Shown: positions 1-64,000, counted from the stretch's first letter. The stretch is DNA of 64,000 nucleotides from Bacteroidia bacterium (GCA_965216465.1 CBDCFW010000006.1:160001-224000), one strand, 5' to 3'. A program made the numbers and translations. Notes: generated by a model from the sequence alone, not told the origin.

Positions 1-274
1 CAACGTAATTGTAATTAATGCAGAAAAAATCACCATGACTGGTAACAAAATGGCACAGAAAGAGTACGAAACTTTCAGTGGCTATCCAGGTGGTAGAAAG
101 GTGACTTTAGCTAAGGATTTATTAGCTAGAAAGCCAAAAGATTTAATTGAAAGAGGTGTAAGAGGTATGCTTCCAAAAACTAGACTTGGAAGAAAGATCT
201 TCACTAACCTACATGTATATGTTGGTTCTGAGCACCCACATGCAGCACAAAAACCAGAAAAATTAGAGATATAA
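1..274 (+). CDS. rplM: 50S ribosomal protein L13 (5' truncated by window edge)
   Basis: Frame open from the window start: NVIVINAEK...GYPGG...VRGMLPK.RLGR...HPHAAQKP L13 motifs; followed by S9. Confidence 0.97.
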   Translation, partial: NVIVINAEKITMTGNKMAQKEYETFSGYPGGRKVTLAKDLLARKPKDLIERGVRGMLPKTRLGRKIFTNLHVYVGSEHPHAAQKPEKLEI

Positions 275-278
275 TCAA

Positions 279-668
279 ATGGACGTTATAAATACAATCG
301 GAAGAAGAAAGTCATCTGTAGCTCGTGCTTACATGAGCGAAGGAAAAGGAACTATCACTATCAACGATAGAACATTAGAAGACTACTTCAAATTTCCAGA
401 ATCAAGATACATTGTAAACCTTCCATTCGAAACTTGTGGAGTTGAAGGACAATACGATGTTAAAATAAATGTTAGCGGTGGCGGTTCTACTGGTCAAGCT
501 GATGCAATTAAACTTGCAATCGCAAGAGCATTGGTTGAGGTGAACGCTGAAGAGTACAAACCATTGCTAAGAGCAAAAGGTCTTATGACTAGAGACCCTC
601 GTTCGGTAGAGCGTAAAAAGCCTGGTCAACCAAAAGCAAGAAAGAAAAGACAATTTAGCAAGCGTTAA
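279..668 (+). CDS. rpsI: 30S ribosomal protein S9
   Basis: [33 protein letters not shown]...QFSKR. Confidence 0.98.
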
Positions 669-672
669 TATA

Positions 673-1422
673 ATGGCAGTAACTACAGAACAACTATTAG
701 AAGCTGGTGTTCACTTTGGACACTTAACTAGCAAGTGGAATCCAAAAATGGCTCCTTACATCTTTATGGAGCAAAATGGTATTCACATCATTGATCTTAA
801 CAAAACAGCTTCAAGATTAGAAGACGCAAAACAAGCTATTGCTAACATCGCAAGAACTGGACGTAAGGTAATGTTCGTTGCTACTAAAAAGCAAGCTAAA
901 GAGATTGTTGAAGATAACGCTAAAAGAGTAAACATGCCTTTCGCAACTGAAAGATGGTTGGGTGGTATGTTAACTAACTTTGGTACAGTAAGAAAGTCTA
1001 TCAAGAAAATGCAGAACATCGAAAAGATGAAAACTGATGGAACTTTCGACAACATGAACAAGAAAGAGCGTTTAATGAAAACAAGAGAGCAAGAAAAACT
1101 GTTCAAAGTTCTTGGAGGAATCGAAGACCTTAACAGACTTCCTGCTGCACTTTTCATTATCGATATTAAAAGAGAGCACATTGCTGTTAAAGAAGCACAA
1201 AAGCTTAATATTCCAATTTTCGCGATTGTAGATACAAACTCTGATCCTACTAAGGTTGATTTCCCAATCCCAGGTAACGATGACTCTGCAAAATCTATCG
1301 AGATCTTAACTAAAGAAGTTGCTGATGCAATTGCTGGCGGTCTTGAAGAAAGAGCAAGAGCTAAAGAGCAAGCGAAAAAAGAAAAAGAAGCAAGCGAAAA
1401 AGCACAAAGCACTGAAGCTTAA
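673..1422 (+). CDS. rpsB: 30S ribosomal protein S2
   Basis: [36 protein letters not shown]. Confidence 0.98.
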
Positions 1423-1467
1423 TTCTTCGTATAACATTACACTTAAATATTAAACAATAGTAGAATA

Positions 1468-2301
1468 ATGACAACTATTACAGCTTCTATAGTTAACGAA
1501 CTTAGAAAAATGACTGGTGCCGGAATGATGGATTGTAAAAAAGCTTTACAAGAATCAAACGGTGACATGGATGCAGCAGTTGACATCTTAAGAAAAAAAG
1601 GTGCTGCTAAAGCTGCAAAGAGAGCAGATAGAGAAGCATCTGAAGGTTTAGCAATTGCTATCTCTTCTGCAGATAACACTTACGGAATCGTTGTTGAAGT
1701 AAACTGCGAAACCGACTTCGTTGCTAAAAACGAAGATTTCTCTGCATTTGCGAACGAAGTTGCAAACTTCGCTCTAGAAAACAAATGTGCTGATAAGGAT
1801 GCATTACTAGCTTCTGCTTTTGGAGGTAAAACTCTTGCAGAAATATTAGTTGATAAAACTGCAGTAATCGGTGAAAAAGTAGATATCTCTAACTACGCTT
1901 TTGTTGAGTCTACAGGAGTTGCTGCTTACAACCACGGTGCGAATAGAATTGGAGTTCTTGTATCTCTTACTTCTAACTCTGATGCTGCAATTGAAGCAGG
2001 GAAAGACGTTGCAATGCAAATCGCAGCGATGAACCCAATCGCTGTTGATGAGAATGCTGTTTCTGATGAAGTGAAAGAAAAAGAAATGGAAATCGGAAGA
2101 GACATCGCTCGTCAAGAAGGTAAGCCTGAGCAAATTATCGAAAAAATTGCTGAAGGTAAACTTCAAAGATTCTTTAAAGACAACACACTTGTTCACCAAG
2201 CTTTTGTTAAAGATAGCTCAATGAACGTTGCTGCTTTCTTGAAGTCTGTTGATGCTGACCTTAAAGTATTAGCATTTACTAGATTCCAATTAGGAGCATA
2301 A
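1468..2301 (+). CDS. tsf: Elongation factor Ts
   Basis: LRKMTGAGMMDCKKAL, EVNCETDFVAKN. Confidence 0.98.
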   Translation: MTTITASIVNELRKMTGAGMMDCKKALQESNGDMDAAVDILRKKGAAKAAKRADREASEGLAIAISSADNTYGIVVEVNCETDFVAKNEDFSAFANEVANFALENKCADKDALLASAFGGKTLAEILVDKTAVIGEKVDISNYAFVESTGVAAYNHGANRIGVLVSLTSNSDAAIEAGKDVAMQIAAMNPIAVDENAVSDEVKEKEMEIGRDIARQEGKPEQIIEKIAEGKLQRFFKDNTLVHQAFVKDSSMNVAAFLKSVDADLKVLAFTRFQLGA

Positions 2302-2321
2302 GACATTTAAAGTCAAAATTT

Positions 2322-2352
2322 AAAAGGCAAATCGAAAGGTTTGCCTTTTTTT
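2322..2352 (+). terminator. Rho-independent terminator after tsf
   Basis: AAAAGGCAAATC-GAAA-GGTTTGCCTTTT followed by a T-run. Confidence 0.9.
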
Positions 2353-2376
2353 ATTTCCCAAAATCCAAATTCCCTT

Positions 2377-2384
2377 TAAATTTG
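2377..2384 (+). promoter_or_regulatory. Bacteroidota sigma70 -7 element for pyrH
   Basis: TAAATTTG matches TAnnTTTG; lies just after the tsf terminator. Confidence 0.65.
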
Positions 2385-2470
2385 TCACTTGAATGAGCAG
2401 CCTGCATATCAACCCTGATGAATCTAAGCACAACGCTGCTATCCCTTTTATTCAAACGACATCACATCCC

Positions 2471-3178
2471 ATGAAATACAACAGAATCCTATTAAAACTG
2501 AGTGGCGAAGCTCTGCTCGGAGATAAAGAATTTGGAATTGACAGCTCTGTACTAGCTAAATATGCCAGAGAAATTAAAGCAGTTACTGAACTCGGAGTTG
2601 AAGTTGCCATCGTAATTGGTGGAGGCAATATTTTCAGAGGTGTTTCAGGTGTTGAAGGAGGAATGAAAGATAGAGCCAATGCAGACTATATGGGAATGCT
2701 TGCTACCGTGATTAACGCAATGGCTTTACAAGGAGCTTTAGAAAATGAAGGTGTTTACACCCGATTACTAAGTGCAATTAAAATGGAGCAAGTAGCTGAA
2801 CCGTTTATCAGAAGAAGAGCCATTCGTCACCTTGAAAAAGGAAGAGTCGTAATTTTCGGTGCAGGAACCGGTAATCCATACTTCACAACAGACACAGCGG
2901 CAAGTTTAAGAGCTGTAGAAATTGAAGCTGATGTGATTCTAAAAGGCACGCGTGTAGATGGAATTTACTCTGCTGACCCAGAAAAAGATAGCTCAGCAAC
3001 ACGATTCGATGAAATTAGCTTTACGGATGTAATCAACAGAAACCTAAAGGTTATGGACATGACGGCCTTTACGCTTTGTCAAGAAAACAAACTACCTATC
3101 ATCGTTTTTGATATGAACAAAGAAGGTAATTTGGTTGACCTTCTTCAAGGAAATAAAGTTGGAACGCTGGTTAGCTAG
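2471..3178 (+). CDS. pyrH: UMP kinase (upstream ATG at 2393 also possible)
   Basis: [38 protein letters not shown]. Confidence 0.97.
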
Positions 3179-3711
3179 AACTTATTCTTCCACATCATGC
3201 TTTCAACAGGCTTTATCGTCCGCTTGTTGTACTTCGCATTAATTTTCTTATTGTAGTAATTTTCAATATCTCCTTCTACATTGAAGTAGATTAGTTGCCC
3301 CACGGGCATACCTCGATATACTCGAACAGGTTGGGTTACCGAAATTTCTAAGGTCCATGTGTTGCAAAATCCCACATCGCCTTTACCCGCTGTAGCGTGA
3401 ATATCAATTCCTAGCCTTCCCGTACTGCTCTTTCCCTCTAGGAATGGAATATGAGCATGCGTTTCGGTATATTCTTCTGTTACTCCTAAGTACAATACTC
3501 CTGGCTGTAAAACATATCCGTCAATAGGAATCTCAAAATGCTCAACTTTGTTATGCACTCGAGCATCTAATACACGATCTGCGTAACACGCCAAGTGCTT
3601 TCCAAGATGAACATCGTAGCTGTTTGTTCCCAATCTTTCACGCTTGAATGGCTCAATTAAGATTGTTCCTTTCTCTATTTCCTCTAAAATTTTTTTGTCG
3701 CTAAGTATCAT
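3175..3711 (-). CDS. dcd: dCTP deaminase
   Basis: [34 protein letters not shown]. Confidence 0.93.
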
Positions 3712-3731
3712 TGCTTAAGAGAGCTTCAATG

Positions 3732-4604
3732 TTAGGACTTAATTTCAATTTGCCAAAGAATTAAACTGCGATCGTCACTACAACTCACAAACTTCTCATC
3801 ATTTATCCATTTGACCTTATTTATGCAGTTAGAATGACTCTCATTTCGAGCCAAATCAATCACCTTAATCAACTTTAAATCATCACTCCATACTTTTATG
3901 GTCTTATCCATGCTACTGCTCAAAACAAATCGACCATTATAATCCAACGAAGTTGCTTGGTACATGTGAGCTGGAACCGAGAAAACCTCTTGCCCAATTT
4001 TTAAATCCCAAGCTCTAATGTGAGCATCTCTACCTGTGCTTAAAATGGTATCCTGATCGATTTCAGCTAATCCAAAAACAGAATTAGTATGTCCTTTTAA
4101 AACTGCTTGAACTTCTAAGCTAACCTTCTCCAGCTGATAGATGTTATTGTCAGAACACCCAACATAAAAAAAGTCATCAGTCTCAAGCAAACAACGTAAG
4201 CTATCCATAGCTAGATCTATTTTTAAACTTGGAGACCGCAAAACACCATCTTCTCCCCCGCTAAATCGCTTATGTATGAAGAAGATTCCCCCTTGATGCA
4301 TTTGCTCATTCGATGCTAAACTCTTTTTATCTAAATCAAAGCTATAAATCTTCCCTGATCGACTTCCAACTATTATTTGGCCGCCAATTTGACTAACACT
4401 ATATAATGCCTCTGGAACGCGAGCAATTAATTTTCCATCTGCACTATTTTCATAGTCCCATTCTACCACATAGCCATCTGCACCAACTGAATATACTTTA
4501 GTTGCATTTTTATCTACCACAAAATCATAAATAGAGTCTTTATGACCCTTTAAATGTGCTAACTTTGTGATTTTAATGGTTGGTCGACTTGCCACTTCAT
4601 TCAA
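3732..4604 (-). CDS. WD40 repeat protein
   Basis: Repeated GH...S.D..I..WD units; start uncertain because it overlaps the divergent gene. Confidence 0.85.
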   Translation of the reverse strand: MNEVASRPTIKITKLAHLKGHKDSIYDFVVDKNATKVYSVGADGYVVEWDYENSADGKLIARVPEALYSVSQIGGQIIVGSRSGKIYSFDLDKKSLASNEQMHQGGIFFIHKRFSGGEDGVLRSPSLKIDLAMDSLRCLLETDDFFYVGCSDNNIYQLEKVSLEVQAVLKGHTNSVFGLAEIDQDTILSTGRDAHIRAWDLKIGQEVFSVPAHMYQATSLDYNGRFVLSSSMDKTIKVWSDDLKLIKVIDLARNESHSNCINKVKWINDEKFVSCSDDRSLILWQIEIKS

Positions 4605-5194
4605 AGAAACATATTAATAATGGAATTGTTGCACTTTGGGATATCAAAGAAAGCAAAGAAGACCTGCTCAAAATGTTACCCGAGTCGTGGTTAACTAATC
4701 TTGAAATTCCTAAACTCAGTGTCCATAATCTGGCAGCACGTGTTCTTGCTAAAACAGTTTGTCCTGATTTCGATATTCTAGAAAAAGATGAATACGGTAA
4801 ACCCTATTTTGAAAGTGCGGATCACAAAATTTCAATAACTCATTCCGGACAGTTTGCTGGCTTTATGTTCAAGGAGAAAGAAGATTGCGGCATTGACATG
4901 GAAGAAATCACCGGTCGTGTTAAAAGAATTGTTCCCAAATTCTTTCGTGAAGATGAGAAGCAGTTTCTAGAACATGACTTAAGAGGCATGTACATTGTTT
5001 GGTGTGCTAAAGAAGCTTTATATAAATACTACGGACTAAAGTCACTAGATTTCAGGGATCACCTAAAGGTAGACTATGCAAATATTGAAGATTCTGGCAA
5101 AATTGTAGGACACATCAATAAAGGCGAGTATTCAAAGCAACTTACCTTAGAATACAATTTTTTTGACCAATATTTGCTCGTAAATACAATCTAA
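4580..5194 (+). CDS. 4'-phosphopantetheinyl transferase superfamily protein
   Basis: YGKPY, ISITHS, GIDME, WCAKEALYK; start may be the TTG at 4589. Confidence 0.88.
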   Translation: MVDLPLHSKKHINNGIVALWDIKESKEDLLKMLPESWLTNLEIPKLSVHNLAARVLAKTVCPDFDILEKDEYGKPYFESADHKISITHSGQFAGFMFKEKEDCGIDMEEITGRVKRIVPKFFREDEKQFLEHDLRGMYIVWCAKEALYKYYGLKSLDFRDHLKVDYANIEDSGKIVGHINKGEYSKQLTLEYNFFDQYLLVNTI

Positions 5195-5967
5195 TGGGGA
5201 AGACTATTTGGATAACAGGTGCCGGCTCAGGTATCGGAAAGGCATTAGCCTTACAATACAACAAAGATGGAAATACAATAATTCTCTCCGGAAGAAAGAA
5301 AGAAGGTCTTGAAGAAATAGCCAAAGAAATAGACAACGCCTTTGTACTTCCTTTAGATGTTACTGATGAAACGCAAATAGAAGCAGCAGTCGAAACCGTA
5401 ACTAAGCAACTTGACCGACTTGATATTTTAATCAATAACGCTGGAGTTAGCCAAAGATCTTTTGTTGAAGAAATTAGCAATGATGTCGGCCGTAAATTGA
5501 TGGAAGTTAATTTCTTTGGAAGCATTCACTTGACCAAAGCTGCACTTCCTTTACTTATTAAAACTCCAAATTCTTCGGTGGTAGCAATGAGCAGTGCTGC
5601 AGGAAAATTTGGATTTCCGATGCGCTCATATTATTCAGCTTCAAAACACGCGTTGCATGGGTTTTATGAAGCTCTGGGTCTGGAATTAAAAGATAAAGAC
5701 ACTTCAGTAACTGTCGTTTGTCCTGGCCGGATAAAAACGAACATTTCATTAAATGCTTTAGCTGGAGATGGAACTGCACATAACAAGATGGATGATGGTC
5801 AACTCAATGGTATACCTGCCGACAAGTGTGCTCGACAGATTGAACGAGCAGTGAATCGAAAAAAGGCTGAAGTATATATCGGAGGTAAAGAAGTCTTGAT
5901 GATCTATTTCAAACGTTATTGTCCTCCATTGTTTCGCTTTATTGCTAAGCGTATAAAGCCCACTTAA
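5194..5967 (+). CDS. SDR family oxidoreductase
   Basis: TGAGSGIG, NNAG, YSASK catalytic motif. Confidence 0.92.
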   Translation: MGKTIWITGAGSGIGKALALQYNKDGNTIILSGRKKEGLEEIAKEIDNAFVLPLDVTDETQIEAAVETVTKQLDRLDILINNAGVSQRSFVEEISNDVGRKLMEVNFFGSIHLTKAALPLLIKTPNSSVVAMSSAAGKFGFPMRSYYSASKHALHGFYEALGLELKDKDTSVTVVCPGRIKTNISLNALAGDGTAHNKMDDGQLNGIPADKCARQIERAVNRKKAEVYIGGKEVLMIYFKRYCPPLFRFIAKRIKPT

Positions 5968-6009
5968 TTCTTCTTGGTCATACTTCAGGCCTGCTTATCT
6001 TTGCACGTC

Positions 6010-7062
6010 TTGAAAAAATCAATAAGCGGAATACAACAAATGGGGATTGGCATCCCTAATGTCCACGAGGCTTGGGCATGGTATCGAGAAAATTTTTCAA
6101 TGGATGTTCCTGTATTTGAGGAAGCAGCCACAGCAGATTTAATGCTTCCTTACACTGGAGGTAAACCACACGATCGTCACGCAATTCTTGCTTTGAACTT
6201 GCAAGGCGGTGGCGGATTTGAGATTTGGCAATACACCAGTCGTACACCTGAGGCACCTAGCTTCAAACCTCAGATTGGAGATTTAGGTTTATCAATTTGT
6301 AAGATCAAATGTCCTGATGCAAACAAAGCTTTCGCTGAATTCAATCCAGAATATAAAATTTCTACTAAGGTGGAAACTACTCCCAACGGTCTAAAACATT
6401 TCTTCGTTCAAGACCCATATGGAAACATCTTCCAAGTGATTGAAGCTTATGAGTGGTTTAATCTTAAATCAGCCAATACTGGTGGTGTTTACGGCACCAT
6501 TATTGGTGTCACAGACATCGAAAAATCAAAAGAGTTTTACGCTAATATTCTAGGATACGATACCGTACTTTGGGAAGGTGAAGGGCAATTTGAAGACCTT
6601 GCTGCTCTTGAAAATGGTTCGAGTACTTTCAAACGGGCTATTCTGAAACACAGCAAACCTAGAGAAGGTGGATTTAGTGAGTTATTAGGAGAAACACAAA
6701 TTGAGCTCGTTCAAGATCTTGATACACCAGGAAGAAAAATATTTAAAGACAGATTCTGGGGAGACCTCGGCTTCATTCACTTGTGCTTCGACGTGATTAA
6801 CATGCAAGCACTAAAAGAGGAATGTGAAGCTGCTGGGCACCCTTTTACGGTTGATAGTGCGAACAGCTTTGATATGGGAGAAGCGGCAGGACACTTCTCA
6901 TACATTGAAGATCCTGATGGTACCTTAATCGAATTTGTTGAAACACATAAAATACCAATCTTTAAAAAAATCGGATGGTATCTCGATCTCAGAAAGCGTG
7001 ATGCTCTAAAACCATTACCTAAATGGATGTTGAAGAGCCTTTCGCTGAATAGAAAGAAGTAA
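6010..7062 (+). CDS. VOC/glyoxalase family protein (tandem domains)
   Basis: QDPYGNIFQ and EDPDGTLIEFVE motifs; TTG 6010 chosen because TATCTTTG lies at 5996-6003. Confidence 0.85.
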   Translation: MKKSISGIQQMGIGIPNVHEAWAWYRENFSMDVPVFEEAATADLMLPYTGGKPHDRHAILALNLQGGGGFEIWQYTSRTPEAPSFKPQIGDLGLSICKIKCPDANKAFAEFNPEYKISTKVETTPNGLKHFFVQDPYGNIFQVIEAYEWFNLKSANTGGVYGTIIGVTDIEKSKEFYANILGYDTVLWEGEGQFEDLAALENGSSTFKRAILKHSKPREGGFSELLGETQIELVQDLDTPGRKIFKDRFWGDLGFIHLCFDVINMQALKEECEAAGHPFTVDSANSFDMGEAAGHFSYIEDPDGTLIEFVETHKIPIFKKIGWYLDLRKRDALKPLPKWMLKSLSLNRKK

Positions 7063-7063
7063 A

Positions 7064-8329
7064 TTACTTAAGCCAGCTGATGATTTCATTACGCTGGCTT
7101 TTTATTGCGTCTTTGTGGCTTTGAGAAAGTCCATTCCATCCCAATCCCTTCCACATTACTGGTGCTGCATCTACCAATCTAAACCAGCAGATCGCTCCAT
7201 ATATTGAAGATACAATAAACAGCAACGACCAGTATGCGGGTGTAAAGATTAAAAACAAGATTGCAACCACTATGGCCAACACTGCAGATCCTAACATTCC
7301 AATTCCTACAATAACAGAATCAATAAAAATTGGATTCGTGATTTTACGATGTACCCATTTTACAACTCCAGACCACATCAATGCCCAGATGAAATAAACT
7401 GGAAGACTGATTCCTAGTGTCACAATAGCAACAAACATCGAAAGTAGATTAAACGACTTTCCAGATACATTGGCATCTAAAACGCCATGCTTCTTTAACG
7501 ATTCGCTGTATGCTTTCACCTTGTTTATCTGCTCCTCGGTCAACTCGTTTGCTTTTTTGATATTGGTTTTCCAACTCTCTTTATTCAAGTAGCGATACTG
7601 TACATGGTTTTCGTTAACCATCATTTGATGCACAAATTCTAACTCCTTTTCATCGTCACCTTTGGTTCGAACAACTTGATCTTTTAAGGCACTTTCGATG
7701 TGTCTAGTCAAATGTTGCATTACCTTACGTTCGCTGGTTTCTATCTCATCTTTTAACCTTTTTACACTTATCGGTTTGCCATATGAGATGTGAATTGTTC
7801 TGCGTAAACCACCAAACTCAGAATAATTGAGGGCGGTTGGAACAACATACAAGTCAAGTTCGAAATTACTCATCTTGGCCATGTTGATTGCCATAGCACT
7901 TGTTCCAAGCTTGATTGACCTCAACGCTTTTTCTGGGTATGCTGAACCCTCTGGGAAAATTAAAATAGAGTGATTCGCCTTAAACAATCGGTAAATCTCT
8001 TCGTTCGTCTTTGCATTTCCTTTTCTTGCCACATCAGCACTCGCATCACGTGCCCTAAATATGGGCAACAATCGCAATCCCCGAAGCATATAATTTGGCA
8101 CTGGCTTCATAAAGGCATCACCGCGTGCTAGTGTAAATATTTTGGTGTTGTATTTGTAAAAATATTCAAATACTACTCCGTCGAAAAAAGAGTTCGGATG
8201 ATTGCAGGCAAGCAATACCGGCTTGTTCTTAGGAAAATTTTCTTCTCCATCGATATAAATCTTACGAATGAAAATTCGCATTGGGAGATTAAGTAGCACG
8301 GTAGCTAGATGATAAAGCCAGTATTTCAT
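7064..8329 (-). CDS. Glycerol-3-phosphate/1-acyl-G3P acyltransferase (PlsC-like) with C-terminal TM helices
   Basis: NHPNSFFD (NHxxxxD) and IFPEG motifs. Confidence 0.88.
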   Translation of the reverse strand: MKYWLYHLATVLLNLPMRIFIRKIYIDGEENFPKNKPVLLACNHPNSFFDGVVFEYFYKYNTKIFTLARGDAFMKPVPNYMLRGLRLLPIFRARDASADVARKGNAKTNEEIYRLFKANHSILIFPEGSAYPEKALRSIKLGTSAMAINMAKMSNFELDLYVVPTALNYSEFGGLRRTIHISYGKPISVKRLKDEIETSERKVMQHLTRHIESALKDQVVRTKGDDEKELEFVHQMMVNENHVQYRYLNKESWKTNIKKANELTEEQINKVKAYSESLKKHGVLDANVSGKSFNLLSMFVAIVTLGISLPVYFIWALMWSGVVKWVHRKITNPIFIDSVIVGIGMLGSAVLAIVVAILFLIFTPAYWSLLFIVSSIYGAICWFRLVDAAPVMWKGLGWNGLSQSHKDAIKSQRNEIISWLK

Positions 8330-10252
8330 TTATCGCAGTATAACTGTTCCTTTTTGATCTGTGATTTTCTTTCTAATTCCTTGAAGTACAGCTTGTTGAC
8401 TTTGAATATCCATAACTTCTTCTTCAGTCTCGGCTGTCTTCAACTTTTCTTGGTTTTCGTTCATTAAGCTTACAATTTGCTTGAGCTTAAAGTAATTTAG
8501 ATTTTCAACAACCTGTCTTTTATAGTTTTCGTCGTCAGTCTTAATGAACTTTTCAAAGGTCTCTTCCCAACCTTTGCTCAACGTATACTTCTGTGAAACC
8601 ACATCAGCAGCTAAACGGTTGGTTTTAGGATTTCGAATAAAATATAACTCGTTTAATACTTGATGCTCTTCAAAATAGGTAAATGCATTTTTAAATATCT
8701 CTCCATATGCTTCAGAACTGGGCCAAATTTCGTCTATCTCAAACTCTTGGAATATGTATTCAGCTACCGTATTTTCTTCATCAAACTCTCTATCTGCAAA
8801 AAGTATTAATGACTTGAGCAATTCCAATTCTTGGTAATCCTCTTTGTCCTTTTCTTCAAATTCAGGTGTTTTAGGCTGTGAGAAATCTGGAATGTACTCA
8901 GGGACATCTCGCTTCTCTCGTTTTTGATTTCCGACCCTAAATTTATTAGTCTCTTCAACCAATATTCGTTCTTGTATCTCTAAAAGATTCGAGGTTTCTC
9001 CTATAAAAGCAGCTCGCTTTAGGGGGTCAGGAATTAAGCTGATATTCTCTGCAATTGTACGTGCTGCCTCTGCCTTCTTAATCGGATCAGATTTATGTTC
9101 TCCTAATTTGACATCAGCTATCAGCTCAACAAAATTTTTGCTTTGAGCATTGACATACTCCAAGAAACTTGTTTTACCATTCTTCTGAATAAAACTATCG
9201 GGATCTTCTCCTTCGGGGAAGAGTGCAGTTTTCACATTGAGATCCGCTTTAAGCAAGGTACCAACATGTTTAAGACTGGCATTAACCCCTGCTTCATCAC
9301 CATCAAACAGCATGGTGATATTGTGTGAAAATCGCTTTATTAATCGAGCTTGTTCTTCCGTAAACGCTGTTCCACTTGCTGCAACAACATTTTCTACTCC
9401 GCTTTGGTTAAGACTAACAACATCCATATAGCCCTCAACAAGGTACACTTGATCAGACTTCCGAATCTCATTCTTCCCTACACTTAATCCATATAACTCT
9501 TTGCGTTTTTCATAAACGACAGTTTCTGGACTATTTAAATACTTCGGTGCCTTTGTTTCTTTTTTAATGATTCGACCACCAAATCCGAGAACTTTTCCTG
9601 ACACATTGTAAATGGGGAAAACAATACGCTCTACAAAGGTGTCACGAAGATTGCTTTCAATAACTCCTTGATCCTCATCGATCTTTTTTACAAGACCGGC
9701 ATCGAATAATTGCTGAACCGTATAGCCATTTTTTAGCCCTTCTTGCAGGAGATGGTTTCGTGTTGTGCCACTTAGTCCAATGCTAAACTTATCAATCGTT
9801 TGCTGGTTTATTCCCCTTTCGAGCAAGTATGGCTTATAAATAACCTTTCCGTCTTTGCCCTCATTCAAACGACTAACAAAATGATTTTTCGCAAATTCGA
9901 GTGCAGCATACACACCATCCTTAATTCTTGCCTCTTCTGCCAATTCTTTAACATCGATTTGACCTTCTTCAATCTCGATATTGTACTTATCAGCTAAAAA
10001 TTTAATCGCTAAAGGATAGGATAATCCTTCATGTTCCATGATGAATTGAAAAACATTTCCTCCTTGTCCGCAGCTAAAACACTTAAAAATACCTTTGGCT
10101 GGCGAAACACTCATGCTTGGATGCTTGTCATCATGAAAAGGACACAACCCTTTGAAATTTGCACCTGCCTTTTTCAATGTAACGTACTCTCCTACCACTT
10201 CTTCGATAGGTGCAACATCAAATATTTTATCAATTACCGCAGGTGAAATCAT
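8330..10252 (-). CDS. dnaG: DNA primase
   Basis: CPFHDDK...CFSC zinc finger, PKYLNSPET, VEGYMDV, FDGDEAG TOPRIM. Confidence 0.98.
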   Translation of the reverse strand: MISPAVIDKIFDVAPIEEVVGEYVTLKKAGANFKGLCPFHDDKHPSMSVSPAKGIFKCFSCGQGGNVFQFIMEHEGLSYPLAIKFLADKYNIEIEEGQIDVKELAEEARIKDGVYAALEFAKNHFVSRLNEGKDGKVIYKPYLLERGINQQTIDKFSIGLSGTTRNHLLQEGLKNGYTVQQLFDAGLVKKIDEDQGVIESNLRDTFVERIVFPIYNVSGKVLGFGGRIIKKETKAPKYLNSPETVVYEKRKELYGLSVGKNEIRKSDQVYLVEGYMDVVSLNQSGVENVVAASGTAFTEEQARLIKRFSHNITMLFDGDEAGVNASLKHVGTLLKADLNVKTALFPEGEDPDSFIQKNGKTSFLEYVNAQSKNFVELIADVKLGEHKSDPIKKAEAARTIAENISLIPDPLKRAAFIGETSNLLEIQERILVEETNKFRVGNQKREKRDVPEYIPDFSQPKTPEFEEKDKEDYQELELLKSLILFADREFDEENTVAEYIFQEFEIDEIWPSSEAYGEIFKNAFTYFEEHQVLNELYFIRNPKTNRLAADVVSQKYTLSKGWEETFEKFIKTDDENYKRQVVENLNYFKLKQIVSLMNENQEKLKTAETEEEVMDIQSQQAVLQGIRKKITDQKGTVILR

Positions 10253-10297
10253 TAGAATATGCGAAGAAAATAAATAGAAGCCTAAAACCTTAAATTT

Positions 10298-10780
10298 GTG
10301 GAGAAATCAACTGATTTGAAGACTTGGATAGAGCATAGCGAAGGATTTATCAATATTGATAAAGAGTTTATGTATTTCACCAACTCTGGAAACTGGGCAG
10401 ATGCTCATCAACAGAAAGAGTACGATGGAGCTACCAATTTTAGGCCGTTAATTTTCTACACCATAATTGTAATATTCTTCTACATAGGTTCCGGAATTGC
10501 ATTTACACCAGGCAATGTTACATTACTAGGAATTATTGGACTTGGTATTGGTTTGTACAACTTTAAGCAAGAGCAGGGGAAGTATATGCACAACACATTT
10601 AAAGTTCGTCATGAGAACATAAAATCAATATCTATCGATAGTAATCAAATGTCAATCATATTCAAGTACGGCAAAAACAGACAGGCATCAATGGACTTTA
10701 AAAAACTTGATGGATCCAAAATACAAGAACTCAAAGAAGTTTCTCAGCGAATAAATCCATCTTCTCTTATCATCAATTAA
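10298..10780 (+). CDS. Hypothetical membrane protein (2 TM)
   Basis: 160-aa ORF filling the gap, two hydrophobic segments; start uncertain. Confidence 0.65.
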   Translation: MEKSTDLKTWIEHSEGFINIDKEFMYFTNSGNWADAHQQKEYDGATNFRPLIFYTIIVIFFYIGSGIAFTPGNVTLLGIIGLGIGLYNFKQEQGKYMHNTFKVRHENIKSISIDSNQMSIIFKYGKNRQASMDFKKLDGSKIQELKEVSQRINPSSLIIN

Positions 10781-10801
10781 TGATGACTTACTTTTGCGTC
10801 A

Positions 10802-11989
10802 ATGAATCTTACCGATAAGATAAAGTCAATGGCAGATTCCATATTTAACAATATGGTGAGCACACGAAGGCATTTGCACCAAAATCCAGAATTGTCTTTT
10901 CAAGAATTCGAGACTACTAAGTTCATCTCCGAACGTCTTGCAGAGCAAGGTTACGACCTAAAAAAGATTACGGAAACAGGGGGTTACATTGATATTAAGG
11001 GAAAGAATCCAGAGAAGAAGATAATAGCACTGCGTGGAGACATCGACGCCTTGCCTATTCATGAACTTAACAATACAGAATACGTCTCTAAAAATGAAGG
11101 CGTAATGCATGCGTGTGGGCATGATGTACATACCACTTGTGTGCTCGGTGCGTTTCAGATTCTAGATCAACTAAAAGATGAGTTTGAAGGTACAATTAGG
11201 TGCATTTTTCAACCTGGAGAAGAACGCTTACCTGGTGGTGCAAGCATTATGATCAAGGAAGGCGTATTAAAAAATCCAACCGTTGAAAAGATCTATGGAC
11301 AACATGTAATGCCACTCGTTGATGCCGGGAAAGTAGGTTTCAAGTCAGGTCAGTATATGGCCAGTGCCGACGAAATTTACATCACGGTTAAAGGAAAAGG
11401 TGGTCATGGTGCACACCCACATATGAATATTGACCCCGTTGTAATTGCAGCTCAAATTATCACACAGCTTCAAACTGTGGTCAGTAGAAGTGCCAAACCC
11501 AGTATACCTAGCGTTTTAAGCATTGGAAAGGTTATTGCTGAAGGTGCTACCAATGTGATTCCGAATGAAGTTTACATGGAAGGTACATTCCGCACCTACG
11601 ACGAAGAATGGAGAATGAAGGCTCACGCCATGATTGAAAAAATCTGTAGTGAGATTAGTGAACTTCATGGTGCTAAATGTGATGTTGAAGTTAAAAAAGG
11701 CTATCCTTTTTTAAACAATGATGAAGAACTTACAGATCAAGCTCGACAATGGGCTGTTCAATACTTAGGCAAAGACAATGTGGTTGACCTTGAAATTTGG
11801 CCAGCTGGAGAAGACTTTGCATACTATTCTCAAGAAATCCCTGCTTGTTTCTACCGCCTCGGCGTAAGAAATGATGAATTGGGAATAAATTCCATGGTTC
11901 ATACCCCAACTTTTGATATCGACGAACAGGCGTTAAAGGTGGGTGCAGGATTAATGGCCTACCTAGCCATTAATCAACTCAATGCATAA
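10802..11989 (+). CDS. M20D family amidohydrolase
   Basis: RRHLHQNPELS, RGDIDALP, MHACGHDVH, FQPGEE, GGHGA.PH, EDF. Confidence 0.93.
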   Translation: MNLTDKIKSMADSIFNNMVSTRRHLHQNPELSFQEFETTKFISERLAEQGYDLKKITETGGYIDIKGKNPEKKIIALRGDIDALPIHELNNTEYVSKNEGVMHACGHDVHTTCVLGAFQILDQLKDEFEGTIRCIFQPGEERLPGGASIMIKEGVLKNPTVEKIYGQHVMPLVDAGKVGFKSGQYMASADEIYITVKGKGGHGAHPHMNIDPVVIAAQIITQLQTVVSRSAKPSIPSVLSIGKVIAEGATNVIPNEVYMEGTFRTYDEEWRMKAHAMIEKICSEISELHGAKCDVEVKKGYPFLNNDEELTDQARQWAVQYLGKDNVVDLEIWPAGEDFAYYSQEIPACFYRLGVRNDELGINSMVHTPTFDIDEQALKVGAGLMAYLAINQLNA

Positions 11990-12344
11990 AATTCAGCTCG
12001 GAAAAGAAGGAGAAGAATTAGCCGCCGCTCATCTTAAAAAACAAGGATATGCCATCCTAAAAATGAATTATCGCTATGGCCGATCTGAGATCGACATAGT
12101 TGCAAAACAAGGAGAAATCATAGTCTTTGTAGAAGTAAAAACTCGATTGTCAACGCAATACGGACTACCCGAAGAATCCGTTTCGACTAGTAAAATCAAG
12201 CAGATTGCTTATGGTGCAGAAGGCTACTTAGTTGAGAATAACCTAAATTTGGAATGTCGCTACGATATAATTTCAGTGGTGATGAAGAATGGCCGTTTTG
12301 AGCTTACTCATCTTGAAGATGCTTTTTGGCCTGGATTGTATTAA
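11982..12344 (+). CDS. YraN family (UPF0102) nuclease-fold protein
   Basis: GKEGE..A, EIDIVA, FVEVKTR, RYDII. Confidence 0.9.
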   Translation: MHKIQLGKEGEELAAAHLKKQGYAILKMNYRYGRSEIDIVAKQGEIIVFVEVKTRLSTQYGLPEESVSTSKIKQIAYGAEGYLVENNLNLECRYDIISVVMKNGRFELTHLEDAFWPGLY

Positions 12345-12502
12345 TGATGAACAAGCTTATACTTTTTGTTGGTGGACAGAAGCTTCCTGCTCTCAGTGAG
12401 ACAGTTGGTCCTTTAATTCTGTTCCTTGCCCAAGCCGCAATATTAATTGCCTTCTTAGTGGCTATATATTTTGTTACTCGGCGCAGACGGAGTAACAACT
12501 AA
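12344..12502 (+). CDS. Small single-TM protein (52 aa), absent from the ORF track
   Basis: ATG overlaps the yraN stop (TAATG); MMNKLILFVGGQKLPALSETVGPLILFLAQAAILIAFLVAIYFVTRRRRSNN. Confidence 0.55.
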   Translation: MMNKLILFVGGQKLPALSETVGPLILFLAQAAILIAFLVAIYFVTRRRRSNN

Positions 12503-12538
12503 TTTGTCAGGAATTATACATCCATCGTTTTTATAGCC

Positions 12539-12922
12539 ATGAAAAAGTACATTTTACCCGCTCTTCGATTTATAGCCGCACTTATCTTAGTTCAATCGCT
12601 ATTCTTTAAATTTTCTGGTGCCGAAGAAAGTGTATACATCTTCACCACATTAGGCCTTGAACCTGTAGGAAGAATTGGGATAGGCATCGCCGAACTGATT
12701 GCTGCTACTCTTCTTCTTATACCAAAGACCATTTGGCTAGGGGCCGGATTGACAGTAGGTGTTATTTCAGGAGCAATTTTCTCCCACTTAACTACATTAG
12801 GCATTGAGGTAAAGGATGATGGAGGTTACTTATTCATGCTCGCTTTAATTACTTTTATTAGTGCCGCAATAGTGCTTTGGAATTATCGCAAAGACATCCC
12901 AATAATTGGGTCGAAATTATAA
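12539..12922 (+). CDS. DoxX-like membrane protein
   Basis: QSLFFKFSGA.ESVYIF..LG.EP.GRIG.G..EL, GAI.SHL. Confidence 0.85.
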   Translation: MKKYILPALRFIAALILVQSLFFKFSGAEESVYIFTTLGLEPVGRIGIGIAELIAATLLLIPKTIWLGAGLTVGVISGAIFSHLTTLGIEVKDDGGYLFMLALITFISAAIVLWNYRKDIPIIGSKL

Positions 12923-13010
12923 TCATTCTATTCTTGTTAACAACCCGGTTGTTTTATTAACAATGGGGCTTTGAGCCTGCTTCTTTGCGGATATTTGCAG
13001 TTCACATTCA

Positions 13011-14267
13011 ATGAATTACAAAGATCTGCGTCCCGAAAGTTTAATGATGTCTTATGGCTATAAGCCTGAGTTATCTGAGGGTTCGATTAAGTGCCCTATT
13101 TTTCAAACTTCAACCTTCGTTTTCAAAACCGCCGAAGAAGGAAAAGCATTTTTTGAAGTAGCTTATGGTCTAAGAGAAAAAGACCCAAAAGAAGAACTAG
13201 GACTAATATATAGTCGCTTAAACAATCCAGATCTCGAAATTTTGGAAAATCGATTGACCTTATGGGATAAAGCAGAAGATTGTGCAGTTTTTGAAAGTGG
13301 CATGTCTGCAATTTCAACTGTTTTTCTTGAATTCTTAAAACCCGGAGACTTATTAGTATACAGTTCTCCTACCTATGGAGGTACCGACCACTTCATAAAC
13401 CATGTGCTGACCAGCTTTGGAATTCATGTTTTAGGCTTTAAGGCAGGCCAATCGAAGAAGGAGGTAAAAGAATTAATCGACCAATCTGGTCATGCTGATA
13501 GACTTGCATTGATGTATGTCGAAACTCCAGCAAATCCAACCAATGCACTAATTGATATAGAAGCTTGCAAGGATGTTGCTCGATCGTATTCAACCGCTGA
13601 CAAAGAGGTTTATCTGGCTGTTGATAACACCTATATGGGACCACTTTGGTCTCACCCATTAGAGCATGGAGCGGATCTTGTGGTTTACTCTGCTACCAAG
13701 TATATTGGAGGCCATAGCGACGTCATTGCCGGTGCATGTTTAGGAAATTCCGCTCTACTGGCTAGAGTGAAAGCTCTAAGAACTTTTTTAGGAAATATGG
13801 CTGGTCCATGGACCGGATGGCTGCTCATGCGAAGCTTAGAGACTTTAAAAGTACGTATGGAGACTCAAGCAGCTAATGCGGTAAAAATTGCAGATTTCTT
13901 GAAAGAACATCCAAAGGTTGAAAGAGTATATTACCTCGGATTTGTGAATGAAGAAGATGATCCAGAAGCTTATCGAATTTTCAAGAAACAGTATTCAAGT
14001 ACAGGGGCTATGATCGCATTTGATATTGCTGGTGGAGAAGCTGAAGCTTTCAAATTCTTAAACAGTCTAAAACTCATGAAGCTCGCTGTTAGCTTAGGGA
14101 GCACAGAAAGTTTGGCAGAACACCCAGCTACAATGACTCACGCAGACGTGTCTTCTGAAGACAAAGAACAGATGTTTATCACCGAAAAACTTGTACGTCT
14201 CTCAATTGGAGTTGAGAACTACCTTGATTTGATTTGGGATTTAGAGCAGGCCTTAGATCAAGTTTAG
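13011..14267 (+). CDS. Cystathionine gamma-synthase / methionine gamma-lyase family PLP enzyme
   Basis: YSRL.NP, SGMSAI, ETPANP, VDNT, SATKYIGGHSD (PLP Lys), SLG.TESL. Confidence 0.92.
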   Translation: MNYKDLRPESLMMSYGYKPELSEGSIKCPIFQTSTFVFKTAEEGKAFFEVAYGLREKDPKEELGLIYSRLNNPDLEILENRLTLWDKAEDCAVFESGMSAISTVFLEFLKPGDLLVYSSPTYGGTDHFINHVLTSFGIHVLGFKAGQSKKEVKELIDQSGHADRLALMYVETPANPTNALIDIEACKDVARSYSTADKEVYLAVDNTYMGPLWSHPLEHGADLVVYSATKYIGGHSDVIAGACLGNSALLARVKALRTFLGNMAGPWTGWLLMRSLETLKVRMETQAANAVKIADFLKEHPKVERVYYLGFVNEEDDPEAYRIFKKQYSSTGAMIAFDIAGGEAEAFKFLNSLKLMKLAVSLGSTESLAEHPATMTHADVSSEDKEQMFITEKLVRLSIGVENYLDLIWDLEQALDQV

Positions 14268-14743
14268 CCCAATTGGTGCTCTTTCTTGAGAAATTCTAAG
14301 AAGCCAGTGCAGCTTCTTTTAAGTGTTTCATAACAAACATCAAACCCATCCTCGTTTCCAAACCAAGGGTCAATCACATTTGAACCTGGGTTTAGCGTAT
14401 CAAATTCTCGCATCATATACAGTGAACTGTTAAAAGATGACACCAAGCTTAACGCATTGTGCTTATTGCTATCGTCCATAACCACGATGTAATCAAACTC
14501 TTCAAAATGATATGCTTTTAATTGCTGAGCTCGATGATTAATTGGCGTATTATTTTTTCTTGCAACAGCTACTGTTCTAGGGTCGGGGGCTTCGCCTATG
14601 TGATAGGCAGCGGTTCCGCTACTTTCAACATGAAACTTATCTCTAAGACCTGCATTAACTATCAATTCATTAAAAATTGCTTCTGCTAACGGAGACCTAC
14701 AAATGTTTCCAAGACATACAAACATCACCCCAATTCTTTCCAT
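14264..14743 (-). CDS. Low molecular weight protein-tyrosine phosphatase
   Basis: VCLGNICRSPLAE, DPW. Confidence 0.94.
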   Translation of the reverse strand: MERIGVMFVCLGNICRSPLAEAIFNELIVNAGLRDKFHVESSGTAAYHIGEAPDPRTVAVARKNNTPINHRAQQLKAYHFEEFDYIVVMDDSNKHNALSLVSSFNSSLYMMREFDTLNPGSNVIDPWFGNEDGFDVCYETLKRSCTGFLEFLKKEHQLG

Positions 14744-14932
14744 AGCACGAATATAGCAAAGTGATTATTTATACCGACTCAAAAAAAAGAGCTAAATTGC
14801 TCTTTGTCTGCACCTTACAACCAAAACATTTCTTATATACTTCGAAAACTGGGTTTGTAATAAAAAAAACTTCAGCGGATACTTGACATTACCGTCTAAT
14901 GTTTGATTTTTGCAGCAGTAAACAAGTAATCC

Positions 14933-15277
14933 ATGGAAAATATATTAATTGTATTAGGTATTTTAATTTTAGGTTCTGCAATCGGAGGTACTCAACTTCC
15001 TAAGTTACCAGGTGCTATCTTATCGTTAGGTGCACTTGTTCTAGCATTTTTCAATGGACATGCTCGCGAAAACATGATGAGCACCATGTTTATCATTCCT
15101 TTGTTATTTGTAGTTGTAGGTGTTGCTACCTACTTCGCAGAAAAGAAACTTGTTACAGAAGGAGCAAACGCAAGCAACATGACCAAATTATTGGGAGGAT
15201 CCATCTTCCAAGTAATTTTCATCGTTACATTAACGTTTTACTTCGTTTCTACTTTCTACTGGCCGTTTTTCAGCTAA
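14933..15277 (+). CDS. Hypothetical 4-TM membrane protein
   Basis: 114 aa, four hydrophobic segments; codon choice resembles the ribosomal genes. Confidence 0.75.
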   Translation: MENILIVLGILILGSAIGGTQLPKLPGAILSLGALVLAFFNGHARENMMSTMFIIPLLFVVVGVATYFAEKKLVTEGANASNMTKLLGGSIFQVIFIVTLTFYFVSTFYWPFFS

Positions 15278-15339
15278 AAACTGGCTTAATTTATCGTTCA
15301 CATCCTGACCATTTTAGCAAACTGTAGTAGGTTTGTTAT

Positions 15340-15849
15340 ATGGAAATTGCTTTAATAGTTGTTGGCATAATTCTTCTATTAGTTGGAATTGCTGGCAGCA
15401 TACTTCCTGGTCTCCCAGGACCACCAATAGCATTTGTAGCTCTTTTAATTCTCTTAATGCACGATAGTGCAAGTGCATCAATGGCCAATGGAAATTATGC
15501 TTGGTTAATCACCTATGGACTGATTACTGTCTTTATTACCATTATTGATTACTACATGCCCATCTGGGGAACCAAAAAATTTGGTGGAACTCGAGCTGGG
15601 AGCAGAGGCAGCACTATTGGTCTTATCCTAGGATTGGTGTTAACATTTGTTGTGCCTGGATTAGGGGCCATTGCTCTTTTGGCCGGACCCGCCGTAGGTG
15701 CTTATGTCGGTGAAAAGAATGCTGGTCAGGATAACAAAACAGCAATTCAATCCGCTAAAGGGTCTTTTTTAGGCTTTATAGCAGGGACTTTTATGAAAGT
15801 TGTTGTGGTGATTGCAATGGCAATTTACTTCACTCGATTAGTCATCTAG
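15340..15849 (+). CDS. DUF456 family membrane protein
   Basis: G.ILPGLPGPP, GTKKFGG, GP.VGAY.GE. Confidence 0.85.
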   Translation: MEIALIVVGIILLLVGIAGSILPGLPGPPIAFVALLILLMHDSASASMANGNYAWLITYGLITVFITIIDYYMPIWGTKKFGGTRAGSRGSTIGLILGLVLTFVVPGLGAIALLAGPAVGAYVGEKNAGQDNKTAIQSAKGSFLGFIAGTFMKVVVVIAMAIYFTRLVI

Positions 15850-17034
15850 CTTAACCATCTCAGCAATTGTTTTGCCAATGCTCAACGAGGATGTCGCCGC
15901 TGGAGATGGTGCATTGATTACATGAATAGCTCGTTTTTCAGTCACCAATTTGAAATCATCAAGTAATCCACCTGTACGATCACATGCTTGAGCACGTACT
16001 CCTGCAGGAGCAGGCACAAGATGCTCTTCTCTTATCTCAGGAATTAAACGTTGCAATGCCTTGGTAAATGCTTTCTTTGAAAATGAGCGATACATTTCAC
16101 CAAGACCGGTTTTCCAATATTTTCGAGCTACCTTTCTAAAGCCTTTCCACATCAAAGTGCCTAACAACTCTTTAAAATCAAAATCTGTTCTGTGGTAACC
16201 TTCTTTTCTAAATGCTAAAACAGCGTTAGGACCTGCCTCAATTCCACCTTGAATCATTCGTGTAAAATGAACTCCAAGAAATGGAAATGCTGGATCTGGA
16301 ACTGGATATATTAGGTGCTTTACCAAGTGTTCAGCTTCAGTGGTCAACTCATAATACTCTCCCCTAAATGGTATAATCTTAGTGTCAATCTTGCCAAGGT
16401 GCATTTTAGCCACTTCATCTGAATAGAGGCCTGCACAATTGATTACTACTTTACATTCAACAAAGTTCTTATTCGTAACGATTTGAACTTCATCAGACTT
16501 TTCTTCTATTGATTTCACCAAGGTGTTTAGCAAAATCTCTCCTCCACTTTGCGTTATGAGTTCAACTAGTTTAGCACAAACCTCTTTATAACTTATAATC
16601 CCAGTTTGAGGAACACGAATACCTTTTATTCCGTTAATATGAGGTTCAATCACTTTAAGGGCTTCAGTTTCGAGCCACTCCAACCCTTCTAGTCCATTTT
16701 CTCGGCCTCGATCAAAGAGGGTTCGTAGTCTACCGAGTTCTGACTCATCAGTAGCAACAACTACCTTTCCGCATAAATCGTATTTAATTTTATACTCGTC
16801 ACAAAAAGCTAGCAACATGTGGTAGCCATCTATACAATTTTTAGCTTTTAAGCTTCCCGGTTTATAATAAAGTCCAGAGTGAATTACACCGCTGTTATTC
16901 CCCGTTTGATGGTGAGCTATTTCTGACTCCTTTTCAAGAACAACAATTTTCTTGCCTTCAAACTTTTTACTTAAATGGTAAGCGGTAGCGAGGCCAACTA
17001 TTCCTCCTCCAACAATAGCAATATCTGCTTTCAT
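15838..17034 (-). CDS. lhgO: L-2-hydroxyglutarate oxidase
   Basis: GGGIVGLAT, HQTGNNSGVIHSGLYYKPGSLKA, YPVPDPAFPFLGVHFTR, NAPSPAATSS. Confidence 0.9.
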   Translation of the reverse strand: MKADIAIVGGGIVGLATAYHLSKKFEGKKIVVLEKESEIAHHQTGNNSGVIHSGLYYKPGSLKAKNCIDGYHMLLAFCDEYKIKYDLCGKVVVATDESELGRLRTLFDRGRENGLEGLEWLETEALKVIEPHINGIKGIRVPQTGIISYKEVCAKLVELITQSGGEILLNTLVKSIEEKSDEVQIVTNKNFVECKVVINCAGLYSDEVAKMHLGKIDTKIIPFRGEYYELTTEAEHLVKHLIYPVPDPAFPFLGVHFTRMIQGGIEAGPNAVLAFRKEGYHRTDFDFKELLGTLMWKGFRKVARKYWKTGLGEMYRSFSKKAFTKALQRLIPEIREEHLVPAPAGVRAQACDRTGGLLDDFKLVTEKRAIHVINAPSPAATSSLSIGKTIAEMVKLDD

Positions 17035-17087
17035 GAATACGACGAAGGTAGCATATCCGTTAAAAAGTAAAAGATTTAGGAAGCATT

Positions 17088-20000
17088 TTATTCAAAACCC
17101 TGCAAGGGAGGAGCACCAAGCTCATCAAGCTCAGCCTCAATTTGATTAAGCACTTCTGCTATGGCATCAAGTTTGGCATTCATTTCCGTCATCATTTCTT
17201 GTGCCATTTTGAGGTTTTCTCTGGATGTTTGAGTTGGACCATGAAGACTTCCGTACATCGGTGCTCCAGCAGCTGTAATTCTACTATTTATGCTAGGTAA
17301 ATTTTTCTCACCGACTTGATTCTTGGTTTGATAGCCATATAATTCTTTAGAGATAGACTTCAGCTTTTTGTGCTCATCATTAAGTTTTTGATGCACTGCA
17401 GAAATATCACCGCTTGCATTAAGTAATGATACCGCTAAGGCACTTGCCAAACGGTTAAGTTCATTGAACTTGAAGTTGAGATTATTGCGTTCACCACTTG
17501 CTCTCAAATACTCTTCGTAGTAAGTCTCACGTGTTTCTTTTGTTACAGGTGCTAAGCTCGGTTCATGTAATCGGTTCACATGGAATTGAACCGGTGTAGA
17601 AAGAGTTATCAATTCTCCACTGATTGACTTCACAATTTCTGCTGTATAAACCCCTTCGCTTACCATAAATCCTCTGGCTTCATTGCTGCCTGGTTTTGCT
17701 CTTTGACTTATTGGTAGAATTAGCATGCTTCTCAAATTCCATGAAACACGATGAAACCCTTTTGAATGTGCGACTTTTTGTCGACTAATAACCTTTCCCG
17801 TTTCATCTCGAATGACCAACCAGTAGGCAACCTTGTCTTCCATTTTTTCGGCTTCAAGATTGTCCCAGCCTGGAAAATCAATATCTCGTTCTTCTTTGTT
17901 GCAAGCCCGTTCTTCTTTCTTTCTCAACTTACTTGGACTTGTATAATCTTCTGAAACAAAATAGGTAAACATTGCCCCAAACTGTGGATTTTGACCCACA
18001 AAATGCTGACCACCCAGCGAACCGGTATTTCCTCGTCCAGTACCTCTTGGCACAAACAAATCTGCATCACGAAGACTGAACAAACTTGTTTCTGCCTCTA
18101 GCATAGTGTCATTCAACTCTCTTAAAAATGAATAGTCATCAAACACATAGATTCCTCTACCAAATGAAGCAATTACTAAGTCATTTTCTCTCTTTTGAAT
18201 CGCTAAATCTCTTATGGAGATGGTTGGTAGTCCTCCTGATAATTTATGCCAGTGCTTGCCACCATTTATTGAAGTATACAGGCCAAACTCTGTACCTATG
18301 AAGAGTAGATTTGGATTAACATGGTCTTGAACAATTCGCCATACGTAGTTATTCTCTGGCAAATTCGATGATATCAATTTCCAGCTTTTACCTTTATTTC
18401 TACTTACATATACATAGGGCTTGTAATCTCCTGATTTGTGATTATCTAGCAGTAAATAAACCGTGTTAGCATCGTGAAGGTCTGCTTTAATATCATTCAC
18501 ATAGGCTCTTTTGGGAGACCCTGGCAAATTCTTAACATCGGTGGTCGACCATTCTTTCCCTGCATTGTCGGTTACATGTATTAGTCCATCATCTGTGCCG
18601 ATATAAATTAAATCCCTTTGCAATGGACTTTCAGAAATTGAAGTAATGGTATTGTAGTTACTCATTGCATATACATCCCACGCATTGTTATAGCTTTGCT
18701 TTCTGCCCATAATTGGCAGATCAAATCGCTCTTCATTTCTTGTAAGGTCGTTAGACAACCGCTCCCATGAATCTCCCCTGTCGTTTGATCTCCATAAATG
18801 TTGAGAAGCCACATAAATCTGAGCCGGATTATGCGGGCTTACTAAAATTGGGGCGTCCCAATTGTATCGCTCATAATGATCATTCTTCAACGGCTGAGGT
18901 TGAACTCTAACCCTTTCACCGGTTTTAACATCTATTCTAGAATAAAAGCCTTCTTGGCTTTGTGCGTACATGATATTTGGATTTCCTGGTTCTGTGGCAG
19001 GCTGATGTCCATCTCCACCTAAAACAACAGTCCACAAACCGGCTTCAATTCCACCTCGATGATCAGTACGTGAAGGTCCACCTTGTGTATTATTGTCTTG
19101 CGTTCCACCATAAATGGTGTAAAACGGCTTGCTATCATCAAGAGCTATTTTATAGTACTGAGTTAGTGGGAGGTTCCCAAAATGTCGCCAATTGGCTGCA
19201 TTGTCAAAGCTCTCATATAATCCTCCATCAGTTCCAACGAGTATATAATCTGGATCACTGCTTTTGAATGTAACGATGTGATTATCAACATGCTTTCGTT
19301 TGTTCGGTACGCGATTAAAAGTTTTCCCTCCATCATTAGAAACCTGAAGATAATTATTTGCCAGGTAGATTCTATCAAAGTGATGCGGACATGCCCAAAG
19401 CTCTTGATAGTAGTGAGGTCCTGTTCCGCCTGCAACTTTATCAGACATTTTGGACCAACTGGCACCTTGATTTTCACTTTTGTAAACCCCTCCTTTTTTA
19501 AGTTCTAGTTCCATTGCGGCGTAAACGACATCTGGATTAATAGGAGATATTGCTAAACCAATCTTCCCTACTACTCCACTAGGTAATCCTGTTTTAAGCT
19601 TTGTCCAGGTCTTTCCTCCGTCAGTGCTTTTGTGAATGCCAGATTTTGGCCCTCCACCTAGATAGGAAGCAACTGTTCGGTGACGTTGCCATGTAGCGGC
19701 ATACAACACATCTGGATTTCTTGGATCAATTAAAAGATCGGTTGCTCCGGTCCACTCATCGCTACTTAGTACCTTTTTCCACTTCTTACCTCCATTAATA
19801 GTCTTGTAAACCCCTCTTTCACCTCCGCCATTCCACAGTGGCCCTTGAGCAGCAACCCAAACGATGTTTGGGTCTGTTGGGTGTACGATTATTTTTGATA
19901 TGTGTTCTGAAGATCTTAACCCCATGTTAGTCCATGAGATTCCGCCATTGGTACTACGATAAATTCCATCCCCAATACTTACATGTCTACCTCCAACATT

Positions 20001-20345
20001 CTCACCTGTTCCAACCCAAATGGTACTAGAATTTGACGGGTCGATGGTAACACAGCCAATTGAGTATACAGCTTGTTTATCAAATATTGGCTTAAACGTA
20101 ACTCCTGAATTATGCGTTTCCCACACCCCACCAGAACCGGCTGCAACGTACCAATGATTTTCATCATTTTGATCGATTGCAATATCAGCTATTCTTCCAG
20201 ACATAAAACCAGGCCCTATACTCCTTAAATTTATACCGCCAAAAGTCAAACTATCCCATGTTGAGATTTTTTGACTGTAGACTTGAAAAGATGAAAGGAT
20301 AAAGAAGGTTAGTAGTATGCGTTTGAGAGGTTTATAATTGTTCAT
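17088..20345 (-). CDS. Secreted BNR/VPS10-like beta-propeller protein (sortilin/glycosyl hydrolase-like)
   Basis: Signal peptide; RSIGP..MSGRI; many S.DGG.TW Asp-box repeats; coiled-coil C-terminus. Confidence 0.88.
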   Translation of the reverse strand: MNNYKPLKRILLTFFILSSFQVYSQKISTWDSLTFGGINLRSIGPGFMSGRIADIAIDQNDENHWYVAAGSGGVWETHNSGVTFKPIFDKQAVYSIGCVTIDPSNSSTIWVGTGENVGGRHVSIGDGIYRSTNGGISWTNMGLRSSEHISKIIVHPTDPNIVWVAAQGPLWNGGGERGVYKTINGGKKWKKVLSSDEWTGATDLLIDPRNPDVLYAATWQRHRTVASYLGGGPKSGIHKSTDGGKTWTKLKTGLPSGVVGKIGLAISPINPDVVYAAMELELKKGGVYKSENQGASWSKMSDKVAGGTGPHYYQELWACPHHFDRIYLANNYLQVSNDGGKTFNRVPNKRKHVDNHIVTFKSSDPDYILVGTDGGLYESFDNAANWRHFGNLPLTQYYKIALDDSKPFYTIYGGTQDNNTQGGPSRTDHRGGIEAGLWTVVLGGDGHQPATEPGNPNIMYAQSQEGFYSRIDVKTGERVRVQPQPLKNDHYERYNWDAPILVSPHNPAQIYVASQHLWRSNDRGDSWERLSNDLTRNEERFDLPIMGRKQSYNNAWDVYAMSNYNTITSISESPLQRDLIYIGTDDGLIHVTDNAGKEWSTTDVKNLPGSPKRAYVNDIKADLHDANTVYLLLDNHKSGDYKPYVYVSRNKGKSWKLISSNLPENNYVWRIVQDHVNPNLLFIGTEFGLYTSINGGKHWHKLSGGLPTISIRDLAIQKRENDLVIASFGRGIYVFDDYSFLRELNDTMLEAETSLFSLRDADLFVPRGTGRGNTGSLGGQHFVGQNPQFGAMFTYFVSEDYTSPSKLRKKEERACNKEERDIDFPGWDNLEAEKMEDKVAYWLVIRDETGKVISRQKVAHSKGFHRVSWNLRSMLILPISQRAKPGSNEARGFMVSEGVYTAEIVKSISGELITLSTPVQFHVNRLHEPSLAPVTKETRETYYEEYLRASGERNNLNFKFNELNRLASALAVSLLNASGDISAVHQKLNDEHKKLKSISKELYGYQTKNQVGEKNLPSINSRITAAGAPMYGSLHGPTQTSRENLKMAQEMMTEMNAKLDAIAEVLNQIEAELDELGAPPLQGFE

Positions 20346-20424
20346 GTATAGGGACCAAATTTAGCCGAATTTTGAGATATCGAGCAATGAACTCTAATTT
20401 GGTTAATCTGTTACCTTTGTATCA

Positions 20425-21429
20425 ATGAATAAGATCGAAGAATTATTGCAAGACCGTATATTGTTTCTAGATGGAGCTATGGGCACCATGATACAGCGGT
20501 ATAAGCTTACTGAAGAACAGTATCGTGGAGAGCGTTTTGCTAATTTCGATCAAAATTTAAAAGGCAACAATGATTTGCTGTCAATAACTCAACCTCAAAT
20601 TATTGAAGGGATTCACAATCAATTTCTCGAGGCAGGTGCTGATATTATCGAAACCAACACATTTAACAGTACAACGGTTTCTATGGAAGACTACAGCATG
20701 CAATTCTTAGTTGAAGAGTTAAATATCGCCTCGGCTAAAATTGCAAGGAAGTGTGCAGACGAATTCACAGCTAAAAATCCAGACAAACCAAGATTTGTAG
20801 CGGGTTCAATGGGACCAACAAACAAGACATCTTCACTATCTCCTGATGTTAACAGACCTGGATTTAGAGCCATTGATTTTGACGAGTTGAAGGATGCATA
20901 CAAACAACAAGCTCACGCGTTAATCGAAGGCGGCGTTGATCTGTTACTAATTGAAACTGTATTTGATACGCTCAATTGCAAGGCTGCAATTTTTGCCATA
21001 ATGGAATTAAATGATGAACATGGTTACGACATACCAATGATGATCTCTGGTACCATTACCGACGCCAGTGGTAGAACTCTAAGCGGCCAAACGGTTGAAG
21101 CCTTTTGGTACAGTGTGAGCCATGCTAACCCATTAAGTATTGGACTGAACTGTGCTTTGGGAGCTGAGCAAATGAGACCATTTATCAAAAATTTGAGTGA
21201 TAAAGCTTGGTGTAGAATTTCTGCTCACCCAAATGCTGGTTTACCAAACGAATTTGGAGAATATGATGAAACTCCAGAAAGCATGAGTGCAGTTATCGGA
21301 GAATTTGCCGATAGCGGATTCTTAAATATTGTTGGAGGTTGTTGCGGAACCACTCCAGAACATCTAAAAGCAATAATTGAGCGTGTACAGCAAACAGAGC
21401 CTCGACGAGTTCCAGAATTGACTGCTTAG
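20425..21429 (+). CDS. Homocysteine S-methyltransferase domain (N-terminal part of a split MetH)
   Basis: [41 protein letters not shown]; ends at 334 aa. Confidence 0.92.
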
Positions 21430-21626
21430 TCTTGGCTGTCTCTTTTCTTTTTTCTCATCTGCATACGACGTAGCATCGCATAACGAAAAAATGCAAACAA
21501 TCCGATAGCAACAAATAGCCATGCTCGGCTACTATTTCCAATACTAAAGCTTGCATAAGATTCATAGGTACAAACAGCTGCAACAAAGAGCCAAACTATT
21601 TGCACAATTCGGGTAAGATTATTCAA
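21426..21626 (-). CDS. Small 2-TM hypothetical protein
   Basis: Two hydrophobic helices and a basic tail; overlaps the lptC stop. Confidence 0.7.
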
Positions 21627-22194
21627 TTTCTTCTGGTTTAGATGGTTCTATTTCTTCGTCCAAATATACAATTCCGGTTACTTTCTTAAAGGTGTAACGG
21701 ATAAAAGACTCATCACTCTCAAAGCCTTCAGCCATGATTATTTTTTCGTCTCGGATTCGAACTCTAACTGGTTTATCAGAAGTTACGGTACGTTTCTTTT
21801 TATCCCAGATTAGCTCATCGGTCTTAAACTCCTCATCGTTAATATTGATAACTCGAACACTGTCGCGAATCTCAATAATGTCTTTACGTTCATAATTTAT
21901 TGCGTACCGAGCAGAAAGAGAACTTTGCAAATCACCGTACTCATTAAAGAAATTGGCCTTTACACCATCTGGCATCTCCAAATATGGTTCGTCGGCGTCG
22001 GGCTTTCTTTTCATTGTAGGAGCGAAAATTTTAGCCCGAAGAATAGCAGAATCTGTGTAGACAATCTTAACGTCTTTTGCGACTTCTATAGACAGACTAT
22101 CTTGAAGTTTATTAAACTCAGCCAGTTCTTCTTCCGTTTTACTAGTTGAACATGAAACAACAAAAGCGGCAATAAGAATCACCGCTTTTGTCAA
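21619..22194 (-). CDS. lptC: LPS export ABC transporter periplasmic protein LptC
   Basis: Lipoprotein-like N-terminus (VVSC); YTDSA, P.GV...F, T.ELIWD, GFESD; conserved position after coaX-OMP-TPR; TTG start inferred. Confidence 0.8.
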   Translation of the reverse strand: MTKAVILIAAFVVSCSTSKTEEELAEFNKLQDSLSIEVAKDVKIVYTDSAILRAKIFAPTMKRKPDADEPYLEMPDGVKANFFNEYGDLQSSLSARYAINYERKDIIEIRDSVRVININDEEFKTDELIWDKKKRTVTSDKPVRVRIRDEKIIMAEGFESDESFIRYTFKKVTGIVYLDEEIEPSKPEEIE

Positions 22195-22223
22195 AATATT
22201 TAAGTTATGTGGGATAATTTTCA

Positions 22224-23567
22224 CTATCCTCCAATAGTTCTCACTACCGTAGTTTCTCCAATCCAGCAACCAACTGTGTAAGAGTCACCATTATTAATTC
22301 CTTTGAAGAAAGCAATTTCTTTATCAGGAAAGTATCCCGTTACTTTAGAAAGCTTGGTGTTAGCTGTTTCTGCAATACTAGGATCTACATTTCTTGCTTT
22401 AATGTATTTGTCTGCAGCAGCTAAGTAAACACCAGAAGCTCCTAGGTCTCCAGTTCCGCAGCTTGTAGCACTTGCTTTGTAAGCATCACCAATTAAGATG
22501 TAAGCTTCTCCACTGTTAGGATTAATTGCAATTGCCTTGCGAGCATACTCACGAACTTTAGAATACTTCTTGTTGTTCTTGCTTGTTTTAGCCAGCTTAA
22601 TATAGATGTCGTATTTTTCTTCATCCGTTGGTGCAAGCTCAGCTGCTTTATTGTAATACAGTGCAGCTTTTTCTTCGTTGTCAATCTTACCGAATGCTTT
22701 TGCAAGTGAAAGAGCAGATTCTGTAGAAGGTTCTAATGCAAATAATTGCTCCGAACTTTTAAGGAAAAATTCATTTCCTTCACATCCTCCTCTACCCATA
22801 ATCTTAACAGTAGAACTTAACCAAGCTGCATTTTCTTTGTTGTCTTCGTATGCAGGCTCTCTTAATTCAACGAGCTTGTCGCAATCAAGGTATGGCTTAA
22901 GCATTTTAATGATAGACTCTTGAGTAGCAATCCATTTAGTTCCTTTAATTGAGTCTTTCTCACTCAATCCTGGAGCTGAGTACTTGCCAATATTTTCATC
23001 AATGATTGGAGTTAATTTATCAAGAATGATCAGTAAGCTATCTACAGAAAGCTTCTTTCTCTTGTATTGTTTTAAAGCTGCATATACAAAATCTTTTGGA
23101 AGTTTGTAAGTTGTATTACCACCTTCTAATTCAATAGATTTAAAGAACAATTCAATAGCTTCTTCTCTTCTCTTTGGAGCAAGTTTAGCCATATCATCGG
23201 CTTTCTTACCGAGAACATAACCTTCCTTTCCAAAGTACTCGATTCTTTTATCGTGAACCATTAATAGGGTGTCAACTAAACCATCCCAACGTGGTTTGTA
23301 TTGCTCATCTTTCAATGCTTTTTTGATAATGTACGGACCATTGTAAGTAATTCTTTTTTGCACGCAAGGAGCGTTAACAAATAAGTAGTACCAGTATGGA
23401 AATGCTTCTACATACTTCTTCTCTTGGTAGTACTGGTTGAACATTGAAAGATTTTTTTGAGTTTCTACACTGTCAGTACCCCACTTGTTTTCACAATCAG
23501 GAGCGTTTTGTGCGTTTGCCATAAACCCGCTAACAAGCAGGGCAGCGATCAAAAGAATTTTGTTCAT
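22224..23567 (-). CDS. Exported tetratricopeptide repeat protein
   Basis: Signal peptide, TPR helices, C-terminal V.CWIGE.T motif. Confidence 0.85.
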   Translation of the reverse strand: MNKILLIAALLVSGFMANAQNAPDCENKWGTDSVETQKNLSMFNQYYQEKKYVEAFPYWYYLFVNAPCVQKRITYNGPYIIKKALKDEQYKPRWDGLVDTLLMVHDKRIEYFGKEGYVLGKKADDMAKLAPKRREEAIELFFKSIELEGGNTTYKLPKDFVYAALKQYKRKKLSVDSLLIILDKLTPIIDENIGKYSAPGLSEKDSIKGTKWIATQESIIKMLKPYLDCDKLVELREPAYEDNKENAAWLSSTVKIMGRGGCEGNEFFLKSSEQLFALEPSTESALSLAKAFGKIDNEEKAALYYNKAAELAPTDEEKYDIYIKLAKTSKNNKKYSKVREYARKAIAINPNSGEAYILIGDAYKASATSCGTGDLGASGVYLAAADKYIKARNVDPSIAETANTKLSKVTGYFPDKEIAFFKGINNGDSYTVGCWIGETTVVRTIGG

Positions 23568-23572
23568 AATGT

Positions 23573-24943
23573 TTATCGATATTTTCTTTTTGTAAACCAT
23601 TTATCGTTTAAGTTTAATCCTATTCCTATGTTTATATAATCTTCTTGTATCAGGTTGTTGGTTGTTGTTCCTCGGCGAATGTATTCTGCTGTAAGATTCA
23701 CTCTGCTTACAATTGGAATTTTTTCGTCTTCAACACGTACAACTTTCGTTACTGGTATTGCTAGTCCAAAACTTATGCCAAGTTCAGCAATTTGCTGGTC
23801 GAAGAAGTTGTAATACATCTTTTCGTAGCTAAAACCAGCACTATACCTCACTTTTTTAAGAAATTGGCCAACCTCAGCATAATTTGGGGTCGGTATTACT
23901 GAGAACCCAAAACCATAACGTTCATTATCAAAGAACTGTTTGTTATTGATATCATTTGTTACATCAGACCAAAAGTTCTTTTCATATTCTAAGTTTAAGC
24001 TCCATTTCTCTCCATTCGACATCGAATAACCTACTCCAAAACCACCCGGCTTTAAAGCTGTATTTGTTTGATTATCAATGAACTGAATAGTATCAATAGG
24101 CGTTAATATTCCTTGCTCAAACTTTCTTCCAAAAAAGGTCTCGGTGTAGGTATACCCATTGCCTACAAGGTCAGACTGGGTATGAAATGATGCAGCAAAA
24201 GTGTGATTTAACTTTCCTGTTTCATATTTTTTAATGCCCGATGTGTCTCCTTTGGTTCGTACTCTTGTTCGTATAGAATTTTGTACAGTGTATTGAACAC
24301 CTAAATCGTAGTCAATTCCATTGTATGCGAAAAAAGACTCGTCGCTATAACTGAAGTTATCATCAGTTAACGGGTAAACTTTTGCATATAATGATTGAAT
24401 CTTTCCAAAGTTAAAATTAGCGTTAAACCCAACATTAAGATTCTTTATCACTTCTAAGCCGTAACCAACATAAACCCTGTTTATCCCTCCTGTACCTCGA
24501 TACAAATCATAATAAGAAGGAGTATCTGTGCTCACTGTATTCTTTATATCGTACCCTACATCGCTGTATTGGTTAGTTCCAAAACTAACCGCCATCGGAC
24601 GATCTGTTTCAAATGGGAAAGCCATTGCAAAGTGACTGAGATTTCCAGCTCGGGTATTTGCAGAACGGGTATCGGTTTGCAATTTCCCTAAACTCGAGTA
24701 CAATCCAACATCATAAACTGTAAATTTCAAATTGGCATAACTTGCCGGATTAAGAGCTGTAAAACTGCTATTCAGGGTTGAAGCAATTGATGTTCTTCCC
24801 ATTGCCGTATGCTGAGAAAAACCTCGAAACTTCAGTTCTCCTAAACCCGATATGCTGTAAGGAGAAGTTGTTCCTGTTTGTGCAGAAGCAACCCCTGTAA
24901 AGCTTATCAGAAGCACGAGTAAAAACTTATAACCCTTAACCAT
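23573..24943 (-). CDS. Outer-membrane beta-barrel protein (FadL/PorV-like)
   Basis: Signal peptide, SPYS..GLG, NPASY, C-terminal NDKWF.KRKY. Confidence 0.8.
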   Translation of the reverse strand: MVKGYKFLLVLLISFTGVASAQTGTTSPYSISGLGELKFRGFSQHTAMGRTSIASTLNSSFTALNPASYANLKFTVYDVGLYSSLGKLQTDTRSANTRAGNLSHFAMAFPFETDRPMAVSFGTNQYSDVGYDIKNTVSTDTPSYYDLYRGTGGINRVYVGYGLEVIKNLNVGFNANFNFGKIQSLYAKVYPLTDDNFSYSDESFFAYNGIDYDLGVQYTVQNSIRTRVRTKGDTSGIKKYETGKLNHTFAASFHTQSDLVGNGYTYTETFFGRKFEQGILTPIDTIQFIDNQTNTALKPGGFGVGYSMSNGEKWSLNLEYEKNFWSDVTNDINNKQFFDNERYGFGFSVIPTPNYAEVGQFLKKVRYSAGFSYEKMYYNFFDQQIAELGISFGLAIPVTKVVRVEDEKIPIVSRVNLTAEYIRRGTTTNNLIQEDYINIGIGLNLNDKWFTKRKYR

Positions 24944-25631
24944 GATGTATTAGTAAATAATTAAGCCCTTCCAAAACCAATTTTGGGCGTGCGAATATCT
25001 CATTTTTCAACTCTTTTGCAAAATCTATCTTGTGTCTGCTACAATCAACGATTTTAAGTTCACCAATTTGGGTATTCAATTGACGAACGTAACCCAAAAT
25101 CTCATGAACGACAGACTGATAAACACCTACTTGCATTGATTGCTCAGTCGATTTACCTGGAAATGTTACTTTATTGTTAAATTTTATAAGTGGAAGTGCA
25201 GATGTAAACTCATTCATCGCTCTAAAACGCATATCCAATCCTGGAGAAATAATACCTCCATTAAATGTAGACTTTGAGAGCCAATCGATGGTTAGACAGG
25301 TACCGAGGTCTACAATTAGCCAATCAGAGTCTTTCGAAATTGAGTAAGCACCAACTGCAGTAGCTATTCTATCAGGACCTAAGGTCTCTGGAGTATCATA
25401 GTTCAACTCGATAGGCATATCAGTACTATCACTGAGATAGTGCCTCGGTTCTAAAAGTTCTTCAATTTCACTATCAGTACCTGTTTTTGAAACTAAAACC
25501 TTAGGCCTAAAGTCAGCAACGATTTGCTTAAAATGATCTGACGTAAAGGGATTATAGTACTCTATTTCTCTTTCTCCCTCATACAAGGCAGCTTTAGTAG
25601 ATGTGTTTCCAATGTCAATGCACAAGTTCAT
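24936..25631 (-). CDS. coaX: Type III pantothenate kinase
   Basis: IDIGNT, TLGPDR, VDLGTC.T.D, GG.ISPG. Confidence 0.93.
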   Translation of the reverse strand: MNLCIDIGNTSTKAALYEGEREIEYYNPFTSDHFKQIVADFRPKVLVSKTGTDSEIEELLEPRHYLSDSTDMPIELNYDTPETLGPDRIATAVGAYSISKDSDWLIVDLGTCLTIDWLSKSTFNGGIISPGLDMRFRAMNEFTSALPLIKFNNKVTFPGKSTEQSMQVGVYQSVVHEILGYVRQLNTQIGELKIVDCSRHKIDFAKELKNEIFARPKLVLEGLNYLLIHHG

Positions 25632-26356
25632 ACGATCCATTTTTCTTTGTGATGTTCAACTTCTTTAAAATTATCGCCATCTTTCACTAGCAAATTTCCA
25701 TTCTTCAACACAGAAAGAATGCGATATGTACTAATACCTTGATCGGATTGAAATGTTACATCTTCATCTTTTCGGTATAATGAGTTGTTATACATCAGCG
25801 ACAACTCAGTTTCAGCAATTTTGGAGTGCAAGTACAATTCATCATAAAGGGCATGCAATACCTCTACAACATCTTGATCATTGTTAAGCTCCACCTTTAG
25901 CGATGTAGCGTTTAACCGTTCAAAATCTAGCTGATTAACGTTTAACCCAATACCGATAACACATGCTTTAATGTTGTTTCCTGAAATAATATTTTCAACC
26001 AGAACACCTGCGATCTTATGATTGCCTACATAAACATCGTTAGGCCACTTTATTGCAATATTTTGAATACCTCTTTTTTCAAGAACGGATTTAATGGCTA
26101 AAGAAGCGGCTTGATTCAACATTGGCAACTGCTCAACAGCAGACACATTATCAATTAAAAAACTAGCATTGATATTCAAACCTTTATCGCTGAGCCATTG
26201 CTTGTTACGCTGACCTCGACCCGCTGTTTGATAACTTGCAGACACGCAGTATGGAGCAAATAAATCTCGTTGCCTAAGTTCCATTTTTAAATACGTGTTC
26301 GTGGAGTCTACTTCATCTAAAAACGTGATGTTGTACCGCTGTAAATAATTACTCAA
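25628..26356 (-). CDS. birA: Biotin--[acetyl-CoA carboxylase] ligase (no HTH domain)
   Basis: DSTN, QTAGRGQ, KWPND, KIAGVL, GIGLNV. Confidence 0.93.
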   Translation of the reverse strand: MSNYLQRYNITFLDEVDSTNTYLKMELRQRDLFAPYCVSASYQTAGRGQRNKQWLSDKGLNINASFLIDNVSAVEQLPMLNQAASLAIKSVLEKRGIQNIAIKWPNDVYVGNHKIAGVLVENIISGNNIKACVIGIGLNVNQLDFERLNATSLKVELNNDQDVVEVLHALYDELYLHSKIAETELSLMYNNSLYRKDEDVTFQSDQGISTYRILSVLKNGNLLVKDGDNFKEVEHHKEKWIV

Positions 26357-26375
26357 TGGTATTGAAGTATTAATT

Positions 26376-26394
26376 TAATTTTGCAGCAAATTTA
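26376..26394. promoter_or_regulatory. Face-to-face -7 promoter elements for rsfS (+) and birA (-)
   Basis: TAATTTTG (26376-83, +) and TAAATTTG (26387-94, -) separated by 3 nt. Confidence 0.6.
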
Positions 26395-26402
26395 TCGGAT
26401 TA

Positions 26403-26774
26403 ATGGCAAAAGACACAAAGATAGCAGATATGCTCGCAGAGGTAATCATAAAGGGCATGCAAGATAAGAAAGCGAAGAACATCGTTAAGATTGACCTATC
26501 GCAGATTAACGAAGCAGCTGCCGATTACTTTGTAATATGCCATGGAGACAGTGATCGCCAAGCAAAAGCTATTGCCGATTGGGTTATCGATGAGACGAAT
26601 ACGGTTCTCAATGAAAAGCCACTACACAAAGAAGGTGAAACTCACGCTCGCTGGATACTCTTAGACTATTCTAATGTGGTTGTTCATGTGTTTCAAAAAG
26701 ACGTGCGAGAATTTTACGAAATAGAAGACTTGTGGCACGATGGCAAGTTTACTTCTTATGAAGACGTAGCCTAA
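26403..26774 (+). CDS. rsfS: Ribosome silencing factor
   Basis: DKKA..I, DYFVIC, WILLDY..VVVHVF, R.FY.IEDLW. Confidence 0.94.
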   Translation: MAKDTKIADMLAEVIIKGMQDKKAKNIVKIDLSQINEAAADYFVICHGDSDRQAKAIADWVIDETNTVLNEKPLHKEGETHARWILLDYSNVVVHVFQKDVREFYEIEDLWHDGKFTSYEDVA

Positions 26775-29700
26775 TAGTAGAAATTCGGTCTTTTATTTCT
26801 TAAAGCTTCAAATTCTGGTTCGTCGCTTACACGGTAGCGCTGTCGATCTTCCATCTGCAAAATTCTCAATTGCATTTTAAGCTGTAAGGCTTGGTCCTCG
26901 TACTTGTTGAATCTAAAATCATCGTCGTAGTCATAGTCCCACTTTGCCAATTCAGCAGCAGCAGTATCAATCACTCCAATATATCCATACGACCATTCGT
27001 CATCATACGACGACTTTGACTTAAAGAAATATAAATATCCTGTATCTTCACCAACAACAGCCCAATCCTTTTGTATAAATTCAAGGCTGTCTTTTAAAAC
27101 ATTTATATAAGACAATTGAGCATAAAGTCCGGTTACAAGTTCTTGATGAGTATATTTTGAGGGGAACAAATCTAACCTGCCTATCGCTTGTAATCGTTGA
27201 TAAATTTCAATTCTATTGTTCTCATTTGCTGCAAAGTCTTCCCAAACTTTTGCATCTATTTTTTCACCATTTTGAAGCTTCAAGATTGCAAGGTCCATTT
27301 GTAATCCCGGGGAGCGAACTTCTTCAAGTTTTGTAAAGTACTTTTTCACCTTACTTTTTCTTGCATAAGGCAGAAGAAGTTTAGAGTAGTAATACAAATT
27401 GTCGTTGTAATTGAACAAGCCACTTCTCGACGATTCTTTTTCAAAGTTATTCCCTTTATACGACTCTTTTGCCTTCTGGCGTTTGATTGAATTTTTACCC
27501 TCCCAAACCAATTGATTGAGGTATTTTCTGTATCGTTTTGGTCTTACTATCCCACTATCGACAAGCGTGGTTAACAGTTCATATATGCTTGCTTTATACT
27601 CTGGAAGTGACGATAGCTGCAAAGCCCTTGGGTAAAAGTTCTTAGCTAAACTCAGACTATCATAAAAAGGATAGAACAATTGTTCGATATCGTCTTCGTC
27701 GTTAGACAAAGGTGTGTTGTCTAAAATAAGACTGGTATATAACTTAGCTGACTTCTTATTTTGCTGCCTAAGAATAGCTTTCAACACCGGAATCTGAAAG
27801 TTTACAGAGTCGCCAATATCCTCATAGGTTTGAACTAAGAATGGATAAACGCTTGGATGGTCAAGTCGACCTAGTTCTTGTATAATTTGAGTTCTATTGT
27901 AAGTCGCGTGTTTGCCGGAGAAATTCTGCTGATATGCTTTAATAAGTTTCGGAGCATCTTCATCTTGAAACGTTACGCTGTAAAATGAGTTTGCCGCTGC
28001 TTCTCTTGTTGTACTGTCTTCAGACGACAAATCATCTAGAAATTGTGCAACTTTTGGCTTGAGCACTGAGGTGCCAACAACCGTGTCCATTGGCCAGAAA
28101 GAATTGTAAAACTCCTGAATATAGTCACTTTTCGATCGACCGAAAGTTGTTTCTGAGAAAAGCGAATACATCGCTCCTTCTTTCAAAAAGTGTTTGACAT
28201 AAAAATTCCGTGAAGAATTGGTGTCACCAACTTCCAACTCTTGAATTTCCACATTGTCCTTAGTTTTAAAACTTTCACTTCTCAAATAGTATTCATCTTC
28301 TAAAAGTTCTTCTCGGTTGTCTTTCCAAATAGAATCAAGATGAAGCTCTGAATAATAGCGGTGAAAACGTTTAAACCTTACATAAATGGCTTCATCGGAC
28401 TGTTTGTTATAATATACCGCAGTTTTAAGTTCTTCTTCGTGACTATCATCTTCATCTGAACTAGACCCGTAGTAGTTATAATAATCCATTTCAGGCGGAA
28501 CATCTACACTCGTATTAACAGTAAAGTATCTTGCACTGTCTAATTTCAATTCTGTAGGACGACTAAATTTATAATCGTTCAGTTTCACCGAACTAAAAAA
28601 CCTATCTGCTCCTGCCTTGTTGTTAGTTTGAGCGACAAACAGATAATACTGTTTGCCCACCACAACACCACGAATGTACAGATTTGGAATGCCCTCTTTG
28701 ATTGCTTCCATCCTGTAGGCTGCAAATTGATCAAATGAATCATGGCCCATGGTCACAACTTCGTAGTCCAATTGACTTACAAAGTGATTGCACATCTGGT
28801 GAATTTCAAAAGAATCTTCTTCGATATAATCAAGGTCGCCATAGCTTCTATTCATCACAATAAAAAAACCGTCATTTTTATCGTAGCTCTGAACTGTCTT
28901 ATTCCAGAACCCCTTGATGAATGCATTGTTTTCTGCTTCAAAAGTCAAATTACCTGGCAAATGGACTGTATACGCGTTATTCTTTGGACTATATACGGTC
29001 CAATCTGATAGATTGTTAAACCTTATTTTATCAAAAAATTGACTAACCTCACTGCGTTTAACAAACTCCTTTTTCCCTCCAACTTTAAAGACCAAAATCT
29101 CTGTAGGCGTTACAAAGATGTTGTAGCGTTGAAAGTCTCCTTTTTTGGTTTGATTGAGTACATCGATACCTGGAATTCCGTCTACAACAATTCTCTCTTT
29201 ATTTTTAATCTTTCCAGGGATATTCTCAAAGAGTAACGAGTCAATTTTTTCTAGATACTCTTCTTGAGCTTGTCCAAACAAAGGTGCAAAAGTTTGAAAT
29301 CGACTTACCACATATGTAGCTCCATTTGCCATATCGGGGTAAGCAGCTAACATGGTGTTATTCGACTCTGGAAATTCATACAGCGGGCCTGGCATGTACG
29401 TACTGTATCGTCCATCAAATGAAGTTTGCTTTTTGAATTCGTGTTCGATGAAACTCGCCTCAAGTCGATCTTTGGTTTTTGTGCCATATTCTGACTTAAA
29501 AGTACTTACGGGTTTCACACTATACCCCATTTCTCTTAACAGGTTTATTACACCGTAGGAATTGGGTAAGTGGGCAGCTCCTATACCAGCAAAAAGACTT
29601 TGCTTCTGCATGATAGAATCCATCGCTTTTGCCATGCCCTTATTTCTTTCAATAATAATGAGGTCATGGTATTTTTGATTTGACCCTGACAATCTTGACA

Positions 29701-30406
29701 GTGAATCGAGCCAGTCTAAATCACCTCTTCTGTAGGCGTCTTCCATCACTTCTCCAAAACCCTTGCCGTCTAGCATTTTTTGAAGTAAGTGCCTATTTTG
29801 CTCAGCTTGTTCTTTTTGTGCTTTCTTTTTCTTTTTATCTCGTTCAGGTTTTGCGGCTTGTTCACCAAGTCTCATAGTCGTTCCCAATTTTTCGAGTCCT
29901 GTTATTTGTTTTCCTTGGCGTTTACCGGTTTGAAAAATGAACAAATCAAGATAAGTATCTTCCTGAAATTCTGCATTGTAGTTGCTGGTTCGGTAGAGTA
30001 AAGAGTTCAGAATTCCGAGTTCTGAAGCAAGCAATTTACCGATATCTTTATTTTCTGGTTTTTCAAGCTCAAAAATCGCTTTGTAAATTCCAGATCGTGC
30101 ATAGTCGCCGCGCATGCTAAAAACGTTGCCCATTCGATCTGCAACAAATGGATCGGAGGTCATGGTCTCCATCCACGTTTCAGGGTTTATTTCTAACGAA
30201 ACAACATCAACACTTTCAATAGCCTTATAGAACGAATCGCTTAGGTGAAAAGCAACTTTGTTGCTCACGTGCATTGTTCCATATAAAAAAGAAGGAGTTT
30301 CCATCCCGTTCCCACTAATTTCCCATAGGAGTCCTTGGTATTTTGTCTGTGCATGTGTTAGAGCAGACAAAAAAATAGTGAGAACAAATAATAATCTTAT
30401 TCGCAT
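26771..30406 (-). CDS. Large exported TraB/GumN (Tiki-like) family protein
   Basis: Signal peptide; LLWEISG...SFLYGTMH, GLE, RN..M, GAAHL; ~900-aa C-terminal extension. Confidence 0.85.
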   Translation of the reverse strand: MRIRLLFVLTIFLSALTHAQTKYQGLLWEISGNGMETPSFLYGTMHVSNKVAFHLSDSFYKAIESVDVVSLEINPETWMETMTSDPFVADRMGNVFSMRGDYARSGIYKAIFELEKPENKDIGKLLASELGILNSLLYRTSNYNAEFQEDTYLDLFIFQTGKRQGKQITGLEKLGTTMRLGEQAAKPERDKKKKKAQKEQAEQNRHLLQKMLDGKGFGEVMEDAYRRGDLDWLDSLSRLSGSNQKYHDLIIIERNKGMAKAMDSIMQKQSLFAGIGAAHLPNSYGVINLLREMGYSVKPVSTFKSEYGTKTKDRLEASFIEHEFKKQTSFDGRYSTYMPGPLYEFPESNNTMLAAYPDMANGATYVVSRFQTFAPLFGQAQEEYLEKIDSLLFENIPGKIKNKERIVVDGIPGIDVLNQTKKGDFQRYNIFVTPTEILVFKVGGKKEFVKRSEVSQFFDKIRFNNLSDWTVYSPKNNAYTVHLPGNLTFEAENNAFIKGFWNKTVQSYDKNDGFFIVMNRSYGDLDYIEEDSFEIHQMCNHFVSQLDYEVVTMGHDSFDQFAAYRMEAIKEGIPNLYIRGVVVGKQYYLFVAQTNNKAGADRFFSSVKLNDYKFSRPTELKLDSARYFTVNTSVDVPPEMDYYNYYGSSSDEDDSHEEELKTAVYYNKQSDEAIYVRFKRFHRYYSELHLDSIWKDNREELLEDEYYLRSESFKTKDNVEIQELEVGDTNSSRNFYVKHFLKEGAMYSLFSETTFGRSKSDYIQEFYNSFWPMDTVVGTSVLKPKVAQFLDDLSSEDSTTREAAANSFYSVTFQDEDAPKLIKAYQQNFSGKHATYNRTQIIQELGRLDHPSVYPFLVQTYEDIGDSVNFQIPVLKAILRQQNKKSAKLYTSLILDNTPLSNDEDDIEQLFYPFYDSLSLAKNFYPRALQLSSLPEYKASIYELLTTLVDSGIVRPKRYRKYLNQLVWEGKNSIKRQKAKESYKGNNFEKESSRSGLFNYNDNLYYYSKLLLPYARKSKVKKYFTKLEEVRSPGLQMDLAILKLQNGEKIDAKVWEDFAANENNRIEIYQRLQAIGRLDLFPSKYTHQELVTGLYAQLSYINVLKDSLEFIQKDWAVVGEDTGYLYFFKSKSSYDDEWSYGYIGVIDTAAAELAKWDYDYDDDFRFNKYEDQALQLKMQLRILQMEDRQRYRVSDEPEFEALRNKRPNFYY

Positions 30407-30513
30407 TACAATATTGTTGTCCAAAAATACTTGTAACGAATAAGATTGCAACTTTTATTTGACAGAAGGCCCTGTTTAACTATTAACAGAGCCTAATGTC
30501 TAAACAATATAGA

Positions 30514-32004
30514 TTAAAATTTCGTGCTTAATGTTAGCACAACGCGGGTCGCATTTGCTGTACTCGACACTTCTCCAAAGTTCATACCTGGCACTGTGTA
30601 AGGCACATAGGTATTCTTCGTTATGTCTTTTACTACACCCAAATCAAATCCCCAATTTCTTTCTTGGATTCCTATTCCTCCAGAAACAAGTTTTCTGCTA
30701 ATTGCTTGACCATCAGCAATTGGGTTGCCGATAGATGCAAATCCTCCACGTACACGGAATGCATCAAAAGCATATTCTCCTCCTATCTTGAGGTTCATCG
30801 TTGACTGATATTTCTCGGTGATAAGATCGTTGCTTGACTCAAATAAGAAGTCGTCTGAAGACAAGCTCATGGTACTATAATCAACCGATTCAATTTCTGC
30901 CGTAACTAATCCAGATTTACCAAAGATATAAGCACCTTGTACACCATACTTCATAGGAGTAACAACGCTGTATGAATAATCTTTATCAATAGTTCTTAAA
31001 TCATCTGTGCTGCCATCATCATGCAGAACATAAAGCTGATCGTAGTATTGGTCCGTTAATCTAAGCACGGTAGGGGTATGGATTGTACCGCCAATTCGTA
31101 GGTTATTGTTTGGTCTAAAAATAAGGCCAAATCTGCCGCTATAACCTACTCCATTTGTTTCCAGTCTTCTGGTAAAATCGTAGCTATTCCAATTGTAGGT
31201 TGTCATCTGGTTATCGACTTCAGAAAATACATTCCGTTCTTCGTAACCTACGCTGTGAATATTTAGCCCGAATCCAAAATATACTTTGTGTTCATAGTTA
31301 GCTGCAAATGCTAAGTTGAATTCATTCATACCTCCTTTGGTTATTATTTTTCCTTTTTGACTTATTGGACCATTTGCAGGGTCGTAGTTGGCATAATAAT
31401 TTCCATTGGTTACTGAATCGATTAAGTACGAATACCAAAACATGTTTTCGAAGTAGTAAAATCCTCTGCTCAATTGTTCATCGTTTGCATCAAGTTGGGA
31501 TGCATCTAGGCCTCTAGCGTAGTCAGCAACATAATCAGTAAAAGAAGATCCTGAATTTTGTCCTTCGTAGCTTATCGTGCGGTTAAAATCTGCAGTTTTA
31601 TTCCAGCCGATTAAAAAACTATAATTGACCCAACCGTCTTTTGCAGGTTCGCCTCTTCTCATTTTTCTTTCTGTCGCTACGTAGTTTACACTTGGCAAGA
31701 TGGGCTTAAAAACGTTACTTACTTTATTTCCTCCGTCTAAATATTGCGATTCATTTTTTAGGGTTATGCTTCCTACCGAAAGATTGAAAGCTCCTCGTTT
31801 GTATTGTGCAAGGCCTGCAGGGTTAGTCAGTACTGCACTTGGGTCTGCTCCCACGGCACCTACTGCACCACCCATTCCAAGGCTTCGAGCAGTTGAACCA
31901 AGCGGAGAAGTGTTAGAATATCTGAGTGCATCAAGGTCACTCTGGGCTGATAAATTTGGGTATAACAATCCCATTATCGCTGCTAAAACAACTATTTTTT
32001 TCAT
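30514..32004 (-). CDS. OmpP1/FadL-like outer-membrane transporter
   Basis: Signal peptide; DALRYS, TARSLGMGGA.GA.GAD, NPAG; C-terminal Phe. Confidence 0.82.
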   Translation of the reverse strand: MKKIVVLAAIMGLLYPNLSAQSDLDALRYSNTSPLGSTARSLGMGGAVGAVGADPSAVLTNPAGLAQYKRGAFNLSVGSITLKNESQYLDGGNKVSNVFKPILPSVNYVATERKMRRGEPAKDGWVNYSFLIGWNKTADFNRTISYEGQNSGSSFTDYVADYARGLDASQLDANDEQLSRGFYYFENMFWYSYLIDSVTNGNYYANYDPANGPISQKGKIITKGGMNEFNLAFAANYEHKVYFGFGLNIHSVGYEERNVFSEVDNQMTTYNWNSYDFTRRLETNGVGYSGRFGLIFRPNNNLRIGGTIHTPTVLRLTDQYYDQLYVLHDDGSTDDLRTIDKDYSYSVVTPMKYGVQGAYIFGKSGLVTAEIESVDYSTMSLSSDDFLFESSNDLITEKYQSTMNLKIGGEYAFDAFRVRGGFASIGNPIADGQAISRKLVSGGIGIQERNWGFDLGVVKDITKNTYVPYTVPGMNFGEVSSTANATRVVLTLSTKF

Positions 32005-32027
32005 TTGACTTTTCTTTAAAATTTAAC

Positions 32028-33980
32028 TTATCGTCTGCGTGACGGGCTTGAGCTTCTGCTCGGCGAACTACTTCTTGCAGGTGAACTACTCCGTGAAGGA
32101 GATCTATAACTCGGAGATGAACTGCGAGAAGGCGAACTGCTTCTTGAAGGTGTTCTGTACGAATTGCTACTTCGTGATGGGGAACTGCTTCTTGAAGGTG
32201 CTTTATACGTATTGCTACTTCGCGATGGAGAGCTGCTTCGTGATGGCGTTCTGTACGAATTGCTACTTCGCGATGGCGAGCTGCTTCTTGAAGGTGTTTT
32301 ATACGTATTGCCACTTCGCGATGGCGAACTGCTTCGCGATGGTGTTTTATACGTATTACTACTTCGTGATGGCGAACTGTTTCGCGATGGTGTTTTATAC
32401 GTATTACTACTTCGCGATGGCGAACTGCTTCTCGAAGGTGTTTTATACGTATTGCTGCTTCGTGACGGCGTACTGCTTCTTGAAGGTGTTTTATACGTAT
32501 TACTACTTCGCGATGGCGTACTGCTTCTCGAAGGTGTTTTATACGTATTGCTGCTTCGTGACGGCGTACTGCTTCGCGATGGTGTTTTATACGTATTACT
32601 ACTTCGCGATGGCGAACTGCTTCTCGAAGGAGTTGTATACGTATTACTGCTTCGTGAAGGTGAGCTACTACGAGTAGGAGTTTTATACGTATTGCTTGTT
32701 GAAGCAGGAGTGCTAGAATTTGATTGCGTTCTATACTTTGTACTTGGAGCAGACACGTTGCTTCTGGTATTTGCACCTTGCACGGATGTAGTGTTACTTG
32801 AAGTTCTATACTTCGTATTTGAGTTCACACTCGCTCTGGTATTATTTGTAGAAGTAGGAGTATTGGTACTCACTCTAGTTCCAGCACTAGACCTTGTATT
32901 TGCAGGCACATTTGATACTGTAGACTGCTTAGGAGTGTTATTTACATTGGCTTGCTGACTTCGAGTTGTCATAACGCGTTCAGGATTCATTCCATTTGGA
33001 TCGATCACATCAGTGTGCACACCTCCATTTGTAGAAACGACACGTTGACCTCCAGGTCTTCGCGTTTGAGCAGGACCTCCAGAATTTGAATTATTGTTTG
33101 TGCCTATACGTTGTCTTGGACTGTTTGCTGCACGATTGTAACGGTCGCTGTTTGCAACTCCGGCTGTAGTCGATCCAGAACTATAATATCCTTGAGAACC
33201 CCATCTTCCTGTTCTTCCCCAGCGATTACGATTGTTTCCATAGTATCCCCAGTTGTTACCATACCAACCACCTCTTGAGTAATAGTTGCAATTCCAACCT
33301 CCGGTATTCCAACCATAGCCCCAAGTGTTCCAACCGTATGCTCGGTTATTCCAACAGTAGTTATTGTTCCATCCATAAGGATTTCCCCAATAAGGGTTAC
33401 CCCAGTAAGGATTCCCCCATGAATATCCAACATACCAGCCGTTCCAACTGTTCCATCCGACATTCCATCCTCTATTCCAACCGCGGTTCCAGCCACGATT
33501 CCAGCCGTTGTTCCAGCCATACCAACCATTGCCATAAAACCATGGATCATAGGCCCAATCGTTATAGTATCTGTTATATCTTCTTCCGTAACGCCAATTG
33601 TAGTCGTCACCGTCATTATATCCATCGCGATAGCCATCTACATAGCCTTGCTCATAAGAATACTCAAATTCTTCACCCCTGAAACGACGTATAGATTGTT
33701 CGTAGTCGATTCTTTCTTCTTCAACTTCAGCATAATCTTCGGTCGGGAATGTTCCTTCATCGTCAACTGGAGCTACATCATTATATTGAACTTCAGGTTG
33801 AGGAGCGGGTGCTGGCTCAGGTGTATACTTTTGAGGAGCAGGTTGTGGTGCATTTTGTACAACTACAACATCATCTTCAGGTGTGTAATACACATCGTCA
33901 TACGTGTTCGTTGTGAGCTTGTTGCTGCTGCAACTTGCTAGAAATATGGCGGCTAGCGAGAGATAATAATATATTTTCAT
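32028..33980 (-). CDS. Low-complexity lipoprotein with W/G/N/Y-rich and Ser/Arg/Pro-repeat domains
   Basis: Lipobox FLASC, YDDVYY motif, GWNR and WGNPY repeats, 16-aa tandem repeat tail. Confidence 0.85.
   Translation of the reverse strand: MKIYYYLSLAAIFLASCSSNKLTTNTYDDVYYTPEDDVVVVQNAPQPAPQKYTPEPAPAPQPEVQYNDVAPVDDEGTFPTEDYAEVEEERIDYEQSIRRFRGEEFEYSYEQGYVDGYRDGYNDGDDYNWRYGRRYNRYYNDWAYDPWFYGNGWYGWNNGWNRGWNRGWNRGWNVGWNSWNGWYVGYSWGNPYWGNPYWGNPYGWNNNYCWNNRAYGWNTWGYGWNTGGWNCNYYSRGGWYGNNWGYYGNNRNRWGRTGRWGSQGYYSSGSTTAGVANSDRYNRAANSPRQRIGTNNNSNSGGPAQTRRPGGQRVVSTNGGVHTDVIDPNGMNPERVMTTRSQQANVNNTPKQSTVSNVPANTRSSAGTRVSTNTPTSTNNTRASVNSNTKYRTSSNTTSVQGANTRSNVSAPSTKYRTQSNSSTPASTSNTYKTPTRSSSPSRSSNTYTTPSRSSSPSRSSNTYKTPSRSSTPSRSSNTYKTPSRSSTPSRSSNTYKTPSRSSTPSRSSNTYKTPSRSSSPSRSSNTYKTPSRNSSPSRSSNTYKTPSRSSSPSRSGNTYKTPSRSSSPSRSSNSYRTPSRSSSPSRSSNTYKAPSRSSSPSRSSNSYRTPSRSSSPSRSSSPSYRSPSRSSSPARSSSPSRSSSPSRRR
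32030..32693 (-). repeat. Coding tandem repeat, 48-bp unit, ~12-13 copies (YKTPSRSSSPSRSSNT)
   Basis: Directly visible periodicity with synonymous variation between units. Confidence 0.95.
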
Positions 33981-34060
33981 CGTGTACAAATTTTAATTTA
34001 ACAGAACAGCTTAATTTTGCTGCCACTTAATAAGATTCAAAACATATACCAAATAAATTA

Positions 34061-35539
34061 ATGGCATTTGAAAAGGTAACAAGAGAGCAAGATTATTCGA
34101 AATGGTATAACAACCTGGTTGAAGGTGCAGATCTCGCACAACACAGTTCGGTTAGAGGATGTATGGTGATTAAACCATATGGTTATGCTATTTGGGAAAA
34201 AATGCAACAAGAGTTAGATCGAAGGTTTAAAGAAACAGGTCATCAGAACGCATACTTCCCCTTGTTCGTTCCCAAAAGTTTATTCGAAGCTGAAGAAAAG
34301 AATGCTGAAGGATTTGCTAAGGAATGTGCCGTTGTAACGCACTATCGATTGCAAAACGACCCAGACAATGCTGGAAAATTACGTGTTGATCCAGAGGCTC
34401 GCTTAGAGGAAGAATTAGTCGTTCGTCCAACAAGTGAGGCTATTATTTGGAATACCTACAAAGGTTGGATTCAAAGTTATCGTGACCTTCCGATTCTTGT
34501 GAACCAATGGGCTAATGTGGTACGTTGGGAAATGAGAACTCGTTTATTCTTGCGAACTGCAGAATTTCTTTGGCAAGAAGGGCATACTGCTCACGCTACA
34601 AAACAAGAAGCGATTGATGAAACCAAGCAAATGCTGGATGTATATGCCGAATTTGCGGAAACTGTTTTGGCTATTCCAACAATAAAAGGTAGAAAAACAG
34701 AGAATGAAAGGTTCGCCGGTGCAGATGACACATTGTGTATTGAAGGCTTAATGCAAGATGGTAAAGCATTGCAGATGGGTACTTCACATTTTTTAGGTCA
34801 AAATTTTGCGAAGGCTTTTGATGTTAAGTTTACTAACAGAGAAGGAAAACAAGATCACGTATGGGCAACCAGCTGGGGTGTTAGTACACGTTTAATGGGA
34901 GCTTTAATTATGACTCATAGCGATGATGAGGGTTTAGTGCTTCCACCAAACTTAGCGCCTATTCAAATTGTAATTGTGCCTATTTATAGAGGACTTGAGC
35001 AACTCAACTCCATTTATGACAAAATGGAGCCTATCATCAAAAACCTTAAAGCAAAAGGAATTTCGGTAAAATTTGATGACCGTGACACGCATAAGCCAGG
35101 ATTCAAATTTGCTGAGTGGGAACTTAAAGGAGTTCCACTGCGTGTGGCTATCGGACCAAGAGATTTGAAGAACGGAACCGTTGAAGTTGCGCGAAGAGAC
35201 ACCAAAGAAAAGCAAGTTCTGGAAATGGTGGATATTGAAAATAAGCTTGAGCATCTACTTGAAGCTATGCAAAAAGAAATCTACTTAAAGGCACTGAACT
35301 ATAGAGACAATCATATTACATTGGTTAACACCTGGGATGAGTTTACAGAAGCATTAGAAAACAAAACTGGCTTCATTTCAGCACATTGGGATGGAACAAA
35401 CGAAACAGAAGACAAAATCAAGGAGCTGACTAAGGCCACTATTCGTTGTATCCCATTTGACAATCCACAAGAAGAGGGAAAATGTGTTCTTACAGGAAAT
35501 CCGAGTAAAGAACGTGTGCTATTTGCGAAAGCTTATTAA
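34061..35539 (+). CDS. proS: Proline--tRNA ligase (archaeal/eukaryotic type)
   Basis: [45 protein letters not shown]-terminal FAKAY. Confidence 0.97.
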
Positions 35540-35623
35540 ATCGATGCAGTTAGCATTGATGTCAATCTTTAATTCAAGATTGATCCAATTGAGAGTTCAT
35601 TATTTGCTTTAATTTTGAAGATA

Positions 35624-36256
35624 ATGACCCGCGTTATTTTTATCGATGACCACAAAATCATTACAGATGGACTTGAGTCGCTCTTAAGGGATGTTGCAAA
35701 CGTTTCAGTAGTAGGGATATTTCAAGTACCGCAAGACGCAATCGATTTTTTGGATAAAAATCAGGTCGATTTAGTATTTACCGATCAGGATATGCCGGGT
35801 TTTCGAGGCGAAGATATTCTAGCTTATTGTAAATCGAAGTTCCCACGTACCAAGGTCATCTTTCTCACCATGTACAACGAGAAAGCACTTATTCAGCACT
35901 TAATCAAACTCGGAGCGGATGGATATTTAGTAAAAAGTTCTGGGAAAGAGACGATTTTAAATGCGATTGAAACAGTTATGCATGGAGGGAAATATTTCTC
36001 TGATGAAGTCATTCGGTCTTTAGTTGCTGAACCTGCTATGAACGTACCCAGACTAGTTGATGAAACTTTAAGCAAGAGAGAAATTCAAATCATTAAGCTC
36101 ATTGCTGAGGGCAATTCGAGCAAAGAAATTGGCAATTCCTTGAACATCAGCCAGCGAACAGTTGAAACACACCGCAGAAACATACAGAAGAAACTGAATA
36201 CCAATGGAATAGCTGGGATAATTCGCTACGCATTTCATCACAATCTTATTTCATAA
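35624..36256 (+). CDS. NarL/LuxR family response regulator
   Basis: IDDH, TD.DMP, GYLVK receiver; LSKRE...S.RTVETHRRNI HTH; ATG 35624 follows TAATTTTG. Confidence 0.94.
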   Translation: MTRVIFIDDHKIITDGLESLLRDVANVSVVGIFQVPQDAIDFLDKNQVDLVFTDQDMPGFRGEDILAYCKSKFPRTKVIFLTMYNEKALIQHLIKLGADGYLVKSSGKETILNAIETVMHGGKYFSDEVIRSLVAEPAMNVPRLVDETLSKREIQIIKLIAEGNSSKEIGNSLNISQRTVETHRRNIQKKLNTNGIAGIIRYAFHHNLIS

Positions 36257-36325
36257 TACGTATTTATACGTACTAAATTACGTAAGAATTGCTATTTTAG
36301 TAAGGTTTAACAGGCTCTAATTTTG
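36257..36325 (+). promoter_or_regulatory. Triple TACGTA operator plus -7 element upstream of the 36346 gene
   Basis: TACGTA at 36257, 36267 and 36279; TAATTTTG at 36318-36325. Confidence 0.65.
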
Positions 36326-36345
36326 AGCCATCAAAGTCTAATCGT

Positions 36346-38094
36346 ATGAAACATCTATTAACCATTGCGGTTGCATGCATTTGCTTTTTACCGCTTCAAG
36401 CCCAAACATTAAAAGACAAAGTAAAATTAAAAACACAGGGCCAAGAAAAATTTGAAAACTATAAATGTGGCTACGTTCACGAGGAGTCAGTAAAGGAGAA
36501 AATGAATCCAATGAAGGCCTTGCAAAAGAGTATGGGGTCGGCAGTATCAAGTGCTAGTAAATCTGACTTGGGAACAGCTTCAATATCTGTTTTTTATCAA
36601 GCACATCTGCATCCTCAAAACATTATGAGGTATCCAACAAAAACCCCTGGCTGGGAAACCTGTGGCGATGCTGTATTTTTAGGCTTCACCAACAAAAGTG
36701 GAATTGGACTTTGTTCAACTGACGGAGAAGTTACGGTTGAAAATCAAACTATTCCTTATGCTGGAATTGGAACTTATTTTCATGGGTTTTCTCCTGAAAA
36801 AAGAGGGAATAAAAAGGTTCTTATAACCAGTAGCAATGGAGACAATATTGAGCTAGAAATTGAACCAGCACAAAGTTTAGAAATTTTGTCGATTGATGGT
36901 TTGCCAAAGGGAGAAGTTGCTGAGCTCGATGGTTCGAAAGACATTGTTGTTGAGTTAGCCAACGGTGATGCTGATCCAAAATCTCAGCTGCATGTACAGC
37001 TGGTTTGTAAATTAATGGGAACACCTATTATTTACGACTTACTGGTCACTCAAGCAAAGAACAAGATAGTAATTCCTAAGGAGTCATTTTACAATTTTGA
37101 GGGATCTCCTAGCCCTTTTGCCAAAACAAATACCTTGATTGTAAACCGTGTAACTGAAACGTTGGTAGAGAAAACGGATGCCGGTGCACTTAGAACTATA
37201 AGTGCATATATGGATTGGGCTCCCGTAAAGGTTTCAGGAGACATCGCAAATGGCAATGTGCTAACTATGGGTTTTGATACAACCAAGAACACACAGATGA
37301 ATTTAAATGTGAAAAATGAAGGCAATTATACCCTTAATTTAAAGAAGGGTAATCCGTATACGTCTGCACCACTAACACAAATGAAATCTGTGGCAATTGC
37401 ATCTTTTGTTGTTCGAGGTAATTTATCTTCAAAGCAGGTTTCAGCTACTGAAGACTGGACCGTTGAAACGACGAAATGGTTTCCTGAACTTAGTGACCAA
37501 AATTGGCAAATGCTTTCAAATAAGATGTACGATCAATTTGTGACCCACCTTTCTAACATGGGAATTCAAGTGATAAACAGCAACGATGTTGTTAACTCTG
37601 AGGCTTATAACCATATCAAATCTATACAGGATGGAGCGACCAAAAATTTTGTTGAAGTTGGAGCATATGGCACCAAAAGAATACTCACTACGAGTGGCGA
37701 CGACATAATGGAAGATCTTAGTATTTCATTTCCCAGTGATTTTATAAGTGAGCGACTTATTAGTGAACTAGAAGTAGATGGTGTTCTTGCCGTAACCTTT
37801 GACCTTGATTTCAATTTTGAAACGGAAGGTTTAGACCCTAAAGTGAGTGTACAAGCTTTTGCTCCTAATGTGAGTTATAAAACTGCCGCGAATTACTTTA
37901 AGGTCTCAGCATATGCTGATTCAAGATCGTTAAAGGAAAGTAAAGAAATTCCAGGACCAGTTCACGACATTTTGTATGAAATGATAAAAGGGGATGCATT
38001 CTTTCGGCAATTGGAAGAGGCTATGACATCACTAATGACATTGGAAAATAAAAACCCTGCCTACATCAACATATGGAAAGCAAAATCTAATTAA
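36346..38094 (+). CDS. Exported hypothetical protein (582 aa)
   Basis: Sec signal peptide (LQA/QT); no recognised domain. Confidence 0.8.
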   Translation: MKHLLTIAVACICFLPLQAQTLKDKVKLKTQGQEKFENYKCGYVHEESVKEKMNPMKALQKSMGSAVSSASKSDLGTASISVFYQAHLHPQNIMRYPTKTPGWETCGDAVFLGFTNKSGIGLCSTDGEVTVENQTIPYAGIGTYFHGFSPEKRGNKKVLITSSNGDNIELEIEPAQSLEILSIDGLPKGEVAELDGSKDIVVELANGDADPKSQLHVQLVCKLMGTPIIYDLLVTQAKNKIVIPKESFYNFEGSPSPFAKTNTLIVNRVTETLVEKTDAGALRTISAYMDWAPVKVSGDIANGNVLTMGFDTTKNTQMNLNVKNEGNYTLNLKKGNPYTSAPLTQMKSVAIASFVVRGNLSSKQVSATEDWTVETTKWFPELSDQNWQMLSNKMYDQFVTHLSNMGIQVINSNDVVNSEAYNHIKSIQDGATKNFVEVGAYGTKRILTTSGDDIMEDLSISFPSDFISERLISELEVDGVLAVTFDLDFNFETEGLDPKVSVQAFAPNVSYKTAANYFKVSAYADSRSLKESKEIPGPVHDILYEMIKGDAFFRQLEEAMTSLMTLENKNPAYINIWKAKSN

Positions 38095-38102
38095 ACAGAG
38101 AC

Positions 38103-39023
38103 ATGAAATATTTAAGCATTTTACTGATTGTAATTCCCCATTTTTTACATGGCCAAGTGGCAAAACACAAGGTTGCCTATGACGACCCTAATAAAGAAAA
38201 TTTAGCTGTATCATTTGATCTATTCACAGCAGAGTTTTATCTCGGGGATGAAGAAAAAGGAATAGAAGCCTTCGGAGGTGTCGGATATGGTTTTCAAGCC
38301 AGCTACATGAATCTTTTCAATCGTATGCAGATAGAATTAAATGGCAGAAAGAACTATACTTTTGACGGTGACTTGCCTACAAGTTATTTTGATGCTGGAT
38401 TTTCACTAGATCTATCACAAAAAAGTAAAAGCACAAAAACTACTTTGCAGTTGGGCAGTGCAGGTAACAACAAAGTAAGGGTGTTAACCGGAGTAGGCCT
38501 TACTCAAATGAACAGGTTTAGGGTTCGAGGGGGAATAACCTATACCAATGCCCGGGTTGATGTCCCAAAAGGGTTGGGTATCCTACTGGGTCAAGCTCAA
38601 GTAAAAAGAGCTGGAGTTTATGGTGGTTTAGAGTATAGTTCAAACACCAATTTTAAAACCAACGTATTTGGCTATGGAGATAGACGCGACAAAACCATGT
38701 TTCGCCTCTATGGCGATGTAATTGTTACACCTATTGGAGGATATGGAGACGAACTGGCCACTGGACTTGGTGGGCGTACCATGGTACCAATCACAGACAA
38801 TCTCAGAGAACAATTAGATTCTTCAGGAATGACAACTTCTTTTGGTTATCGCGTTGGGGTTAAATATGTTTTTTCATTTCCCAACGGTATCAATATTAAC
38901 ACCGACGGCTTTGTTGGAATAAAACCTCCATTTGTTGGCTTTTATACCTATATCGGGACCGGAATTACAATTAACATTGCTACAGCCTTTCAGAAGAACA
39001 GTGAAGCAAAACTGGAAGAATAG
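38103..39023 (+). CDS. Hypothetical outer-membrane beta-barrel-like protein
   Basis: Signal peptide; alternating Gly/aromatic beta-strand pattern. Confidence 0.7.
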   Translation: MKYLSILLIVIPHFLHGQVAKHKVAYDDPNKENLAVSFDLFTAEFYLGDEEKGIEAFGGVGYGFQASYMNLFNRMQIELNGRKNYTFDGDLPTSYFDAGFSLDLSQKSKSTKTTLQLGSAGNNKVRVLTGVGLTQMNRFRVRGGITYTNARVDVPKGLGILLGQAQVKRAGVYGGLEYSSNTNFKTNVFGYGDRRDKTMFRLYGDVIVTPIGGYGDELATGLGGRTMVPITDNLREQLDSSGMTTSFGYRVGVKYVFSFPNGININTDGFVGIKPPFVGFYTYIGTGITINIATAFQKNSEAKLEE

Positions 39024-39049
39024 ACTAATTTAGTGCTTCTATAAAAGCC

Positions 39050-40873
39050 GTGAACTCCCAATTCAAATCGATTTTAATTGCATCCGTGTTGGGTATGTGG
39101 TCATTAGTTCAATCCGTTTATGCTCAATATGATTCTTCTGATGCACATCAAGATGGATTTGAGGTAAATTCATACAACACTTTCATGTTGGATAGTTTGT
39201 ATCTTCTAAACCAACAGGGAAACTGGATAGAGACTCATCGATTGTACGAATGGAGTCAAAGTTTAGATCCATCAACGTTTGACAAGAATGATTCGATCGG
39301 GTATTATCTAGCCGTAGGTGGTTACTGCTATAAAAACGGTGAAATTGAAAAGGCAAATTCATATTATGAAGCGGTTGCACATATAGCAACGCAATCAGAT
39401 GACAACAAACTTTTGGGAATCGTTCACATTGCCTTTGGTAATCTTCATTATTACTTAAAAGACATATCTACGGCCATCGAGTTTTACGACTTAGTTACTA
39501 AAAATGAGGATGCTTCTTCTTATTCCAGAGCGGCGGCAGCACACAACACAGGTGCGTTAATGTATGAATTGTTTCAATCCGACTCAACAGGGATGAATAA
39601 TCCTCAAAAACGCAATGAAATTGAGAGTTATTTAAGGCAAGCTATCCAATTGCACAAAGAAAATCAAAATGATATTGGACTTGCCGCAACATATAGTGTC
39701 ATTGTGCCGTGGTTTGGACTAATTTCGAACTTCGATAGTGCTTATAGCTATGCTGAACAAAGTATAGAACTGAGTCAATCGTTAATGATTCCTGGGAGAA
39801 CAGCGTTTGCACAGATTAATTATGCTCGTGTATTGGTATGGGACGGCAAACCAGAACGAGCCATAGCTCGGCTTGATTCGGCAATAGCCTTTTATGATTC
39901 TGTTAAAAATCTAGAACAACTAGCACATGGATTAAGAATAAAATCATGGGCTTACGATTCGCTAGGTGAATATAAAAAAGCATTCGAAGCTGTTCGCAAA
40001 GTAAATGAAATATTACGCGAAGAATGGCCTGAAAAGCTCCGTGAAAAAGTAGCGCAGAACAAAGCTAAAAATGACTATTTCAAGGTTGAAAGTCAAAATG
40101 CTCAACTTGAACTATCGAATGCGAAATCAAGACTTGTAAATCAGCGATTAAAGTTTGCTCTAATTCTAATTTCCATTGCTGTTATTCTAATCTATCTATT
40201 TTATAGAAATCGCATAAAGTCAAGAGAATTACAGCTTAAACTGGAGCGGCTGAAGCATAAAGACCAAATTATTAAGACCACCTTAGAAGCTGAAGAAAGC
40301 GAGCGAAACAGAATAGCTATGGAGCTTCACGACGGAGTTGGTCAACAACTTTCTAGTCTTATGATGAGGATTGAGGATAGTACATTTACCGACGTCGAAC
40401 GTAAAGAGAACCTCAAAAAGTTAATTTCGTCTGCCTCTTTTTCAATCCGTTCTATGAGTCACAAGATGATGCCATTTGCACTAAAACAATTTGGATTGAT
40501 ACAAGCACTCAAAGGTTTGACCGAGAATTTAAACGAGCAATATGAAGTTCAATTCTCATTCGAACATTTCAATATTGAAAATGTCAATCTGCCTGAATTT
40601 ACTCAAAGTAATTTGTACCGAATTGCACAGGAGGCAACAAACAATATTCTTAAACACGCTCAGGCTACTGAAGCCAGTATACAGCTATACAAACAAGCCG
40701 AAAATTTGATTCTTGCAATATCAGACAACGGAAGTGGTTTTGATACATCTCAAAACTCAAAAGGCATGGGGCTGTTTAGTATGATGAATCGAGCTGAAGC
40801 CTTGGATGGTTCTTTTCATATAGAGTCAAATGCCGCTGGAACGAATATCATTGTTAAAATCCCCCATCACTAG
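39050..40873 (+). CDS. Sensor histidine kinase (periplasmic TPR, HisKA_3, HATPase_c)
   Basis: ERNRIAMELHDGVGQQL, YRIAQEA.NNILKHA, DNGSGF, GMGL. Confidence 0.93.
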   Translation: MNSQFKSILIASVLGMWSLVQSVYAQYDSSDAHQDGFEVNSYNTFMLDSLYLLNQQGNWIETHRLYEWSQSLDPSTFDKNDSIGYYLAVGGYCYKNGEIEKANSYYEAVAHIATQSDDNKLLGIVHIAFGNLHYYLKDISTAIEFYDLVTKNEDASSYSRAAAAHNTGALMYELFQSDSTGMNNPQKRNEIESYLRQAIQLHKENQNDIGLAATYSVIVPWFGLISNFDSAYSYAEQSIELSQSLMIPGRTAFAQINYARVLVWDGKPERAIARLDSAIAFYDSVKNLEQLAHGLRIKSWAYDSLGEYKKAFEAVRKVNEILREEWPEKLREKVAQNKAKNDYFKVESQNAQLELSNAKSRLVNQRLKFALILISIAVILIYLFYRNRIKSRELQLKLERLKHKDQIIKTTLEAEESERNRIAMELHDGVGQQLSSLMMRIEDSTFTDVERKENLKKLISSASFSIRSMSHKMMPFALKQFGLIQALKGLTENLNEQYEVQFSFEHFNIENVNLPEFTQSNLYRIAQEATNNILKHAQATEASIQLYKQAENLILAISDNGSGFDTSQNSKGMGLFSMMNRAEALDGSFHIESNAAGTNIIVKIPHH

Positions 40874-40947
40874 GAATGCATCATTTTGTAGATGCTGGTG
40901 ATTATTTCTTATTTGGTAAAGCTTTAAAGAATGTCTAAATTTGGTTC

Positions 40948-41328
40948 ATGAAACTCTATATACCTATCCTTATCCTTCTTTTAATAGCTGCTTGTAGTAA
41001 GACTAAAAAAGAAGCCCCAGAATTAAGTCATTACAAAGTGATTTTGAACGTTGATAGCTCATCAGCAGTATCATCATATAATCTTTATCGTAACGATAAG
41101 CTGATTTCGCAGAATGCTGCTCTCAGCTCAAGTTCAACACGTTTTAGTTTTATAGATGATGTAGAAAACACACAGCATGTTAGTTATCAAATTGAACCAA
41201 TTTACTACGACTCAACTGGCACTGTATTTTCGTTTACTGCAGAGCTAAAAGACAACAACAATAAACTCTATGATACACAGGAGGGTACAATTAACTTTGG
41301 ACAAGTAGTTACGCTAAACAGCAAATAA
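40948..41328 (+). CDS. Hypothetical lipoprotein
   Basis: Lipobox IAAC; own -7 element at 40936-43. Confidence 0.75.
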   Translation: MKLYIPILILLLIAACSKTKKEAPELSHYKVILNVDSSSAVSSYNLYRNDKLISQNAALSSSSTRFSFIDDVENTQHVSYQIEPIYYDSTGTVFSFTAELKDNNNKLYDTQEGTINFGQVVTLNSK

Positions 41329-41365
41329 AAAAAATAGTCCCCAATGCCTTGGGGACTATTTTTTT
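41327..41365. terminator. Bidirectional intrinsic terminator
   Basis: A8-TAGTCCCCAA-tgcc-TTGGGGACTA-T7 between convergent genes. Confidence 0.93.
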
Positions 41366-41390
41366 ATAGTTTCAGTTTTTGATTTCTAGT

Positions 41391-42257
41391 TTATAATACC
41401 TCGATCATTTTCTTGCCGAGATGAGCAGGAGAGTCTACAACGTGAATACCGCATTCTCTCATGATTGCTTTTTTAGCTGAAGCTGTATCTTCAGCACCAC
41501 CAACAATTGCTCCGGCATGACCCATTGTTCTTCCTGCAGGTGCAGTTTCACCAGCAATAAACCCAACTACTGGTTTAGTTCCATTTTCTTTTATCCAACG
41601 AGCTGCTTCTGCCTCCATGCTTCCACCAATCTCACCAATCATAACGATACCTTCAGTTTCGTCATCTGCCATTAGTAACTCAATTGCATCTTTCATAGAA
41701 GTTCCGATAATTGGATCACCACCAATTCCGATTGCAGTGGTTTGACCTAATCCTGCTTTTGTAATTTGATCAACAGCTTCGTAGGTTAAAGTCCCTGATT
41801 TAGAAACGATTCCGATTTTACCTTTTTGAAAGATAAAGCCTGGCATAATTCCCACTTTTGCTTCTTCAGCTGTAATTATTCCAGGGCAGTTTGGACCGAT
41901 AAGTCTGCTATCTCTATCGGCAAGGTAAGATTTTACCTTTACCATGTCTGCAACAGGGATTCCTTCAGTAATACAAACAATCACTTTAATTCCTGCTTCT
42001 GCAGCTTCCATAATCGCATCTGCAGCGAATGGAGGTGGAACAAAAATGATTGAAACGTCTGCACCTGTGGTCGAAACCGCTTCTGCAACAGTGTTAAATA
42101 CAGGTTTATCAAGATGTGTTTGACCTCCTTTTCCTGGAGTTACACCACCTACTACATTCGTTCCATATTCAATCATCTGGCCAGCGTGAAATGTTCCTTC
42201 GCTACCAGTAAATCCTTGTACGATAATTTTTGAATCCTTGTTTACTAAAACTGACAT
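41391..42257 (-). CDS. sucD: Succinyl-CoA synthetase alpha subunit
   Basis: [40 protein letters not shown]. Confidence 0.97.
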
Positions 42258-42404
42258 TTATTAATTCGTTTTTTCGGGTGGCAAATGTATGTTTTTTAAC
42301 GAGAAGTTCTATGCAAACATTTGGTTAGTATTTATAAGTTAAGAACACGCTAATACATAGCCTATTTATTGGCCAACCAAACCAATGAAAACCAACGAAT
42401 TACT

Positions 42405-42872
42405 TTAGTTCAAGTAGGCACTATACATCCATACCAACTTTTCTCCTTCACGGATATAATCGCTCATTAGAGCATTTGTTCCTTCATCATCAGCTTTGTC
42501 TGATACGTCCAAAATTACTCGTTGTTTGATTAGAAGAATTTTATACGCTTCGAGTATTGATGCTATGGCTTCTTTACCGTCGGTAACATCAGATGTTTCT
42601 TTAATCTCTGATTCATTAAGGTAAGAAGTAAATTGATGAACCGGTGAGTGCCCTAAAGTCAAAATTCGCTCAGCAACCTCATCAATCTTAATAAATAGGT
42701 CGTTATACAACTCTTCAAACTTAGTATGTAATTCAAAGAACTTATCTCCGCGGATTTTCCAATGAAACCCTCTAGCATTTTGGTAGAAGATTGAATAATT
42801 AGCCAATAAATCGTTTAAAAGGGCAGATAATGTGTCAACTTTTTTTGCGTCTAATCCTATGTGATTTGTCAT
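42405..42872 (-). CDS. dps: Dps family DNA-protection ferritin-like protein
   Basis: FHW.I.G..FFELH.KFEELY, DEVAER, EKLVWM. Confidence 0.94.
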   Translation of the reverse strand: MTNHIGLDAKKVDTLSALLNDLLANYSIFYQNARGFHWKIRGDKFFELHTKFEELYNDLFIKIDEVAERILTLGHSPVHQFTSYLNESEIKETSDVTDGKEAIASILEAYKILLIKQRVILDVSDKADDEGTNALMSDYIREGEKLVWMYSAYLN

Positions 42873-42953
42873 GCTTCAAAGGTACAAAGAGACCCATGCA
42901 AGATGCCATTCTAAATGCTTATAAGCCTAGAGGAAATGCGTATATTTACAGCC

Positions 42954-45002
42954 ATGAAAATCCTTCTTGAGGTTAAAGGATTTGTGCTAATAGGATTTTT
43001 GATGAGCCTGTTTAATTATTCGTCAGGTCAAACCTATTACGCAAACGGAGATGCCAAAAGTGTGGGTGGTGATTGTTATCAATTAACCAACAGCACCAAC
43101 TGGCAAAACGGATCGGTATGGTATGCCTCAAAAATTGACCTTCAGTCGGATTTTGATCTCGAGTTCTATCTCAATTTTGGGAGTTCAGACTATGGTGCCG
43201 ATGGAATAATGTTTGTGCTTCAAGACCGCGGCAATCAAGCAATTGGCCAAAGTGGAGGTGGTTTAGGCTACGAAGGATTCTCTCCCAGCTTAGGCGTTGA
43301 ATTTGATAACTTTCAAAACACCGCAATTGGAGATCCGAGCTACGACCATATAGCTGTATTTCAAGATGGAAACATCTCACACTCCAATGGTCAAGCGTTG
43401 CATGCTCCGGTGCCCAGCAGAACCAATAGCGGAAATGTTGAAGACGGTCAAGATCATTTAATTAGAGTTAAGTGGACATCTAGTACTCAGGCGTTGGAAG
43501 TTTACTTTGACTGTGTAAAACGAATTTCATTGCAGTATGACATTCAAAAGCTCATATTTAATGACGAACGTTATGTTTACTGGGGTTTTACCGCCGCTAC
43601 CGGTTCATTAAATAATAAACAAACGGCATGCTTAAGGAAAGACATCCTTGTTAAGGATACTGTTCCAATTTGTAAAGGAGATGCCGTACCAATAAATTCT
43701 AGAAAAAGTGAAGATGATGTATATAAATGGTGGCCAAATGTAGATCTGAGTGATGCTACCATTAAAAATCCTATATGCTCATCGATCGTTCAAAGAACCT
43801 ACTACGTAGAATACACAGATTTATGCGGAGATAAGCTTATCGATACCGTTGAGGTTGTAATCCACCAACCGTTTACGATGGATGAGGCTCAAGATTCTTT
43901 CTTGTGTGACTTGAGAAGTTACGAACTTGATCTTCGTGTTAAATATGATTCGATATTGTGGAATGATGGCTTGAAGCTACAACGGCGATTCCTAACTCAA
44001 CCCGGATACTACAAATTTAGAGCTTGGCAAGGTGTATGCTGGGATGATGATTCACTCACTATAACCACCGATATTACCCCGCAACTCAGTATTGAAGGCG
44101 ATTCTTTTTTCTGTGAGGGAGATACAAGTATTTTACAGCTTCTAATAGAACCTTCCTCAGCAGTGTTTCAATGGCAAAATGGAAGCACCGATAGCTTTTA
44201 TACCAGCACAGAGACTGAAACCGTATTTGTGGAAGCCAGCAATCGCTGTGGGGACAATCAAGCAAGTTATAGTACGAGAGAAATAATAATTCCGGAAATT
44301 GAGATTATTGGTGATTCTATTTTTTGTCCTGATGACAGTGCTGTTTTGTTCGCTTCAAACTATGAACCTTATTTACCAAAATGGAGCAACGGCTTCTCCG
44401 GTATTATGCAATCTGTTGGTCCTGGATCGTACCAAGTTCGAATTGAAGATCAACATTGTTTTGATGAAGACAATTTCGAAGTTGAGTTTCGACCCCTCCC
44501 TCAAATTGCTGTAGATCCCTTCATAAAACATTGCGAATTTGAAGCTTTAACCTTACAAACCGACTCCCAAGACTTAGTTAGCTACTTGTGGTCAAATAGT
44601 TCTAAAAAACACTGGGCAGATTATTCCGACTACAGTGGCAATCATTGGGCCAAGGCTTATAATGCATGTGGAACAGATTCGGTAAACTTTTTTCTCGAAC
44701 GGCCATATTGCACGTGTGATATATGGACACCCAACGCATTTACCCCCAACTTTGATGACCGTAACGAAGTTTTCCGCTTTATACCCAATTGCAATAAGAT
44801 GCTTTCATTTAGTTATGTAATCTATAATCGATGGGGAGAGCAAATATTTGATGCTAATAGTATTGATCAAGCTTGGGATGGGACCTTCAACGAACAACCT
44901 TGTCCTACAGGAGTCTATTTTTGGATTGTAAACTACAGCGGAATTGAAGGCCGTTCAGCTGTTCGAAAGACGCAAGACGGAATTATTCATTTGATTAGAT
45001 AG
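42954..45002 (+). CDS. L-type lectin domain protein with type B T9SS (gliding-motility-associated) C-terminal domain
   Basis: GADGI.FVLQ, GVEFD, WGFTAATG lectin motifs; PNAFTPN.D..N, IYNRWGE, WDGT, G.IHLIR. Confidence 0.87.
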   Translation: MKILLEVKGFVLIGFLMSLFNYSSGQTYYANGDAKSVGGDCYQLTNSTNWQNGSVWYASKIDLQSDFDLEFYLNFGSSDYGADGIMFVLQDRGNQAIGQSGGGLGYEGFSPSLGVEFDNFQNTAIGDPSYDHIAVFQDGNISHSNGQALHAPVPSRTNSGNVEDGQDHLIRVKWTSSTQALEVYFDCVKRISLQYDIQKLIFNDERYVYWGFTAATGSLNNKQTACLRKDILVKDTVPICKGDAVPINSRKSEDDVYKWWPNVDLSDATIKNPICSSIVQRTYYVEYTDLCGDKLIDTVEVVIHQPFTMDEAQDSFLCDLRSYELDLRVKYDSILWNDGLKLQRRFLTQPGYYKFRAWQGVCWDDDSLTITTDITPQLSIEGDSFFCEGDTSILQLLIEPSSAVFQWQNGSTDSFYTSTETETVFVEASNRCGDNQASYSTREIIIPEIEIIGDSIFCPDDSAVLFASNYEPYLPKWSNGFSGIMQSVGPGSYQVRIEDQHCFDEDNFEVEFRPLPQIAVDPFIKHCEFEALTLQTDSQDLVSYLWSNSSKKHWADYSDYSGNHWAKAYNACGTDSVNFFLERPYCTCDIWTPNAFTPNFDDRNEVFRFIPNCNKMLSFSYVIYNRWGEQIFDANSIDQAWDGTFNEQPCPTGVYFWIVNYSGIEGRSAVRKTQDGIIHLIR

Positions 45003-45090
45003 AGTAATTCTCATTCCACACTTTTCTTAAATCATTTACTTTCAAATTGCAATTTCATGCCTAAAACATGGCCGTTCATCTAAAAATATA

Positions 45091-45111
45091 GTACTTTGTT
45101 TTGCATAGTAC
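45091..45111. promoter_or_regulatory. Putative PadR operator palindrome
   Basis: GTACT-n-TG-n5-CA-n-AGTAC just upstream of the TATATTTG -7 element of padR. Confidence 0.6.
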
Positions 45112-45148
45112 CTTTTTTAAGATATATATTTGCATTACAATTTAGAAG

Positions 45149-45478
45149 ATGAATGTAGAAAACACACAATCACAAATGCGTAAAGGTATTCTCGAATACT
45201 GCATCCTTTCTTCCATAAGCAAAGGAGAAGTTTACGCGTCAGATATTATTACAGAGCTCAAAGAAGCCAAGTTAATTGTTGTTGAAGGCACCCTTTACCC
45301 GCTGCTAACTCGACTCAAGAATGCCGGTTTATTGAAATATGAATGGAAAGAAAGCGACCAAGGTCCTCCTAGAAAATACTATTCACTTACCGAACTTGGA
45401 CAAAAGTTTAAAGAAGAACTTTATAAAACCTGGAACGAACTAACTACATCAGTCAACAAGATCACACAAACAAAATGA
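45149..45478 (+). CDS. PadR family transcriptional regulator
   Basis: QMRKG.LEYCIL, EGTLYPLLTRL, GPPRKYY. Confidence 0.94.
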   Translation: MNVENTQSQMRKGILEYCILSSISKGEVYASDIITELKEAKLIVVEGTLYPLLTRLKNAGLLKYEWKESDQGPPRKYYSLTELGQKFKEELYKTWNELTTSVNKITQTK

Positions 45479-46554
45479 ACAAAATAATACAAATCAACCT
45501 TGCCGGACAGGCTATTTCAATTGATGAAAGTGCTTATGAGATACTCAAAAAGTACCTCAAAACCCTCGAAAAACACTTTAAAAATACCGAAAGTGGAGAT
45601 GAGATTCTCAGCGATATAGAAGCTAGAATGTCTGAACTATTTCACACAAAACTGAAAGGAAATCACACCTTTATCAGCGAAAAAGATGTTGAGGAAGCGA
45701 CTGAATTAATGGGCAGCTTATCCGACATGGGCATTGATGATGAAGAAGAAGAAAAAGCAAAGTCTCAAGGAAGTCAGCAACAACAGTACTCTTCTACTTA
45801 TCAAGCTCGCAGTAAAAAACTTTTCAGAGACCCAGACGATAAAATTTTAGGAGGTGTTTGCTCAGGTATAGCAGCTTACCTCGGTATTGACACCAGTTTA
45901 ATGCGTTTAATTACCTTACTTTTTGTGTTGTTTGGTGGATTGTCATTAATCCCTTATATAATCCTCTGGATGGTTATTCCAGAGGCTAAAACGGCTCAAG
46001 ACAAGTACCGTATGCATGGGCAAACTCCTGATTTGAACGAGATTGTTGACAATGTTAGAAAAGAGGCCAACAACGTTGCAGACAACTTAAAAAAAAACTC
46101 TAAACTGAACTCAGGCCTAAATGGAATAAGCCAAGTTGTCGAAAACATCGTTCGATTTTTCTCCAAAGTGCTAGGTGCTGGAGCCCTTGCTGTGCTTGTG
46201 GTGGTGGTCGTCTCGCTTACAATAGCCCTGCTTGCCAATGCAACTGGAAATGCCGATGTTACTATAAATGGTGAAACATTTATTGCACCACAAATTTTCA
46301 ACTCGGTGGCCCTCAACTGGGTTTTTAGCGTCTCATTGCTAGCCGTAATTCTAATTCCCGTAGGTACTTTGATCTATGCATTGGTTCAGTTTATTTTCAA
46401 CTTAGGGAACATCATCAACCTAAAAGCTATTTTCCTGGCATGGTTGTTAAGTTTAGCCGTATTTATTGGTGTATCAATCTATGCCAGTGGTGAGATTAAC
46501 TTTGATGAAATGCGAGATTTCCATTACAAAATTGAAGAGACAACTACCGTTTAA
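45475..46554 (+). CDS. PspC domain membrane protein
   Basis: IDE.AY..L..YL, DIEAR..EL, KLFRDPDD.ILGGVCSGIA.Y. Confidence 0.9.
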   Translation: MNKIIQINLAGQAISIDESAYEILKKYLKTLEKHFKNTESGDEILSDIEARMSELFHTKLKGNHTFISEKDVEEATELMGSLSDMGIDDEEEEKAKSQGSQQQQYSSTYQARSKKLFRDPDDKILGGVCSGIAAYLGIDTSLMRLITLLFVLFGGLSLIPYIILWMVIPEAKTAQDKYRMHGQTPDLNEIVDNVRKEANNVADNLKKNSKLNSGLNGISQVVENIVRFFSKVLGAGALAVLVVVVVSLTIALLANATGNADVTINGETFIAPQIFNSVALNWVFSVSLLAVILIPVGTLIYALVQFIFNLGNIINLKAIFLAWLLSLAVFIGVSIYASGEINFDEMRDFHYKIEETTTV

Positions 46555-46577
46555 TTCAAAGTGTATACATTTGTTTT

Positions 46578-47243
46578 ATGAACGGGTTCAAACCTTACAT
46601 TCAACACAATAAAGTTACATCTGACCAAGATATTATTCAACGAATTGCAGAACACAATTCTGACATGCAGCACCGCAGATCGGTTCGTGAATTTTCAGAT
46701 AAACCTATCCCCTATGAGGTTATCGAAAATTTAGTACGCATAGCATCAAGTGCTCCAAGTGGAGCACACAAACAACCATGGACTTTTTGTGTGGTTTCAA
46801 GTGCTGATTTTAAGAAAAAAATACGGGAAGCCGCAGAAAAGGAAGAATATGAAAACTACCATGGTCGAATGACAGCTGAGTGGCTTAAAGACCTAGAACC
46901 CTTTGGAACAGATTGGAACAAAGAATTCTTAGAAATCGCACCCTATTTGATTGTAGTGTTTAAGAAATCTTACGACATAAACCCCGATGGCACAACTTCA
47001 AAAAACTATTACGTTAATGAAAGTGTTGGCATTGCTTGCGGATTTCTCTTGCAAGCCATTCATGAAGCGGGCTTGGTTAGTCTAACGCATACACCCAGCC
47101 CGATGAATTTCTTGGCCCAACTTTTAGAGCGGCCTAAGAATGAAAAGGCTTTTCTTTTAATTCCTGTTGGTTATGCTGCAGATGATGCTGAAGTTCCGGT
47201 GTTGAGACGCAAATCTTTGGATGAAGTATTGGTAAAATATTAG
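46578..47243 (+). CDS. Nitroreductase superfamily, iodotyrosine deiodinase-like
   Basis: RRSVR.FS, APSGAH.QPW.F, EE..NY..RM...W..DL, W.KEFL..AP, THTP. Confidence 0.85.
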   Translation: MNGFKPYIQHNKVTSDQDIIQRIAEHNSDMQHRRSVREFSDKPIPYEVIENLVRIASSAPSGAHKQPWTFCVVSSADFKKKIREAAEKEEYENYHGRMTAEWLKDLEPFGTDWNKEFLEIAPYLIVVFKKSYDINPDGTTSKNYYVNESVGIACGFLLQAIHEAGLVSLTHTPSPMNFLAQLLERPKNEKAFLLIPVGYAADDAEVPVLRRKSLDEVLVKY

Positions 47244-47259
47244 TAACATTGCACTGCAA

Positions 47260-47754
47260 ATGGCTAAAATCGAAGTAAACCATAATTCATTTTCTGTTAG
47301 TAGGGAAAACGACCAACTTACCCTCGATAACATCCCTGTAGAATACGACATTATTCAACTTCCTGATGGCAGGTACAGTCTTGTGATGGATAACAACTCG
47401 TACATGGTTGAGATTGTCAATAAAGAAACTGCTTCTGGAAAACTTACACTTCGAATAGACAATCGCTTAGTTGAAACAACCTTGCATAACAAGCTGGCAG
47501 AATTACTTAAGTCTATGGGTATGGAATCTGGCAAGAAAAAGTTAAAAGACCTTAAAGCTCCAATGCCAGGACTAGTTCTTGATGTTCTTGTTGGAAGCGG
47601 TGAACAAGTTTCTGAAGGTCAAGACCTACTTGTTCTTGAAGCCATGAAAATGGAAAATGCAATAAAATCTCCTCAAGACGGAGTAATTGATACTATTTCT
47701 GTACAAAAACAAGACAAAGTTGATAAAAACCAAGTCTTAGTTTCTTTTCAATAA
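47260..47754 (+). CDS. Biotin carboxyl carrier protein subunit
   Basis: APMPG and LEAMKMEN biotinylation motif. Confidence 0.92.
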   Translation: MAKIEVNHNSFSVSRENDQLTLDNIPVEYDIIQLPDGRYSLVMDNNSYMVEIVNKETASGKLTLRIDNRLVETTLHNKLAELLKSMGMESGKKKLKDLKAPMPGLVLDVLVGSGEQVSEGQDLLVLEAMKMENAIKSPQDGVIDTISVQKQDKVDKNQVLVSFQ

Positions 47755-47819
47755 GCGTTCAATTCTTTCCTTTGTGGTCACTTAAATTAAGCTGACCCTC
47801 CATTAAATTTTTATAAAAA

Positions 47820-48851
47820 ATGAAGAATACAATTCTTGCTGCATTTCTTGTGGCTCTATCTGTGGCAAGCTTTGCCCAAGACAATTCTCTAGAAGAAAAA
47901 CAAAAAGAACTTGCTGCGGCTGAAGAAAAATTAAAGCAGGCACAGCAACAAGTAGATTTGTTGAAATCTGAGGTCGACGCTTTAAAACCAAAAGAGTATT
48001 GGAAAAAAGGTGGCTTTACTGCACTTAATTTCAACTCACTGGGATTAACAAATTGGGCAGCTGGGGGTGTACAATCCAACTCTGTAACTGCGTTAGGAAA
48101 TCTTTATCTCAATTACAATAAGGACAAAATTGACTGGACAAATAATCTTGACCTTGCCTATGGATTAATTCAGAATCAAGGTGAAGACATCCGTAAAAAT
48201 GAAGATAAGATTGACTACTTAACTAAGTTTGGGCGACAGGCTACAAAGAAGTTAAACTACGCCGCTTTATTCAATTTTAAATCACAATTTGCTCCTGGTT
48301 TTGACTTTAGTGATCCGGACGAGAACCGTCCTGCCATTTCAAAATTTCTTGCACCAGCATTCGTGATTACTTCTTTAGGAGTTGATTACAAGGTAACAGA
48401 TTATTTCTCGGTCTTCGTTTCTCCAGCTACGGGTAAATTTACCATTGTAAATGATGATAGTATTGCTGCAATGAATGCTTATATCCCAGCAACAGTAGAC
48501 GACGATGGAATTCAGTTCTATAACGACAACTTCAGAGCTGAGTTTGGTGCTTTGATTAATGCAATAGTTTCGAAGGACCTTACCAAAAAAATAAACTTAA
48601 AATCGACACTAAACCTGTTTAACAACTACACGGATAAAAACATCGCAAACCGAAAAAATATTGATGTGAACTGGGAAACCATGATTAACATGAAACTCAC
48701 CGATTATATCGGCGTTTCAGTCTTCACGTACCTCATTTACGATGACGATGTTGACATCTCAATCTTTGACGACAATGGCATTGAAATTGGGATGGGACCA
48801 AGAACTCAGTTTAAGCGCGTTTTAGGTGTAGGATTTTCTTACAAATTTTAG
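47820..48851 (+). CDS. DUF3078 family outer-membrane protein
   Basis: NWAAGG, K.ED, F.SQF.PG, FLAPA, N.DVNWE, C-terminal GFSYKF; N-terminal coiled coil. Confidence 0.85.
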   Translation: MKNTILAAFLVALSVASFAQDNSLEEKQKELAAAEEKLKQAQQQVDLLKSEVDALKPKEYWKKGGFTALNFNSLGLTNWAAGGVQSNSVTALGNLYLNYNKDKIDWTNNLDLAYGLIQNQGEDIRKNEDKIDYLTKFGRQATKKLNYAALFNFKSQFAPGFDFSDPDENRPAISKFLAPAFVITSLGVDYKVTDYFSVFVSPATGKFTIVNDDSIAAMNAYIPATVDDDGIQFYNDNFRAEFGALINAIVSKDLTKKINLKSTLNLFNNYTDKNIANRKNIDVNWETMINMKLTDYIGVSVFTYLIYDDDVDISIFDDNGIEIGMGPRTQFKRVLGVGFSYKF

Positions 48852-48915
48852 GGTTTAATCATCTCACTGTATTGTAAAAATTAGAAGAGCCTTAGTTATG
48901 TTCTAAGAAAACTTT

Positions 48916-48923
48916 TAATTTTG
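48916..48923 (+). promoter_or_regulatory. -7 element heading metal sub-operon 1
   Basis: TAATTTTG. Confidence 0.6.
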
Positions 48924-48929
48924 TCACTT

Positions 48930-49361
48930 CTGAAAAACAGGTCTGAACATATTAAGTCATTGATAGCTGGTGCCTTTGCATTAGTTGTTTTGTTCAGTAG
49001 TTTTGGAATGAGCTTTGGTTTTCATTTATGTAAGAATGAAATCAAAGACTTTAGTTTCTTAGGAAACGTTGAAGAATGTTCAAGCGACGGAATTTCATGT
49101 CAGGAAGAACCTATTCCTCTAAACTCAATTACTAGGACCCCATGTTGTCAAAATCAAAATATATACAGTCAATCTGTATTTTTTGATGATGCTCCTGTAC
49201 TTCTCGTTTCAAATTCTGACTTTGAAATGAAGCCAGCATTTAGTTTGCTTGAATTGAATCCATCAATTAATGCAGCTTCAAAGTATGATTTCGACCTCAG
49301 ACCTCCTCCCGACATTTATGCTCCTGAGCTAAATATTCTTATTCAATCATTTCTAATTTAG
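48930..49361 (+). CDS. Cys-rich leader ORF 1 (HxC...CC...PP type); start uncertain (TTG 48921, CTG 48930 or TTG 48960)
   Basis: Signal anchor, FHLC, C..C, CC, RPPPD, QSFLI-stop. Confidence 0.8.
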   Translation: MKNRSEHIKSLIAGAFALVVLFSSFGMSFGFHLCKNEIKDFSFLGNVEECSSDGISCQEEPIPLNSITRTPCCQNQNIYSQSVFFDDAPVLLVSNSDFEMKPAFSLLELNPSINAASKYDFDLRPPPDIYAPELNILIQSFLI

Positions 49362-49425
49362 GATTACTAGTGACCTAGTTTAATGACCATGCTATGTTTG
49401 GTCAAGTTATTATATAATCCAAATT
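49355..49425 (+). promoter_or_regulatory. Predicted branched RNA structure linking the leader ORF 1 stop to the next initiation region
   Basis: AATTT(A)GGATTA pairs with TAATCCAAATT; inner CTAG/CTAG and TGACCA/TGGTCA hairpins. Confidence 0.6.
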
Positions 49426-49428
49426 GAA

Positions 49429-49650
49429 ATGAAAAAAAACATATTAATCTTAGTAATAATCGCATTTGCAGGAATATCGTATACAGCCTGCAGTTCAAAT
49501 CAAGAAAAAGAAGTTGACCGTACAGGCGTAGAATACACCTCGTCTTACATCTGCCCCATGCACTGTGAGGGTAGCGGAAGTGAGCACCCTGGCAACTGTC
49601 CTGATTGTGGAATGAAATATGTTGAAAATCCCGATAGCACTTCACATTGA
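49429..49650 (+). CDS. Heavy-metal-binding domain lipoprotein
   Basis: Lipobox YTAC; YICPMHCEG...PGNCPDCGM. Confidence 0.88.
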   Translation: MKKNILILVIIAFAGISYTACSSNQEKEVDRTGVEYTSSYICPMHCEGSGSEHPGNCPDCGMKYVENPDSTSH

Positions 49651-50660
49651 AATGTAGGACACACATATCGATTCTAATTACATGCATAATACTGCTCTCT
49701 GCATGCGAACATGATCCTGCTTTGGATATAAACAGCAAGCTTTTTGATACTCCTGACCACTTTGCTCCTATGAAGTTTCCTGAAGATAACGCGTATACTT
49801 CAGACCGTTGGGAGCTAGGGAAAATGCTATTTTTTGACAATCGATTGTCAAAAGACTCAACTTTGAACTGCGGGAGCTGTCATAAACCGGAATTATCATT
49901 CAGCGATGATGTGGCTTTTAGCCCGGGTGTTGAAAACAGGCCTGGTGTTCGTAACTCTCCGAGTCTTGCAAACATTGGATACCACCCATATTTTACCCGC
50001 GAGGGTGGTGTAGCAACACTCGAAATGCAAGTACTAGTACCCGTGCAAGAGCACAACGAATTTGACTTCAACATAGTTGAGATAGAAAAACGACTTTCGT
50101 CTGATTCTGCCTATCAACAAAAAAGTAGAAAAGCGTATAACCGTAATTTAGATTACTATGTAATTACGCGAGCCATATCAAATTTTGAACGTAGCTTAAT
50201 CAGTGCATCAAGTACTTACGACCAATTCTTAACAGACGACCTGACATTAACTGGTGAAGAAATCGCTGGCATGGACTTATTTTTTAGCTCCAAAACCAAC
50301 TGTTCATCATGTCACAGTGGATTTAATTTTACAAACTACAACTTCACGAATAATGGCCTTTATAATGACTATAACGATGAAGGCAGAAAACGTCTTACCG
50401 GATTAGACAAAGATGACGCAGTCTTTAAAGTGCCAAGCTTACGCAACGTTGAGCTAACCGCTCCTTACATGCACGATGGGTCACTACCTTCACTTGAAGC
50501 GGTAATTAATCATTATAATTCTGGAGGGATGAGTCATGCAAACAAACATGAATTGATAAAACCTCTTCACTTAACACAAAAAGAACAAGAACAGCTGATC
50601 GCATTCTTAAAAACATTAACAGATCATAAATTTATTAATAATCCAATATTTAAACCATGA
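49647..50660 (+). CDS. Di-heme cytochrome c peroxidase family lipoprotein (MbnH/MauG-like), paralog 1
   Basis: Lipobox LSAC; CGSCH, CSSCH; FKVPSLRNV..TAPYMHDG. Confidence 0.9.
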   Translation: MKCRTHISILITCIILLSACEHDPALDINSKLFDTPDHFAPMKFPEDNAYTSDRWELGKMLFFDNRLSKDSTLNCGSCHKPELSFSDDVAFSPGVENRPGVRNSPSLANIGYHPYFTREGGVATLEMQVLVPVQEHNEFDFNIVEIEKRLSSDSAYQQKSRKAYNRNLDYYVITRAISNFERSLISASSTYDQFLTDDLTLTGEEIAGMDLFFSSKTNCSSCHSGFNFTNYNFTNNGLYNDYNDEGRKRLTGLDKDDAVFKVPSLRNVELTAPYMHDGSLPSLEAVINHYNSGGMSHANKHELIKPLHLTQKEQEQLIAFLKTLTDHKFINNPIFKP

Positions 50661-51622
50661 AAAAAATCACAACAAAAATGCTTTTTGCGCTCGCATTAAG
50701 CCTAATTCTGGGAGCTCCTACTCAAGCTCAAACCAATATAAAATTAAAAGTGAATCACTTACTGGGATCCGAAGACTTTGGCTTCCAAAAAATAGCAAAA
50801 AATGATATAGGCAATGAATTCGTAGCCCTACGACTTGAATATTACATTTCTGGCATCACTTTGATTCATGATGGAGGACAAGAAACAACCTTGAACACTT
50901 ATATACTTCAAGATGCAGCCGATGACGACACTGTATCAATAGGTTCAGCAAATATTTCTTCTTTAGAATCTCTTAGCTTTTTCATCGGAGTTGATAAAAC
51001 AAACAATCATGCAGACCCATCAAAGTGGCCATCAAGCCATGCTTTGGCTCCAAAATCTCCATCAATGCACTGGGGTTGGGCTTCGGGCTACCGTTTTGTT
51101 GCTCTTGAAGGTGCTACAGGTGCCAACATGAACAACAAATTTGCAATTCACGCTTTAGGTGATAAAAACTATTTCGAAATGAACATTCCTACCACAGGTG
51201 AAATGATAAATAACAATTTAGTCATTGTATTGAATGCAGATTACACCAAATTGCTTTCTCAAATTAATTTGTCAACTGGCGTATTTAATCATGGAGAAGA
51301 TGATGAAGCGGCTGAATTACTTAGAAACTTCCAAACTAAGGTATTTACAAATATGTCAGGAGAAGGAAACACACTAAGTGTTGAACCTGTCAAAATCACT
51401 AATGCTTTTAGCATCAATCCAAATCCTAGCCATGGAAACTTCAATATTCAAGTTTTAGATTCTCGCTTGCTTAACGCAGAAGTTGAAATCAGAGATCTAA
51501 CTGGCAGAATAGTTTCTGAAAACACCTATTTAAACAATCTTCCTACACTTTCTGCAGGGGTGTATCTTGTAGCTGTTAAGAGTGAAAATATTATTAGCAC
51601 CCAAAAATTAATTGTGAACTAA
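50657..51622 (+). CDS. MbnP-like protein with type A T9SS C-terminal sorting domain
   Basis: Signal peptide; L.YYIS, F.IGVD...NH.DP, MHWGWASGYRF..LEG; CTD NPNPS...DLTGR...GVY...KLIVN. Confidence 0.85.
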   Translation: MKKITTKMLFALALSLILGAPTQAQTNIKLKVNHLLGSEDFGFQKIAKNDIGNEFVALRLEYYISGITLIHDGGQETTLNTYILQDAADDDTVSIGSANISSLESLSFFIGVDKTNNHADPSKWPSSHALAPKSPSMHWGWASGYRFVALEGATGANMNNKFAIHALGDKNYFEMNIPTTGEMINNNLVIVLNADYTKLLSQINLSTGVFNHGEDDEAAELLRNFQTKVFTNMSGEGNTLSVEPVKITNAFSINPNPSHGNFNIQVLDSRLLNAEVEIRDLTGRIVSENTYLNNLPTLSAGVYLVAVKSENIISTQKLIVN

Positions 51623-51623
51623 T

Positions 51624-52709
51624 ATGAAAGTAAGAATATTATCAATTATCCTAGCACTTATTGCTATCGGAATTTGGAGTTGCAAAGACGACGAACCTGC
51701 TGAAGCTATCGTTCACGATACAACCCCATACGAGTTAGATTATGGAAGCTTTCTTCCACCATCCATTGCTGAAGACAACCCACTAACGATACAAGGGGTT
51801 AAACTAGGTCGAATGCTATTTCACGAGAAGATGTTATCGAAAGATGAGTCGCAATCCTGTGCAACATGTCACATTCAAGAATTTGCGTTTAGTGACACTG
51901 CAACGCTGTCTATTGGAGTTCAAGGTCTTCCTGGTAAGCGACAGGCTATGGCTGTCTTTAATATGGCATGGAATATCAATGAATTCTTTTGGGATGGCAG
52001 AGCTCACCTTCTGCGTGACCAATCATTACTCCCCATACAAGACGAACTTGAGATGGATGAAACATTAGATGGGGTAATCGCAAAACTGAATGGTAGCCAG
52101 ATGTATAAAGACCAATTTATGCGTGCTTTTGGAAGTGAGGAAATTACTTCAGAGAAAATGTCACTTGCCATGGAGCAGTTTATGAATTCTATCGTATCAA
52201 CTAATTCAAGGTACGACGAGTTCTTAGAAGATTCTGCGGTCTTTACTGCAAGCGAGAAGAGAGGTCATGATTTATTTTTCCAAGAATACAATGAATTTTT
52301 TCCTGATGAAAGTGGTGCAGATTGTGCTCATTGTCATTCTGGTTTAAATTTTGAGAACGACGAATACATGAATAATGGTCTAGATGCAGGAGCTGATCAA
52401 ACTGATATTGGCAGAGAAAGCGTAACTTCCAATGCTCTCGATAAGGCTAAGTTTAAAGTTACCTCACTTAGAAATATTGAAGTAACAGCACCTTATATGC
52501 ACGATGGTCGATTTAAAACTTTAGAAGAAGTTGTAGAACACTACAATTCTGGTCTTAAAGGTTCTGCATCATTAGATCCAGCACTTGAAGCAACACGGGC
52601 AACTGGACTCATGCTAACTGAGCAAGACAAGGCCGATTTAGTGGCGTTTCTTAAAACTTTGACAGACCAATCATTGTTAAATAATAATAATTACACTGAT
52701 CCGTTTTAA
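51624..52709 (+). CDS. Di-heme cytochrome c peroxidase family lipoprotein (MbnH/MauG-like), paralog 2
   Basis: Lipobox IWSC; CATCH, FFWDGRA, CAHCH, TAPYMHDG. Confidence 0.92.
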   Translation: MKVRILSIILALIAIGIWSCKDDEPAEAIVHDTTPYELDYGSFLPPSIAEDNPLTIQGVKLGRMLFHEKMLSKDESQSCATCHIQEFAFSDTATLSIGVQGLPGKRQAMAVFNMAWNINEFFWDGRAHLLRDQSLLPIQDELEMDETLDGVIAKLNGSQMYKDQFMRAFGSEEITSEKMSLAMEQFMNSIVSTNSRYDEFLEDSAVFTASEKRGHDLFFQEYNEFFPDESGADCAHCHSGLNFENDEYMNNGLDAGADQTDIGRESVTSNALDKAKFKVTSLRNIEVTAPYMHDGRFKTLEEVVEHYNSGLKGSASLDPALEATRATGLMLTEQDKADLVAFLKTLTDQSLLNNNNYTDPF

Positions 52710-52714
52710 ATTTG
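52707..52714 (+). promoter_or_regulatory. -7 element heading metal sub-operon 2
   Basis: TAAATTTG overlapping the upstream stop codon, 7 nt before ATG 52722. Confidence 0.6.
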
Positions 52715-52721
52715 CAGTTCA

Positions 52722-53102
52722 ATGAGCAAGGTTTTATCCATATTGTTAAGCTTTTTATTCTTGATCACATCTACTGGTGTTCATCTTGATTTCGCTTATT
52801 GCGGAGATGAGCTGATGCATATTGAATTCTCGCACAGCGATGATATGCAAGAGTCTTGCTGTTTGGCAGATACGCAATATGACTGCTGTGAAACACAAGA
52901 GATTGTTCAAGACCCTCAATTGTTGGACTATATCCCGGTTTCTTCATTTGAGTTTGGATCTGTTCCTTTTGCTATTCTTGATTACCAAGACGTCAGTGTT
53001 AATGTCTTATCAGCTCAAGAGATTTCTCTTGATCATCTACCTAGACCACCTGACTTAGTTCAGGAACACTCCGCTCCTTTCTTGCAACGTTTTATTTGTT
53101 AG
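52722..53102 (+). CDS. Cys-rich leader ORF 2 (xYC...CC...CC...PP type)
   Basis: Signal anchor, FAYC, SCC, DCC, PRPPD, QRFIC-stop. Confidence 0.82.
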   Translation: MSKVLSILLSFLFLITSTGVHLDFAYCGDELMHIEFSHSDDMQESCCLADTQYDCCETQEIVQDPQLLDYIPVSSFEFGSVPFAILDYQDVSVNVLSAQEISLDHLPRPPDLVQEHSAPFLQRFIC

Positions 53103-53147
53103 TACCTGATTACTGCATTGGCTTTAATCATACATTAACAAATAAAA
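53090..53147 (+). promoter_or_regulatory. RNA hairpin linking the leader ORF 2 stop to the TonB-receptor initiation region
   Basis: Perfect 12-bp inverted repeat TTTTATTTGTTA / TAACAAATAAAA plus inner GTA..TGATTA / TAATCA.TAC. Confidence 0.72.
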
Positions 53148-53153
53148 AAACAC

Positions 53154-55406
53154 TTGAAAAAAATATTAATATTCATGGTTGTTACGCTCGTAAGCGTAGT
53201 AACCGTTGCACAAGACCAACATAAATATGTAAACGGTGTTGTGTTATCGATTGATGGAGATCAAAAAACTCCTATTCCAGGTGCGTTCGTACGCTGGATA
53301 GACAAGAAAGCAGGAGTATTTACCAACGACCAAGGTAAATTCTCAATTATGCACATGGGTGAAAGCCCTTCTTTAGTTGTATCGTATGTATCATTTAAAT
53401 CTGATACTATTGCGATTGATGACATTTCAAAACAATACACTGTTATCCTTCAGGATGAAACTGAAATTGGTCCAGCAATTGTGCTTGGAAGAAGAATTAG
53501 TTACGGACTTTCTCGGTTAAGCCCACGAACAACTGTTCTTTTAGGTGAAAGAGAATTTCAAAAGGCAGCATGTTGTAACCTTTCTGAAAGCTTTGAAAAT
53601 GCCCCTGCAATTGATGTAAGCTTTTCGGATGCTGTAACTGGTACTAAGCAGATTAAGATGCTTGGGTTAGATGGTTTTTATACCTTAATCGGAAGAGAAT
53701 ACATGCCCGCAGTTAGAACGTTAAACTCCTATTACGGCTTAAGTCTGATTCCTGCAGCGTGGGTTGAAGGTATTCAAATCACAAAAGGAGCAGGAAGTGT
53801 TGTAAACGGACATGAAAGCATGGCTGGACAAATCAATATTGAAATGAAAAAGCCATTCGGAAACACCAATTTCTTGCTCGACCAATTTGTTTCGCAGGGA
53901 GGAAGAGCCGAAACAGACTTTGTGTACCGAAAAGACCTAAATAAGCATTTAGCTACTTCAATTCTTGCTCGATACTCTTTTCAGCAAATTGAAAACGACA
54001 GAAACAACGATGGTTTCTTAGATATGCCAAAAGGAAATCAGTTTCAAATCATGAACAGATGGCAATTCGCAACTGACAACGGATTTGAAGGTATTGCAAC
54101 TGTTTCATACAATCAAGATGAGAAACTAGCCGGCCAGAAAGAGTTTTACCACGAAAACGACAGTTCATATGGCGTAGAACTCAACACTAAACAATTTGAT
54201 GCAATTGCTAAGATTGGTAAGACCTTTAAAAACAAACCACTTACAAGTCTAGGTAGCCAGTTTTCATTTAATAAAACCTTGTTTGATGGAAATTATGGTA
54301 GTCGATTTAATCCTAACGAGTATCGTGGAGAGTCCTCAACCTTTTACATGAACTTGTTGTATCAGTCGATCATCAAAAACAGCTTTCATCAGTTTCAAAC
54401 AGGTATATCGTTAACTTCAGATCAAATTGAAGAATCTTACCAAGATTTTCGTTTTTCAAGAACAGAAACAGTTCCAGGGGCATTTTTTGAATATACCTAC
54501 AAACCAAAAGAAACGTTTAGCTTGGTTGGAGGAATTCGGACCGATTACAACTTATTATATGGTTGGTCTGTAACACCTCGTATTCATTCAAAATACAGAT
54601 TTAACAAGGAGAAAACTGTGATTCGGGTATCAACAGGAATGGGACGAAGAACTTCAAATCCATTGGCTCAAAGTCAACAGATTTTCACCAGTAGCAGAAA
54701 CATCAATTTCTCTATATCTGATATAAATCTACCCTACGGACTTGAACAAGAAGTTTCGCTAAACTCTGGATTAAGCTTCGAACACGATTTCCATCTGACC
54801 TATATGCCCGCTACCATAGGCCTTGATTACTTCAATACTACATTCTTTAATGAAGTAGTGGTTGACCGTGAAGTGCCAGGCGAGGCCAGCTTCTACAACA
54901 TGAAGAATGGAACGCGTGCAAATAGTTTTCAAACTCAACTCGATTTAAAACCTGCACGAAGAACTGAAGTTCGACTAGCTTATAGAATGTTTGATGTTCA
55001 AACAAAATATAACAACCTGGGTTATCTAGCTAAACCTTTTATTTCAAAGCATCGTTCTTTCATTAATGTAACACAAAGAACGCGTTCTGGGTGGCAGTTT
55101 AGCAGCACAGGAACTTGGTACGGTCCTCAACGAATAGCTGGCAGCTATGAGCAAGCAGGAGACAATAAAATTGTTCAGAACGAATCTCCAAGCTTTGTTC
55201 TGGTAAATGCTCAAGTGAGTAAGACCATTAAAAAACAATTTGAAATCTATACCGGAGTTGAGAATATGTTAGACTACAGACAAGACGATCCTATACAGGA
55301 TGCTGTTGATCCATTTGGATCAAATTTCGATGCAGGGTTAGTCTGGGGACCTGTCTTTGGCCGAATGATTTATGGTGGCTTTAGATGGAGAATTCATGGA
55401 GAATAA
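53154..55406 (+). CDS. TonB-dependent receptor (putative metal transporter)
   Basis: Signal peptide, carboxypeptidase-regulatory-like N-domain, plug KAACCNLSESFE...I.KGAGSV.NG.ES..GQIN, C-terminal WGP.FGR..Y.G.R. Confidence 0.92.
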   Translation: MKKILIFMVVTLVSVVTVAQDQHKYVNGVVLSIDGDQKTPIPGAFVRWIDKKAGVFTNDQGKFSIMHMGESPSLVVSYVSFKSDTIAIDDISKQYTVILQDETEIGPAIVLGRRISYGLSRLSPRTTVLLGEREFQKAACCNLSESFENAPAIDVSFSDAVTGTKQIKMLGLDGFYTLIGREYMPAVRTLNSYYGLSLIPAAWVEGIQITKGAGSVVNGHESMAGQINIEMKKPFGNTNFLLDQFVSQGGRAETDFVYRKDLNKHLATSILARYSFQQIENDRNNDGFLDMPKGNQFQIMNRWQFATDNGFEGIATVSYNQDEKLAGQKEFYHENDSSYGVELNTKQFDAIAKIGKTFKNKPLTSLGSQFSFNKTLFDGNYGSRFNPNEYRGESSTFYMNLLYQSIIKNSFHQFQTGISLTSDQIEESYQDFRFSRTETVPGAFFEYTYKPKETFSLVGGIRTDYNLLYGWSVTPRIHSKYRFNKEKTVIRVSTGMGRRTSNPLAQSQQIFTSSRNINFSISDINLPYGLEQEVSLNSGLSFEHDFHLTYMPATIGLDYFNTTFFNEVVVDREVPGEASFYNMKNGTRANSFQTQLDLKPARRTEVRLAYRMFDVQTKYNNLGYLAKPFISKHRSFINVTQRTRSGWQFSSTGTWYGPQRIAGSYEQAGDNKIVQNESPSFVLVNAQVSKTIKKQFEIYTGVENMLDYRQDDPIQDAVDPFGSNFDAGLVWGPVFGRMIYGGFRWRIHGE

Positions 55407-55408
55407 AA

Positions 55409-56119
55409 ATGGAAAAGATTCAATTTAATATATCAGGAATTTCGTGCATGTCTTGTGTAAGCAAGCTTGAAAAAGCCTTTTATGGCAATGCCAACATTAA
55501 GCAAGTTGCGATTGACCAAGAATCTGGAAACACAAACTTACAATTTGAGGGTGAGCTAAATACTGATGAAATAGAATCGATAATAAAAAGTGCTGGCGAC
55601 TACGCATATCATGCAACAGAAGTTGAAGAGAAACGGTCTAGTAAATGGGTAACATACCGGCCGTTAATTTTAATCGTTGGCTACCTATTATTGGTTACGT
55701 TAACATTAGAATTTAGCTCGGGAATGTTCTTAATGGAAACCTGGATGGCAAACTTTATGGCAGGTTTCTTTATTGTTTTTTCGTTCTTTAAATTTTTAGA
55801 TTTAGGTGGATTTGCAAAAGCCTACAGAAGCTATGACATCATAGCTAAAAAAGTAAAATTTTATGGTTATGCATTTCCATTTGTTGAGTTAGCATTGGGT
55901 ATCTCATACCTTTTGTTTTCTGACTTAGCTATAACACATCTCATTACAGCAATTATTATGTTTGTAAGTCTCGTAGGTGTGGTTAATTCAGTGCTCAACA
56001 AATCTGAAATTCAGTGTGCTTGTTTAGGCACGGTCTTCAACTTGCCCATGAGTTATGTAACCATAATCGAAGACACCGTAATGCTTGTTATGGCACTATT
56101 TATGTACTTTAGAATATAG
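55409..56119 (+). CDS. HMA domain fused to a MauE/DoxX-like membrane domain
   Basis: GISCMSC; Y.PL..I, FM.GFF.VFSFFK, YD, CACLG, IIED. Confidence 0.87.
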   Translation: MEKIQFNISGISCMSCVSKLEKAFYGNANIKQVAIDQESGNTNLQFEGELNTDEIESIIKSAGDYAYHATEVEEKRSSKWVTYRPLILIVGYLLLVTLTLEFSSGMFLMETWMANFMAGFFIVFSFFKFLDLGGFAKAYRSYDIIAKKVKFYGYAFPFVELALGISYLLFSDLAITHLITAIIMFVSLVGVVNSVLNKSEIQCACLGTVFNLPMSYVTIIEDTVMLVMALFMYFRI

Positions 56120-56123
56120 ACAC

Positions 56124-56876
56124 GTGAAAAAAATATTAATAATAACAACAGTACTTGCATTCTTTGCATCATCGTGCGGGCCAGAAACTGTAGATCCTCC
56201 AGTTGAACCGCAGGAAGTTCAAGAAATGACGCTAAACTTCGCTCCAAAATTTGATGGAGGAAGTTTTGAGCTGCTTTCTAGCACTTACACTTTAGCCAGT
56301 GGCGAAGAGGTAGAATTCAAACGATTTGCGGCATTGTTTAGCAACTTTTATCTGATTAATGAAGATGGGTCGAAACTGATGCTTGACGACCAATACGCTT
56401 TTCTAAACCTTAATAAAAATCAGATGTCAGTAACACTGACTGAGATTCCAAAAGGAAATTATAAAGGTGTTGGATTTATGTACGGATTGGATTCAGCAAT
56501 CAATCATGGTCCGACTAACCAATATCCTATCGACCATCCATTAAACACATTCAACAATTCGTTGTATTGGGATTGGGCAGGCGGATACATATTCTCAGCC
56601 ATCGAAGGAGGAGTAGCAAATTCTAATGAAAAATTTGTGTTTCACTTGGCAGGAAGCATGAATACAATCAATTATGAGCTTCCTATGGTCTTTACTAAAG
56701 ACAATAAAGCACTTCAAGCAGAGATTGATTTGCATATGGATGAAATCTTCAAGAACCCTGAGGTTTATAGCCTTGAGAATGACGGAACGAGTGTGCACAA
56801 TGCCCTTGATGCCGTGACCACAAAGTTAATTGGCAACATGGGTGATATATTTAGTTTAATGAGTGTTTCAGAATGA
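56124..56876 (+). CDS. MbnP-like lipoprotein
   Basis: GTG start, lipobox ASSC; G.YKG..F..GLD...NH, LYWDWAGGYIF..IEG, FHL. Confidence 0.85.
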   Translation: MKKILIITTVLAFFASSCGPETVDPPVEPQEVQEMTLNFAPKFDGGSFELLSSTYTLASGEEVEFKRFAALFSNFYLINEDGSKLMLDDQYAFLNLNKNQMSVTLTEIPKGNYKGVGFMYGLDSAINHGPTNQYPIDHPLNTFNNSLYWDWAGGYIFSAIEGGVANSNEKFVFHLAGSMNTINYELPMVFTKDNKALQAEIDLHMDEIFKNPEVYSLENDGTSVHNALDAVTTKLIGNMGDIFSLMSVSE

Positions 56877-57982
56877 AGCTAGGAAAGTATTCCATATTAC
56901 TCTTAATAGTTCTGGGAATCTGGGCTTGTAAGGATGTTGTAAACGAACTTCCAGATACACCGTTCGAAACAACGCCCTATAGCATTGAAATTCCTGGAGG
57001 ACTATTTAAAGCAAGTTTTCCCCCTGATAATAGACCTACTGAGGAAGGTGTTTATCTCGGGAGGATGCTGTTCTACGATCCAATTTTGAGTGCTGATAGC
57101 ACCCAGAGCTGTGCGTCTTGTCACAATCAAGAATTTGCATTTACAGACAATGAGAAGCAGTTTAGCGAAGGAATTAGAGGACTCGAAGGCAAACGAAACT
57201 CAATGCCTATTTTTAATCTAATGTGGCATATGGATGGTTTCTTTTGGGATGGACGGGCTGAGTTGTTAAGACATCAATCTTTGCTTCCAATTCAAGATCC
57301 TTTGGAAATGGATGAAACTTTGGGCAACATGCTGGTTAAGCTTAACGCTTCCGATATGTACAAAGAGCACTTTAAGAAAGCTTTTAACATCGACGAAATT
57401 GATGAAGAACATGTGAGCATGGCCTTAGAGCAATTCATGATGATTATCATTAGCGGTGATTCTAAGTTTGATCGCGTAAACGCTGGTCTCGAAACATTAA
57501 CTGGTCAAGAAGAGGTAGGGAGAATTGTTTTTGGAGAAGAAGCTATTCCTCTAAAACTAGAGCCAGATCCAGATAATCCACAAAACTTTGGGGCTGATTG
57601 CTTCCATTGCCATGGCAACCCGTTGTTCATGCGCCGCGAGTTTGGAAATAATGGACTCGATTCTGTGCTTACAGACAAAGGTTTAGGAGATGTAACCGGC
57701 TTGGCTACCGACGATGGCAAATTCAAGACTCCTAGCTTAAGAAATATCGAAAAAACAGCTCCATATATGCATGATGGACGATTTAATACGTTAGAAGAAG
57801 TAGTGGAGTTTTATTTGAATGGAGCACACGCTAACTCTCCAAACATAGACCCCAACATGCATGCTCTTCAAGATTCCGTATATTTGAGCCCTGAACATAA
57901 AGCGGCTTTAATTGCGTTCTTAAAGACATTAACAGACGACAATTATTTAACAAACCCTGAATATTCAAACCCTTTTAAATAA
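56873..57982 (+). CDS. Di-heme cytochrome c peroxidase family lipoprotein (MbnH/MauG-like), paralog 3
   Basis: Lipobox IWAC; CASCH, FFWDGRA, CFHCH, TAPYMHDG. Confidence 0.92.
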   Translation: MKLGKYSILLLIVLGIWACKDVVNELPDTPFETTPYSIEIPGGLFKASFPPDNRPTEEGVYLGRMLFYDPILSADSTQSCASCHNQEFAFTDNEKQFSEGIRGLEGKRNSMPIFNLMWHMDGFFWDGRAELLRHQSLLPIQDPLEMDETLGNMLVKLNASDMYKEHFKKAFNIDEIDEEHVSMALEQFMMIIISGDSKFDRVNAGLETLTGQEEVGRIVFGEEAIPLKLEPDPDNPQNFGADCFHCHGNPLFMRREFGNNGLDSVLTDKGLGDVTGLATDDGKFKTPSLRNIEKTAPYMHDGRFNTLEEVVEFYLNGAHANSPNIDPNMHALQDSVYLSPEHKAALIAFLKTLTDDNYLTNPEYSNPFK

Positions 57983-57990
57983 AAGAAATT

Positions 57991-58347
57991 ATGAAAAAAA
58001 TACTTTTAGCACTATTAATGGTAAGTACAGTAGCTGTATTTGCTAAATCCGTGACCAAAAAAATAGAGGTTAAAGGAGAATGCGACATGTGCAAAGAAAA
58101 AATTGAAGCAGCTTTAGACATTCCTGGTGTATCATTTGCCGAATGGGATATTGAATCTAAAATGCTAACTGTTCGCTATAACGACAAAAAAGTAACTGAA
58201 GATCAAATTCATACTGTAATGTCGGAACTTGGTTATGCTACCAGTAAAATGGCGGCAAATAAAGAGGCACAAAACAAGTTAGATGACTGCTGTAAACCAC
58301 AAGAGAAAAAAGGCTGTTGTTCGAGTAAGAGCAGCTGTAAAAAATAA
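57991..58347 (+). CDS. Periplasmic HMA/CopZ-like metal chaperone with Cys-rich tail
   Basis: Signal peptide; GECDMCK..IE; L..CC...CC....C. Confidence 0.88.
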   Translation: MKKILLALLMVSTVAVFAKSVTKKIEVKGECDMCKEKIEAALDIPGVSFAEWDIESKMLTVRYNDKKVTEDQIHTVMSELGYATSKMAANKEAQNKLDDCCKPQEKKGCCSSKSSCKK

Positions 58348-58352
58348 ACTTT

Positions 58353-58380
58353 AAAGACCGGCTAAGCCGGTCTTTTTTTT
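58353..58380 (+). terminator. Intrinsic terminator ending the metal locus
   Basis: AAAGACCGGC-TAA-GCCGGTCTTT followed by a T-run. Confidence 0.92.
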
Positions 58381-58392
58381 GATTATCGAAAA

Positions 58393-59070
58393 ATGCGTTA
58401 CTCGACAATTTTATTATTATCCGTTTTTGCTATCACCTTTAGTGGTTTCACACATAAGGAGATTAAGCCAAAGGCTGTGGTATACACATCCGAGATGAAT
58501 GTAATCTACCACGACATGCCAAACCCATTAATTGTTCATCTTTATGGAGTCAGCTATGACGATATTTCTGTCTCTGCCAGCGGTGCAACTGTAGAAGCTT
58601 CCAAAAAGAAAAGAGGATACTACACCATTAGGCCAACAACCGGATCTAGAGAAGTAAGAGTATTGGTCGCTGGTAAAAATAGTAAAGGCAAAATGGTGGT
58701 CTTGAGCAAGCCTATGTTTAAGGCTAGGAGAATCCCAACCTTTCCTGCTAGAATTGGAGCTTTAGCAAATAACGGCAAACCAGTTTCTCACCAAGCCATT
58801 CATGCACAACGAAGAATGACAATTGATGTATCTGGATTCCCATATTATTTAGAAACAGAAATTGCTTCGTTTAAAGTTACCGTGTATGACCACAATGGGA
58901 AAACTGAATATTTTCATGATAAGAACAATTTCACTAAAGAATTCAGAAATCATTTAAAATTCTTAAGAACAGGCAACGCCGTTGCCGTTTCAGAAATTAA
59001 ATACACAATTAAGGGTAGTGATTCAAAAATGGTTTACAATGCACCTTCGGTCTATGTACCGATAAGATAA
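58393..59070 (+). CDS. GldM/PorM C-terminal-domain-like exported protein
   Basis: MNVIY....NP, SASGA, F.ARRIP motifs of the GldM periplasmic C-domains. Confidence 0.65.
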   Translation: MRYSTILLLSVFAITFSGFTHKEIKPKAVVYTSEMNVIYHDMPNPLIVHLYGVSYDDISVSASGATVEASKKKRGYYTIRPTTGSREVRVLVAGKNSKGKMVVLSKPMFKARRIPTFPARIGALANNGKPVSHQAIHAQRRMTIDVSGFPYYLETEIASFKVTVYDHNGKTEYFHDKNNFTKEFRNHLKFLRTGNAVAVSEIKYTIKGSDSKMVYNAPSVYVPIR

Positions 59071-59112
59071 TACTCGTTTGGAATATGACAATTCAAATTC
59101 GATATTTGAATC

Positions 59113-59790
59113 ATGGCATATTTCAACCAACAATTTATTGATTTCTTTAAAGGATTAGCAGCGAATAACAGCAAAGACTACTTCGATGAAAACCGTAAGA
59201 TTTATCAGAAAGAAGTTAAGGATCCATTCTATCAACTTGTTGCTGATTGCATCGCAGAAACCGGTAAGATCGATTCCAATATCAAATCGCTGGAGGTTAA
59301 AAATGCCGTTTTTAGAATTAACCGAGACATTCGTTTTTCTAAAGACAAAACACCATACAATTTGCATGTGAGTGCTGCCATTGGTCCACAAGGCCGCAAA
59401 AACATGGAGTATCCAGGCTTATATCTTCAACTCAATATTGATCAATGTCACTTCGGAGGAGGGTGTTATATGCCAAGTAAAGAGAACCTTTCTCGCATCC
59501 GTCAATACATTATTGACCAGCCTAAAGCAGTTGAAAAAGCGTTGGCTAACAAAGACTTTAAAAGGGTTTATGGAAACCTAAGCGAAGGAGATAAAAACAA
59601 GATTCTACCTAAAGAATTTAAAGCCTTTGGAGACCAGTATCCTTTACTCTACAACAAACAGTTTTTTTATATGGCCCAGCACGACAATGGGGAAAACATT
59701 ATTTTGAAAGATGATCTGTTAGATTTTATAATTGATCATTATAAAGCAGGTCAATCCTGGAATAATGTTCTCAAAGCTGCCATGTTATGA
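59113..59790 (+). CDS. DUF2461 family protein
   Basis: L.ANN.K.YF, FRINRDIRFSKDKTPY, GGG.YMP. Confidence 0.9.
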   Translation: MAYFNQQFIDFFKGLAANNSKDYFDENRKIYQKEVKDPFYQLVADCIAETGKIDSNIKSLEVKNAVFRINRDIRFSKDKTPYNLHVSAAIGPQGRKNMEYPGLYLQLNIDQCHFGGGCYMPSKENLSRIRQYIIDQPKAVEKALANKDFKRVYGNLSEGDKNKILPKEFKAFGDQYPLLYNKQFFYMAQHDNGENIILKDDLLDFIIDHYKAGQSWNNVLKAAML

Positions 59791-60356
59791 AAAAATTAGC
59801 ACTACTATTAACCGTATCACTAGCCTCCTGTTCAGTACTTAATCTCAATCTTTCAAAAGACCTATACAAGCCTACACAATTTGTATCTGTTGAAGCATTA
59901 GACTTAAGCGAAGATGCCACTGAATTATCGACTAAAAACGATGAAGTTATGGTCTCTGTTTACTTCTGCCACAAGGACGCACCAGAGTACGTCACCAGTC
60001 AATGGCATTCAGAAATTAAAGTGTTTGAAGTAAACACTTCGCACGACTACAACCGTACACTTATGATACCGGATAGTGGTATTGTTTACATCTGCCTAAG
60101 TGAAATTGACGACGAAGAGATCTTAGATCGAACAAAGGTTCAATTGACTGAATATCTGAAGTATCGAAAAGATATGGCCTTTGACTCAAAAGCGACCATC
60201 GATGCTATGATCAAAGACAATGACTTTTTAGGGTTTGTTAAACTTCATCACCAAGCAAATAATGCAGATACTTCATTAAGCATTATAGGAGTTGACTTGT
60301 TAGACAAATTCCGTTACGAGGTAAAAGTGAAGAAAGAGATGATTCCACAAGCATAA
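59787..60356 (+). CDS. Hypothetical lipoprotein
   Basis: Lipobox LASC; ATGA overlap with the upstream gene. Confidence 0.75.
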   Translation: MKKLALLLTVSLASCSVLNLNLSKDLYKPTQFVSVEALDLSEDATELSTKNDEVMVSVYFCHKDAPEYVTSQWHSEIKVFEVNTSHDYNRTLMIPDSGIVYICLSEIDDEEILDRTKVQLTEYLKYRKDMAFDSKATIDAMIKDNDFLGFVKLHHQANNADTSLSIIGVDLLDKFRYEVKVKKEMIPQA

Positions 60357-60385
60357 TTAGAAATCTGCTTTCGCGTTATTAGACT

Positions 60386-61705
60386 ATGAAACCCTTACTG
60401 ATCGCTGTAATTGTATTGCAAAGTTTTTGGCTTTCGGCCCAGAATGTAGCTTTTGAGTTGAGCGAAATGAATTTGGCCTACATCGGACTAGAAAATCCCC
60501 TCAATGTTGCCATAAGCGGTGTAGACCAAGAAGATGTAATTGTAAAAACCTCAGAAGGATGCAGCTATGCAAATGGCAAGCTTAAAGTTACACGTAAAGC
60601 TCGATTGTGTAAGGTGCATGCCGGCTACCTCGATCAGGGTGATACGGTTTGGGTAGATTCTACTATTTTTCGTGTAAGACGGCTGCCGATGCCTAGAGCA
60701 CAACTGGGGGCAATACCAAATGACGGCCAACCAAAAGGGAAAGCGGCAATCATGACACAACAAAAACTGTTAATTTCAATGGGAGCTGGATTTGCTTATA
60801 ATTTCAGTTACTCCGTTACTGCCTATAATCTCATCGTGGTCTATAAGGATGCACCACCAGAGATGCATAGTGCTAGCAGTTCAAGATTAACCGGAGCAAT
60901 GAGAACTTCAATCCAAAAAATTAAGCCAGGCGACAAGTTAATTTTTGAGGGAATTAAGGTGGTTCAGGATAACTTTGGAACCCGTCATAATCTTTCTCCT
61001 ATCATTATTGAGGTAGCAGGAAGTTCATTAATTAATCAGTCGCATTTCGACCAATATGCCATTTTTTACAATGGTCATCAAATTGACACCCTGACGATTG
61101 GAACATTTGGTATAAATAAACGACTTCGAGAGTTTAAAACGGGAGAAGTACATTTTTTCACGTCCGATGAGTTTGGGTATCACAGAATAGAGAAAAAGTA
61201 TAAAAAGGGCATTGAAATTAGTAATGAAAGGTTTGATCACTACGGTAGAAAAGTTTCAAGTTTGATCCGAATTGACAGCAATACTTGGAATTACAGGAAT
61301 TACTATCCCAATGGAAACATAAAAATTGAAACCCTTCACAAAGAAGGTATAGTACTGAGGGCTTCAGACTCCTTATTTCACTGCAAATTTTCAGGTCATT
61401 TGGCTTATTACGAAGAAAGTTGTGAGTTCTTCGAGCAATTCAGAGAATTGGGTTTGCTTCACTTCAAACACTCAATTAACCCATCCAATTTTTTTAAGCT
61501 ATATCATGAGAATGGTGTTTTGGCTCAGGAAGGAGAACTCGCCATTATTGAAGGCGAAGATTTGCCCGATGGAATAATATGTGGGACTGGTATGACTTAC
61601 TATACCTACACCGACCACACTGTCTGTGATGGAAAATGGAAATTCTATGCCCAAGATGGTAGCTTGATCGAAGTCAAGAAATACCGCCTGGGCACAGAAC
61701 TCTAA
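60386..61705 (+). CDS. GldM-like domain fused to a MORN-variant repeat region
   Basis: MNLAYIGLENP..VA.SG, FRVRRLP.P, PGDK...E.I; YYPNG.IK, YHENG.LA.EG, DGKWKFY..DG. Confidence 0.68.
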   Translation: MKPLLIAVIVLQSFWLSAQNVAFELSEMNLAYIGLENPLNVAISGVDQEDVIVKTSEGCSYANGKLKVTRKARLCKVHAGYLDQGDTVWVDSTIFRVRRLPMPRAQLGAIPNDGQPKGKAAIMTQQKLLISMGAGFAYNFSYSVTAYNLIVVYKDAPPEMHSASSSRLTGAMRTSIQKIKPGDKLIFEGIKVVQDNFGTRHNLSPIIIEVAGSSLINQSHFDQYAIFYNGHQIDTLTIGTFGINKRLREFKTGEVHFFTSDEFGYHRIEKKYKKGIEISNERFDHYGRKVSSLIRIDSNTWNYRNYYPNGNIKIETLHKEGIVLRASDSLFHCKFSGHLAYYEESCEFFEQFRELGLLHFKHSINPSNFFKLYHENGVLAQEGELAIIEGEDLPDGIICGTGMTYYTYTDHTVCDGKWKFYAQDGSLIEVKKYRLGTEL

Positions 61706-61707
61706 TT

Positions 61708-63594
61708 CTAATCTCGCAGTAAGACCACTTTACCACTTACCCACTTCTGTCCTACGGGATATCGAATCAAGTAGATTCCACTTGCATACCCGCTCAAGTC
61801 AGCTCTCACTGGCTCTTCGGGTTGAATGTCTTTGATTATCTGCAATACCTTCCCACTCAAATCGGTAATGTACAGTTCTTTAATATTTGTGCTTGCCTTG
61901 ATGTTCACTATTCCTCTTGTTGGATTTGGATAAAAACTCCAGCTGATTGTCTCTGGTTCTACCTTGCCACTATCCTTTGGTGCGGTTAGCGTAGTATCTA
62001 CTTTCGGTGTGAAGCTTACTGATGAATCAGAATAAGATAAGCCTAAATCTGGTACGGTTTGATCACAATCTGGCAAGTAGGTATAACTCTTCACAATACG
62101 AACGAGCATTTCATTCAGCGTCTCAACTTTGTACGCATCTGTACTTGGTTCTAAATGGTCTCCTCCTATCCCACTGTGATTGGTCAAGAAGGCATATGTC
62201 CCGTTGGTAGTGAGCGCCATGCTTCTCAACAAGTATTCTGCACTTTTGTTAATTCCACTTGATACAAGAGGTACAATTCTTATTCCTTTTTCGGCGGCTT
62301 GCTCGCCTAGAACTCTTAGTTTTTCTCGAATTGCTGGATTGTTATGCGGTGGTGCATCAAGTACCAAGAAAATGATTCTCGAGCGTGCATATTCACTCCA
62401 TTCCAACCCATTAATTGCTGAATCTAATGCAACTTCAACAGCCTCTTCGTAGTCTCCTCCTCCGCCAGCACTTTGTTTCGAAATAAATGAAACAGATTCT
62501 GACAATACACGTGTGAAGTTTTGAATTCGGGTCACATATTCATCACCATGATCTCTATAGAAAACATTAGCAAAACTGAAATTCAATTCAGTGCTAATCT
62601 CTTTTGATTTGTAAATGATATCGTTTAACTCCGCCAATAAATAACGCATTTCATCAGACATACTTCCAGTAGCATCTACTACAAAAGCAATATCTACTTT
62701 CTGCGATTGATCGCATTTTGAATCTAACTTCAATTTATTGCTTCCTTTTCCAAAAGGTTTCGCATTCTTAATCGTGCGAATCTTTCCGTTATAGAAAACA
62801 TTGATTCTTAGGTTTTTTACTTGAAGGCTGTCTGCATGTTTTAACGATTGCCATAATTCAGCCTTTCCTGTATTATCTGTTCTTGAAGTAAAAAGCACCT
62901 GATTAGAAGCATCAACCAGTTGTACGGTTAGATCAATTAGTGGCAAACCATTATCCCCCATAACTTGGACCATATACCGATTTCGAGGTGCGAGTTGCCA
63001 TCCTGTTTGATATTGGTTAAGTTCTCCTTCACTTAGATCAGTCCACAGGTCCCATTTACTAAAATCGTTGATTTCGCCAGAAGTCAATCTTCCCGCTGAA
63101 ACATCACCGTCAGGAGCAACAATACTTTTCTCTTCCATAGAATAGGAATCAGCAGCAATACTAAAGTAAGCCGCTTTCGTACGGACACGACTATCAGCAG
63201 CTCCATAACCGGCCATATCATAGCTTACGGCATCTTCTTCGAGATCATCGAGGTCGACCGCTTCATACTTGCTTTCTTTATCTTTTTTAAGGCTAAAATC
63301 TTCTTTTTCATCTGTTTTTATATGAACCTCCTTGGTAATCTTCTTATGACCTGCATAGTTAATTTCACAGGTATAAACCCCGGTATCTAAGCTCACATTA
63401 AAATTTCCATCTCGGTCGGCAATTACTGAAGCTATCAAATCATCGCCTTTGTAAATATCAACGTTAGCAAACCCAAGGTCTCCTGAAGTTCCAAATGAAT
63501 TCACATTGCCGCTAAGTGACTGAGCATTTGTGTTTAACGAAGTAAATAAGCTAGCTAAAAGTAAAATAAAGAATAGTGTTAAATTGTTTTTCAT
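61708..63594 (-). CDS. VWA domain protein with type A T9SS C-terminal domain
   Basis: Signal peptide; LTSGEINDF..W; DIAFVVDATGSM MIDAS; GGGD.EEA, DAPPH; CTD YPNPT...DLSGK...GIY. Confidence 0.88.
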   Translation of the reverse strand: MKNNLTLFFILLLASLFTSLNTNAQSLSGNVNSFGTSGDLGFANVDIYKGDDLIASVIADRDGNFNVSLDTGVYTCEINYAGHKKITKEVHIKTDEKEDFSLKKDKESKYEAVDLDDLEEDAVSYDMAGYGAADSRVRTKAAYFSIAADSYSMEEKSIVAPDGDVSAGRLTSGEINDFSKWDLWTDLSEGELNQYQTGWQLAPRNRYMVQVMGDNGLPLIDLTVQLVDASNQVLFTSRTDNTGKAELWQSLKHADSLQVKNLRINVFYNGKIRTIKNAKPFGKGSNKLKLDSKCDQSQKVDIAFVVDATGSMSDEMRYLLAELNDIIYKSKEISTELNFSFANVFYRDHGDEYVTRIQNFTRVLSESVSFISKQSAGGGGDYEEAVEVALDSAINGLEWSEYARSRIIFLVLDAPPHNNPAIREKLRVLGEQAAEKGIRIVPLVSSGINKSAEYLLRSMALTTNGTYAFLTNHSGIGGDHLEPSTDAYKVETLNEMLVRIVKSYTYLPDCDQTVPDLGLSYSDSSVSFTPKVDTTLTAPKDSGKVEPETISWSFYPNPTRGIVNIKASTNIKELYITDLSGKVLQIIKDIQPEEPVRADLSGYASGIYLIRYPVGQKWVSGKVVLLRD

Positions 63595-63713
63595 AATAAA
63601 TCGGTATTGGATAAAACTATTGCTTAATACCACTTGTATCAAATAGGTAAACGGTAATTAACTATGATTCGGGTAATTGCTTATTTTTGCTCCCCGAAAA
63701 TTGGACACAAAGC

Positions 63714-64000
63714 ATGGCAAGACAACTGCAAATACGTGAAGCTCTTCGTGAAGCAATGAACGAGGAAATGAGAAAAGATCCTAGCATCCTATTAATTGGT
63801 GAAGAGGTAGCTGAATACAACGGTGCTTATAAAGTGAGTCAAGGTATGCTTGACGAGTTTGGTGAGAAACGTGTAATCGATACACCAATTGCCGAGTTAG
63901 GTTTTGCGGGTATTGCAACAGGTGCTGCCATGAACGGACTTAAACCAATTGTAGAGTTCATGACGTTCAACTTTAGTTTGGTTGCAATTGATCAAGTTAT
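63714..64000 (+). CDS. pdhB: Pyruvate dehydrogenase E1 beta subunit (3' truncated by window edge; absent from the ORF track)
   Basis: [15 protein letters not shown]...[16 protein letters not shown]...[14 protein letters not shown]...[10 protein letters not shown]. Confidence 0.93.

Follow-up and report, generated by a model that had tools for sequence, protein, structure and literature searches.

Within a window of 64,000 nucleotides from a Bacteroidia bacterium (GCA_965216465.1, CBDCFW010000006.1:160001-224000), two small Cys-rich open reading frames, ORF A and ORF B (table 1), each stand at the head of a run of copper-related genes. This locus raises the question of whether such ORFs encode ordinary periplasmic proteins or leaders controlling the genes that follow. 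We put at roughly 60% the probability that both ORFs are cis-acting, co-translationally exported metal-sensing leaders, analogous to the DUF2946 proteins CutF and CruR and unmatched by that model.

Two Cys-rich ORFs and their family

The two ORFs are members of a large, uncharacterised family of Bacteroidota. Both exceed the cut-off (28 bits) of the NF047658 model, HYC_CC_PP, and are its only two matches in the genome. The motifs naming this family, from which the motif criteria were directly taken, read HLC, CC and PPP in ORF A, and AYC, two CC and PP in ORF B, with a protein identity of 24% between the two. ORF A also carries a TM anchor, C53 and an RPPPD...QSFLI-stop tail, and ORF B a TM anchor and an RPPD...QRFIC-stop tail. 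The twin ORFs described in an earlier note on this DNA (N-terminal hydrophobic anchor, HLC or AYC, CC clusters and PP tails) are thus recovered, as is the length of 126 aa given for ORF B, which starts at an ATG. However, the 143 aa given for ORF A apply only from CTG 48930, as ORF calling yields 146 aa from TTG 48921.

An Atlas feature search placed ORF B next to clusters that are 100% DUF8199 (PF26622; score 0.96, 29 of 30 matches). With a profile of 82 members, 11466 representatives were retrieved at E<=1e-3 and 6234 at E<=1e-10, the matches extending to the final residue. Of 401 Bacteroidota genomes sampled, 98 contain the family. DUF2946 (PF11162, the model of CutF and CruR) matched neither ORF at E<=0.01, was absent among the 25 families listed of the 34 matched by the 82 members at E<=1, and gave a sole match of 12 bits, in an unrelated place, in a six-frame search of the genome at E<=10.

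For comparison, 161 related loci with 159 family ORFs were used, of which 153 non-redundant ones were pooled after six had been dropped; related genomes contributed loci, which are therefore not independent, and all counts and permutations are to be read as such. The geometry of these peptides is constant at the C-terminal side. Indeed, CC and the C-terminus are 73.0 +/- 2.1 residues apart (139 of 153 members within 70-75), whereas the spacing from HxC to CC is far more variable (35.1 +/- 6.4 residues, 153 members). In a right-aligned comparison, the information content (in bits) is highest at positions -1 to -5 (2.9, 2.7, 2.8, 1.8 and 1.7), reaches about 1.0-1.6 at PP (-16 to -18) and at CC (-71 to -73), and drops to 0.3-0.8 between these sites. 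The best-conserved part of the family is thus its last five residues (Q-x-F-L-I-stop), which always end exactly at the stop. The corresponding codons vary synonymously (all six for Leu; TTT 57 and TTC 47 for Phe), indicating that the constraint acts on the peptide.

This pattern bears on the PP motif, which the earlier note had taken for the pause element. The 16 codons that it counted from the last Pro of PP to the stop are correct for both ORFs and become a range of 15-17 (12 in one subfamily) across the family, where PP is present in 61/87 and 65/71 members and missing from the last 30 residues in 26/87 and 6/71 (about a fifth). Since the most conserved element is not PP but the last five residues, the data point to a termination event rather than to a pause at PP, and the role assigned to PP has to be reconsidered.

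Family members possess a hydrophobic segment preceded by Lys/Arg, i.e. a putative export signal or N-in TM anchor. C27, C46, C47, C55 and C56 of ORF B fall in invariant or nearly invariant columns of an 82-sequence alignment, and H35, C37, C53, C75 and C76 are invariant or nearly so in the ORF A group. The loss of the His in ORF B (AYC) is common to the members linked to TonB receptors. For ORF B (82 sequences), AF2 predicts a helix (2-18) and three strands (20-27, 30-35, 56-63), the N-terminal third having a predicted fold with pLDDT 68-95 and residues 64-126 having no secondary structure (pLDDT 56-69); for ORF A, it predicts a helix (3-27), beta structure (32-46) and coil (84-146, pLDDT 39-57). 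Within the two N-terminal helices, pLDDT reaches values of up to 95. In both ORFs, the linker from CC to the C-terminus, whose sequence is poorly conserved, is thus predicted to be without structure.

A -7 promoter box was found before each ORF (TAATTTTG and TAAATTTG), as previously noted; over the entire window, this motif shows no excess (65 matches versus 76 expected). Across the family, 95 of 147 members have TAHHTTTG at most 90 nt 5' of the segment that encodes the TM anchor, and the first in-frame start follows the box by at most 9 nt in 74 of 94. Transcription is expected to start 4-5 nt past the G of the -7 box (PMC6847099), which for TAAATTTG would leave ORF B with an mRNA leader of about 3 nt. 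The true start of ORF A is uncertain, and probably lies 3' of the transcription start predicted near 48928, where CTG 48930, ATT 48951 and TTG 48960 are in frame. ORF B is located only 12 nt 3' of the preceding gene, and may thereby also be an internal gene of a longer transcript.

The genes 3' of the family ORFs are related to copper and encode RND pumps, HMBD lipoproteins, TonB receptors, HMA and MbnP proteins. In 148 family junctions, the downstream Pfam families were ACR_tran (42), HMBD (31), Plug (22), HMA (17) and MbnP (4), and are thus too varied to share a single dedicated protein partner. A domain search of 48.9-58.3 kb found no metalloregulator domain, in agreement with the earlier note.

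Table 1. Positions of the features discussed, counted from the first nucleotide of the window.
Feature	Position	Strand	Remarks
-7 promoter box TAATTTTG, before ORF A	48916-48923	+	its TTG is the ORF-called start
ORF A, HYC_CC_PP family, putative leader	48921/48930-49361	+	NF047658 E 8.5e-11, 42.5 bits (cut-off 28)
ORF A H35-L-C37	49023-49031	+	
ORF A C75-C76	49143-49148	+	72 aa before C-terminus
ORF A PPP	49302-49310	+	
ORF A QSFLI	49344-49358	+	
ORF A stop TAG	49359-49361	+	
Closing helix A, 5' arm	49347-49374	+	MFE pairs; last four codons, stop and 13 nt beyond
Inner hairpin, intergenic region A	49384-49404	+	folding; not terminator-like by terminator scan
Closing helix A, 3' arm	49406-49432	+	-23..+4 of downstream ATG; 49429-49431 paired
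HMBD (heavy-metal-binding domain) lipoprotein	49429-49650	+	first gene after ORF A; Pfam HMBD 3e-08
MbnH-like di-haem peroxidase	49647-50660	+	family-model matches
MbnP with T9SS sorting tail	50657-51622	+	family-model matches
Second MbnH-like gene	51624-52709	+	family-model matches
-7 promoter box TAAATTTG	52707-52714	+	7 nt 5' of ORF B ATG
ORF B, HYC_CC_PP family, putative leader	52722-53102	+	NF047658 E 2.3e-10, 41.1 bits
ORF B A-Y-C27	C at 52800-52802	+	no His
ORF B C46-C47	52857-52862	+	
ORF B C55-C56	52884-52889	+	72 aa before C-terminus
ORF B PP	53046-53051	+	
ORF B QRFIC	53085-53099	+	
ORF B stop TAG	53100-53102	+	
Closing helix B, 5' arm	53090-53103	+	last three and a third codons, stop and 1 nt beyond
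Inner hairpin, intergenic region B	53107-53130	+	folding
Closing helix B, 3' arm	53134-53147	+	-20..-7 of TTG start 53154
TonB-dependent receptor (CarboxypepD_reg + Plug)	53154-55406	+	first gene after ORF B; family-model matches
HMA-MauE fusion	55385-56119	+	
MbnP	56085-56876	+	
MbnH-like gene	56873-57982	+	
HMA protein	57991-58347	+	

Pairing between the stop and the next start

At both junctions, the end of the ORF folds back onto the region of the next start. Hairpin A (MFE -25.0 kcal/mol, z -4.76) and hairpin B (-20.7 kcal/mol, z -5.00) were equalled in stability by none of the dinucleotide shuffles (0/200 each), their stems being composed almost wholly of A-U pairs. Helix A includes pairing of the ATG (49429-31) with a CAU at 49348-50; helix B comprises 14 bp with one G-U, and weaker outer pairs (53078-81 with 53156-59) extend it to the start codon. 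The stems initially proposed (49355-66 with 49415-25 for A; a perfect 12 bp for B) are contained in these longer pairings.

The generality of this arrangement was evaluated through the expected base pairs between a stop window (-18..+15) and a start window (-18..+2), downstream starts being picked heuristically, with a preference for A-rich sequence 5' of them. At least 5 expected pairs were obtained for 46/77 order-level and 52/65 phylum-level junctions, versus 9.2% of controls, and at least 9 for 40% and 71%, versus 2.2%, the controls being 400 co-directional junctions from ORF-based calls in this same genome only. By this criterion the helix is absent from 31/77 and 13/65 junctions. Junctions without a helix mostly displayed long intergenic regions or Cys-rich small proteins downstream. 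Duplexes were also more stable between cognate than between non-cognate arms (-7.77 versus -5.06 kcal/mol for 72 loci; -9.96 versus -5.68 kcal/mol for 65 loci; 0/10000 permutations in both cases), and nearly identical for the arms of control junctions (-6.51 versus -6.37 kcal/mol; 2259/10000 permutations). Of 137 family junctions, 72 have a paired start codon, and 51 have a stop codon that pairs with a triplet close to the start. In one subfamily of 11 related sequences, for which the helix was defined by eye, 94% of cells were paired and 5 of 10 pairs had changed on both sides, one of them at the second base of the stop codon (GC in 6, AU in 4); 0/500 shuffles matched this. RNAalifold, applied to MAFFT alignments of two subfamilies, returned no consensus structure.

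The stop-to-start helix thus recurs family-wide at varying registers, and both its arms co-evolve; conservation and covariation, which the earlier note had chosen as the test of its proposal, came out in its favour. However, its claim that the stem hides the next start must be narrowed. The overall pairedness of the start region equals that of the controls (about 0.52-0.53 versus 0.52; Mann-Whitney p 0.53, first set), hence the start is not unusually 'hidden', and only its pairing partner, the stop region, is unusual.

Known leaders and alternative readings

CutF and CruR have been described as combining an export signal with a Cys motif at a fixed spacing from a C-terminal arrest motif, and as leading copper operons (including TBDT and MbnPH genes) with a stem-loop or a long intergenic region (PMC9426467; 10.1101/2022.11.11.516240; 10.1101/2025.02.05.636593). 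In CutF of Rhodobacter capsulatus, four Cys are exported, a constant distance separates the metal motif from a C-terminal Pro motif, and the initiation region of the next gene is masked by a stem-loop, which a ribosome held at the leader end is thought to melt (10.1101/2022.11.11.516240; 10.1101/2025.02.05.636593). ORF A and ORF B resemble CutF in being small, putatively exported and first in a copper operon, with a Cys motif at fixed spacing and a stem to the next start. However, they display HxC...C...CC instead of CxxxC, an uncleaved-looking signal anchor instead of a cleavable Sec signal, and a PP 15-17 residues before a more conserved QxFLI terminus instead of a PPP at the very end. Moreover, about 72 aa separate their Cys motif from the stop (about 55 aa from PP), versus 45 aa in CutF and CruR; pairing involves the start codon and an A-rich region rather than a Shine-Dalgarno sequence; their mRNA seems to have almost no leader; and the DUF2946 model is unmatched.

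In Bordetella pertussis, the upstream ORF CruR (Bp2923, 145 aa) combines an export signal with Cys and C-terminal arrest motifs at conserved spacing and leads a TonB-dependent transporter operon; its homologues also lead MbnPH-like genes, usually with long intergenic regions (PMC9426467). It differs from our ORFs by its CXXC, an RAPP three residues from the end, a Rho-dependent termination and a dispensable export signal (PMC9426467). The CruR mining yielded mostly Proteobacteria and, in sections 9-10 of that article, none reported from Bacteroidota (PMC9426467). In a 2022 survey, Bacteroidota represent 19% of 5334 'CutF-like' proteins, of which the main text gives no description (10.1101/2022.11.11.516240) and which may or may not be HYC_CC_PP proteins. 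The same survey counts as 'CutF-like' CopL (Xanthomonas/Stenotrophomonas) and CzcI (Cupriavidus), likewise small ORFs before copper oxidase or czcCBA RND efflux genes, CopL acting only in cis, but described as proteobacterial, from other sequence clusters and, for CzcI, without a Pro motif (10.1101/2022.11.11.516240).

Beyond metal leaders, SecM, MifM and VemP are also exported or membrane-inserted leaders with C-terminal arrest, in which the stalled ribosome opens a start-masking stem-loop (10.1101/2025.02.05.636593). Yet they monitor the export machinery and not a metal, precede sec or yidC, and are unrelated in sequence. In termination-arrest leaders of the TnaC type, conserved residues lie at a fixed distance from the stop where the ribosome is held; these leaders are cytoplasmic, sense a small molecule in the ribosomal tunnel and are much shorter than ORF A and ORF B. 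TnaC is also mentioned in the 2022 survey (10.1101/2022.11.11.516240). Overall, the likeness to a CutF/CruR switch drawn in the earlier note is in line with the position ahead of copper genes and with the constant peptide geometry; PP, for its part, is not universal.

A helix that is opened by the ribosome on the preceding gene is a well-established means of translational coupling. HYC_CC_PP could thus be an ordinary stable membrane-anchored periplasmic metal-binding protein (a chaperone or accessory protein), with a helix providing constitutive coupling and no sensing by the nascent chain. The TM helix and three-stranded sheet with invariant Cys predicted by AF2 at moderate to high confidence, the conservation at the protein level (synonymous variation at conserved residues; 11466 representatives) and a size of 126-190 aa, long for a leader peptide, are consistent with this. 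However, the DUF2946 analogues are about as long (CruR, 145 aa), and CutF cannot be detected in cells (10.1101/2022.11.11.516240). Furthermore, a 55-residue linker that keeps its length but not its sequence, and is predicted unstructured, is hard to explain in a folded protein, conservation peaks at the five residues ending exactly at the stop, and at least five unrelated classes of downstream partner occur. We consider a stable protein unlikely; ORF A and ORF B are probably cis-acting regulatory leader genes and not, or not only, structural proteins.

Less likely still, control could be transcriptional as in CruR, a ribosome at the leader end blocking Rho loading or a terminator, and the helix being a termination/antitermination structure rather than a start mask. 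Indeed, CruR uses Rho-dependent termination between the leader and a TonB-dependent transporter gene (PMC9426467), ORF B likewise precedes a TonB-dependent receptor, and terminator-like hairpins were detected in 29/137 family intergenic regions versus 53/400 controls. Nevertheless, there is no terminator-like site at either junction of the window nor at 108/137 family junctions, and the co-evolving element pairs with the start codon region, which is needless for a pure termination device. Finally, it is highly improbable that the hairpins are incidental (U-rich sequence after the stop facing A-rich sequence before the start in an AT-rich genome, with motifs shared by paralogy), a reading in line with the nearly pure A-U stems and the substantial pairing of control start regions (0.52), but largely refuted by the shuffles (z -4.8 and -5.0), by the advantage of cognate over same-composition non-cognate arms in two independent sets (each 0/10000), which controls lack, and by compensatory changes, including at the stop codon in one subfamily.

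A candidate copper-sensing switch

If ORF A and ORF B are indeed metal-sensing leaders, each would be transcribed from its own -7-box promoter as a nearly leaderless mRNA, and its product would be inserted N-in by the signal anchor and exported co-translationally. With the ribosome at the C-terminal peptide (hydrophobic-x-Q-x-F-L-I/C-stop, PP being 15-17 residues upstream in most members), CC would be about 72 residues behind the peptidyl-transferase centre, and should just emerge on the periplasmic side. There, CC and the membrane-adjacent H-x-C hairpin could pack into a small Cys-rich unit able to bind metal or to form disulfides, and the formation or not of this unit would alter the dwell of the ribosome on the last codons and the stop, an arrest that may take place at the stop codon rather than at PP. 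A ribosome held there would cover the 5' arm of the helix (at a median of -2 to +12, counted from the stop), and as the 3' arm pairs around the start codon of the gene that follows, dwell time could set the duration of start exposure in an organism without Shine-Dalgarno recognition. The polarity of this regulation may differ between efflux and uptake operons, by analogy with CutF versus CruR. As read from the sequences, the conserved tail, the fixed spacing and the co-evolving stop-start helix suggest a copper-sensing translational switch.

Two candidate leader ORFs of an uncharacterised family

Two adjacent copper-related gene blocks lie on the + strand of the window, and each is headed by a small ORF (ORF A and ORF B; see table). 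The predicted products share 24% identity, and both pass the 28-bit cut-off of NCBIfam model NF047658 (‘HYC_CC_PP family protein’), with 42.5 bits for ORF A and 41.1 bits for ORF B; the genome holds these two copies only. The domain search found no regulator domain between 48.9 and 58.3 kb, in agreement with the earlier note, which had reported no metalloregulator at the locus, and the nearby PadR/PspC pair is part of another unit. One of the MbnP proteins has a T9SS C-terminal sorting domain, and would thus be exported to the cell surface.

Features of the window and their coordinates
Feature	Position	Strand	Details
TANNTTTG boxes	35610-17, 48916-23, 63682-89		contain the TTG ‘starts’ 35615, 48921 and 63687
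-7 boxes with nearby ATG	40936-43, 46566-73		ATG start exactly 5 nt after each box
PadR/PspC pair	45.1-46.5 kb
ORF A	end 49361	+	146 aa from TTG 48921, 143 aa from CTG 48930
Junction A, folded segment	49340-49440		-25.0 kcal/mol, z -4.76, 0/200 shuffles as stable
Junction A, helix	49347-49374 with 49406-49432		downstream ATG 49429-31 pairs with ‘CAU’ within the last codons of ORF A
Genes after ORF A		+	HMBD lipoprotein, MbnH-like di-haem peroxidase, MbnP with T9SS sorting tail, second MbnH-like gene
ORF B	52722-53102	+	126 aa
Junction B, folded segment	53075-53165		-20.7 kcal/mol, z -5.00, 0/200 shuffles as stable
Junction B, helix	53090-53103 with 53134-53147		six bases before the TTG start 53154 unpaired
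Genes after ORF B		+	TonB-dependent receptor, HMA-MauE fusion, MbnP, MbnH-like gene, HMA protein
MbnP and MbnH-like genes	49647-52709 and 56085-57982		two MbnP and three MbnH-like genes in 9 kb

HYC_CC_PP/DUF8199 is a named but uncharacterised family. Neither ORF has a match in the Pfam copy searched; in the ESM Atlas, clusters annotated as Pfam DUF8199 adjoin ORF B. Full-text searches found no paper on HYC_CC_PP, NF047658, DUF8199 or PF26622, and a literature search combining Bacteroidetes, copper and ‘arrest peptide’ found nothing relevant. For 82 members, a Pfam scan at E<=1 returned only noise, as did a PDB profile search. The profile built from these 82 members retrieved 11466 representative proteins at E<=1e-3, and a narrower subalignment used as query retrieved 12 loci, mostly present in the collected set already. 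Members are present in 34 of 61 close relatives; for the order the figure is 54 of 121 genomes, and for the phylum 98 of 401 sampled genomes. The family is near-universal in some taxonomic families (19/21, 26/28 and 11/12 genomes) and was not, or hardly, found in others (0/86 and 1/61). Two genomes of the same genus display the twin arrangement of the window, with two copies 3.8-3.9 kb apart.

We analysed 91 loci of relatives at the level of the order (set 1; 88 HYC_CC_PP ORFs) and, to replicate the analysis independently, 70 loci across the phylum (set 2; 71 ORFs). The pooled peptide set comprises 153 sequences, after removal of one aberrant row (L027, with a C-terminus unlike the family) and five near-duplicates (L012, L039, L071, L073 and L074). 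Among 148 downstream proteins, the main Pfam families are ACR_tran (CusA/CzcA-type RND; 42), HMBD (31), Plug (22) and HMA (17), followed by MbnP (4), NHL (4) and AraC (3). Approximately 13 other downstream proteins, recognized by eye, are small (64-116 aa), signal-anchored, rich in Cys (CxC, CC runs) and without Pfam match; their junctions have intergenic regions of 126-239 nt, and most are missing the stop-to-start helix described below (L025, L028, L031, L053, L056, L064, L068, L069, L071, L073, L074, L082 and L089). Four leaders (L051, L072, L084 and L086) precede a conserved 374-aa NHL/beta-propeller lipoprotein otherwise without copper link, and three (L085, L121, a minus-strand copy, and L127) stand before a regulator of the AraC type whose N-terminus carries an HMA-like CxxC domain, such that the leader would control a transcription factor.

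In 95 of 147 members, a -7 element (TAHHTTTG) precedes the TM-coding segment by no more than 90 nt. The first in-frame start comes at most 9 nt after the G of the box in 74 of 94, with family genes lying 4-9 nt past their box, and about half of the starts are GTG or TTG (ATG 45, GTG 25, TTG 24; n=94). In F. johnsoniae, transcription is reported to start 4-5 nt past this G, while 87% of the leaders in that species are longer than 10 nt (PMC6847099). Accordingly, family mRNAs would be leaderless or near-leaderless. The ATG of ORF B follows its box by 7 nt, both lying within 52707-52724; ORF A has no canonical start past the predicted transcription start, and an in-frame CTG lies 6 nt after its box. 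Three TTG ‘starts’ of the window, that of ORF A included, overlap -7 boxes and are probably promoter bases rather than start codons, and the two boxes followed by ATG suggest other leaderless genes in this genome. A sigma-70 promoter scan was uninformative (12 found versus 15 expected).

Geometry of the putative leader peptides

The C-terminal tail of HYC_CC_PP proteins is always conserved, with the consensus Q-x-F-L-I; the last five residues carry 2.9, 2.7, 2.8, 1.8 and 1.7 bits (right-aligned, n=153), and the final residue is Ile in 74 of 87 members of set 1 and 49 of 71 of set 2. The codons of these five residues vary synonymously (all six Leu codons are used; Phe is TTT 57 and TTC 47; Gln is CAG 33 and CAA 25), indicating that selection acts on the peptide and not on the RNA arm alone. 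The leader stop codons are TGA in 77, TAG in 38 and TAA in 38 of 153 members, with T as the following base in 87; the long ORFs of the window's genome are TAA-rich, with TGA ending 258 of 1690, a single-genome figure that is not comparable with the family set.

The C-terminal variant tracks the downstream gene. Indeed, the six Cys-ending leaders of set 1 (L002, which is ORF B, L075, L077, L079, L090 and L091) all stand upstream of TonB-dependent receptors, and a second receptor-linked subfamily, found phylum-wide, ends in QYIFY[AS] (L104-L113, L116 and L120). In both receptor-linked groups, the His of the HxC motif is replaced.

A PP motif is found among the last 30 residues of 61/87 (set 1) and 65/71 (set 2) members, usually followed by 15-17 residues, and by 12 in the QYIFY subfamily. 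The distance from CC to the C-terminus is 73.0 +/- 2.1 residues (70-75 in 139 of 153; range 69-81), whereas the HxC-to-CC spacing is far more variable (35.1 +/- 6.4, n=153). Between CC and PP, a stretch of approximately 50 residues carries nearly no sequence information (0.3-0.8 bits). The AlphaFold2 models of ORF A and ORF B both comprise a TM helix and a small beta unit with the Cys motifs, and the chain from CC onwards is devoid of predicted secondary structure (pLDDT there 56-69 for ORF B with an 82-sequence alignment, 39-57 for ORF A). This behaviour is not that expected of a folded domain: the linker keeps its length with neither kept sequence nor fold, as expected of a spacer measured along the nascent chain.

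The stop-to-start helix

At both window junctions, the stop region of the leader folds into a hairpin with the region preceding or containing the next start, each fold being more stable than all of its shuffles. The observation made in the earlier note is thus confirmed as a whole: the ORF features that it had listed are present in both ORFs, exactly 16 codons separate the last Pro of PP from the stop in each, and both hairpins are found.

Across the family, pairing was measured as the expected number of base pairs that a window around the stop (-18..+15) forms with one around the next start (-18..+2), the downstream start being picked by a fixed heuristic, and was compared with 400 co-directional control junctions of the same genome. 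Left out of the RNA measures of set 1 were L011, L033, L035, L041, L078 and L083, where the contig ends or the downstream start is doubtful, L026, which lacks a start within 260 nt, and junctions below 35 or above 200 nt; left out of those of set 2 were L117, L164 and L171, which have no downstream ORF, and three junctions above 200 nt. At least five pairs were obtained in 46 of 77 order-level and 52 of 65 phylum-level junctions versus 9.2% of controls, and at least nine in 40%, 71% and 2.2%, respectively. Arm sequences vary between loci, yet duplex energies show that they match their own partner: cognate arms give -7.77 kcal/mol against -5.06 for non-cognate ones in 72 non-redundant loci, and -9.96 against -5.68 in 65 loci, while the difference vanishes in 150 control junctions (-6.51 against -6.37; 2259/10000 permutations at least as good).

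In the MFE structures of 137 non-redundant junctions, the 5' arm extends, by its medians, from position -2 to position +12 with respect to the stop. Pairing involves the start codon in 72 junctions, and in 51 the stop codon itself pairs with a triplet near the start (UGA-UCA 28, UAA-UUA 9, UAG-CUA 4, G-U variants 10). A 10-bp helix, delimited by eye in a receptor-linked subfamily of 11 sequences, is paired in 94% of cells, and five of its pairs differ on both sides, among them the one that involves the stop codon's middle base; none of 500 shuffles matched it, and slid controls reached 30-55% pairing. Besides, five leaders (L005, L009, L013, L019 and L021) bear a small hairpin within the LLVLHQ/ILILHQ codons of their last 30 nt (CUGGU...ACCAG versus CUGAU...AUCAG), with one apparent compensatory change at a synonymous His codon.

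Several results count against reading these ORFs as leaders. RNAalifold, run on MAFFT alignments from two subfamilies, gave no base pair; this result, together with arms lying in different registers and unalignable interiors, is the reason for relying on alignment-free duplex tests and on one hand-defined helix. The helix is missing in 31 of 77 (set 1) and 13 of 65 (set 2) junctions, mostly those with long intergenic regions. Overall pairedness of the start region is no higher than in controls, and a general ‘hiding’ of that region was rejected on this ground. Terminator-like hairpins are only mildly enriched (29/137 family versus 53/400 control junctions).

Three other explanations must be weighed. 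A stable HYC_CC_PP protein, linked to its downstream gene by plain translational coupling only, is unlikely; the predicted N-terminal fold that carries the Cys motifs stands on its side, and the length-conserved linker without predicted fold and the tail conserved up to the stop on the other. Transcriptional control of the CruR type is improbable: despite the mild enrichment, terminators are too rare to be the common element, and the terminator scan found no terminator-like site in either window intergenic region (0/2). That the hairpins arose by chance is hardly credible, as cognate arms beat non-cognate ones in both sets with 0/10000 permutations at least as good.

A candidate nascent-chain metal sensor

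We thus favour, with a probability of roughly 0.6, the reading of the ORF A/B family as cis-acting metal-sensing leaders. Predicted export, position in metal operons, the conserved tail, the 72-residue spacing and the co-evolving helix fit, by analogy, the mechanism of the proteobacterial DUF2946 leaders CutF and CruR. In CutF, Cu-induced stalling is described as melting a stem-loop that masks cutO (10.1101/2022.11.11.516240, 10.1101/2025.02.05.636593); in CruR, Cu relieves arrest and Rho terminates ahead of a TonB-dependent transporter gene (PMC9426467). Five of six testable features of this class are found in HYC_CC_PP, the Pro motif at the very end only partly. However, the DUF2946 model matches neither ORF A nor ORF B and is not among the 25 families listed, of 34 found, for 82 HYC_CC_PP members, and the motif layout differs.

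A ribosome positioned at the stop would have the 5' arm in its footprint, and the 3' arm contains the next start codon. A ribosome would dwell at the stop or last codons of the leader, and the emerging Cys unit, by binding metal or forming disulfides, would alter this dwell time. The earlier note had placed the pause at PP. Its interpretation is supported in part, by the conserved geometry and the co-evolving helix; as conservation is highest at -1 to -5 and moderate at PP, a termination event is favoured over a PP pause, which, 48 nt upstream and beyond the reach of the helix, is possible as an extra timing step. Bacteroidota ribosomes are reported not to use Shine-Dalgarno sequences, mRNA structure tuning initiation instead (PMC6847099), which makes pairing of the start-codon region a natural target. 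Receptor-specific termini hint that efflux and uptake operons may be regulated with different polarity, as is the case for CutF and CruR.

A more specific version, namely independent, Bacteroidota-wide nascent-chain metal sensing with stop-codon arrest, force-gated release and polarity set by the terminus, is tentative and somewhat doubtful. Arrest would occur at the stop codon itself, with Q-x-F-L-I beside the peptidyl-transferase centre and PP near the constriction. The tiny Cys-rich beta unit, exactly 72 residues behind the catalytic centre, would fold and bind metal or form disulfides while leaving the translocon, and mechanical force would gate release. As stop and downstream start codons are directly paired, one terminating ribosome would unmask the next start and sit beside it; Shine-Dalgarno-blind ribosomes would thereby couple and regulate translation on near-leaderless operon mRNAs, and, depending on the subfamily terminus (I, C, QYIFY[AS]), efflux and uptake genes would be regulated with opposite polarity.

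CruR homologues are described as mostly proteobacterial, with none from Bacteroidota (PMC9426467). The CutF survey, based on iterated jackhmmer and rule filters, lists 5334 ‘CutF-like’ proteins, 19% of them from Bacteroidota, and often has RND pumps and TonB-like proteins encoded nearby; its main text adds nothing further on the Bacteroidota members (10.1101/2022.11.11.516240). The general idea of Bacteroidota CutF-like leaders is therefore probably published at survey level. The literature searched did not contain the identification of such leaders as HYC_CC_PP/DUF8199, the QxFLI-stop tail, the 72-residue ruler, the covarying stop-to-start helix or the near-leaderless promoters.

To our knowledge, only two proteins, both proteobacterial members of DUF2946, have so far been shown to sense copper post-transcriptionally as exported nascent chains. 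If our reading is true, the principle would also hold in a second major phylum, where it would rest on a sequence family that looks unrelated and counts more than 11000 representative clusters. The 72-residue ruler amounts to a quantitative prediction on ribosome-translocon geometry, and the junctions would offer a clean natural case of start-codon masking for ribosomes that ignore Shine-Dalgarno sequences. Such leaders would also explain how many copper efflux, uptake and MbnPH clusters of Bacteroidota are regulated without a nearby metalloregulator.
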